DNA of 64,000 nucleotides from Mytilus californianus (taxonomy: Eukaryota): contig NW_026262679.1 in the NCBI RefSeq assembly GCF_021869535.1, positions 89,528,001-89,592,000 on the forward strand, read 5' to 3'. Shown here piece after piece: positions 1 to 64,000 of this stretch. The notes under the pieces were generated by a model. It saw only the letters and a list, made by a program, of their open reading frames with translations. It was not told the DNA's origin and searched no databases. The stretch's first letter is position 1; each line of letters starts with the position of its first letter. The translations under genes were made by a program, and so were the position numbers.

Positions 1-10208: not shown

Positions 10209-11204
10209 GTTAATTTGGGAATATGTTGTGATGTAGATCTCATTTAATGTAATGTATAGTCTTTGTAAATAAATATGTGAAAAACGTTTCTTGGGTCTTC
10301 ACTTCTTGCATGATTAAATATTTTGTTATCTTGCTAAATAATGTCGACTTCATCTTAGACTTCATGTAATAGGAAACACCACAAACCAAGTGCAGCTAGA
10401 ATATAGAAAGATCTGTTACTGTAGCATTTGTCAATTATTTCAACGTACGTACTGAAGCGCAAGACAAACCATACACTATTAGCACACAGTTACCGTTTGT
10501 TGCAAAGTATTAATGATGGTACTAAAATGAAGCAATGTAATAACTCGACTGCGGAGCGTGTCAAGGTTCGTTACTCAGTGTAGAATAAAGTCTATGGAGT
10601 TATTAGTGCAAAAAAATGTGGAATAAAGTCTATGGAGTTATTAGTGCAAAAAAAATCCGTTTTGACGGGGAAGAGCCAGCATACAATATGCTGATAGTAT
10701 TCACAATTCTCTTCAGCCTCATAAGTTTATGGGGAAAAACAGACAAAATTGTCATTGCAAAATACTTAAATTCCAAGTTGAGTGAGATTAGGTGGGTCGA
10801 CGAGTCAAATTTATTGACAAAATACCATGTGTAATGTTTAAATTCTGTGCATAACTATTTTGACAAGCAAACACATGTACAAATAGAATTTAAAAATCTT
10901 ATTCTTATAATTTGGAAGGATGAGATAGTGTGGTCACTTCAGTCTATAGAGTCATTAGTAATGTCTCTGTCAGGTCAAAGTATGTCATAATTGACATATA
11001 TACTTGACCGGAAATGCATAGAAAAGACATAACTGATACTGTCAAAAGCCTCCTTATAGGCGTTATTTCCTTTATAGTTCATTTTTAACATTTTTGTAAC
11101 CAAAGATTTCAGTCCCTCCCCGTAATCGACTCTCCCACTCTCGACTCGTCAATGTAGCCATCGTAGAGCAGGGGAATATAACGACTGAATTATTCAGGTT
11201 ACTT

Positions 11205-12010
11205 TTTTGGCAATTATCTTGAAAATCTTTAGAAAGAAAGAAACTTTAAACAGTAAAGTAATCAGCAAATCCGTCAAATAATCGAGATTGTCGATCAGCT
11301 ACCTAAAGGAGTGATTAACCTGGTATTACAAGTTTTGCCATAATAGAAAGAAACTGGTTAACAGCAAAAATGGTCAGCAAGATAAATCCACAAATATTTC
11401 AATAGACCGAAATTGTAAATCGACTCCTTATAGGAGTTTAGCCCACATCCATTTCTTGCGGGGGGTTTTGGCAAATATCTTGAAAACTTACTAGATAAGA
11501 GAAACTGTACACAGTAAAAATGATCAGCAAACCTTATCTACAAATAAGTTAACATAACCGAATTGTCAATCGACTCCTTAAAGAATCATTGACCTGAATT
11601 ACAAGTTTTGCTATTTTGGCGTTGTCTCTCTTCAAAACCGCGATAGACAGAAAGAAACTGTACATAGCAAAAATGATCAACAAGCTAAGATCTACAAAAA
11701 GGCACTCAAATCCTTAAGCGAGTTATTGCCCTTGCATTACAAGTTTTGCAAGTATTGTTTTCTGTTTGCGGTTATGGCTGTTTTCTTAAAAACTATAATA
11801 GATACAAAGATTCTGCAACGAGCTAAAAAGTGTAACGAGCATAAATGTTTACCATGGTCATTTTCCTTAAATAACGACTTTTTTACAAATATTTTGGGTT
11901 TCTTCGGCAGTTATCTTGAAAACTTTAATGCACAGAGAATTTTGAAACCGTAAGCAGCAAAAACAATCAGAAAGATAAAATTACAAAAATTAAATCAACA
12001 TGACACAAAT
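11205..12010 (+). repeat. Degenerate tandem repeats of HINE/satellite type
   Basis: Recurring blocks aaaatgatcagcaa, gactccttataaggagttattgccct and acaagttttg, the same motifs as in the elements at 32959-33465 and 57812-58509. Confidence 0.55.
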
Positions 12011-12728
12011 AGTAATTTGACTCCTATATTTCTATATATATTCCTTTATATTTTCAAGTATGATAGATAGAGAGAAAAAAACAGCAAAAATAACCAGCCT
12101 TCCATAAATTATAATTGATAAGTTGGTTTAGATTGTCAATGTAGTTTCAGAAAAAAATAATGAAATTGTGAATTCATGGGTAACGCTAGCGTTAAGTTAA
12201 ACAACCAGCCCCATTTGTAAATTCTAATGCTCTAAGTTTTTGAACATTGTAAGTAGTAGCTCTCGGTCAATACTACTACAAGTGGATTGTTAGTATCCGT
12301 GGGTATCACCAGCTGACATTCGGTGATGAGATGATTTATAACGTAATTTTATAACATTCTAAAATTGATATATTTAAGAAATTATAAAGAAACTTAGATT
12401 TAATCTCCCACAGGCAAAGCTGACAATAGATAAATGTGGCTATTATTTTGTTTGTCAATTTTAATTATATAACTCCCAACGTGTTTAGTAATGCTACGGG
12501 TTTTTTTTAATTGCGACGTCACAAAAGATATTGACATATCAAACCAACTTGAAAATGTACATTCGATGAAATGAGCAATCATCACTGGTCTTGCTTTGGA
12601 GGCTACTGATATTCTAAAGTAACCATGGTTTATAAAATCAATTTGATATTGAAAAAGAAAAATGGCATGACCTTCATCAAATTCCTCAAAATGACAGAAA
12701 GTAAAATGTACCGAATTTGCTGTGTTAA

Positions 12729-13014
12729 TATAAATAAGAAGATGTGGTATGAGTGCCAATGAGACAACTCCAAGTCCAAGTCACAATGTGTAAAAAGTTA
12801 ACAATTATAGGTCAAATTACGGCCTTCAACACGGAGCCTTGGATCAGACCGAACAGCAAGCTATAAAGGGCCCCAAAATGACTAGTGTAAAACAATTCAA
12901 ACAGGAAAACCAACGGTCTAATCTATATAAAAAAAGAGAAACGAGAAACACTTATGAACCACATCAACAAACGACAACCACTGAACAACAGGTTCCTGAC
13001 TTAGGACAGGTGCA
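12729..13014 (-). mobile_element. Abundant mussel SINE-like repeat (3' part)
   Basis: Reverse complement of 21040-21326 (tgcacctgtcctaagtcaggaa ... gagttgtctcattggcactcataccacatcttctt). Confidence 0.8.
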
Positions 13015-13393
13015 AGTGCGCATTTCTGTGTTATTTTAATGAGGAACGAATCAGGAATGGCAAAAAAACAGTTAAAAGCCCGAGACAGCTTTGTTTTAGG
13101 GATTCCCCACCCCACCCCCCAAAAAATATCTGTTGAAATAAAAAAATACATATGGTGTGACTAACGCAGTGCGCAACACGTGCTACTTGAGTAACATTCA
13201 TTTTTTACGCTAGAGACACAAATTAAAACATAACAAAAATATAAGGTTTGATAGCATAAAAACTTTGACTGAGGGAGTATAAACCTTAGTTTTTGGCACA
13301 ATAACATAATCAATAAACTGCAACTTGGTATAGAAAAATATCAAAGCAGTTGATTTACACCTTTTATATTTTCTTCAGTCAATTTTGTCAATT

Positions 13394-14039
13394 CTAAAAG
13401 TTGTTGTAATAATGCCCGAGAGTCGAAAGATGGGGTCCACTCTCATCAAGAAGGCTGGCTGCTGGGAAAACCCAACCATCTCCATGTGTTCTGCTGACGA
13501 ACCAAGAGTAACGGTAGACATATGAAGCAGATTCAAGTCTAGGTAAAATAGCCTTCATGTAATTTAGTTGGTCGTTGACAGAGTTTTTTTGTGGACATGC
13601 AAATTCGGTAAGCCATATTTGTTTGTGGAATCTATCCCATAATTTTTTTAAGAAATTCATTGTAATGTCTGCATTACACCAATAGGCATGGGTGGCTATG
13701 TAATCAACTTGGCAACCATGACAAGCTGCAAAAAATTGCTCTAACCATACAACTGGATCTAGGTAACCACCTGGGGCAACGGCAGGGCTAACCAACTTTC
13801 TCCCGTGAGCAATCGATTCCAAAGATTTCCAGTGTCTTGCTGCATCTTGAGGTGACATATTTGCTTGTTGCCGAAAATTTGGTTCATTGAAACCCAGGAC
13901 ATAGTGAGTGTTGTGTTGTAAATGGACTGGTTCGTCAATATTATGCCGCCATGCCCAGACCATTGGCACATATCCTGATTTTACACTTGACGAACAGTGT
14001 TTTGTACTGTGTTGCCAAGGAGACTCGTGCCAATCATAC
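13394..14039 (-). CDS. GH128 endo-beta-1,3-glucanase (Asl1-like, Glyco_hydro_cc), coding exon 3 of 3
   Basis: Acceptor tttttag|G TAT GAT TGG. Contains WYDW, VPMVW, LGFNEPN (acid/base Glu), SPA, DYIATHAY, IWLTEF (nucleophile Glu) and YRYSWF; stop at 13394-13396. Confidence 0.93.
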
Positions 14040-16082
14040 CTAAAAAGATATAAAAATATTTTGCTTAAAACACGTGTTCACAGAAAATTTAATACGGAAA
14101 TGATGTATAAAAATATCATTACACTTTTTTATAAAAAAGCAAGCATTTTGGAGACAGTTCGTGCCATATGAATGTGGGTATACACACCTTTGGTTTTTAA
14201 AAATTGTATAGCGATTCCCACAAAATAGGGGCTAGTTCAATCGGATTTAAATTCAGATCTATCGGAGCTCGCGTGCTCATTATATAAGGATAGAGAAATC
14301 AGAGATCTATCTTCTAATTAGATTGTGGCTAGTTGATAGTCACTCTTTCTGACAATTTAAACAAAATATCCCATTGAAGTTACACGACAAGATTACTTTG
14401 GAAAATCTCAATGTGGAGAACGTTTGTGAGATACAGATGATGCCATTGTATCTCTTTTTTTAAATTTTCATTATTATCATAAATAGAAGGTCAACTATAT
14501 GTAGTAAGTAAGATATTTCTTATAATTAAAAAATATGTATGAATGAAAAATGATATTTAAAAAAGGGCGATATCTCCTGCAAAATATTTTCTACCAAACG
14601 ACCAAAGATCTGACCAAATATAAGTGGTATAAGGAGAAAAACCTTAGAGTTACTTTCATGAAAAATCATTATCTGAATAAATGTAATGTCAATAAATCAG
14701 CCAAAATTAAAAACATTAAAATGACAGGCTAATATGTTTACAGCACTCCATGACCAAACATTGACTTAAATTAGGACGTGAGTTGTTGAATTTAACGGGG
14801 TCTTCCGTCTACTGTGAAAGGTACTGTAGTCACATGTGTTCTTTAACTGGACTCATTGGCAATCAAACAGCATCTCCGTTTTTTGTTTTGTTTTTATAAA
14901 CATAGAAATATCTAAGAAGAGCTTAAGCGCCAAAATATACGAACATACCAGTGTCATTACATTCCCTTAACTAAGACACATTGGGGCAACAGTATGACTT
15001 GAAAGCACCTTCTTTTAACAATTAAAAAATAATAAAAGCAATATCCAACTTTTTTCTGCACTTGATGCACTCGGACAATGATTTCAAAGGTAGATATCCG
15101 TTTGCGCCAAAAATGCACTCTTTTGCCCTAGGATTCCATTGATACGTTTGCGCCACTAGTTTTCAAAATATTATATTCCGTTGCACCAAAATTATGTATA
15201 CGATTGTCCCTATTCTTGTACATAATCTTATTTCTATTTTTTTAATGACTCGCTATCCCCATTTTTTTTTAATCCTGGCTTAGTATAATCAGTTTACACT
15301 AAAGTAAAGGTCATTTAATAGCAGATTTTAAAAAGATGCAGATGTACTTTAATCAAGATGTTGTTTCCTTTTATCCATTATTTTCAACGAAGTGGGACTT
15401 AAATTAGAGTAGCAGGACAATGCATATATGAATAACACATACTAGTAGTTGATAGGAAGAAAAACCAGAGTGTTACCCTAAAAGGAAAATGGTCAACCGA
15501 GGGTGATATGTTTTTCTCGGGGTAACAATCTGCTTTATCGCCCTTTCACCGATGTTGATTTATTATTTATTTATTTATTTAATTTTTTATTGGTTAATGC
15601 AAGAGGGTGACATTTTAAAAAGTGTTACTGCCATTGGGTTAAATTCGTATTAACCAACAATTAAAAAACTGTTTAACATAAAGTATAAGTATTGTTCATT
15701 TCAAGTGAAACAATGTATTCCAAAATAATTTAAAAACCAGTGGAATATTCTAGAAAATCAGGCAAAACTATTATTGTTTTCCAATACCCAATATATTTTA
15801 ATCCCTTAACTTTTTGATATTGCAAATTATATTCAATCTGGTGCTTTTCTCAATAATTTATTTTCTTATATTTTTCTTATATTGGGTGGGGTCTTACATA
15901 CAAACTACAGTAACTGTAAGTGTAGAATTTCCCTTAGATTTATTGGAGATCCACCTTGGCATTTGCATCTTAACAGTTGTCATTTTAATACTGCTCGAGA
16001 CATTAGAATAACAATTAAGATATTTTAAACATAATATAGAAAAAAATATCGGAACTTTTCTCAAACACTAAAAGTCACTTAC

Positions 16083-16215
16083 CACCAGTGGATATTAGTA
16101 AGGGCATCTTCATCTCCACAATGGTAACTGTGTCCGCCATTTATGGCAACTCCCTTTTTGGTGGAAGCTTCACAAAGACTCAAAATTACCAGCAAGCAAA
16201 AGGTGTAAAGTATTC
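16083..16215 (-). CDS. GH128 glucanase, coding exon 2 (signal peptide and KKG motif)
   Basis: cttttaatag|GA ... CAC TGG TG|gtaagt encodes ILYTFCLLVILSLCEASTKKGVAINGGHSYHCGDEDALTNIHW. The phase-2 junction completes WWYDW with exon 3. Confidence 0.9.
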
Positions 16216-16825
16216 CTATTAAAAGGTAAAATGTTGGGCATTTATTGGAAAAGAGCTAAACAACGTAACACTAGTATTATCGAGGATCGACATCGTATTT
16301 ACCCACCTTCCCTTCTAAAACATGTTCAGAAACAGATCTAGAAAATCAAGGATCATAACTCTTAAACGTGAATGTGAGGCGGCAAAAAAAAAAAGGATTT
16401 TGTGAAGTATTTAAATAATCATTCAAAATTCTGAAGAAAAAAAATAATCGGGTAATCAGGAACAATGCTTCTTATAGTAAATCAAACGACAGAGGCAAAC
16501 TACGAAACATGAGGACTCTACGACTGTAGGAATTACGACTAAAACATTCTTTCAAGAACTCTTTCAGAGTCCCATAAGTGGCCCTTTCCAAGTTAAATGT
16601 TTCGTCCTGATTATAATTGAAATATTTGATTTGAGAAAGGGACAATCAATTAATTCCTTTTAATTCACTTACGTGTATTGGAAGACGTGTTTTCAAGAAA
16701 CCAAAGAAACTATAATTATGAATAAACAAATCATAATTGTATTTGTTGTGATATTTTATAATTTTTGTTTTTTGTTTTTTTTTACCTTGCAGTGTATTGA
16801 TTATTTGAAGTAAATGTACACTCAC

Positions 16826-16829
16826 CCAT
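16826..16829 (-). CDS. GH128 glucanase, coding part of exon 1 (ATG G)
   Basis: Minus strand aaacATGG|gtgagt, a strong donor whose phase 1 matches exon 2. Total CDS is 783 nt = 260 aa plus stop. Confidence 0.7.
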
Positions 16830-16904
16830 GTTTTGGTATTACAAATCCTGTCGTAAGAAGACACTGATCTTGTACCTTACTATTGTACTTAACTCTGCTT
16901 TTCA

Positions 16905-16911
16905 TTTTATA
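16905..16911 (-). promoter_or_regulatory. Candidate TATA box of the GH128 gene
   Basis: TATAAAA on the minus strand ~80 nt upstream of the ATG; weak evidence in AT-rich DNA. Confidence 0.3.
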
Positions 16912-18065
16912 TGGACTGGCTGTCTTTATCTCTTAAAGATAACCTAGGAGTTAATTTCAAGGATGCCAAGTTTTACTATATGTTTCGATTATGACACCGA
17001 TCCCAAATGAATTGACCTGGAAGACCTGGTCCAGTTCATTTAAGGCATAGTCTATGTAATTGGGTGATACTTCGGATTTTGATGAAATTATGTATGCATT
17101 TAAATCTCGTTAACCCTGTGTATCATATCCACTGGATATAGGTACACTTGGCCTGGTTCTCTGTTCATTGTCTAAGAAAAACAACATTACAGTACAAATA
17201 CCAGCGTATAGCTACCTGGGTACCTATATGTTGGTATATGAACAGTAATGTAGTTATTGTTTAAACTGCATCTGAATGTCGAAAAAAATATTCCTATAGC
17301 GTTTATACTTTGCAATGATACAGTCAATTGAAAATGTGATAAAGCTCTATAAATGTATAGAATGTATGTAAAAAACATCGAAAAATGTGCATTTTTTTCA
17401 ATTTAAATTGGAATTCTTCGTAATTTATATGTTATTGCTGTTAACATTATCGTTTTGACAATAAGAAAATATAAGGGGGTCACCGGATTCGTTTTTGCTG
17501 TATATACGTATTGTATGAAAAACATGAAAAAATACAATTGTCTATAATGTGGTTTTGATCCTATTTTCACGGTACATATCGAGGCTTATGGATTCTGCTG
17601 ACTTAGAACGTTTTAATAGCTTTAGTTTTGTATTAAAAAAACACCCTATTTGACCTGACCTGGCATTAACATTGAAAGGTCGTTGGACTTTTTATCTGCA
17701 CTCAGTTAACGCCAGTTATTACCTGTTCAGGTAATACAAATCTGGATAATTTCACGCAAGAATTCAAAGGCTAAATTATAGTATAGGTTTTAGAGATTTG
17801 TCATTCGAGGTTCGCCTTTCCGACAGTACAGTATCGTTTCCCACCCACCCACCCATTACTCCAGAAGAAAGTTCATGTTATGTAGTAAATAGTATATGAT
17901 GAAAAGATTTTGTTGTTAAATTTATAGAATACTTCTTCTATTGTAGATGGTGTTTAAAATTACAACATACGGATTTAACCAATAGACATATGTCTATACA
18001 ATATTTCGACTCTTTTAATTCTGAAAAGAGTCTTATAAAATTGTGAGTAAATCTGTCACAGAATA

Positions 18066-18221
18066 TTTTTCATGTCGGGGCCTTTTATAGCCGACTATAT
18101 GGTATGGGTTTTTCTCATTGTCGAAGGCCGTACGGTTGCCTATAATTGCTTACATCCACTTCATTTTAACTTTGGTGGATAGTTGTCTCATTGGCAATCA
18201 TACCACATCTTATTTTTTATA
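18066..18221 (+). mobile_element. SINE-like repeat 3' fragment
   Basis: ggggccttttatagccgact ... gatagttgtctcattggcaatcataccacatctt, related to 20980-21326. Confidence 0.7.
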
Positions 18222-19896
18222 TCAAATATCTGCCATTAACACCAATATTGCTAAGGAATGGAAAACATTTAAGATATAACTATTCGGAAATAAATAAAAG
18301 ATCGTTGTAATCGTTCGGAATTTTCAATTTGATGATATCCAACATTTTTTCATTGATTTTTTAACTAACATCAGTTCATATGATTATATAAGATTTTAGA
18401 CGATAGGTGATCTTATTGGCGAGGTAATAAATGGGGGTATGAATGTTGGAAAATAAAGTCTAAGAGGCTCCCCTAGAATCATAAATTAAAAAAAATTCGT
18501 GCATAAGAAAAATAAAGAAATTAAATTTTGACTCGCTACGCTCTGTGGATTTATTATGGTCGCGCCTCCTTCACCTGAAATCCTGGATCTACACTTGCTA
18601 TCCATATGCGTTGGAGAATAGTTTTATATATACCTTGCCTATAGATTATACATATTTTCTCTCTAACATATGAGATGTTGGGGGTGATTTTGTATACATC
18701 AAAACTAAGTATTGTGTATAGTATTGAGTTAATTATGCCTGTGATTTGTGGTCTGTAGAATTCCCCATTCTTTAAATCACTTTACAACACGTATAGCTGT
18801 GTTGGCTTAGAGAATACTACTTACCAGAATGGTACTAGTTAACCACAAATATTATAATATCTCAGGCCAAGCCATAGTCAAATCTAACTGAGGTAGAACT
18901 ACAGCAATTAAGGATAATAGACAAGCAGCCAAGATGTGCATAATGAAATATAGGTTTCCGAAAGAAAAAAAATCACAAAATAGTAAGAACTGAATTTTTG
19001 TCCCATTGTCTGCTATATTGTGTCTATATAGAAATCTATAGAAAAAGACCAACCAGCAAATGTAATATGTATCGGATAGTCTAAAATAGGCGATACTGAT
19101 GAGAAAAAATATCAAAGTCTTAAAATTTGAACAACGATACTAATACAAGATGGTAATATCCGAAGAGGATGCTATAAAATCGTGTTGACAAATATTTCAA
19201 CTGAACAAATAGCCTTCGTCAGTTGTTTTTTTTTGGTTGTTTTTTTTTTTATCAAATTTCATATTTCCGCAGGAGAACATAATTTATTGATACCATAGGG
19301 TCGTGTCGACAGGTAAGGCATGCAGCTCGCTATTGTCTTTGTGCAATTCTAAATGAAGCATCTATCCCATTGTAGAAATGAACGTAGACGATAACTGGCT
19401 ATATATTTGACCTGTAGACATGTCAAGGAATAGACCAATGTCCTTCGTTAAATGTTGCTAATTGGTTTTTTCGATTCTGACTTTCAATTTATTCATGTTA
19501 CGTGCTAAGATTTTTTGGCAATTCAATTTCAAGTAAAGACCATGTCAATAAGTTTTTTTTATAGCAGTATTCATATTTGCCCCAAAACAAATTTGAAGGG
19601 GAAATTTCTCATAAAGACATACGACAAAGCGGTTCTAGGGGTCGTATTAAACTTGCAGTGAGGTGAGAGTTTGTTTGCTCCGTGTTGAAGACCGCACTTT
19701 GACTTTGAGATAAAGAACAGCAATAAAAGCGTTGTTCATTTGCTTTTTGTGTTTTTTGCTGTGCATATGTTGATTTTGTGTCATGGATGGATCATGGATA
19801 CCACATATCCTTTTTTTATTATTATAAATCATAAACATGTCATTGTAATGGTAAAAATGAAAGTTTCGTGTTGTAAATTCAATATATATTTTATCC

Positions 19897-20170
19897 CTCT
19901 CTGACTGTCGCAGCTTTTGATTCTGTGCGCTGATGATGAAGGACCAACTGTCCACGTATTTATCCATCTCTGATTGTCGCACTTTTGATTCTGAGCGTTA
20001 GAGATAAAGATTCAACGCACTACGTATACATTCTTCTCTGGCTGTCGCAACGTTTTGGCTCGGAGTGTAAGAAGTGAGGATACAGATCTCCACTTAATTA
20101 TCTCTGTTTAGCTGCCCCAGCTTTGGTTCTGAGCGCTGCGCGGTGATGAAGGTATAGCCCTCTACTTATT
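19897..20170. repeat. Diverged ~69-bp tandem repeat, 4 units
   Basis: Recurring ctctgactgtcgca-cttttgattctg-gcg blocks at ~19897, 19966, 20034 and ~20103. Confidence 0.7.
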
Positions 20171-20814
20171 CTGTACATTGTTCATTTCTGTAATCAGTAT
20201 TGTTTTACCTAATTCTTTTATTTTCCACAGTTATTCTTTATATACTTCAGCACCCAATTATTTTCTATTCTTTATTTGTTTTGCTCATTTTTCTCTATTC
20301 ATTATTTTTTTTTTGGCATTCTATTCTGTAAACCGCATCCATACCCTCTACTTATAGCAGCTAAGCTGCGGGCCTTGTAAGAACTAGAAATAAATCATCT
20401 TGCTTAGAACATAATGAAAAGGAATACAAGTAATATGCCAAATGATCAAGATCTTAAAAGGATATCGGCCAGTACTGTTATTGTTTGATTAAATGATGGC
20501 TTAGATGAACTACTTTTCCAGAAAAATATTGCTCATTCCGGCATCTGTATATGTGGACAAATTGAGAGCAGCAAACACTAACCGGTAGAATGTCATAATT
20601 TTAGACTCACAAGGGAACACACCATTTCAACACTAACAAGAAATGTTAATATACAAACATATGCGAACTCCTTAGTGATGAGGAAAACGAAATATGTTTG
20701 AAGTTGTACAAAGTTTTATTTTTGGAAACCTGAGGGGGATTTGGTTTATCATGAAATTTGATCAAATTTTGTGGAACATATACATATCATATTCATAGCT
20801 AAGACATGGAAATA

Positions 20815-21334
20815 CACCTTATCGCTAATCCCGCTTGACCCGAGAATCTGTCCCGCTCGAACTTTTGACGTCATACAACAATCACTTTTCCATTGTGGCG
20901 TCAGACATTTGGTATTATGACGTCAAAATTTGACGGAAACCTGTGTGATGTCCAGTAATGGCGGATAAATAGCGATAAGAAAAAGGGTGAAGGTTTGGTA
21001 CCATTAAAACGTTTAAACCCGCTGCATTTTTTTGCACCTGTCCTAAGTCAGGAATCTGATGTTCAGTAGTTGTCGTTTGTTGATGTGGTTCATAAGTGTT
21101 TCTCGTTTCTCGTTTTTTATATAGATTAGACCGTTGGTTTTCCCGTTTGAATGGTTTTACACTAGTAATTTTTTGGGGCCCTTTATAGCTTGCTGTTCGG
21201 TGTGAGCCAAGGCTCCGTGTTGAAGACCGTACTGTGACCTATAATGGTTTGCTTTTATAAATTTTGACTTGGATGGAGAGTTGTCTCATCGACATTGGCA
21301 CTCATACCACATCTTCTTATATCTATATAAGGTG
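20815..21334. mobile_element. TA-flanked MITE (TIR CACCTTATCGCTA) interrupted by a SINE
   Basis: TA|CACCTTATCGCTA at 20813-20827; the right TIR TAGCGATAAG...GTG|TA is split by the SINE insertion. Confidence 0.7.
20980..21326 (+). mobile_element. 5'-truncated SINE-like repeat (Nin-domain-like core, tentative)
   Basis: agggtgaaggtttggtaccattaaaacgtttaaaccc ... cataccacatcttcttatatctat, flanked by the direct repeat ATAAG (20975-20979 and 21327-21331). Confidence 0.8.
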
Positions 21335-21783
21335 TATGAGTTGATCACATCTTTCGATCAAACTGACTTCTGAGTAACGGGCAAACCACAGAATAAACAT
21401 GTAATGTAAGTTGAAAATTATAGGCGGGTTTCTTTACACTTCCAAAGCCGGGTTATCACATTGTTAAGGGAGACGGATTTTAATAAGTTCTTCTTGTTTC
21501 CGAACCCCTGTATTTCTATTGTATAATTGTAATTCGTGCACTTTTGAAAAAAAATATTGTTTACACTAAATAAGAATGATTTCAGGTTGAACTATTTTAT
21601 TTGTATATTAAGAACGGCCAAGAACGTTGCTGTGCTTTGTTTTTAGAACTTTAAAACGTTCCTTGTGTGTATCAAAAGTTGCTCTCCCAAAAGGAGGAAA
21701 CATAAGTACTACATCCGTTTTCGTCTAAAAATGTCAAATTAGAAAAGTCTAAACTGATAGCAGTATTTTACGTCTTGTTTTCG

Positions 21784-21997
21784 ATGAATGCAATCAAATC
21801 ATTGTTACAGAATGTTGTGAAAGCTACACCGCATTCTTATGAAACTGTTCAAAGTTCACAAGAACTGTCCATTGGCTTAGAAAATAAGGACGACAAACCA
21901 GACGTTGCATCTTCTAATGATACTGGGAAAACAAAATGCTTACCGGTGTTACCAGTTATCGACCAAGAATGTAAACAACTTCAGGAAACCATATTTG
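21784..21997 (+). CDS. CIAO2A: Cytosolic iron-sulfur assembly component 2A (MIP18 family), exon 1 of 5
   Basis: ATG 21784, MNAIKS...KQLQETIF G|gtaaat. The phase-1 junction yields ETIFDLIR, the conserved MIP18 entry motif. Confidence 0.8.
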
Positions 21998-22132
21998 GTA
22001 AATTCTATAACTTGGAGGGCATATGCTAGTTCATGTACTCGTTGACCCGGGCTCCTTTTTAAACTTGTAAAATCTTGGTATCAGTTAGTCCAAATAATTA
22101 CAAATGTATGACGTCTTGAAAGGTAATTTAAG

Positions 22133-22305
22133 AACTCATTCTTCGTTAAGACTGTGATTCATTGGCACCAACTGGAAGAAGATATAGTGTGCGCCAAGTC
22201 AGTTGAGAGCTTCAAAACAGCTCTCCAAGGCCGTCAATAGGTGCTCTCTCGCCCGTCAAGTTAAAGCCAGAATTGGTACCTTCGGAGTAACGATACAGAT
22301 ACAGA
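22133..22305 (+). mobile_element. CR1/L2-group LINE extreme 3' end
   Basis: NSFFVKTVIHWHQLEEDIVCAKSVESFKTAL...* matches the SFFxRTxxxWNxLP...SFK ORF2 tail; short 3' UTR ending in (gataca)n. Confidence 0.75.
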
Positions 22306-22802
22306 AGGCTATTTTATTTTTTTGATTGAAGCCTTTGCAGGAAGGCATCAAAACAAAAAATTTAAAAAGCATTTCAAGACGTCATAATTATTTGGACTAG
22401 CTAGGTTGAAATATTTAAGAAGTTTTAATTTGCTAAAATTAAATTGAAACACAAAAATAACAAAATAAAAAAGAGTTCAATGACATAACTGCATATGCGA
22501 AGAACAGTTAATTTCTTGTTAAACGGTTCATTTAGATAGTTTAAGTTATTTTCGGTGTCAACATATTGTGTTTCGTGAGGAAAAGTCAATCATGACCCGT
22601 CACCATGCAAATATGCTTTTACTATAATTATTTTAACTCTTGAGTAAAATATTTAATTTATTTCATTAATCATTAATCATTTAACAATTATTATCAAATG
22701 ATTATATACATTTTGTACTGGTAAGTCAAATTTCATTTTTAAATCTTCTTAATTTATGACATTATGCGTATGGTCTAAATACTCATATGGTCCGAAACAT
22801 AT

Positions 22803-23737
22803 CAGGCCTCTACAATAACATTTTTTTTCAACTTGCCCAATAGGACAAGTACATACCAAAACTTACTTGTCCGAATGGAATTTTAACTTGTCCAAAAAAA
22901 AACCTTTATATTAACCTTTTTTGTATTTTAGGTTGATTCAATGAAGAAAATGAATTAAAACAATAGAGCAGAATTTGATTAATATCTCTTGATATCCTTT
23001 TCAAAAATATGAGTCGAGAACAACTGAATCTAGTCATGTCACAGGACTTAATTAGGTTCTAGTTTTCATCAATGTCAAAGTCTCTCATCAGACTCTGTAC
23101 ATCAGTCTGGTAGGCCTGTCAGTCTACACTCATTTGGTTTGTATCCTGGTCTTTTATGTTGATAACACAATTAAATGTTGTTTGTCTAAATATGATCAAA
23201 TATGATTTTCTGATATATGGTCAATAATTTCTTCATTTCTATTTTTCAAATATTTTTATTAAATAAAATTTATCAAATATTTATTATAAAGCAACAGAAA
23301 AGCGTAGGAAAAACAAGGTCCTTGTTTGTATTGGTCCCGAAATGTCTCCAACAGTACCGAACTGTCTATTAAACATGGAGCCGATTCGATTCGTTTCCGT
23401 GCCGAACTGTCTTGTTACCTTACAAAGATAGCACATTGCTGATTCTGATTGGTAAGAGAATATTCCTTTTATCCTTTTATCCTTATAAAGTATATGACAA
23501 AGAACCAGTTTTAAATTATCGATCGCATGTAAACATGCCAAATAAATATTTGTTTTTATCTTCTTTTTTCGTTTTATTGTTTCTTACTTTGATCATCAAA
23601 GATGGATTTAACAATAACTTAATTTCTACAGAATGATTTTACTTGTCCCATCGGACAAGCTTGATATGGCTTTTACTTGTCCGACCTTTTTTTCCTCTGG
23701 TACCGGACAATCGGACAAGCGTTATTGTCGAGCCCTG
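22803..23737. mobile_element. Non-autonomous TIR DNA transposon, hAT-like, 5-bp TSD
   Basis: TIRs caggcctctacaataac / gttattgtcgagccctg; many subterminal ggacaag/cttgtcc motifs; flanked by CATAT on both sides. Confidence 0.8.
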
Positions 23738-24136
23738 CATATATACATGTATCAAAATATTTATATTTTCATGAATAAAAATTCGTTAATTTTTAAAAGG
23801 TCCAACTCCCTCTTCAATCCAATTTTAATAGTCCCATAATTGTTTTTGATAAAGAAAGCTATGTGTTTAAAAAAGTTGAAGTAACAAACTATCTTGTTTT
23901 AAACATTAATAAAGTAATGAACTTTATATTAATGATACAGTTGTGATTCTACATTGTAACAGGAATTGTGGTTGATGACCCCATTCTCCTAATTACTGCC
24001 ATCTTTATTAAAAAATTGGAAAACTAAACATCATAAACATGATAAAAGACCCAATTGTTAATACATAATATAAGGCAATTGCTACTTGATGATCTCCCAA
24101 AGCTTTTTGGCATGCTTGTTTTACTTACCATCATAC

Positions 24137-25388
24137 TTTTTATACACCGCAAAAAAATTTGCGGTTGTATATTGGTATGACGCTGGCGTCGTCGTCGTCC
24201 GAAGACACATTGGTTTCCGCACTCTAACTTTAGTTTAAGTGAATGGATCTCTATGAAATTTTACCATAAGGTTCAATACCACAAAAGGTATGGGATTGAT
24301 TTTGGGGGTTATGGTACCAACATTTAAGGAATTAGGGGCCAAAAATAAGCATTTTTGTAACTTCCAGACATAACTTGTGTGTTAGTGTATGGATCTCTCT
24401 GACATTGTACCACAAGGTTCCATATTACAAAGGGAATGCTGGGATTGATTTTGGGGGTAATTGCCTCAAAATTTTAGGAAAAAGGGGCAAAAACAAGCAT
24501 TTTTCTAGTTTCATGACAATAACTTGTTTGTAAGTGTATGGATCTTTCTGAAATTGTACTTCAAGGTTCCATATCACAAAGGGAAAGCTGGAATTGAGTT
24601 TGGGGGTAATTGCCCAAAACATTTAGGAAAAAGGGGCCAAAAATAAGCATTTTTCTAGTTTCCAGACAATAACTTGTGTTCAAGTGTATGGATCTCTCTG
24701 AAATTGTACTGCAAGGTACCATACCACTAAGGGAAGGCTGGGATTGATTTTGGGGGTAATTGCCTCAAAATTTTAGGAATTAGGGGGCAAAAAACAAGCA
24801 TTTTCTAGTCTCAGGACAATAACTTGTGTGTAAGTGTATGGATCTTTATGAAATTGTACTACAAGGTTCCATATCACAAAGGGAGAGCTGGGTTTGAGTT
24901 TGGGGGTAATTGCCCGAAACGTTTAGGAATTTGGGGCCAAAAAGGTGCCAAAAAACAAGCATTTTTCTAGTTTCCAGACAATAACTTGTGTTCAAGTGTA
25001 TGGATCTCTCTGAAATTGTACTGCAAGGTACCATACCACAAAGGGAAGGTTGTTATTGAGTTTTGGGGTGATGAATCATAAGGGGGTTCAAAAAATTTGG
25101 GGGGGGGGGGGGGGAGATTTTTTTTTTCTTTAAAATTTTCCATTTTAAATTGGTTATTTCTGATTTATATATAAAAGCAAAGAATAATGATATGGTTTGA
25201 ACAGGTAAATTAAAATTTTCTTAGACCACATTCATTCTGTGTCAGAAACCTATGCTGTGTCAAATATTTAATCACAATCCAAATTCAGAGCTGTATCAAG
25301 CTTGAATGTTGTGTCCATACTTGCCCCAACTGTTCAGGGTTCGACCTCTGTGGTCGTATCAAGCTGCGCCCCAGCGGAGCATTTTATT
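24137..25388 (+). mobile_element. Non-autonomous Helentron-type element (HINE) with internal ~150-bp satellite (~5.5 units)
   Basis: T-run insertion, 5' tttatacaccgc with hairpin accgcaaaaaaatttgcggt, (GTC)n, and units with ggatct at 24245, 24391, 24540, 24690, 24840 and 25002. The 3' end has tggtcgtat plus a GC hairpin. Confidence 0.8.
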
Positions 25389-25725
25389 GGTAAGTAGATT
25401 TACGAATTTGTGGGATAAAAAAAATGTGAGAAATTGTAGGCTCCTTAAATCCCTTATTAGATAATGAACCATCAGCTTTTTATACATAGCCACCAGCTTT
25501 ACTAAAAATAGAAAATAGGGACCAAAAAATTCCACTCAAAATCTGAAAAATTATGTGAAGGACCTATTATTACATTGTGGAATGATACATGTACATAATC
25601 AACGTTAAAATGAATGATTAATCACCCATGATGGCATCAGCTTTTTCTGGGTTCAGAAAAGTTGCACTGTACATGTAGACTAAATTTTAAAACTGTTTCA
25701 GGCCTATATTTGTTTTCTATGTCAG

Positions 25726-25887
25726 ATCTCATCCGAGGTATTATAGATCCAGAGAAGCCACAGACTTTAGAAGATTTAGAAGTGGTAAATGAAGAAGATG
25801 TATGTGTTTACCGACATGAAGAGGAATTATGGGTCAGACTTATATTTACTCCAACTGTGCCTCACTGCTCACTGGCATCATTGATAG
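25726..25887 (+). CDS. CIAO2A: CIAO2A exon 2
   Basis: gtcag|AT ... ATA G|gtgatt; [21 protein letters not shown]...[15 protein letters not shown] (DPEKP and TVPHCSL are 2A-type). Confidence 0.95.
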
Positions 25888-26914
25888 GTGATTATTCAAA
25901 TATAAAATGACTGAAAATTCATAAAAGATGTCTGCATGTACATGTACCTTCTCATGTTGGTACATGTAGTTCTATTCCTCATTACACATTACGAAGGATA
26001 ATATTCTATATCAATTTTTCTGTCAAAGTAAAAGAAGCAGAAACAGAAAAGTATGCAAAACATAACAAGGCTTTACATACATGTATTTATAGTAAGCAGT
26101 CATGTATGAGAGTTGTTTGTATGTTGTCTGTTGAATTTTGTTGGAAGGAATAAAACTGACAAATAAAGAAAATGCATGCAGTGACAAGAATATAAGACTT
26201 TATAAGTCATGTTTATATATATACATGTATGTAATTGTATGTATAAAAGGACTTCAGTTTCTTCAGTTTTTACTCAGTAATTAATATTTTGTCATTTGAA
26301 TTATTTTCATTCATCTCTGTCAAATTTTAAACCTTCCATTTTTGTTATACATGTATCAGCAATACTCTGGTATTCAAATTAAAATTTTACCTAATAATAT
26401 ATTTCTAAAATAATGCAAAGACATTTGACCTACATTGTATTGATTGAATTGATTCTTGTTTTTTGCACCCAATGGAATGTTGATAACAAATTAACAATAA
26501 ATACAATAGGTAGGTCCTGCAATAGATGGTCAACCAGGTTGAGGGGCAGGAAATTAGGAATGTCACTTGAAATTGAGGGTATATTGGATAGGGACAGAAA
26601 TTAAGCCATGCAACAGGCCACCTGTGGATTCTTCAAAGAATTGTTGCAAGCATTTTTTATGTTCAGATAGGGCACTCTCTTTAAAAGGGGCATAAAATTT
26701 AACATCCCCATTCTGAAGGGATGTGGCTGCCAATTTCAATATCCCACACAGCCAAAAAGAGGCCCGATACAAGTAGGTCGAAAAACGAGTAATGTGACCA
26801 TATTTTTATATTTTTTACTTATTGCAAAATCCATTTTTTGGACAGGATATATTTATTTACAAAATTTGAAGAAAAAAGTATTAATGTAAATCAATCAAAC
26901 AAAAAAACTAAGGG

Positions 26915-27245
26915 CCTGATTTAGGTACAAATTAAAACAATAAATGAAAAACAAATATGATATACAGTAACAAAGAACATCCACTGAATTACAGTCTCCT
27001 GACTTAGGAATGTCACATACAGAATATGGCTGAGTTAAACATGTTTGCTGGCGCTTATCCCTCCCCCATACCTGGGACAATGGTGTAATATTATAACATA
27101 AGAACAAACTTTAAAAATCAGTTGAGAAAGGCTTAACTCATTAGATCAATACAAAGCACACACAAATCTTAACAAAAACACAAAAGACCAGAAGTACAGA
27201 TCTGAGAGTACTTACAGTTACTGATGGATGGTTCTTAATGAAATG
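26915..27245 (-). mobile_element. SINE-like repeat, diverged
   Basis: Contains ccactgaattacagtctcctgacttagga and ttaaacatgtttgctggcgc, the reverse complement of the core seen at 20980-21080. Confidence 0.55.
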
Positions 27246-27321
27246 AAATGTGCCTAATTTTTAGCAGGCTGCATGTAAATAACCATACCTGAATATAATC
27301 TCCAAGTGTTTTCTGTTGCAG

Positions 27322-27371
27322 GTCTTTGTTTACGAAGCAAGTTGGAGACATGTTTGCCTGAAAGACATAAA
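27322..27371 (+). CDS. CIAO2A: CIAO2A exon 3
   Basis: ttgcag|GT ... AAA|gtatgt; LCLRSKLETCLPERHK. Confidence 0.93.
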
Positions 27372-28214
27372 GTATGTATGTTTCAGTTAACAATCCCTCT
27401 TGAAAATTTTATGACAGACACACTAGATTTTTATCTTTGTCAATCCTGCAATTACGTCTACCCCTAATTTGAAAATTAAATTACCATGAAAGAAATTTTT
27501 GATTATTTTATTCCATTTAAAAAATGAAATACATTATTAACAAGAAAAAATACCTGCTCAGTTATTTATGTGTTTAAAAAAGTTAAATAAGACTAATAAG
27601 AGTCAATGAAAAATATTAATTTCTGGCCTAATATCTTATGTTATTTTGTTTTTTTTTTAATTGAAATCTGGAAGACAGGTTTTGTTGCAGGTAAATTGAA
27701 AAATGTTTTGTACAAATTGAAAATAGTTCAATTGAATGTTTCTCATTTCTATCCATCTTCAATGAAACTGTCTGTACCAAAAAAATACTGGTAATGAGCT
27801 GTTTACTTGTTTCTTATGTCTTGTGCACTAAACAAACAAGTACACCAAGGGCTGAATAGTACTTTAACCTATTTAATTCTAACCCAGATATCAGTGGACA
27901 TAGTAGCAAAAGATCTTTTAAAAGAATAATTAACAAATGACAATAACATAAACTGACAGTTTAAATAGATTAAATGAGCAATGACAATGATGAAAATGCA
28001 TATGGGCACTGAAGAAAACAAATCACATCATAAAGTATCTTACATCTTAATAACCTTTAACTATTGTTATTAACAGGAGTAGATCAGGAACAGAACATAC
28101 ATAAATTAGATTAAGCATATGTAAATTAAGACAATTTGTTGGTTAAACTGAAATCAATAGAAATTCTACCTTAAAGGGAGATAACTCTGTTTACAAAATT
28201 ATATTATGTTTAGG

Positions 28215-29563
28215 CAGGCGCGTAGCTGCCTTTACGCAAAAAATCATTTGCTTGCACATTTTTTTCACCAAAAAAAAAATAATTCTGAAATTGAATTGAC
28301 GTAAAGTCTTTAGTCTTTACAGATTATCGTGTCGGGCGGTGTTTAAAGCCCAAATCTTTGATGTCGTCTGTAGCAGTGACTAATAAGGAACTATATATCC
28401 TTCAATATTAGCAATCTTCTCAATTCTAATTACAATGCCAGTTACTACATCAACTACTGAACGGTCATTTAGTGCATTAAGGCGACCGAAAACGTATCTC
28501 CGTTCAACCATGGTACAGGACAGACTATCTTCGTTGGCGCTCATACATGTTCACAAAGAAATGGATATTAACACCGAGAGAGTTTTGCGATCATTTGCCT
28601 TGGCAAAAAATAGATATATGGACTTTCGATATTAACTATACTTTAAGTCTTACATGCAGTATTAACATTTAATAATACAGACTCAATACAATCACCTTGA
28701 AAACATCTTAGATTTATATCCCTTACTTATAAGTCAAGACTTAAAAGTGGCCGTTAGATTTCGTATTCCCATTGTCCGTTCGTCCAAAAGACTATTGATT
28801 CACCTAGGGTATCTGTGTCCCAAATGACCTTCTACCGTTGTCGTAGAAACCTCTCCTTTGATTTGAAAATGACCTTCGTGAGACACACTACGGGTGTCTT
28901 GCCAGAAGCAGAACTGCTTACCCTTTTGGAGCACCGGAAGTCGCCACATTGTTTTCTGGGTCCGTGTTTTTCATCTGTATTTAGTTTTCAATGTTGAATT
29001 TTTTTGTTTCTCCTTTTGTGTCTTATCTGTTCCCAGGTTTGTCAATTGTCCATAGATTAACGCTTCGGTTGTCGACTCTTCCTGATCTTCCCAGTTTATA
29101 AAAAAAAAATTATATTTGAAAATAACCATGTTAATAATATAAGCAGCAAATTACGGAACTCACTAGACTTTTACTATCGTTTAATGAAAATATGGTATAG
29201 TAAGAAACAGATAGGGTATTTTTCATGTTCAAAGCAGTCACTGTAATTACTCATATGCCCGGAGCTTCATGGGGATTCGCTTCCCTGGACCACCGTCTAC
29301 GGTGCTGCCCTTGATCCCCGACTAGGGTGCTACCCTGGACCAGCTGGGGACTTTGAGCGATACATAGCCTCCTCCCTTGCCGAATCACTATAAAGTCCAC
29401 AAATATTCACAAAAAAGGAGTTTGGGCGTGATTGTGATGTGAATTTCATAAGCATGGCATACCGGGAAAATGCCCGAAAAAAGTTATCATTTTCTGCATA
29501 AAATGGTCAAAAAAAAAAACGATAGTTATGATTGCACTTTATTTAAGTCCAGCTACGCCCCTG
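28215..29563 (+). mobile_element. Internally deleted hAT transposon with transposase C-terminal remnant, 5-bp TSD
   Basis: TIRs caggcgcgtagctg / cagctacgcccctg (13/14), flanked by TTAGG on both sides. Confidence 0.85.
28387..28635 (+). pseudogene. hAT transposase C-terminal dimerisation domain fragment
   Basis: YPSILAIFSILITMPVTTSTTERSFSALRRPKTYLRSTMVQDRLSSLALIHVH matches the hATC motif PxTsaxxERSFSxLrrlKtylRstMxqxRLsxLalxxih. Confidence 0.85.
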
Positions 29564-29809
29564 TTAGGAAAAAACAAATCTAGCTTTGCATTTTTTTCAA
29601 AAGGATTTCTTATACATTTGGCATGATGCATTCACAGTCACTTTATAGTTATGATTTGATAATGTCACTGATTTTTAGAAGATTTTGTGTTGTGGCATGC
29701 CAAATTTGAGCTAGAAATAAAAAAAGAATAAACTAATATCGTTTTTATTTTCGAAATACTATTAAACTAATATTCTTGAAATAGATGCATGTTAAATGAT
29801 CTATTATAT

Positions 29810-29948
29810 AAATAACACATAGCTGAGAGGGTGATAGAGCAGATTGTTACCCCGAGAAAACATTGTCAACTGAGGCGAAGCCAAGGTTGACAATGTCTTT
29901 TCGAGGGGTAACAATCTGCTCTATCACCCTCTCAGATATGTGTTATTT
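29810..29948. repeat. Long near-perfect palindrome with tgaggcgaagccaag loop
   Basis: Arms 29810-29870 and 29886-29948 are reverse complements with few mismatches. Confidence 0.9.
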
Positions 29949-30042
29949 AATTTATTATACTGAATGTCCTGTTATTTCTGTCGATTAAATTTCAAATTCA
30001 AAGTAATAAACTATGACGTCTTGTACATAACAACCATCCTCA

Positions 30043-30185
30043 TTTAATAAAGCGCACACTTGATCAAGCGTCTCCGTGAAGGGTAATAGAGTATTTGCCA
30101 TAGGATAGAGTCGTATTTAATAAAGCGCACACTTGATCAAGCGTCTCCGTGAAGGGTAATAGAGTATTTACCATAGAATAGAAGA
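30043..30185 (+). repeat. Tandem duplication, ~72 bp x 2
   Basis: atttaataaagcgcacacttgatcaagcgtctccgtgaagggtaatagagtattt-ccatag-atag occurs twice. Confidence 0.85.
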
Positions 30186-30873
30186 AATTAACACCCTCGT
30201 ATAAGCCAATCAAAATATTGCATTTTTACGTGAAGTATAATAAAAATTATTATACCTCAGTATATTTTTTCTATATAACAAAGAATGAAATATTTGTGCT
30301 ATTTCATTCCACAGACTATTTGCCAGTCAATAGTTTCAAAGACTATAACCCCGGTCAATAGTTTAATAAACACATCTCCCGTACTTTTTCATACTAATTT
30401 TTCATTGGACAACAATGACGTCATTGACTATTCTGCTTGGATTTGTGCGCTTGGCAACGTTAAACTCTGAAATATCGTAAACGGTATAATCTATATGTGT
30501 CTGTCGTCTAATTTCAAATTAATATATTACTTACCAGAAGCAATTAAAAAGAAAAAGAAAATCTACGTGACATATTTTAAGAACTAAAACATAACAAATG
30601 TATGGTATGGGTCTGTCGTCGTCTTCATAATCTGGGATTGCTTTGGTGTACGGTAATGTATTTTAGCCAGCGTTTGTTATATGCACGGGGATTTTTACAC
30701 AAGGATTCCTAGTCTTGATTACAGTAAATAAAATATTGACAAATACCACACGTGCAAAAAAAAACAAAACCTGATAGTTCAATTTGTGCATGTTTAAGTG
30801 ACTATTTATTTTTTTCGAAGTGGTGTATGTAGTCTTTATTTTTTTAGAAAGTTGTTTTGTTCGGTATAATAAA

Positions 30874-31016
30874 ACACTTAATGACTGGTTATGAGTGTAA
30901 TAGCAAGTTTGTTGTCCCTTCGATACTAACAATTGCCCTCGGCTTTGCCTCGAGCAATAGTTTGTATCTCAGGGACAACAAACTTGCTATTACCCTCGTA
31001 ACCAGTCAATAGGTGT
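30874..31016. repeat. Long palindrome with ctcggctttgcctcg centre
   Basis: tgactggttatgag-gtaatagcaagtttgttgtccct ... agggacaacaaacttgctattac-ctcgtaaccagtca. The centre is the reverse complement of the 29871-29885 core. Confidence 0.85.
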
Positions 31017-31912
31017 ATACTATTATTTCAGAATTGTTTAAAATCATCATTACAAAACCAAATTTGGCATAAAATTTATTAGATGGTTCAATATAGATTG
31101 CCGTTAATTGATTTATGATAATCTTAGGATCACCCAATTTGTTTTTGATGTATCACTGACCCATTCTATACTTGATTCCTAGTTGAAAAAGCTGTTCAGC
31201 CTGGCAACATTGTGTTTGGGATATTTTTTTCAACCACAACTTCACTTTATCAACCAAACTTTATATTTTGTATACATGTACAACACAATTGATTCAGCAA
31301 CCCATTTTGACTAGCTTTTTCACTGAATTTATGTGCATTCTATACAAATGTTTATCTTTTGTTAAGAATTTTAATTAATCATAATTAAAGCAAGAAAAAA
31401 ACAATTGGTGAACATTTTTTTAGTTTGAGTTTAAGGCCAACATATTCTTGCAAAAGTCTGTAACAATATCTGTCTAATGTTTCTGGACGTTAATGTCTTC
31501 TATATGTACTACAATGTATGTGTAGTTGATTAAATTCATAGGAGGAATGGATACACATGCAAAAAAAAGCAATTATAATCTGTGAAACAAATATTTACCA
31601 GAATTTGTATTCAAATGTTACTTTTTTTTAAATTTTGATAAAGACCTTTCCTTTTTTAATTTAGCAGGTCTTATAAAAAGTTTAATGAAAATATTTGCTG
31701 AGTTCTGATAGGAAAATAGATTTTTTTGATTTTATGCAAGGAAAAAGGAATATTTACAGATGATATAATTATAGAGGGTTATTAAGCATCATAAAAAGAC
31801 CATTACTTTAAATTTGTACATTTGATTTTCAACCCCTGTTTTTACTAAATGTTCAGTTATAATTGTGGACCATTCTATTTCTAAGACATAATTTTATATA
31901 ATATTTTAATAG

Positions 31913-31958
31913 GTGGATATTTATATTAAAGAAGGGACACACTCAACAGCTGAGGAAA
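31913..31958 (+). CDS. CIAO2A: CIAO2A exon 4
   Basis: taatag|GTG ... GAA A|gtaagt; VDIYIKEGTHSTAEE. Confidence 0.93.
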
Positions 31959-32958
31959 GTAAGTATTTTGTCCTTAAGACAATGATGACATAGCCATTCA
32001 ATTGGCCAAAGTTTAGAGTCGATACAATTTCAAGGGGAGATAATTGTTTACATTATAATGAACATTCAATGTTTTGTAATTACCAGTTTTGTGTTAATGA
32101 GGTATAAGAATGAATCAAATCAGAGATCTGAAAATTAAAAGCAAGAAAATTGCACAAATTACACATCAAATAAATTACAAAAGGACTATTTTTGTTGTTC
32201 TCAAATGAAACAGTAGACCAGGGATTTCAAAAAATATATATCTGCGTCAGCAGGACATTTTTTTTTATTCTGATTTTAATCCTGTAACACTAAGTATCAA
32301 AAGGCAATCAGGGTTATAGTTTGGGCATCATAACAAAGATTGACATAAAATATGATATTTATCTTCAGACTTTCGGTATAAATTTGATGTTCTGACGGAA
32401 ACTGTTATATTGATAGTGCATCATTCGAAATATGCAACATCAGGGTACTAACATCTGCTCTTTATTAATGCAAAATCCTGCTGTCAGAAACTTTACTTTA
32501 TTTTTTAAAAAGCACATTTACCTTATACCAGATGTTGATTTGACAATGGTAAAACACGGACTAGAGATGGATACGTAAAAATCCATGTATGTTTTTAAAG
32601 CACAATTGAGTTAAACTAGTTCTTTCCAGGTTATTTCTTCAAGAAATACTTGAAATGAACGTAAGATAAAGGTAATCAGTAATATCTTTAGCATTTTTGA
32701 AGAATTCTGATGCATAATTAAATCTCACACATGTGCACAAGTGTACCAGTTCAAACAACATGGATCTGTCGAATTTTTCACTTTTCTATTTTAATACCTT
32801 TTTAAATATATCATAAAATCATATTTTAATACATATTCTGATAGGCTTAATCATTTTTACGAAATATATTAAATGCAAACCAGTAAAGTTTTAGAATTTT
32901 TTTTTTCGATGTCTGGTACAAAAAAGGTTACCTGTTACCTGAACAGGTATATGTCTTG

Positions 32959-33465
32959 AAATAGAACATTAGGGTAAAATGCATAAGTTGTCTTACCTAT
33001 TGAAAACCATAATAGATGAAAAAATCTGACATGGGCAAAAATGCTCAAAATATCAAAGCTCCCTATTTCCAACAAAATTGTCAAATGACACCTTATAGAA
33101 GTTACTGGCCTTAAAAGACAAATTTTGATTAATTTCCATGTTTTTACACCTTTTATCTCAAAAACTAAATTAGATAGCAAGAAACCATTAACAGCAAAAA
33201 TGATCACCAATATACAAAAATGAAAAATGACTTCTTATAGGAGTTATTGCCCTTAAGTGATGATTTTCTAACAATTTTTTGTGTTTTTGCCTATTATCTT
33301 GGAAACAGTAATAGTTAGATAGAAGTTCAAATGACATAAAAGATCAGCAGTACAAGATCAACAAAAAGTCATGGATTATATTTTAGTCTATAATGTTTGA
33401 GAGTGTCCCTTGTTGAAGATACACATAGGTGAGCTACACAGGCTCTTTAGAGCTTTTAGTCTTGT
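32959..33465 (+). mobile_element. HINE-type element, 3' portion
   Basis: ggagttattgccctt repeats and 3' terminus aggtgagctacacaggctctttagagc-t-tagt; same family as 57812-58509. Confidence 0.65.
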
Positions 33466-35518
33466 AATATTATCCATTAAAACTTGGAAATCTAAAAGAT
33501 TTCTTGATAGGATATACCAGATATTATTTGGTAAGGAGATAGCCTCAAATAACAATAAACTAAACTGTAAAGAATAAGATTTCAAAATTGGCTTTGCTAC
33601 TCAATTATCAAGAAAGTTAATAAGTTTATTTTTAATGTATATTGCATTTATGAAAATAAGGTAAAAAATGATGAGAGTTTGAGGAATTGATGCTATTTGA
33701 ACTGAAATGATTATTTATTTGATATCATGCTGTTATTTATTTGTAATTTAAGTCTGGACAAATATTTGCATGCTCATGTCCTTCGATAACTTTATCAGTT
33801 TGTTATCATTTCAGAGATATCATTTTCTTCTATTCAAACTTTGAAATGATTTCAGCAGTACATTCATTGATAAAATGTTTGATGGGGGTACCATAGTTTT
33901 TTTTCTCTGTACAAGGTTGAATGTGCATAGTTGCACATATGCATTTCCAGTGTATACATTTGCTTTCGACATTAAACTGTAGTATATTTTGTAAAGGAAA
34001 CATGGAAACAGAAAAAGTCAATTGAAAACAAAACTGACATAAGATATTTTTAAAAGAATCTGAAAACTGAAAAAAAATATCAACAAGAAAGTGGTAGAAC
34101 TTAACCTTTACTATATATACATGAAAATTTAAGAAATTCTGACAATCAAAATAGGGAACACCATTACTAAAAATATAAAAAGAAGAATGTTAGCCTACAA
34201 TCATAAAGTAAATTAATTCATTGTTAGGTCCTTGTCTTGAACTATGGATGATGCACAAATTGATTCCAATTATGATTAATATATTTTTATAATGCTTCAT
34301 ATCAAAGTCAGTGTTTTGCTTTCAGTAGATGTTTAAAAACCTTTCTTGCATTCTGCAGTAAAAAAAAACTCTCTTGATTAGAACAATTTCAAAATTATGC
34401 AGAATTCCAAAAACAACCACATTTTTGTGTAATAATAACTACCCAGATAAACCCTTGCAGTCACAAAAAGTGCAAATATGTGCATATTGATAATCTATAT
34501 TTTAGCCTCATTAAAGGCATGTCTTTACGTATAAATTTCTTTGTTATCAGTAGAAATACTTTTATCAGTGTTTGACGTCACATTCAAATGGTAATGAATT
34601 CAGATAGTTTCAAATGACATTCATAGATACATATTTGGAATTCTTGTACATGCACCAATAACATTCCTAATGAACTGGAATAGCAAACATTGTCAAGGTA
34701 TATGCCTTGAAATTTTGTCTGCATTGGGGGTACAAAATTGTTCCGGCTTTAGCTGAAGAGTTTTGAAGGAGATATAAACATGATAAAGCTATCAGAAAGA
34801 TAACCTGAATTGTTGTTGTTAAAACATTACCCCCAAGACTTGTAGGAAAGTACTTTTTGTCAAGATTACACCTCCCCTGGTGAAAACAAATAATAGTTGA
34901 CTTCACTGAACTTCAGGGAAATTCTTTGTTGGTAATAAAGAAATTGCATATTGATCCTCAAGATCTGTGGGGCTTATTACTTTACATAATGTTCTGAATT
35001 TCCATATTTATCTTTACAAGTACACAGTTAGTGCAACATTATAAATAATATGCATGCTCTTTTTCCATATTTATTTTTACAAGCCACAGTAAGTGAAACA
35101 TTAATAAAAATGCGTGTACTTTTAAGAAAGACTATAAATCCAGTTTGGGATGGTATATAGGAATCAACTTTTCTATTCCTTAATCGTATTTATATTTGGA
35201 AATGTTTGTGTCAGAGCATCCAAAATATCAAATTGAAACTTAAAACAAAAAAAGAATAATATATTGAAATGGGTATAAAACAATTTACTTGTTTTCCTAT
35301 TTCTTGATTAGGCTGACAATGGGAAGGGTATTATAAGGCAATTTTTTTGGCCCCTTGAATTCAAAAATCAAAAAGTATTATAAATTCACCAAATAACATC
35401 ATTCAGATGTTTATAAGATGTCAATCTGCCTGACTTCAACATTTATATTTTGTAATTTTGTCTTTCATATTGGCTTCAAACTTCTAAACTTTAGTGCTAA
35501 ACAGCCAAAACAGCCTCA

Positions 35519-36384
35519 TTTTTATACGCCCGTCAAATTTTTGACGGGATTATACAAATGTCCGGCGTCCGTCCGTCTGTCCGTCCGTCTGTCTGTCCGT
35601 CTGTCTGTCTGTCTGTCCATCTGTCTGTCCGGTGTAAACATGTCGCACCGTAACTTGAGAATGACTTATCCAAATTTCATGAAACTTAACATAGTTGTTT
35701 CTTATGATGGTCAAACGATCTGTATACTTTTTGGTGAAAATAAGATTAAAACTTTTTGAGTTACGGGACTTAGTAACTAAAACAGGCGTGTGTTTTTTTT
35801 CACATGTCGCGCCGTATCTCAAAAACAATTTATGATTATTGCTTAAAACTTTACACACTTCTTAGTTATATTAATCTTAAGATCTGTATACTTTTTGGTG
35901 ATGATTCAAAATTTTATTTTAGAGATATTGAGTATTTTGTTAAAAAAGAGGGAGGGGTTTTTCACATGTCGCGCCGTATCTCAAAAACAGTTTATGATTA
36001 TTGCTTAAAACTTTACACACTTCTTAGTTATATTAACCTTAAGATCTGTATACTTTTTGGTGATGATTCAAAATTTTATTTTTGAGTTATTGAGTATTTT
36101 GTAAAAAAAGGGGGAGGGGTTTTTGACATGTCGCGCCGTATCTCTAAAACGATTTATGATTATTGCTTAAAATTTTACACACTTCTTAGTTATATTAATC
36201 TAAAGATCTGTATACTTTTTGGTTTTGATTCAAAATTTTATTTTAGAGATATTGAGTTTTTTGTAAAAAAAAAAAGGGGGTTTTCGCATGTCACGCCGTA
36301 TGTCAGAAACTATTTATGCTTATTGCATAAAAATTCACACACAAGACAACGGGTGTATCATGCGCTCATGGCGCAGCTGTTTAT
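35519..36384 (+). mobile_element. Non-autonomous Helentron-type element (HINE) with 162-bp internal tandem array (~3.2 units)
   Basis: 5' tttatacgcccgtc and palindrome cccgtcaaatttttgacggg; (GTCC/GTCT)n microsatellite; units at 35804, 35966, 36128 and 36288; 3' acgggtgtat plus hairpin gcgctcatggcgc. Confidence 0.88.
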
Positions 36385-36990
36385 TCTATCTTGTCATTAA
36401 TATTTAGATATGAGCAACAGCTTTATTTTGCTACATAATGTATTTAACAAATATGTTGAATGTGTGTAAAATATTTTTTTTCGGTAAAGCTGTTGCTGAT
36501 ATATATTTTGATCAAATATATGCGGGAGATGGTCATTTAAGGTCAAAAACATAAATTTTGACATGATTATGACATCCTAGTGAATTTAAAAGTGACCTTT
36601 CTGACCCTAAGAGTCCAGATTAACTTAACCTATTGGTTTATCATTAAAATAAACATACTTGCAAATGGCTTGAATAAGTTTACTATTTTTGCAAATTCAG
36701 GGGCCAAATAATGTCTCTTATACCTCTTCCTTGTTCTGATTCAGGGCAATTCTTATCAATTATTTGATGGATTTCAATGATATTTTACACAAAGGTAGTA
36801 CATCTTACAAATATGTGCATGAAGCAAAATAACACCATACTTCATCTTACCGTAAGCAAGAGAAAACGTGATTCACAGTAACTTTTTATATGCATATTCA
36901 ATATTTGTAATTAGTTTTTGTAATTGACTTCTCAAGTACTATTTTGCAATTCTACAGTCATTTTTGATGTTTTAAATCTTTCTTTTTCAG

Positions 36991-37085
36991 TTAATAAACA
37001 GATTAATGATAAAGAGAGAATAGCTGCTGCAATGGAAAATCCAAATCTTCGTCAGTTGGTTGACAAATGTATTGCAGATGAGTGA
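36991..37085 (+). CDS. CIAO2A: CIAO2A exon 5 (last coding)
   Basis: tttcag|TT ... TGA; [31 protein letters not shown]. Total CDS is 567 nt = 188 aa. Confidence 0.95.
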
Positions 37086-37741
37086 TAACAGGAGATGATG
37101 ATTTCATTGAACTTTTTACTCAGGAATTGTGCCATCTTCAAAAGTTGTAGATGTTGGGTATTGTTATTCTCCAAAGCATTTCATGATAGAAGTTTTGATA
37201 ATTTAATTATATGTGATTTTGTATTTTGTGATCTCAGAATGGTTAATGGCAATGTCTTTTCTCATCATCAAGTCCCAGATAGTGATTAATATTTATTCAG
37301 TCAATTAGCCAGTGGTTTATGAAACCTGGGTTATGAAAAAGTCTTTAGAACGACTTTTACAGGGAGATAATAATATAGACGTGTCTTATGTTTATAATTA
37401 CATGTTAATATGATTTAGGGTGTTTTCTTTTAATTTTTTATTGATCTTTTTATATTCATATATATTTGTTTGTTTGATCCTTTTAAACTATGTATGAAAA
37501 TTTATATATATAAAAAATTTTAATTGTTAACAAAAATTTCGTTCCTGTACAATCCTAATCCTGTATTTGAAGATAGCTGCTGCCACTAGTAAATTTCTAC
37601 TTTGTTGATTGTTGTCAAATGCATATAAATTAGTTCTTATGATATGTTGTAATGCTTACAATAATTTTACCTTGTAGGTTTCTTAAATCGACTAATTTGA
37701 AGCAAAGGTCCTTCAGAGTAATGAATATTTTTTTTTTAATT

Positions 37742-37997
37742 GACCAAGGTGGCTGAATGGTTGAAGTAGTTCATCTACTGTATCACTAGCCTGTCAACAC
37801 TGAGGCTGTGAGTTCGAACCCCACATGTGGCAGGTGCTTTCGACTCCGATCTTAAGTGACTATGATTGCCAATTTTCCTGCCAAAGGCTGATAGTTCTCT
37901 CCAGGGCCTCTGTCTTCCTTCATCATTTAAAATGAACCGTCAATATATCTAATAGTGCTGAAAGAGTAGTTTAACACCAACAATCAAACAATCAATC
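37742..37997 (+). mobile_element. tRNA-derived SINE with V-domain-like core and (CAAT)n tail
   Basis: A box tggctgaatgg, B box gagttcgaaccc, core ttctctccagggcctctgtcttcct, tail caatcaaacaatcaatc. Confidence 0.7.
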
Positions 37998-39386
37998 TTC
38001 ATTTGCCCTTTTGAAATACTTGAAAGCATGCCTACATTGCATTCTAGCAAATTGAATGTGATATTTTCTGGTATTTAAACATTTTAGAACATTTTGCATT
38101 TATTGCAGTATGTGAGAGGTCTTCACTGTGCATACTCCAAAATCTTACTAATGATTTATACCAGTAATATCTTAATTTGAAGGTTTTGATTTTAATATGT
38201 ATATGTTGGCTTACATTATAATTTCACTGTTATGAATATTATGGCTCAGGAAAAGAGTAGTATTTGTGAATGTTAGTCACAAAAAAGATGTATTCCAAAT
38301 AAAACAAAATTAACAAATTGTGTGAAAAACAGTTAAACATGAGGTTATTATTCTCAAACTCAGCCATTCCACACATAGTTTGAAGTAATTATATCATATT
38401 CACCGTTAGAAATTTTGAACTTAGAAACTCATGTTTCGTTGTGTTACATTTTTGAACACTGGAAAAAAATGCAAGATTAACTATTTTAAATTGAAAAAAT
38501 GTTTCATACAAATAAGGCAATCAAACTGTAAAATGCGATATTTTATTTTCTCTAAACTTATGCCATTGCAATTTATATGATGGTAAAAACAACACAAAAA
38601 TGTCTTTTTGCAATATTAAGTCTAATTTCCAGTTTTATTGGAATTATTTTTATGATATGATTTTTTAAATAAAAGTTATGATGTTATATTATTATCTTTA
38701 AGTTATTACACTAGCAATAAGTTATTATTTTTTTTTTAATTAAAGCAACAAAAAAACCAACATGAAAATGAAAAATACATGAATAAAAAAAAACAGTCAC
38801 CTTTAAATACAGTTTTCATAATAAGATTCCAGCTTTTGTCTGTTGACAATTTCATATATTTATTAAAAATTAACTATTAGTTTCTGAATTTTTTGTATTA
38901 CATGGAAATTCATACAAGAATGATATACACAATATATAAAACAAAAACAAAAATGAAAATAATGTATTGTACAAAACAAATGTATTATCAAAAGTTAATT
39001 TATATGTATAGGTATACAAAATTAAAGAAAGTGATCTATTAATGTTATTACTTATTCCATGTACATACTAGTATTATATGATAAATTCTGATAGTATCAC
39101 AGTGTGTAAGAAGCTGTATATGTATGTTAAGTATTGTTGATCTAAATATTTCTGTAGTGTTTCAGTGGTCTGCAGGTTTGGTTTTGTTTCGCTGAACAAA
39201 ACATTGCAAGTCCCACTTGGGACGCTAATTTTAAGACTCTCAAGGATTATCTTCTTTGCTTATCCCTTGGACCTTGATGATTTTACAAACATTAAATCAA
39301 TCTGTGCAAAGTTAAGCTGAGATTAATCAAAAACAAAAGTGGTGTATTCTCTACATTCAATAGAGAGTTGGGGCCAATTTAGTCCG

Positions 39387-39668
39387 TTTTTTATGCCCCA
39401 CCTAGGGGCATTATGTTTTTTGGTCTGTCCATTCATCCGTCCATTCGTCCGTCTGTCCCGCTTCAGGTTAAAGTTTTTGGTCAATGTAGTTTTTGATGAA
39501 GTTGAAGTCCAATCAACTTGAAACTTAGTACACATGTTCCCTATGATATGATCTTTCTAATTTTAATGCCAAATTAGAATTTTGACCCCAGATTCACGGT
39601 CCACTGAACATAGAAAATGATAGTGCCAGTGGGGCAGCCATGTACTATGGACACATTCTTGGTTTTTT
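39387..39668 (+). mobile_element. Short HINE-type element
   Basis: 5' tttatgccccac-taggggca hairpin, (GTCC)n, 3' gtggggca sub-TIR followed by a short hairpin and a T-run. Confidence 0.75.
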
Positions 39669-40928
39669 TCACACCAGTACCATTTTCAAAAAGTCTATCA
39701 ATCTGTACATAAGTTCATAGTAGCATAGCCCAGTGTGTGTACTTTAAGGTTCTTACAGTATAATGTCTAATTTCTAAACATATTTTAAGTATATGGTGCA
39801 GACTCTTAATTCCTCTAGGATTTGAAAAATTTTACGAGTGAAAATGATACTTGGAAATTGGCCTTACCTCTTTTAAACACAACAACTATAAAAGCTGTCA
39901 TAGGTTACTGAAATTCGTCATTGGTATGGCATAACAAAAGGAGAAGAGATAATTTTCCCCCAAATTTTTGAAGAAGGAGGAGAAGCAAGACTGGCACTTT
40001 GAGCAAAAATCATCATCAAGACGACACTCAAATAAGTCAACTTGAACAACATTGTCAAATCTTCTTGAAGGAGTGTAATATTACCCTTAAATGACCATTT
40101 TAACCCATTATTTTTTATATTTTCATGAAAAATATTATTGAAAAGAGGATAGAGTCAAAAGGTTCAGCTAGATAAGATGTAAAAAAAAGCAAACATAACT
40201 GATTGCAATAAAGGTGAAATAAATATCAAAATGGAATATAGTTTCCATGTGAGTGATTTATGCTGTGATGAATCTATTATGATATGGCTTTAATCAACTT
40301 TAAAAATTGGATCAAAGGACTCAATTTTGCCCCTTATAGCAACCACTTAACTAATTGAAACCAGACTTGTAAGCAATTTTAATGAAGGTACTTCACAAGT
40401 GCTATTACATTTCAAAATGGCCACAAGCAGAGGGCTAGTTGGATTTTAACATGATGAACAGATAAAATGAATGGAACACAAATTCTGCAGAAATATACTT
40501 ACTAAGTGTTGTTACTTTGGTCCTGATAAAAAGTCAGTGTGGGCCGAATGCAAGCCTGAATATGCATGAAATAACTGCCACTGGACATTAAGAAAGCAAC
40601 AATTAATCAACCAATAAATGAGGCAAATAAGGGTAAAATTGATCAGATTTTAAAATATCCTTTCCTGAAGATCTACTGATCCATTGAAATGAAATTTGCC
40701 AAGGATGTTCCTGTAAAGTTCATTGACAAGTAATTTTACCTAGGTATATTCCTGTGATGGTCTTTTACAAGAATTGTCATTTAAATGCCATTCGGAAATT
40801 CAATATGCTATCCAATGGAGGTCACATTTTACACTGAAACCAAATGAAAAAAAAACATGTTTCTCTTTTCAAGAACTGATTAAATGACATAAAATCAGAA
40901 CATCAAGAAAGTACCTACCAAGTGTTTC

Positions 40929-41117
40929 TTTGGAGCACCTGAGAACATCCTCAGTTTTTGGTGAGGTCCGTGTTGCTCAGTCTTTAGTTTTCCATGTTGT
41001 GTTTTATGTAATGTTGTTTCTCTTTTCGTCGTTTTTTCGTTTTTTTTACCATTACAGTGTCAGTTTGTTTTCGATTTATGAGTTTGAATATCCCTTTGGT
41101 ATCTTTCGCATCTCTTT
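40929..41117 (+). mobile_element. Penelope-like element 3' region fragment
   Basis: ggagcacctgag...cagtttttggtg-ggt-cgtgttgct-agtctttagtttt...gagtttga-t-tccct-tggtatctttcg-c-ctcttt, same sequence as the reverse complement of 7959-8150. Confidence 0.75.
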
Positions 41118-41899
41118 GGACCTGATGAAAATATTGATATGGCTATAAGGTTCCAAATGGCGTATATTGATCTAATTTTAAAGAGCATCTTCAGATGAAG
41201 AGTAATTAAAGCAAACCAAGCAGAAAGGTCAGAGGATTCAGCTTCCAGTGAGCCTCTAATATTTTGTTATTGTTATGGTTTTGGTTTTGTTGTTTTTGTT
41301 ATGTTTTGCCCATCAAGTCCGATAAAAGGACAGAAGACGTCAGAGCAATCTCGGACTACCTTGAAGTGGATGAATCAATCAGATCCACGTGTCTGCTATT
41401 AGTCTGAAATCCTGACCTAACCTCTGCTTCGTGTTGGCTTCTTCCGAGCATTGATCCAAGCTCCCAGAGTAGAGTAATCTAAAATGGTCAACTGTCCAAA
41501 CAAATTTTGCCTTTTGGCATCAATCCAGTTATATATATCATGGGAAAAACAACTCCACGTTTCCTAGCTGTAAATAGTCGATGAGACAATATTTATGCGA
41601 AAAAAGCGAAAGTCTATCACGTTTCTAGAACAGGTTACCCAAATGTTACCGACCTACTAAACTTTTGTATGAAAAGATATACTAGTAAATTTATAATTGG
41701 GGATTTGTTCCTTTTAACATATGTAATGACAACCCAATTATTTTAATGTTGACCACCCGCCTATCAAGGCCGTTGACATGTTCATCAGGTTAAATTCTTG
41801 AGGAAACTAGTTAGGATTTTACAAACAATTTTTCATCGAACAAGATTTCATTCAATGTGCTTCGACGCCAAATAACAGATTATCTGTATTAATATATTA

Positions 41900-42107
41900 A
41901 AGCTGGAACTTTACCAAGAACAAATGAATGTTCTTCATAATAGGGTCTCTCAAGCTGGAACTTTACCAAGAACAAATGAATGTTCTTCATAATAGGGTCT
42001 CTCAAGCTGGAACTTTACCAAGAACAAATGAATGTTCTTCATAATAGGGTCTCTCAAGCTGGAACTTTACCAAGGACAAATGAATGTTCTTCCTAATAGG
42101 GTCCCTC
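41900..42107 (+). repeat. Minisatellite, 52 bp x 4
   Basis: aagctggaactttaccaagaacaaatgaatgttcttcataatagggtctctc at 41900, 41952, 42004 and 42056. Confidence 0.95.
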
Positions 42108-42421
42108 GAGTGGTAAATAATTAAATGTTCCAGATGAAGTCCACTTCTACCCGTCATGGACAATCAAAACTATTATTCATTGCGATGAGGTAACAATGAA
42201 TCTATAAAAAAAATATCGCTATACAGAAAAGATGAATAAATGAAATCCGAAACATGTAGAGTATGAGACATGTCTCTTGTGTAATATAATATGTATTGAA
42301 ATGGTCATATGCTAGAACATAAATATGTTTTAAAAAGAAGTTCAGTTTTGAATATAATCGATTTGTCTTGAAAATATATAGTGATACTGACCAAACTTCC
42401 AGCACGGACCGAAGCTCATAA

Positions 42422-42717
42422 GGGAGCTACCATTTGATTTTTATGGGGGCTAGGATGAAAAATTTTGTCCTGCATTTTTTTGTAGTTGTAATCTCTGCCC
42501 TGCCTTTTTATTTTTCACTCTATTCGGTCCTGCCTTTTTTTTTTTATTAATTTATCCTTACTTTTTTAACATAAATTGTCATCCTGTCTTCTTTTTTTGC
42601 CAAGTCGCTCATCTTGCCTTCTTTTTTACTCAAAACTCCTGCCCTGCCTTTTTTTCAAATTTCATCCTAGCCCCCCCCCCCCCCCCCCCCCCCCCTAAAA
42701 ATTAAATGGTAGCTCCC
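42422..42717. mobile_element. MITE with GG termini and TTAA-like target (Kolobok-like)
   Basis: TIRs gggagctaccatttgatttttatggggg-ctaggatgaa / ttcatcctagccccc...taaaaattaaatggtagctccc; flanks ATAA/TAAA; internal tcctgccttttt repeats. Confidence 0.75.
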
Positions 42718-43112
42718 TAAACTCATCAATTCATCAATTAATGTAAACGCAAATCTACAGGAATATTCGTAGAGCCGGTAATCTTGCTTCAGAAGTTGGG
42801 TACTGACCTGATATACACTGATAGGTTTATTTAACCTCAAGTGCTTCTTTCTAAGTGAAAGTCTTGTAACAATACTTTGAAAACTTTAGACATATATATC
42901 ACGTAATCGATTTTTTTTTTCCGGAAATTTTCCCACTGAAATCAAAGACTATACCTATGTATAATTGGAAGTTGAAAATATAGAATGAAAGACGTTTAGT
43001 TCCCGACAACACATAAAACTAGACAACACGATAATAAAGATGGAAGAAACACAAGCAGAGACATTATATTATTTTGTTGTTATTAAAAACATGACTGTTT
43101 ATAATAATAGTT

Positions 43113-43251
43113 AGAATTGGATATCGCTTGATATCAATTGGAGTTATTTAATTTAATTTCAATATAATAAGAAACGCCGGAGCCTTCGGCGAGTTTGTTA
43201 TTACTATTTAAATTAAATAACGATATTTGACATCAAGCAATATTCAATTCT
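43113..43251. repeat. Imperfect long palindrome with gccg-gagcctt-cggc centre
   Basis: Arms agaattggatatcgcttgatatcaa...gttatttaatttaa / ttaaattaaataac...tgacatcaagcaatattcaattct. Confidence 0.7.
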
Positions 43252-45588
43252 GACGAGTTGAGAAACCTATCTCTCTTATGGTAAACATTTTCTTTGTGTT
43301 CAATAGAAATTCCGCGGCTTGTTGGTCTAGTCTATTACAGATACCCAAATGTCTTCAAACTTAAACATAAGACTTTTCAAAACTTTTTGCACGCTTCAGA
43401 ATGTAATAAAATTTGACAAAAAAACAAATGTTCATGTGAAAAGTGAGAGGGTTTTGTATTTTATCGAACAAATCACATACAATTTTTGTATCACTTATTC
43501 GTATTACACTCCGTGCGGTATGATGCGAGAAATAGATAACAGGCCACAACCATAAGAGAATAGAAGTTAAGAGATAAAATGTTACGTAACTTTGCCGGAT
43601 TCTGAAGGTGTCTTACGCATTGGTAGGAACGTTAGGAAACTGCATGCAAAGGTCACAAATTCACATCACCTTTCGTTTGGTTTTCACAATCGAATCTACA
43701 CTAAGGATCACTAAGGACAAACATATTTTTCACTCAAGAGCTGTGAACCAGATCGTTGAACAACTATCAGCGACATTAACATATATTGGTATTATACGTC
43801 TTTGCAACTATATATGCCACAAGATATGGCGAAGTTTGTGTTGTGTTACAAATGTGTGATACACTCCAAAACTTCATTCAGATTAAATTTGAAATCGAAA
43901 GGCACGATGCCGTTAGGTATTTTAAAACCGTTGACTTTCCATAGACAAAATGCCTATCGACTTTAGTAGATATGGGGGAAGTTCGTGATTTGCTATGGGA
44001 ATAACTTAAAATCGTTTAGATTAAAAAAAAACAACAACAAGATACGATTCATTATGCGATGAGGTATATAAAATTCTCTGAATTGCTCTGCAATCCACAC
44101 AAAACACACTGCATGTATTATTTTTCTGTATGCAGTGTGTGTCACGGGAACTTACCAACACCCCGTTTATACATATGAAGCTACATGTATAATTCCAAGC
44201 CAAGAAATCGAACTCCTTTGAAATTAAGTTACTAAAGGCTTTAAATGATTTTTAAAAAAATCCTTTATTGGATAATCACACCTGTAAATGAATTTCCTTT
44301 ACTTTTTTACTTGAATTGACGTAACTCATTATATTAACATTGTTAAATGTTTTAATATATTGACAGTTCAAGATGGGAAACTATATTATATATCAGTTAT
44401 ATCCTCTTCCCAGGTTCAAGTGATATTGAGTATAAAATCAGTATTTAAAAAAATAGTTCAAAATATGTGGGAAAATGTATATCACCCATAGGACTATCGG
44501 GAAAACTCTGAAAATGTATGCATTTAAGGAAAGAAATTAACAGATATTCTCCAGAATAAATATTTTTTGGTGATTTCTGTTATCCTTTTTATGCGTTATC
44601 CCTATACTGACGATTCTTTATTAGAATGGCTACTGCTAAATAAATGTCCGTTGATGTTACCATATAACTCAAGTCCGTTGATCTGTGTTTCTATGTAGCT
44701 TAATATTCTACGTTTCTGTGTGGTTTCATTGGAGAAGTTATTTGATCGAGTAGCCTGCGGGTGCGTTGAAAATAATTTGAAAATGTAGCTACAAATATTG
44801 TCGAATTTAAATTTTCTAGTTTTCATAATTACTTGTTGCAAATTGTATTTAGTAGCTAGCAAAATGCTTCAACATTGCAAAAAAGAACAACCACAAATGC
44901 AAGAGTCAAATGTTTGCAACCTCTGGAAAAAATGAAAGGCGACAGGAGACACCTTGAAATCTTAATTACATGCAGTCTCTCAGAAAAAAAATACATCACA
45001 TAACAAGAGCACTAAATATACTATGTGATCCGTGTAAACTTGTCGCACCTTTAAACAAACTTATTAGTAAAGGTTATCTTATTAATGTTGTAATAAGATC
45101 TTTGAATATTGTTATAAATAAGAAGATATGGCATAAGTTCCAATGAGACAACTATCCATCCAGGTCACAATGTGTAAAAATTAAACAATTATGTCTATAA
45201 CTAGGAATACAAGAGCCATTCCCCCCTCCCCCGCCCTTAATCCTTACCCTAGCTGGTGGTATTTTTTTCTCATCGTTTAAACTTTTTATAAGCGATGAAT
45301 ATAAAGAAGACAAAATCGAGAAGAAACTGTTGCATGTGTTGTGTGTATCGGCACCATTATTCTCTTTAGAATTAGTTTATCATACTTATATGAATACAAG
45401 ATTTTATTCTTCAGAATAAACAGAAAAAACTAAGTAAATTTGCATGGATTCCATAACAAAACTTTTTTAACATCTGGCACTTTTTTTTCTTGTTTCCAGA
45501 TTATGAAAGATAGATCCTTAAAGTTTCTACATAAATAAACATTTGGCAGTCTTATAGAAAAAGTTAACTTCGCAACATTTATCGAAAC

Positions 45589-45688
45589 TTAACTCTAAAC
45601 GGAGCAGTCAACGCAAAGAAAGTTACTCATCAACTGATTTAACTCTAAACGGAGTAAACAACGCAAAGAAAGTTACTCATCAACTGAC
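45589..45688 (+). repeat. Tandem duplication, 50 bp x 2
   Basis: ttaactctaaacggag----caacgcaaagaaagttactcatcaactga occurs twice. Confidence 0.85.
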
Positions 45689-48600
45689 CATTTTCTAATT
45701 GATATGCACATACTTGAAAATTACTCATGTTAAAATGTTTTAATAATTAGAATGTAAATGTTACTTTTGGTAATGGTTCGAATTAACTGTTATGTTTTAC
45801 AATCACCATAGTATTTCCAGGGGAAAAAAACAGATAGGGCGATGCCTCTGTTAACATTTTGTTCTTACACAATTGACGAGTTCTTTGATTTCTAGTGTAT
45901 GTCCTGGCTTTAACTATTTGTATTATATAGTGATTTGCATGAACCTTTTAATTTTGACACATGTGTATTTCATTATGCCATATATTGTACAAATTGTAAA
46001 AATACAAAATTTGCAAAATATCTTCATATGTTTCTTCTCTAGCTCCAGATCAACGGACTCATATTCAGATCATGAGATATTTCTCTTAAGTAACTCCATA
46101 CAAGTGTTGACAAGCTAATGATGCCCTTGACCAAGAATACCAAACTGCACATATGTTTTGTACTCACGTTCAAGATACATTCTTTAAACAAATTATACTA
46201 TTAGTTTAATGTATTTTGTTTACATGTATAGTTGCATTTGTGAACTAGTATATATCAACTGTTATTATCATTATTGATAAAGAAATAGGACAGAGATATG
46301 TTGTGGAATGTTGACTTACGGTCAAACCATATAAATCACGCATGTTCCCTTGATTTGTCTCTTTTCATTCGGGACAAGCTCCGCTTCGGACCAGAATCCA
46401 ACAGTCTGTTTTCAGCTTTTTTACCTGGTAAGCAATAAACAATTAATTTAGAATAAAATTATGTATGTCACAGCAATTTTTAATACTCATATAGTAAATA
46501 AAGAATTAATAACCTTTTTTAAGTTTTCCTTATATATTGCTTGTAAGTCGATACATTTCCCCTCAAAATTAAACTCTTTTGTATCCGATTTTCATACAAA
46601 AAAGGTCAAATTTGTTAGAATATTTTTTTTTCTTTCAAATTCCTGGTTTAATATTACTATAACCATATTCAAATTTTTATGTATAGATGATTAAGTTTAT
46701 ATTCAATTACATATTGTGAATTCTCAACACATTTCAGCAAAAACTTATAATACAATATTATATGCACAGGCACTTGTCTCAGAAAAAAATATGTACTTCA
46801 GATACAATTGTCTGTGATTATATGTCAGTGTATAAATATATCAACGTCCAAACAACCGCCACAAATTCCTTACTAGAGTTTAGGTTGTCTTGCAAATCTC
46901 TTTGAAATAACTAAAAATCCTGCTATTGCGTTCTGAAAACAACTAAAAAAACATTTGTTTGTTCATAATATTGATTTTTAACTCTAATTGAAAAAGAAAA
47001 CACACTGTTATATCAACCTTTTAACTCTTATTTTAAATTAACGAAATTTAAAACTTATTTGCGGATTTGTAACTCATATTTACAGTATCGTAAATAACAT
47101 TTACACAATGTGAGATCTCGTGATAATGATTCCCACAAATTGTTATATGTTTAGTGTTGGAACAAAAACATATTTGTGGAGTGAAACCAAACCGACATGT
47201 ATATTTCGAAAAACTTAAAATTTACACACCTGTGCATGTATTGTTCGAAAAATAAGTTATAGATAAATGAAAATAGGATAAGAAAGGAGTTTTATGTATT
47301 GTTTTGATGATTTAAATTTTTGAGAAAATTTATGAAAATTTTCCCATAAACTTAATTTTCCCTTGATAAGTAAATTGATAATTTGATATTGCTACACAAA
47401 TTAAGTTTTGTCTTACTATGAAATTGCTGTAAAACAAAGCCGTTGTGTGAGGATTTTATAAATCGCTAAAAAATACCTTTACACTCGGCATAAAAAAATT
47501 AAAATTTTATTTTGAAATTTTTTACTTTAAAATACAGTCTGCAAGCTGAATCTCAGCTGCAAGTGATGAAATGATGATTACATTTTTTTTATCTTTTACT
47601 TCGTAAAAAAAAAGAACCTGTCAACATGTCATACCTTTCATTTTTGTGATGAGTGTTCTTGTAAATTATACATTCAGAAAAGCGCCTCGGATGCACCAAA
47701 TTTATACCTAGTGTTATTTTTATATTCTAGTTACGGTGAGATGACACTGCTAGTGAACTGTAAGTCCCCGGCGTAGCATTAGCCCCTTTAGTCAGTGCAT
47801 CTGCTCTGAGATTATTTCTAACACACATTCGGCTTAAATTTTCCGTTGATAAAGTTGGAAATTAATTATAGATACATCCTAGGACATACTATTGACTGTA
47901 TACTATTCCCAGATACATCAGATAACACAGAAAAAGAGAGAGAGAAAATAAATTTCAGGAACTATCATATTTATACTCCCGGTCTGTCTGGACCAACTTG
48001 TTCATCCTTTGCTTGATTCAGTTAATACTTGATAACAATTGATCATTACATGTACAAATTTCAATGTGATGGATTTTTTTCAGTATTCTGTTTAGTTTTT
48101 CAAGTTATGACTCTTTTCAGAATCAATCGTGGCATCGAAACTCTTCCTACATGATGGTTTATCGTACCCTTTGTTACACTCATGATATGCAGATGTGCAT
48201 ATGGGTAGGAAGTTCCCATCCATTGAAATGATAAGAGTTATGCCATTTTGGCTCTGTTAGATCCTAATTGTTATTAGGCTATATCTTTTATAGAGTGAAA
48301 CTTTATATATTGTTAGATCCTCATATGCAAATAATGCATGTATGTAGGATGTCAAAATCGCAAAAGATTGGTTTGCCACGATTTGTTTATATTTGTTCAA
48401 ATATCAAAAGTTATAACGAAATAATTGCTCGGAAAGTTTGTACGGAATCTTAATCGGAAAATTGCCTTATATAAGAGACTTATGTAAGACTTATGTAATA
48501 CATATATTGCATTATATGTCTAGTCTGCTTATAAATAGTTTACCGTGTCTTTTAAAAGGCGTTTATAGTCGACTTCTAAAAAACGCCTTTAAAGTGACAG

Positions 48601-50191
48601 TAAGGATTTGTATCTATACAAATCCTTGGTGATAGTCAGAGTCTTACTTCTAATCTGGAACCAATAGATAACAGGGGGCGGATCCAGGATTTTGGAAAGG
48701 GGGGGTGTAGTATGTAAAGTTGGCCGAGCGGAGCGAGGCGAAAAAATTTTTGGACCTATTTTTGGATAAAAAAAAACATAAAATAAGTGTAAAATGAACT
48801 TTTTTAACGGTTTCTGACGTGGGGCATGTATATTTTATAGTTAAAGTGTAAGGGTTGGACATTTTTGATGCCGTATTCTCCCCATTAATTGTCTATTATA
48901 AAATGATTGGATGGATCCAAAGCTATGTACTGATATATTTGATGTGGGATTTGTCAGTAAAAAATGGACATGGAAAATTCTCGTTTGTTTTAAGGTTAGT
49001 AAGCATAACCTCACAGATTTCTTGTTGAAAACAATTATACGGTCATTCAATGAAATTTACAATACGACAGACACGAACAAAGACAAACTAGAAATTTTTA
49101 TCCAAATGTTTGGTTGAAATGTTTCACCCAACAAGGGAAGTGAGGGGTTCCAAATCAACCAAAGGCTACGAATGAGTCTGAAATGACAACGAAGTTGTTA
49201 ATGACGGTCGACAAATGGAGACATAAAGGCCACACCGAGCAGGCAGGTTGCAGTCGGGCCTTGAAAAAAGTATTCAGCATATCAGTTCGGCGAAATAGAC
49301 ATTCCGGTCAGATATGGGATTTACAACATGCAAACCCCCGGCCCCAAAAAAATTACGCCCGTTTTTCATTCATCATGTTCATTTAATTCTCAATAATTCT
49401 GCGGGAAATCTTTGTTTCTAATAGCAAAAAAGTGGACAAGATTACCGGTATTGTTTTCAATCCAGATACGGCCAGAATTTTTCAACGGTTTAAGGCAAAA
49501 ATCAGGGTCAGAATTTTTTCTCTAAAAATATCTGACTGCTCCCTCAAATCAAATGGTCCGTACCTTAGATTTTAAATCTACCTAGAGCTTACTGACTGGG
49601 GTTTATTATTCAGCAATGTTATTAATGGGCTGGGGCGTGTGGAACTTTTTTTTTTCATGAGAGTGTAATAGAGTATTACTTTCTGTTTGGTGGAATTGTG
49701 AAATAGAAGTCAATACGTTCTTGCTCGATCCTTTGTCGCTTTGAAGGATTTTGAGGGCATTTTTTTCAAGTTATACTGACCTGGGATATCTATATATGTT
49801 CCTGTACTGACACTTAAAAGAGCCCGCTCTGTTTTTTATTCCCTTAGCCTTTTATTCACGTTTTTAATAGTATACTGGCAAATAAGAAACACCAAATGCT
49901 CGTTGTAGTCGAATCAGATACTTATGTATAAAGCTGGGACCTTTTACACTCCAAGCTACATGCAAGCCGGGACTAATCTCTGACATTTATAGATCTGTGA
50001 GTCCCAGATGCAGATGCAAGGTACTGTGTTTTTATTCAGGACTATGTTTTTTTTTAATAGTAGACATATATACACATATGTCTCTAGTTGTATCCGAAAA
50101 ATAAGAACGTCTTAAACAGAATAAAATGCACCCCCGCAATTTTTTCAGCAATTATGTATATTCATACCTGTGAAAAAAATAATGAATCACA

Positions 50192-50246
50192 GTCACGTGA
50201 TAGCCATATTTGGAACTAATTGGGGTCAAGGTATTAACCGGAAGTG
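50192..50246 (+). promoter_or_regulatory. Housekeeping-type promoter motifs: E-box GTCACGTGA and ETS site ACCGGAAGTG
   Basis: GTCACGTGA at 50192-50200 and ACCGGAAGTG at 50237-50246, followed ~70 nt later by a strong donor (GA|gtaagt, 50317/50318). Confidence 0.6.
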
Positions 50247-50291
50247 CAGAAGTCGAAATTTTCACAATTTAAATATACACACACAGTCAGA

Positions 50292-50317
50292 ATGAAGACA
50301 AAACGAAAGAAAATAGA
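50292..50317 (+). CDS. Putative first coding exon (MKTKRKKI-) of an unidentified gene
   Basis: cagaATG after the promoter motifs, ending in a phase-2 GA|gtaagt donor; could instead be a 5' UTR exon with a uORF. Confidence 0.4.
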
Positions 50318-51195
50318 GTAAGTTGAGGATCAATATATCCAATGTGTATTCTCATGAACTAATTTACTAACAAACAATCATAAAACATAACTATAATGAC
50401 ATTGTACTAAAACAATAACAACACGTATTCTCAGAACCGAGAACGACAGGTGCCCCCCTTTACCGTTTAGCCGGGATCTGTTTTTGTACTATGACAGCCA
50501 AATCAGAAGAATATCAACTGTCCTAACCTGCATATTCCGATAGAAATTAGGTGCATTTTGCTTATATCTTATTTATGTTGTAACTTTTGATTTGTCATGA
50601 ACTAATGTCTTTTTGTAAATCAAATTTCAAATCCCAATTTCTACTGTTCTATATGTGGATATCTGCAATACATATTGGTGAAAAATTCCATACAGCAGAT
50701 TTACCTTACTATTCATCAGCACACAGCAGGTTAAGAATAAACAAAAACTAACATGTATTTGCTAGAAAAAGAAAAATTATGTATGCTAGCAACAACTGTA
50801 CTGGGTTAAAGCAGGTATCCACATTTACAAGCAAAATTTCTATATACATGCATTATTTTTTCAAATTAAGTCAAGGGTTTTTAATATGTTGGTTTACAGA
50901 TCTGCTGACCCATTTTTTTCTGATTTGCAGAAAGCGGTGAAAAATTGTTATTTTTATGTTATTTTTATTCCCACCAAATCTATAGCTACCAAATATATTT
51001 TCCCTGAAATATAAATCTGTGTAGTAGCATTTAACTTAAATTATGTGCATTATTGTAATAAATAGAAAGATGACACATCGACGGTTGTGTTTAATAAAAA
51101 CCTCAAATGCATGTGTGAATTCTAAAAATAGGCAATCATTATCTATGTCCAAACTGGAAAAATGTTCTGTAAAAAGTGACTGCCCCTCATTTGTA

Positions 51196-51418
51196 AGCCT
51201 CCTCATGGGGTTTTTGATTATGTGATAACTTGGACATTTTTATAGTGATTATTTGATTACCAGACCAAATATTTCATGATTATTTGATTATTTGATAATC
51301 TAGGACTGTATTTTTGATTATTTGGTTATCGTGTTTAAAAAAATAATTAATGATTATGTGATTATATTGGCAAAAAATTTGTGGTTATGTGATTACTTGG
51401 ACACCCCCATGAGGGGCC
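51196..51418. mobile_element. MULE-like MITE with 9-bp TSD
   Basis: Imperfect TIRs (cctcatgggg / ccccatgagg), direct repeat TCATTTGTA at 51187-51195 and 51419-51427, internal gatta repeats. Confidence 0.65.
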
Positions 51419-54400
51419 TCATTTGTATATCAAATGCAGGGTTAAATGGCAAAAAAGTACAAAGCCAATATCCCAATCTGTCACATTGGATGGGTCTACT
51501 TCGCGAGTGGTAAACTACATTTTTCTTGTTTTCAATTTCATTTCACATGCTTTCCTGTATGACATGTATGAAGCTCATTATTCACCATGTTTCTGGAAAA
51601 TTGATAGAAAGCAACATTTAAGCTATTTTTCATTCATTGTGAAATGACCATTTATGTCCCATTTGTAAGTGCTCACAACCCCCTTTTTACGAATTTATGT
51701 GAGATGACATGCATTGTATATTTAAAACAGCAGGGAAAAAATGTTTGGCACTAAAATTACACAAATATTGTAATAAGGCTGTAATTATATACATCATGTA
51801 CATGTTTGTGTGTTGCAAAAAAGATTTTTACATTTTTTTTCAACCAACCGACCCGAATGTTTCACATCAAATATCTGTAAACCAACAAATTAAAAAACCC
51901 TGGCATAAAGATACTTGTTCCAGCCCTAGTCCAGATTATCATGACATTATATACAATTATATTTCCCTTTGAATCCATTTCTGTCCTATGTGTCTTCAGA
52001 GTTATGATTCCATGCCATTCCTCTCAATGGAGCAAAATCTAATTAGTAATTTAAAAGGAATAAAGTGGTTTATGCCCTTAACATAATACAGTACCTTGAA
52101 ATCACCAAAAAGAGCTCTTTATTTCCTGAAAGTTCTATTTTATATGGTATCATACCAGTAATTTTGATAACAAGACTATAATATATGTCATTTTTACTCA
52201 AAGTACATTTCAAATTCAGAAATACAATTGTTGTGTCTTGAACATGTATGCAAATTCCTTGAATAACAATATGCCAAAGTTTATACCAATAACTATGCCC
52301 ACCATATTGTTATATTTAAACTAAAAATTGGCAAGCAGATCTGTATATATTGACTTTTAAAATTTTTGTTTTTCTCAGAATTTTTAAAAACTATAAGGAA
52401 AAATTTAATTATCTATCTGTTATGGTAAATTCATACCTTTAGACTTAAGTATAAAATTGAAAACATTATACAACTTTCAGTACATGTCTTTTTCATTGCC
52501 AGACACAGTGGAATGTACCTTTTCAGCCTTTTGTGTACAAAACCTTGGATGAATCCCAACCAAACAGAAATTGCTTTGAAATGAAAAGTTCTTAATTTTA
52601 AAAAAAATATAATGTAAAAATTAAAATATAATAACATCATTTAAGTTTAAAAGCTTGTCATAACAATTTACAAGTGTGTATACAAATTATACTGATAAAT
52701 TGAAACACGATTGTGTTTGCTTTGATCTATTTTATTCAACTTTTATAAGAGATTTATCCATTAGATTTCTCATTCATTTGATATTTTAGTTCAAACTAAC
52801 TTACATATTGACCATGACATCACTGAGAATCAGTGAGGAAATAATACCCCAACAGGTAAAATTATGTTTATGACTTTCTGACAAAGACTTTATGTACCTG
52901 TATTAGAACTGACCACATGAATGTTGATGAGTCAGAACATTTTGGTTACTGCACCCACTCAACCTCCTGGCCATGATTTTTTTTCAAAATATTTATGATG
53001 TAAATTTAGGCTACTGTGATAGTTTAGTTACAGAAAAGAGGAAAAAATTGTGTCTAAATGTGATGATTTTTATTTTGAAAAGATGTGAAAAATATTTATA
53101 AATACTATTCAATTCTATAGGAATGCCTGGTATAATATATCTGTCTGTCATTTGTCCAGAGGACTTCTCAGGTATAGAAATAAATAATGCATGATTTTCT
53201 ATTTTATTAAGCACTATATTATACAAAAACTGTCCTCTAATAATCTCAAGTTCATTATTTTCTGTCATTGTACGAAAAAAATCCATTTTGTCTTTCAGAA
53301 ATGGTGATATTTATCCGCAAAATGAGTTAATGAAGGAATTTGATCCAATAAAGAAAATTTTGAATTGAATTACAACTTGGCCTTCAATACATTAAAAATA
53401 TTAGATGATAAAGCATAGCATTAGGTAAATGGTAATATAACATACCACTTCATTGGTTAAACATAAAGAGTAGACTTCTTGTTGACAAAAATTCATTTAA
53501 GTGAAAATATTTCTTGCATAAATGCACTTGATAGTATAAACACCCTAAAATTATTGTTGTGTAACTTCAGTAACATATATTTTTTTAATCCCCATCAGCT
53601 GTTTTTTTTCTGTATAATTTACCAATATATATTTATGATATTGTGTTTTTCCACAAGTAAATACTTTTGTACATTTGTCATTCTTTGATATTTTTGTTGA
53701 CATCTATTTTAGTTTGTTATGAAATTTGTCGACATATTTTGTATTTTAACTTTTAATTTCTAAAAATTATTTTTATTTGACTTTTCATTAAAATATCTTA
53801 ACTGTTTTTGAGATCATTTAATAAAAGCAAGGATTTGTATAGTCAGATCTATACAAATCCTTGAAAAAAGCAAAATAAAATTTCTATGATTAGTCAACCA
53901 ACTATAGAGGGGAGATAACTCAAAATAAATTAAACACTTTCACACCTTTGTCATATAATTTGCTTCATTGATTTTTTAGTTAATCCCTAGAGGCTGTTAA
54001 CTCATTGAACTGTCCAGTCCAGGTGATTGTCCATACATAATAAAGATTTATTATCCCCAGGTATTGAAAATTGATCAAGCATTACTTGTATAGGTGCTCA
54101 TTTGAACAGGTAATCTCAAAATCATTATGGTCAGTTTGGACTTTGTTTGATGTTGGAGTGTGTAAATAATGAAATGTCATGCATACAATTTAGCCAGAAA
54201 GTGATTTATTGAAATGAACTTTTAATCTTAGAAATTGTGCTATAATATCCACCATGAAATGGTCTGTATTATCAGGTATGTGCTATTTTAAAATTTCTGT
54301 TATCTAGACATTAGAATTTATGAGAAAATATATTTCATTTTTTGATCAATTGTTGTGTGCTTAGTGTCTTTAACTTTATGATAATGCACTTAAATAAGGA

Positions 54401-55126
54401 GTCAATGCTCCGAATTTAAGTTATGGGATACATCATAATAAATAAATATTGGTAAAGTTGGTTAAGTTACATCAAGCTTAAATATCTTACAGCAGAAAAA
54501 TCAAGATTTTCAACATTTTTTAAAAGGAATATGGAAGTTTCACATGTATAATTTTACATTGTTTCATTATCTCTTACTTCATGGACTGACTTTTCAATTG
54601 GTTAAAGGTACACTGTACTAATTTGTTTATATTCTTCGAATGCTTTACTAAAAAAAAACATCCTTTATTTATGTGGTACTAATCAGTAGTGTAGTAGTGT
54701 GAAAGTAAAGAACATTATGACATAAACCAAACTGGTTACAATGTCAATGTACAATGTCTATTTGTTGTGCCTAACAGAAGTTCCTCTGGAATCTTTTTAA
54801 CAAATATTCTATACCTTTATTCCATTAGGAACAAATACTGTAATATTTGTTCCAGTGGAAATTATATTCCAGAATGTTTCTTCTGTCTGGAACTAATGAT
54901 ATGAAGGAACTTCTATTTCATGACAACAATAGGAAATTAAATGCTACATGTATTTCCTCTTTTACTGTATGGACTCCCCTTAAGGCTCTTGTTCAAGTCA
55001 AGTGGATTTAGAACATGATGGTTCCATTGGAAAATTTTGATAGAGGACCAGAAATCAGAACCTTGATTTTGATGAAATTAAAGAAATGGAAAAAATTATG
55101 TTTTTGATTTTCAAAATTTGTTATAC

Positions 55127-55243
55127 ATGTATGTACATTTTTTGAACACTATAAGCATGATAAGTGATCAGATCTGAACATTCTGTTAAACATGTATGTA
55201 CATTTTTTGAACACTATACATAAGTGATCAGATCTGAACATTT
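55127..55243 (+). repeat. Tandem duplication, ~63 bp x 2
   Basis: acatgtatgtacattttttgaacactata...taagtgatcagatctgaacatt occurs twice. Confidence 0.8.
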
Positions 55244-57811
55244 GATTATGCACATTATCGTTAACCTGATCTCATGTATATTTGAAGTCATACATAGGTC
55301 AATTTTCAACATTACATTTCAGCTTTAACATATTACCAATTTAACTTCATGGTCTATTCTACAACTCCGATTCTGTTATCTCCATATTTATAGCTTGTCA
55401 TATTTGTCCTGAAGACATATTTCTAAAATTAGAGGTAAAATAACTATTTTCGGACTCCAGCAAAATACATCAATTTGCCCTTTAGTTTAATAAGACTTGG
55501 TATTATTTATAACAAGACTGATACTGAAGTTTAAACTGTTACCGAATTTTAAACCAGGCAACGATTGCATGTTCACATTGGTGTCAACTGTCGATCAGCT
55601 GTTCAAGGAGATTCACTTGACTGAGCATGTATATAAAAAGAGACTTTAACTTTTCATGTTACCAGACCGATTGTTGGTCTCTTTGGTCCAGTTCTAGGGG
55701 AATATTGTGTGAAAAGGTCTAATAGATAACTTTTTGATGAAGTTTTGATTAATTTTTGGGAAACAAAATTTCAAAAAAGGTAAATACAGTAGTTATTCAG
55801 TTATTTCAAGTGGATGGATTTTTTTTTTTGAGACAGAACAGAGTTCATTCAAACATTAGCTAATGTGCAGGACTGGTGATAAAGATACATTTGCTCTTTA
55901 TTTGGAAAATTCAAAGAAAGCAACTATTTTTATTTATAAAGATATAAAATATCATTCTTTGTAATATTAAGTATTTGGCATTAAGAGTTTTGTAAATGAG
56001 GCCATTTGAAAGCAATTGTCAAGTTTTTATTTTCAGGTTTAATTTTTTACCAATTTTTTTTTCTTTTTCCGATTTATTCATGAAAATGCAGGATTTCTTT
56101 ATTATTGACATAAGTCTTGCACAGCTGGCATTAAGCACATACAGTGAAAAAAAAGAAGTAAATTTGATATTGTCAAGTAATTGAAACAAGTTTGTAATCT
56201 TATCAGATACTTTATAATCCTAGATTAATTAGGGATAATTTGATTAAGACTTTTGTTATTGTATTCAGAGCAATAATTCTTCAAAAGGACATGTCTAACC
56301 TTCTGACACCAACCTGTATATCAGTAGATGTGATGTATATATTTTGTCCTGTACATGTGTGTTGACAATGTTGTGACAACAAGAAGAAGATTAAATTTGT
56401 CTGAGACCATTTTGTTTAGTCAGCAGAGTTTTTAATCTAATGGTCAAATATTTTGCTATAGACATCAGTATAGTCAAACTAGTATTTATATGGTATGATT
56501 TCATTGTATATAGATCTTGATTCATTTATCATGTTTATGCATGTTGGTGTTCTTAGAAATGCCATAAGAAGATAAATTACTTGACTTTCATTTTACAATT
56601 GAGTTTTTCAATTCTGGGCACCTGATTTTTTTTAAAAATTATTAGTAATAAGAGTTTTTGTTTCTTTATGGTAATTATTCATAACAAGTTGCTGTACCAT
56701 TACATTAGCATTGATGTACTGGAACCCTAAGGTCATCATAATAGATATTATACTAAATTAAAAGCAATCATGATCAAACTATCATGACTGCAATATTTAT
56801 ATTGCTGCAAAGTCCATTAAAATTAAAGAATCTTTGCCCTAGTTCTAACCATCTAAGAGAATTGTATAGAAATACAGAGATCTGGTATGATAGCCAATGA
56901 TACAATCACCCCCAAGAGTACAATTGACATTGATGCAAGCAACTGTAGGTCACTGTGCAACCTTCAACAATGATCAAAACCCATACCTTTTATGAAGCAT
57001 TTGTTTAAGTTATATTAAACTATTTGGTTAACAATTTTGTTACAGTTACAAATTACTTAAACATGTAAACATTTGTATATACCAGAATAAACATGATAAA
57101 TCCAGTAGCAAGTAGGCTTGACGAACAGGAAACTATCAGAGAGGGATGTTGTAAATTTAACAAAAAAGATGTGTAATTGGATTGTCTATTTTAGACAATC
57201 TTGTCAAAAAGATAAATTTTGTCTTGTATGTATCAAATGTGGAAATGGGTTTGTTGACCTTGCATCAGACTTGTGTCACATTTCAGTGTTTAAGTTTATT
57301 TTGATACTGAACTTTGTAAAGACGAAAAGATGTTGAAGAAAATATGATGTATTAATAATTTAGTTAATAGATTTATTATGTTTTTCATATTAATATAAAA
57401 CATGTAATTTAAATTTTGTATGTTGAAATATAACGGGAAGTAAAATTTGTAGAAGTAATGTACTTTTGGTCTGATTTTGGTCTAACCCTTATTGCAAAAA
57501 ATATTTTTTAAGTTTAAGCCAAGTCTAGAATATAGATAAGATAGCACTTGGGTATAAAAATGAGTCCATGTACATTATGATTAAAGCTTATACACATTGA
57601 GGGTAAGTGATCAAACCTAATTGTAACTAGTACAAGGAATAAGCAGAATAAGCATATATACATTATAGATTATCATAATGTAAACACATATTCTGTATTA
57701 TGAAGGACCAGCAGAAAATTTATCAATTGGTCCTTCAGGCCTCTGCTTATTTTTTTTTTTTGAATTCTGTCAGTTATTAAATCATATGTTCTTTATTTGG
57801 TAAATCTCTTA

Positions 57812-58509
57812 TTTGTTAGCTACCTGAGGTGAGCTTTTCTCATCACTTGGTGTCCGTCGGCTTCCGTTAAACTTTTACAAAAATCTTCTCCTCTGAAACT
57901 ACCAGGCCAAATCTAATCAAACTTTGCCACAATCATCTTTGGGGTTTTTAGTTTTAAAAATGTGTCCGATGTCCCGCCTGCCAACCAAGATGTCCGACAT
58001 GGCTAAAAATAGAACATAGGGGTAAAATACAAGTTTTTGTCTATTATATTGAAAACCGCTATAAATAGAGAAAATACAACAAGGCAGAAATGTTCAGAAT
58101 GTTGAGTTCTACCAATTGTACATTTAAGTCAAAACTGTCAGGTGACTTCTAATAGGAGTTATTGCCCTTAAATTTTACCCTTTGATGAAGATTTTAACAA
58201 TTTTTTTTGCTTTTTTGCCTTATATCTTTAAAATTAGAATATAAAAATAGAAAATTAAAATAACAAAAATGATCAGCAAGGTAAGATCTATAAAGAAGTC
58301 AAATTTTCACCCTCTTTTGTGTTTTGAGCAAAAACTAAAAGAAGATAGAGAGAAACTAAACAGACAAAATGATCAGCAATACAAGATCAGCAAAACAGAG
58401 ATATTTGTCATGAATTCTATTCTTGACTACAATGTTGGAGAGTGTCCTTTGTTGAATATGCACATAGACCTAGGTGAGGGACACAGGCTCTTTCGATCCT
58501 CTAGTTTTT
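57812..58509 (+). mobile_element. HINE-type element
   Basis: 5' ttagctacctg-aggtgagc hairpin, gtccgtc, ggagttattgccctt repeats, 3' taggtgagggacacaggctctttcgatcctctagtt. Confidence 0.7.
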
Positions 58510-59512
58510 AATTTTTGAAGAGTTTCAAATGTTTCCCAAATGTTTTAATGGCAATGACTAAATAGTTGAAATAAATTTATTTGTTTATTTGAAAGGAGTT
58601 TTGAAGAAAATTTTATTAGTTATAAACCATGTCACATTGAAAGTGAGAGGGTAAGAGAAAAATTTGCTGAGCAAAGATATAATTGAGTAAACATGGTAAA
58701 TAAGTAAAACTTTATAGAACTGTTATAATAAAGATTTGAATTCAAAACATGTCCATGTCAAATTGAAGAGCAATTATTTTATCCTGATAATAAGTCGTAA
58801 ATATCTTACATGATATTATGTAAAAAGTCATAAAGTTGTGACTTGTATGTAATAAATACATGTATTACACAGGTTGTCTGCTAACACCTTTTAGTGTGTT
58901 GGCGTCATAAATACAACTTTTGGTCGGGCGAACTGCTGATCAGTATATTTTGATGGAATGATTTATGTTGTGATGTGGTAAAATATAAATTCACATGCAC
59001 ACATTGTAAAAGGTCATGATATAATTCAGAGTAAGAATAGTCTGTGAAGATTTCCTGACTGTCCAATGATAATATTGATGAGTCATATTAGCATTGCAGT
59101 TGTAGAGGATGAAGGATGATAAGTCTGTACACTGTCCTTATATTTTGAAAATGGCAGGACATTCAAAAACGTATGAATTTATTTTGTAATGATTCCTTCT
59201 AGTCTTTATAAAAATAAGGAGATGTGGTATGATTGCCATTGAAACACTATCCACCAAAGTTCAAATGAAGTGAATGTAAGTTGATTCAACTATCTAATTG
59301 AAAACAAAATGTTGCAGTTTTTGGAAATTTGATAAAAAGTCTGGGAAATTCCAAAAAATGCTTACTAGGCACTTCCTGTTCTAAATTGTCCATTTATTGG
59401 AGTTGACAGATGTGGGTTGTACAATAGATATGCAGTTTTTGGTTTACATACACAATGTTTGAATACTTGATTATTTTCTTTTGTAGGACTTGTAGACATT
59501 TACCAGATTTAA

Positions 59513-60295
59513 ATGAGGCCCAAACTTTCCAACACGATGAAGGAGCGTAGGCTGTCTGCTTCACTCTCCCTAGAGAATCTTATTATGGATTTTGAAAACC
59601 CGTTCACCCCTATTCAGAAGAACTACAATAATGCTATTCTACGACAATCTCATGCCAAACAATTGTTGGTTGGTGTTACATCATTTGAGATATATCGTAA
59701 CAGAGTACCAAAGAAAGTGAAATTATTGGATGTCAAGTTATCATTCTCATACCAAGATAACTACCAAACTGAAACAGATCTGTTGGAGAAAGAACTTGTC
59801 CGTAAAGGCAAGAAATGGAATTGGCCATTACAAAAGGGACAGAATCACATTATAACATTCCCATATGCTCCTGGGGATCGTGTCAATCTAAATTTTGGCA
59901 TGACTGTATTTAAGACAAAGAAAATGAGCGTGTTTAGCTCTGAGACTTTAACATCACCTGTGGGAAATGTTACTGACTGTTTTGTCCTCGCCAAAAATAA
60001 TGGAGTTGGAATTGGACTTCCAATCGACACTGTGATCACAAATCATGTTAGACTGAACTTCAGTTTAGATGGTTATGCTCATCACATGACCATCAAACTA
60101 AAACTTGGTTTGATTGAAGAAAGTAGCGGAAATCCATCACTGTGGCTGCGACCAATCTCTATAGACAAACCTTTCAGAAGTTCACAGACTTTATTGGAAA
60201 TGTTAGGTGATCCAACTACCTTTCCTCCAATGTCAAAAGGCAGTGCAGAAGAATTGGTGAAACACAGAAGCTTTATAGCCAGCTCACAGAAGTAA
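59513..60295 (+). CDS. Uncharacterised 260-aa protein, beta-rich (possibly C2-like fold)
   Basis: 783-nt stop-free ORF in AT-rich DNA. It is preceded by an acceptor (ttttcttttgtag|, exon from 59487) and an in-frame TAA directly before the ATG. No family was recognised with confidence. Confidence 0.75.
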   Translation: MRPKLSNTMKERRLSASLSLENLIMDFENPFTPIQKNYNNAILRQSHAKQLLVGVTSFEIYRNRVPKKVKLLDVKLSFSYQDNYQTETDLLEKELVRKGKKWNWPLQKGQNHIITFPYAPGDRVNLNFGMTVFKTKKMSVFSSETLTSPVGNVTDCFVLAKNNGVGIGLPIDTVITNHVRLNFSLDGYAHHMTIKLKLGLIEESSGNPSLWLRPISIDKPFRSSQTLLEMLGDPTTFPPMSKGSAEELVKHRSFIASSQK

Positions 60296-61520
60296 GCTTC
60301 AATTTAAAACTGAATTAGTATTTCTTTTAGACGATACATATTCGTTACAAAATTTAAGAAATAATAATATAATTACAATATCTAAATCAAAGGTAAGCCA
60401 GATTTTTTATTACAAATATGAATCAAATGTTTTGAGCTGTTCTAGTTATAAGTTTCAATTATCCGCTAGCATCAAAGTAGTGGATAGATCACAGCTACAT
60501 GTACAATTCATCTACCTATAACACTGTATATCTAGGCCACTATTGCAACAAGTCTTCATCAGACTGCATTGTATGTCCACTTTTAGGATTTTGGTTTGCA
60601 TGATCCCTTTTTAATTTCCAAGTTAGACACCAAGGTCACGCATTGACCCAAGTGATTTAAACTCGTCCAAAATCTAGAGCATTAGTCCTGCATTATATAT
60701 TCTTCTAATTTGTCTCCAGTCTGTTTGTCCATGAAGAAAGCTTGAAGCTTATTTTATTCAAGGTCAAATACCAACATGAAAGTAACAACATACTGTAATA
60801 TGGGAGATAATCAGATTAAAACATGGGTAGTTTTGGGTACCCTGGAGCTCTTGTCTGAAATTTAGTTTCTTTCCAAAATCATCCATGCTATGTCATTGGA
60901 AAAACTTAAACTTAATTGATTTCAAGGTCATATATATCTGACATCAAGATTACCCAAAAATATAGAAAAAAATACCATTTGAATTATGTTTGATTGTTAT
61001 GGGCACTCTGCTTTTTAGGTTTTAGTGGTATTTAACATTGTCCCTTTTAACTCATTCTATCAGATAAGGCTAAATTGATTGGTTCTTTTATATAAGTCTG
61101 ACAATAAGATTTAGATATGTTTGAAACTTGGTTTGAATTCTTGTTTCAGGAAGAGATTTCTTTTCTTGGATATGGCATTAATTTTTGAATACTGTAAATT
61201 CAGAATTTATTGCATGCATTTAACATAAATGTTTAATTTTGTGATTTTTTCGGGAATGGAAAAAAATGTGAGATGAATTTTTGCAATTTCAGGAAAATCT
61301 GCATTACAGATATATGTATCAGATATTAGAATGAGAGTTCTTATTATTGTGATAATCACCAAGTCACATTATTCACATTAATAAAACCTTGCAATAACTT
61401 CTTAAATAATTACCATTTCTAATATTTTTAGACTTGACCATCATATATACTAAAATCTTGGTTTTCCATAAGATCTTCTAGCACAAATTAAACCATGTAT
61501 CTATTATTTTTTTTTATCAG

Positions 61521-61683
61521 AATGGTGAACTATTTAAGATCAGGTGTTTTGGATTGTTGGTCTGTACGACCATGCTCAGGCGCTTCAGAACTGCCGTCCG
61601 GTATCCAGATCAGAATGGCCACCTCTAACAAACCAATAGCCTGTATACTTCCTGTCGTGGAAAGATTGGAAACTCTGCCAGAT
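61521..61683 (+). CDS. Putative internal exon of an unidentified gene
   Basis: Polypyrimidine acceptor ttttttatcag|A, open frame MVNYLRSGVLDCWSVRPCSGASELPSGIQIRMATSNKPIACILPVVERLETLPD, donor GAT|gtatgt. Locally GC-richer and phase-compatible with the 50292-50317 exon. Confidence 0.45.
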
Positions 61684-63099
61684 GTATGTAAACACTTGAT
61701 TTAAAATTTGAGTATAAAAAGCTTGAAATATATTCTACTTGCATAGAACATTGTTTGTTTACAATAGAAAATGAGGTTGCAATTTTTGCAGAGAAATATG
61801 AATAGTATGCAACAGGTTAAGAATGATCAACTTTCAAAGTTAGTGCATAACCTGTAATGATCCTGCTTAATAACCCCTGTACCTAAATACTTCACAATAT
61901 TTCATGATTTGAAAATTATTATAATTTCGTATGTATGTATATCAAAATCTACATGACAAAGGTCAATATACATTTCAAAGATTGAAAAATGAGATGCTTG
62001 CATCAGATAACAACAGAAGGATCTTTAAATATCCATCTTACCAAGAAAAAACTTAACTTTCAGTCTTTAGGTCATAGACTTGAAAACATAAAACCATTTT
62101 AATGGTGGTTTAATTTGGGGTTTTCATATTCATTCTATTTTTGTGTACTATTAGATGGGGAGTATTGATGTTCATTTGATGGGTAGAATTACTGGCAGAC
62201 TGTTGGATAAGAATGTAGACTTGACACTTGGTGAAGATGATCATCAAGGCCATGTCCCAAATACAAGCATATAAAATGAATAGAAATGTACTAGAAGTAA
62301 CACAATAGAAGTCATTTAAAGGGGATCATTTGAAGGTAAAACATAATTGGCGGGTCATCAAAAAAAATATTAATAATAAAAAAGGTGCCATGTTAATAAA
62401 AAAATATAATATCTAATTCCGAAAATATCATCCATTTAATTGTTTAAAAAAAGTTTTGTTTGTAAAAATGTTAGAACTGTTGACCCTTCAGGTCCATGCT
62501 TCAAATAAATTTATTTATCATTTAATTCCATTTATGACAGAGTTGCAAGTTTAATTTTCATGCTCTGAATATTTTCTATACATCACTTATATAATCCTCT
62601 TGGATAGAATGGACACGTTCTAAAGTGGTCATTTAAATTATTTAATATCTGTTGATATAACTGCTGAACTGAAGAAGGTCCTTTCTTGTCAGTACACAAA
62701 TGTGAGGGCTTTTATTCAATATATCAATTTTACTACTGAATGTGTATTTACAAATACTTAGATCTATGTGTTTTACGCTACTGTAAACTAAATTTTAGAC
62801 ATAATTTTGTCTTTTTATTGTGCTTAGGATAAAAACAGTCTTGGAGACTTTGTAAAAAGTTCCTATACATTTGTAGCATACACTAAAATATGTAGTATAC
62901 ACATTTGTAGCTAGCACACAATAATGTACAATGTATTTATTCACAACTAATCATTATACATTTTTTTCAATGTATGATAATGAATATTTTATCTTTTTCT
63001 GTCATATTCGATGGTAAGAAATGAAGCATAACACTAGAAAGCATAACAATAGATGGCCCATGGCAATGAAAATAAGGATTTAAAATGAACTTGTGACCA

Positions 63100-63195
63100 G
63101 TGACCTATAGTTGTTGACCTTCGAGTTCTATGTCATTTGGTCTCTGGTGAGAGTTGTCTCATTGGCAGTCATAAAACATCTTTTTATTTTTATAT
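63100..63195 (+). mobile_element. SINE-like repeat 3' tail fragment
   Basis: gtgacctatagttgtt...gagagttgtctcattggcagtcata-aacatcttttt; similar tails occur at ~45120, ~56875 and ~59215 on the minus strand. Confidence 0.6.
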
Positions 63196-64000
63196 TGTTA
63201 TAAATGTCTTCTTCTGTACAAGTGTACATTGTAGATAGGTTGTAACACTGTAGGGACCTGGGTATTAATGTAATTGATATATTTGCTAACAAACGACATG
63301 AATGAACAAAAAGGAAAACACGCTGTGGGATACAAATTATGGGTAAATGATACAATCAAAATTTGAGATATATACTACTAGGGGTGTTTTAACAACCTTG
63401 ACCCACTCCAAAGCCATCCATGCTTAATCAGAACAAAAGATATAAAGACAGTGTAAGAACATTAATCTTTTGGTCTGAAGTTGACCTTTCTAAAAATAAT
63501 CATCACACCAAAGGCACTTTTTCGTTATTACAAATGTATTCATCTGTGAATTGATGATCATTGATAATTTTGTAAGTAAAGGTACAATTATTACGCTAAA
63601 AACGTGTTGTCCATTAAATTACTCTTGGTCCAGTTTCCTATGCCTAAAGTTTTTCTGGTTTAGATAATTGTAGGGCTAGGAATCATTCTAATTTATAGGC
63701 TGAATAGACTCAATGGTCAGTTATCTGATTAGAAAATATGATGGCCTGAATAATGCAATGCATATTAAATACTTAGTATTAAATAGACAGAAAAGAATGT
63801 TCTAATTTATGGACAAGTGTACCCCATCTTATAAGCATGGTTAACTAGAATTTAATATCTAACCTTTTAGGTATATAAATCTAATTTTAATTACCATATT
63901 TAGAGAAATTTACACTTAAATGAGAAGATTGATATACATGATAATATTTAAAGTAAAAGAAGTTAGGAGTATCATATAAAAAAATACCATCTGGTATTGA

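What the first reader, a model, noticed from the sequence alone, without database searches (positions are those of the whole stretch)
13394..16829. Intron-containing secreted GH128 beta-1,3-glucanase in a bivalve
Seen: three coding exons with canonical, phase-matched splice sites (16829-16826, 16215-16083, 14039-13394) give a 260-aa protein. It has a signal peptide, KKG, WWYDW, VPMVW and both catalytic glutamates (FNEP, WLTEF), and is unusually His-rich (18 of 260). Known: GH128 (clan GH-A) has been characterised in fungi and bacteria as beta-1,3-glucanases, whereas studied mollusc laminarinases are mostly GH16. Inferred: an endogenous enzyme for digesting algal laminarin/chrysolaminarin or for antifungal defence. 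It may be an old horizontal acquisition or a patchily retained gene; the introns and mussel repeats argue against contamination.
Basis: partly seen in the sequence, partly recalled or inferred. Interest (0 to 1): 0.72.

Follow-up and report, generated by a model that had tools for sequence, protein, structure and literature searches.

The report
Mussel secreted GH128 beta-1,3-glucanase gene
This is a real, spliced and transcribed mussel gene for a small secreted enzyme of the GH128 family, probably a beta-1,3-glucan (laminarin) cutter; databases already predict it, and it belongs to a large, old, unstudied animal branch of a family so far characterised only in bacteria and fungi.

Summary
On the minus strand, ATGG (16829-16826), 16215-16083 and 14039-13394 join through GT..AG introns into a 783-nt frame of 260 aa. 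Transcript-like contigs from two related mussel species carry exactly these two junctions; a DNA run does not. The protein matches Pfam PF11790 (GH128) at E 2.8e-51. Its predicted fold (pLDDT 95) is closest to bacterial subgroup II endo-beta-1,3-glucanases. Both catalytic glutamates and the -1 subsite are conserved. It is 6.9% histidine, but only H163 is conserved.

- RefSeq already carries the same 260-aa model in three Mytilus species, as "uncharacterized protein".
- Dozens of homologues are annotated in bivalves, gastropods, an annelid, a brachiopod and a brittle star.
- Animal sequences, plus an unnamed plankton cDNA group, sit on one side of a branch (bootstrap 100) from the nearest bacteria.
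- Mussel, abalone, annelid and brittle star share the phase-2 intron inside WWYDW.

So the gene is old in animals, not a recent transfer or contamination. Whether it first came from bacteria is open, because the tree has no root. Activity and tissue are untested. I found no paper on animal GH128. This scan's earlier notes hold nothing on it.

The parts
16826..16915 (-). Exon carrying 5'UTR and the start codon. The coding part is only ATGG (16829-16826). An out-of-frame upstream ATG lies at 16905-16903.
   Evidence: Transcript-like contigs X1 and X2 lie on 16825-16915. Sequence read. Beyond 16915 the contigs continue 142-156 nt that do not align at 92% or better. Their first ~15 letters match window 16923-16937 with a small indel, so the true 5' end is unresolved.
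16216..16825 (-). Intron 1 (610 nt, phase 1, GT..AG)
   Evidence: The joint 16214->16825 (cut +1) is present in the X1 and X2 contigs and absent from DNA run X18. Splice motifs read.
16083..16215 (-). Coding exon 2 (133 nt): signal peptide, the KKG strand, first Cys, up to the split second W of WWYDW
14040..16082 (-). Intron 2 (2043 nt, phase 2, GT..AG). It holds high-copy mussel repeats.
   Evidence: The joint 14036->16080 (cut +3) is present in X1 and X2 and absent from X18. DNA depth peaks at 14223-14369 and 15399-15545. The same intron position and phase occur in Haliotis, Owenia and Amphiura.
13394..14039 (-). Coding exon 3 (646 nt including stop TAG 13396-13394): most of the GH128 barrel, with N97-E98 (acid/base), H163, Y165 and E191 (nucleophile)
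13168..13393 (-). 3'UTR, minimum extent. The X1 contig runs on to about 12965, into a high-copy repeat. An ATTAAA lies at about 13040-13035.
   Evidence: Contigs cannot show the true end.

Best explanation
An endogenous, transcribed Mytilus gene with three coding exons encodes a 260-aa secreted single-domain glycoside hydrolase of family GH128 (clan GH-A, (beta/alpha)8 barrel).

Proposed mechanism:
- After signal-peptide removal (about residue 18) the mature enzyme most likely hydrolyses beta-1,3-glucans by the retaining double-displacement mechanism of GH128.
- E98 (in FNEPN) acts as acid/base and E191 (in WLTEF) as nucleophile. H163, Y165 and N97 assist.
- W74 and W45/W46 line the negative subsites.

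Likely role:
- Digestion of storage glucans (laminarin, chrysolaminarin) of the phytoplankton that mussels filter.
- It would act alongside the known GH16 laminarinases.

Wider picture:
- The gene is one of at least eight Mytilus paralogues.
- These belong to an old animal GH128 clade present in molluscs, an annelid, a brachiopod and a brittle star.

Shown: the gene model, splicing, transcription, family, fold, conserved catalytic residues, and the single animal branch with a shared intron.
Inferred: secretion, substrate, endo or exo mode, physiological role.
For: - Gene model and motifs.
- Both junctions sit in transcript-like contigs of two runs and not in DNA.
- PF11790 at E 2.8e-51.
- Best solved relatives are the CBM6E GH128 domain (8j3x, E 8e-32), ScGH128_II (6uax, 1e-30) and PvGH128_II (6uav/6uaw, 6e-25).
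- AF2 model of the 98%-identical M. trossulus orthologue: pLDDT 95.2, pTM 0.90.
- The 28 best Foldseek matches are all GH128 structures, subgroup II first, with TM 0.72-0.78.
- Mussel residues aligned to CBM6E residues named in PMC10956234:
  - N97/E98 = N167/E168
  - Q104 = Q174
  - W74 = W141
  - H163 and Y165 = H245 and Y247
  - E191 = E272
  - the F after W225 = F310
- These columns are invariant or at least 90% conserved across 96 homologues.
- Six Cys of the mature protein are conserved in animal homologues, which fits a secreted protein.
- Digestive-gland laminarinase activity exists in Mytilus californianus and rises with food supply (PMC5051655).
- IQ-TREE places animals plus a plankton cDNA group on one side of a branch at 100/99.
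- The phase-2 intron is shared in four species of three phyla.
Against: - No enzymology exists for any animal GH128 that I could find.
- Positive-subsite residues of subgroup II are only partly kept. CBM6E N206/Y207 fall in a gap, Y250 aligns to A169, W256 to F175, D277 to Q196 and M248 to W166. Endo mode and preferred substrate are therefore open.
- The RNA-Seq raw reads of the window's own species (X21, about 6% of the run read) gave no read on the gene. Expression is tissue- or condition-limited, or low there.
- The tissues of the expressing runs are coded and unknown.
- No signal-peptide predictor was available.
- Paralogues fused to C-type lectin or Sushi/EGF domains hint that part of the family works in recognition rather than digestion.
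Confidence: 0.75

Rival explanations
1. It is the same enzyme, but its main job is defence: degrading or sensing beta-1,3-glucan of fungal or oomycete cell walls in haemolymph or mucus.
For: - The family is strongly expanded in bivalves (at least 8 Mytilus, 7 or more Mercenaria and 8 or more Ruditapes proteins). Large expansions are typical of bivalve immune gene families; this is general knowledge, not tested here.
- Paralogues are fused to C-type lectin (P0174) and Sushi+EGF (P0194) domains.
- The gene is silent in one whole RNA run of the species, as an inducible gene might be.
Against: - This copy has no recognition domain.
- Digestive enzymes are also expanded in filter feeders.
- Mussels have measurable digestive laminarinase activity that needs genes.
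- No challenge-expression data are at hand.
Confidence: 0.25
2. It is a GH128-fold protein acting on a substrate other than linear beta-1,3-glucan, such as mixed-linkage or branched glucans or an endogenous glycan. Alternatively it acts as an exo-enzyme or transglycosylase.
For: - The positive-subsite residues differ from subgroup II enzymes.
- The animal clade is separated from bacteria by a long branch of 0.47.
- GH128 subgroups differ in mode: endo, exo or binding only (titles).
Against: - All characterised GH128 members listed act on or bind beta-1,3-glucans.
- The -1 and negative subsites are conserved.
Confidence: 0.12
3. It is a non-catalytic glucan-binding protein, like the GH128 subgroup VII oligosaccharide-binding proteins.
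For: Subgroup VII shows that the fold can lose catalysis (6ubd and 6ubc). The unusual histidine content is unexplained.
Against: - Both glutamates, the His-x-Tyr pair and N97 are intact, and conserved across 96 homologues.
- Subgroup VII structures are among the most distant matches (E 4e-07 and 1.5e-05).
Confidence: 0.04
4. It is bacterial contamination, or a recent bacterium-to-bivalve transfer.
For: The nearest non-animal named relatives are bacterial (Myxococcota and Bacteroidota, 35-42% identity).
Against: - It has two spliceosomal introns, confirmed by transcripts, with mussel high-copy repeats inside them.
- Orthologues lie on chromosome-scale contigs of several Mytilus species.
- No named bacterial sequence lies on the animal side of the tree.
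- An intron is shared with an annelid and an echinoderm.
Confidence: 0.01

Closest known systems
GH128 subgroup II endo-beta-1,3-glucanases: CBM6E of Saccharophagus degradans (8j3x), ScGH128_II of Sorangium cellulosum (6uax), PvGH128_II of Pseudomonas viridiflava (6uav/6uaw)
   Same: - Best sequence matches (E 8e-32 to 6e-25) and best structure matches (TM 0.72-0.78, 32-34% identity).
- Same catalytic Glu pair, His-x-Tyr, Asn, and Trp platform of the negative subsites.
   Different: - The mussel gene is animal, intron-containing, single-domain and 260 aa. The bacterial relatives sit in ORFs of 269-858 aa, often with extra modules.
- The positive-subsite residues are only partly conserved.
- The mussel protein is His-rich and has an extra animal-specific Cys pair, C34 and C61.
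Fungal GH128 (subgroups III-VII, e.g. Lentinula edodes GLU1/LeGH128_IV; 'Asl1-like' proteins)
   Same: Same Pfam family and fold. Database names for the animal proteins ('Asl1-like', 'alkali-sensitive linkage protein 1-like') derive from these.
   Different: Much more distant: E 4e-18 to 1.5e-05, 21-27% identity in the structural alignment. The animal clade resembles bacterial subgroup II more than any fungal subgroup.
Mollusc GH16 endo-1,3-beta-glucanases (scallop Lcf, Mizuhopecten, Perna viridis crystalline-style enzyme)
   Same: Same presumed substrate and physiological setting: laminarin digestion in bivalve digestive organs (PMC7551256).
   Different: An unrelated fold and family. GH16 is a beta-jelly roll and GH128 a (beta/alpha)8 barrel (general CAZy knowledge). 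The GH16 enzymes are biochemically characterised; no animal GH128 is.
RefSeq/UniProt predictions of this very gene: XP_071168932.1 (M. edulis), XP_063431566.1 (M. trossulus), VDI07908.1 (M. galloprovincialis)
   Same: Same 260-aa model, 252-254 of 260 residues identical.
   Different: They are labelled only 'uncharacterized protein' or 'Asl1-like glycosyl hydrolase catalytic domain-containing protein'. No function or publication is attached.

Membership tests
GH128 / Pfam PF11790 Glyco_hydro_cc | Sequence match above the curated family threshold | tested here: met
   174.8 bits against a cut-off of 21, E 2.8e-51, covering profile positions 24-237 of 237 with the exon-3 piece alone
GH128 / Pfam PF11790 Glyco_hydro_cc | (beta/alpha)8-type barrel closest to solved GH128 structures | tested here: met
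   AF2 model of the 98%-identical orthologue has pLDDT 95.2. Foldseek ranks 1-28 are all GH128 entries with TM 0.70-0.78. Other clan GH-A families follow only from E 3e-06.
GH128 / Pfam PF11790 Glyco_hydro_cc | Catalytic acid/base Glu in the N-E-P motif (E168 of CBM6E) | tested here: met
   E98 aligns to it. 8j3y is the E168Q mutant at this column. E98 is at least 90% conserved in 96 homologues.
GH128 / Pfam PF11790 Glyco_hydro_cc | Nucleophile Glu in the T-E-(F/W) motif (E272 of CBM6E) | tested here: met
   E191 aligns to it and is invariant in 96 homologues.
GH128 / Pfam PF11790 Glyco_hydro_cc | -1 and negative-subsite residues: His-x-Tyr (H245/Y247), Asn before the acid/base, Trp platform (W141), Gln (Q174) | tested here: met
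   H163, Y165, N97, W74 and Q104 align to them. H163 is invariant and the others at least 90% conserved, except W74, which is invariant in the 14-sequence alignment.
GH128 / Pfam PF11790 Glyco_hydro_cc | Hydrolysis of beta-1,3-glucan | not testable with these tools
   Needs recombinant enzyme assays.
GH128 subgroup II (bacterial endo-beta-1,3-glucanases) | Closest to subgroup II in sequence and structure | tested here: met
   Top hits are CBM6E, ScGH128_II and PvGH128_II. PMC10956234 places CBM6E in subgroup II.
GH128 subgroup II (bacterial endo-beta-1,3-glucanases) | Positive-subsite residues (CBM6E N206/Y207, M248, Y250, W256, D277) | tested here: inconclusive
   N206/Y207 lie in an insertion absent from the mussel protein. 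M248 aligns to W166, Y250 to A169, W256 to F175 and D277 to Q196 (alignment, numbering). In the tree the animal clade is separate from the bacterial clade.
Secreted protein | Cleavable N-terminal signal peptide | tested here: inconclusive
   - No predictor was available.
- By inspection there is a hydrophobic core at residues 3-15, and C-E-A before S19 fits the -3/-1 rule.
- AF2 gives a detached N-terminal helix at residues 2-15 with lower pLDDT.
- Homologues all start with a similar hydrophobic segment before S-x-KKG.
Recent horizontally transferred gene | Nested within a donor clade, lacking host-type introns, restricted to one host lineage | tested here: not met
   - Animal sequences are one side of a 100/99 branch, away from all named bacteria.
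- The gene has two introns, one shared across three phyla.
- Homologues exist in four animal phyla.

The most novel reading that the evidence does not exclude
Animal GH128 genes descend from a single ancient capture of a bacterial subgroup-II-type endo-beta-1,3-glucanase, before the protostome-deuterostome split. They were then lost in most phyla and multiplied in filter-feeding molluscs. They now form a second, entirely unstudied family of animal laminarinases next to GH16. A sister group is abundant in ocean eukaryote metatranscriptomes, which would make them a real term in marine laminarin turnover.
Probability: 0.3. Interest if true: 0.6.

Novelty: new member of a known kind. Interest (0 to 1): 0.4.

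Why it matters
- Laminarin and chrysolaminarin are the main storage glucans of diatoms and brown algae, which mussels filter. Mollusc laminarinases studied so far are GH16.
- A second enzyme family is now visible. It is expressed, catalytically intact, expanded in bivalves, and present in several marine invertebrate phyla and in plankton transcript catalogues.
- It would change which genes are credited with digestive laminarinase activity in these animals.
- It would give CAZy's GH128 its first animal members to characterise.
- It also offers a clean case for asking whether an animal carbohydrase family began as a bacterial gene.
- As a single gene it is ordinary: it is already predicted in RefSeq and its fold and catalytic machinery are textbook GH128.

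Tried and rejected
1. Further GH128 copies in the window: tblastn found none beyond the three exons.
2. An upstream non-coding exon:
   - The 30-letter loose end of the transcript contigs behind 16915 has no match in the window at up to 3 mismatches.
   - A local alignment shows its first ~15 letters match 16923-16937.
   - The break is therefore probably species divergence or an indel, perhaps with an acceptor near 16944. It stays unresolved.
3. Raw RNA reads of the window's own species (X21): no read on the gene in the 6% of the run that was read. I have no strand, end or level information.
4. Naming the plankton cDNA group nested among animals: a search with P0213 found about 60 close relatives. 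All came from JGI/MERC/ENA marine samples and none was named. The closest named proteins were molluscs at 39% or less.
5. A shared intron in that group:
   - Tara metagenome contigs L090 and L092 show several very short introns.
   - L092 has none at the WWYDW position.
   - L090 has one a few codons upstream, which is not the same position.
6. Rooting the tree with fungal GH128: no tool gave me fungal sequences as ids, so the tree is unrooted. 'Closer to bacteria than to fungi' rests on PDB E-values and Foldseek ranks only.
7. Santos et al. 2020, the GH128 subgroup paper, is not held. Subgroup labels come from the PDB titles and PMC10956234.
8. Histidine richness as a conserved metal site: rejected. 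Only H163 is conserved, and the other 17 His lie at positions with 3-25% His in homologues.
9. Absence from cnidarians, arthropods, vertebrates, oysters and scallops: none appeared among the best 120 hits of three searches. The lists are truncated, so this is not proof of absence.
Full report

Yes. Reading the minus strand:
- AAAACATGG at 16829-16826 is followed by the donor GTGAGT.
- The acceptor TTTTAATAG ends at 16216.
- The exon 16215-16083 ends ...CACTGGTG and is followed by GTAAGT.
- The acceptor TCTTTTTAG ends at 14040.
- The last exon runs from 14039 to TAG at 13396-13394.

Joined in a script, this gives 783 nt and a 260-aa protein:
- Residues 3-15 are hydrophobic and precede STKKG.
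- The motifs WWYDW, VPMVW, FNEPN and WLTEF are present.
- It has 18 His and 8 Cys.
- Intron phases are 1 and 2.

Chance is excluded. The 64-kb window has 32% G+C and only five ORFs of 130 aa or more. The exon-3 translation alone matches Pfam PF11790 at E 2.8e-51.

**2. Is it spliced and expressed?**

Public runs were laid on 12900-17300.
- Contigs of X1 and X2 (two organism codes other than the best DNA holder) carry the joints 14036->16080 (cut +3) and 16214->16825 (cut +1). Both read CT..AC on the + strand, exactly the predicted junctions.
- One X2 contig of 1215 nt spans exon 3, exon 2 and 16825-16915.
- The DNA run X18 covers both introns and shows neither joint.
- X1's word depth over the exons is in the thousands, so some sample expresses the gene strongly. 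The tissue is coded and unknown.
- The raw RNA-Seq run of the window's own species label (X21, about 6% read) has no read on the gene.
- DNA depth peaks of 8,000-45,000 inside intron 2 and in both flanks show mussel high-copy repeats around and within the gene.

The exon that holds the ATG extends at least to 16915 as 5'UTR.
- The contigs go on 142-156 nt further with letters that do not align at 92%.
- Their first ~15 letters match 16923-16937, so the 5' end is unresolved.
- An out-of-frame upstream ATG lies at 16905. The odd N-terminus of the M. coruscus database protein P0126 matches the translation of that upstream frame by eye, so it is probably a mis-annotation.

**3. What is the protein?**

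- The best solved relatives are the GH128 domain of CBM6E (8j3x, E 8e-32), ScGH128_II (6uax, 1e-30) and PvGH128_II (6uav/6uaw, about 6e-25). Next come subgroup I (about 1e-20) and the fungal subgroups (4e-18 to 1.5e-05).
- An AlphaFold2 model of the 98%-identical M. trossulus orthologue, built on 96 homologues, has pLDDT 95.2 and pTM 0.90, with alternating strands and helices.
- Its 28 best Foldseek matches in the PDB are all GH128 entries. Subgroup II endo-beta-1,3-glucanases come first, with TM 0.72-0.78.

I used the residue roles given for CBM6E in PMC10956234 and the alignment. PDB chain numbering is the natural numbering minus 81.

| Mussel | CBM6E | Role |
|---|---|---|
| N97 | N167 | -1 subsite |
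| E98 | E168 | acid/base |
| Q104 | Q174 | -2 subsite |
| W74 | W141 | -4 to -2 platform |
| H163 | H245 | -1 subsite |
| Y165 | Y247 | nucleophile-activating |
| E191 | E272 | nucleophile |
| F after W225 | F310 | stacks at -1 |

- In a 96-sequence alignment H163, T190 and E191 are invariant. N97, E98, Q104, Y165 and W45 are at least 90% conserved.
- The positive subsites differ. N206/Y207 fall in a segment the mussel lacks, Y250 aligns to A169, W256 to F175, D277 to Q196 and M248 to W166.
- The catalytic centre is therefore intact, but endo or exo mode and fine specificity cannot be read off.

Histidine and cysteine:
- The histidine richness is real: 6.9% against a median of 2.6% in all homologues and 4.3% in named animal ones.
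- Several other bivalve copies share it. Only H163 is conserved, so it is not a conserved metal site.
- C152 and C155 are invariant. C167 and C194 are 88% conserved overall (96% in animals). C34 and C61 are universal in animals. This fits a disulfide-bonded secreted protein.

**4. How unusual is it?**

- The 90%-identity cluster around the best hit holds the same 260-aa model from RefSeq or GenBank for M. edulis, M. trossulus and M. galloprovincialis. They are 252-254 of 260 identical to the window's model and named only 'uncharacterized protein' or 'Asl1-like glycosyl hydrolase catalytic domain-containing protein'.
- Word searches list many further homologues:
  - bivalves: at least 8 Mytilus paralogues, plus Dreissena, Ruditapes, Mercenaria, Mactra, Mya, Potamilus and Sinanodonta;
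  - gastropods: Haliotis, Littorina, Batillaria, Babylonia, Lottia and Patella;
  - the annelid Owenia, the brachiopod Lingula and the brittle star Amphiura.
- Some copies are fused to C-type lectin or Sushi/EGF domains.
- Amphiura and Lingula have tandem arrays.
My FastTree tree places the window's protein next to the M. coruscus orthologue, which I take as compatible. I did not verify the species.

**5. Origin**

The nearest named non-animal relatives are Myxococcota and Bacteroidota proteins at 35-42% identity.

An IQ-TREE analysis used LG+C20 PMSF on 95 rows and 268 columns.
- Rows left out: all sequences under 200 aa, most near-duplicates, two thirds of the bacterial loci and Lingula's long branch.
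- The 45 named animal sequences plus 10 unnamed plankton sequences fall on one side of a branch with support 100/99.
- The 35 rows of the bacterial side (named bacterial loci and unnamed metagenome proteins that fell among them) form their own group at 100/98.
- The eight Mytilus paralogues form one clade at 100/99.

Exact spliced mapping of four annotated proteins on their loci gave these results.
- The phase-2 intron inside the second W of WWYDW is at the same codon and phase in Mytilus, Haliotis, Owenia and Amphiura.
- Haliotis and Owenia share a further phase-2 intron.
- So the gene was already intron-bearing in the common ancestor of these lineages. If Amphiura's copies are vertically inherited, that is before the protostome-deuterostome split.
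- Recent transfer into bivalves and contamination are excluded.

Whether the animal clade began as a bacterial gene or descends from an older eukaryotic one is open.
- The tree is unrooted and I could not add fungal sequences.
- The only pointer is that bacterial subgroup II is clearly closer than any fungal subgroup in sequence and structure.

The unnamed group nested among the animals is eukaryotic.
- Its cDNA contigs carry a SMART-type 5' end and a poly(A) start. They come from JGI marine metatranscriptomes and the 'merc' source, which I take from memory to be the MERC marine eukaryote catalogue.
- Tara metagenome contigs of this group show very short introns at other positions.
- Its organism is unknown.

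**6. Mechanism and role**

- Most likely this is a secreted retaining beta-1,3-glucanase.
- Mussels have digestive-gland laminarinase activity that rises with food supply (PMC5051655).
- The mollusc laminarinases characterised so far are GH16 (PMC7551256).
- A digestive role for this GH128 is therefore plausible but untested.
- A defence role against fungal or oomycete glucan is the main rival.

**7. Literature**

- 139 held papers mention GH128. The 40 best-ranked concern fungi or bacteria, apart from two unrelated word matches.
- The 8 papers that also contain 'metazoa' are not about animal enzymes.
- Searches for PF11790, Glyco_hydro_cc and Asl1-like found nothing on animals.
- The library lacks most subscription journals, so this is not proof that nothing exists.
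- This scan's earlier notes contain nothing on GH128.

**8. Verdict**

This is a new, uncharacterised animal member of a known enzyme family, already predicted in databases. Interest is moderate. It lies in the family-level picture (an old, expanded animal clade that has not been studied) rather than in this single gene.

Noticed in passing
window 16903-16905 (minus strand), running into exon 2: An upstream ATG sits in the 5'UTR, out of frame with the main ATG. It opens a short ORF that overlaps the start codon and ends in exon 2. The M. coruscus database protein P0126 (273 aa) has an N-terminus that matches this upstream frame, so it is probably a mis-annotation.
   Followed up: partly
window 2134-3315 (+): A 393-aa uninterrupted ORF has a weak rhodopsin-type 7TM match (PF00001, E 8.7e-06, 25.8 bits, below the 30.5 cut-off). 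It is a possible intronless GPCR gene.
   Followed up: no
window 59513-60295 (+): A 260-aa ORF with no Pfam match, one of only five ORFs of 130 aa or more in the window.
   Followed up: no
window 12900-13046, 14223-14369, 15399-15545, 17016-17300: Very high DNA word depth (thousands to millions) in the genome's own DNA run marks high-copy interspersed repeats in the 3' flank, in intron 2 and upstream of the gene. The repeat at 12900-13046 is also abundantly transcribed in the species' RNA run X21.
   Followed up: no
L085, L086 (JGI marine metatranscriptome contigs); L090, L092 (Tara metagenome contigs); proteins P0213, P0177, P0227-P0257: A large, diverse GH128 group (55-81% identical to each other) occurs in ocean eukaryote transcript catalogues. 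In the tree it nests among the animal sequences, but it has no named relative above 39% identity. Some members carry PAN domains. The genomic contigs show several very short introns. The organism is unknown.
   Followed up: partly
P0174 (M. trossulus), P0194 (Owenia fusiformis): GH128 catalytic domains are fused to a C-type lectin domain in P0174 and to Sushi plus EGF domains in P0194. This hints that part of the animal family works in glycan recognition.
   Followed up: partly
L001 (Amphiura filiformis), L004 (Lingula anatina): Tandem arrays of GH128 genes: two within 14 kb in the brittle star and three within 10 kb in the brachiopod. The Lingula model P0063 looks truncated at its N-terminus.
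   Followed up: no
L087 (Tara metagenome contig, protein P0211): An intron-less GH128 gene lies on an AT-rich contig with TA/TG microsatellites. In the tree it branches between the animal side and the bacterial clade. It may belong to a protist lineage of the family.
   Followed up: no
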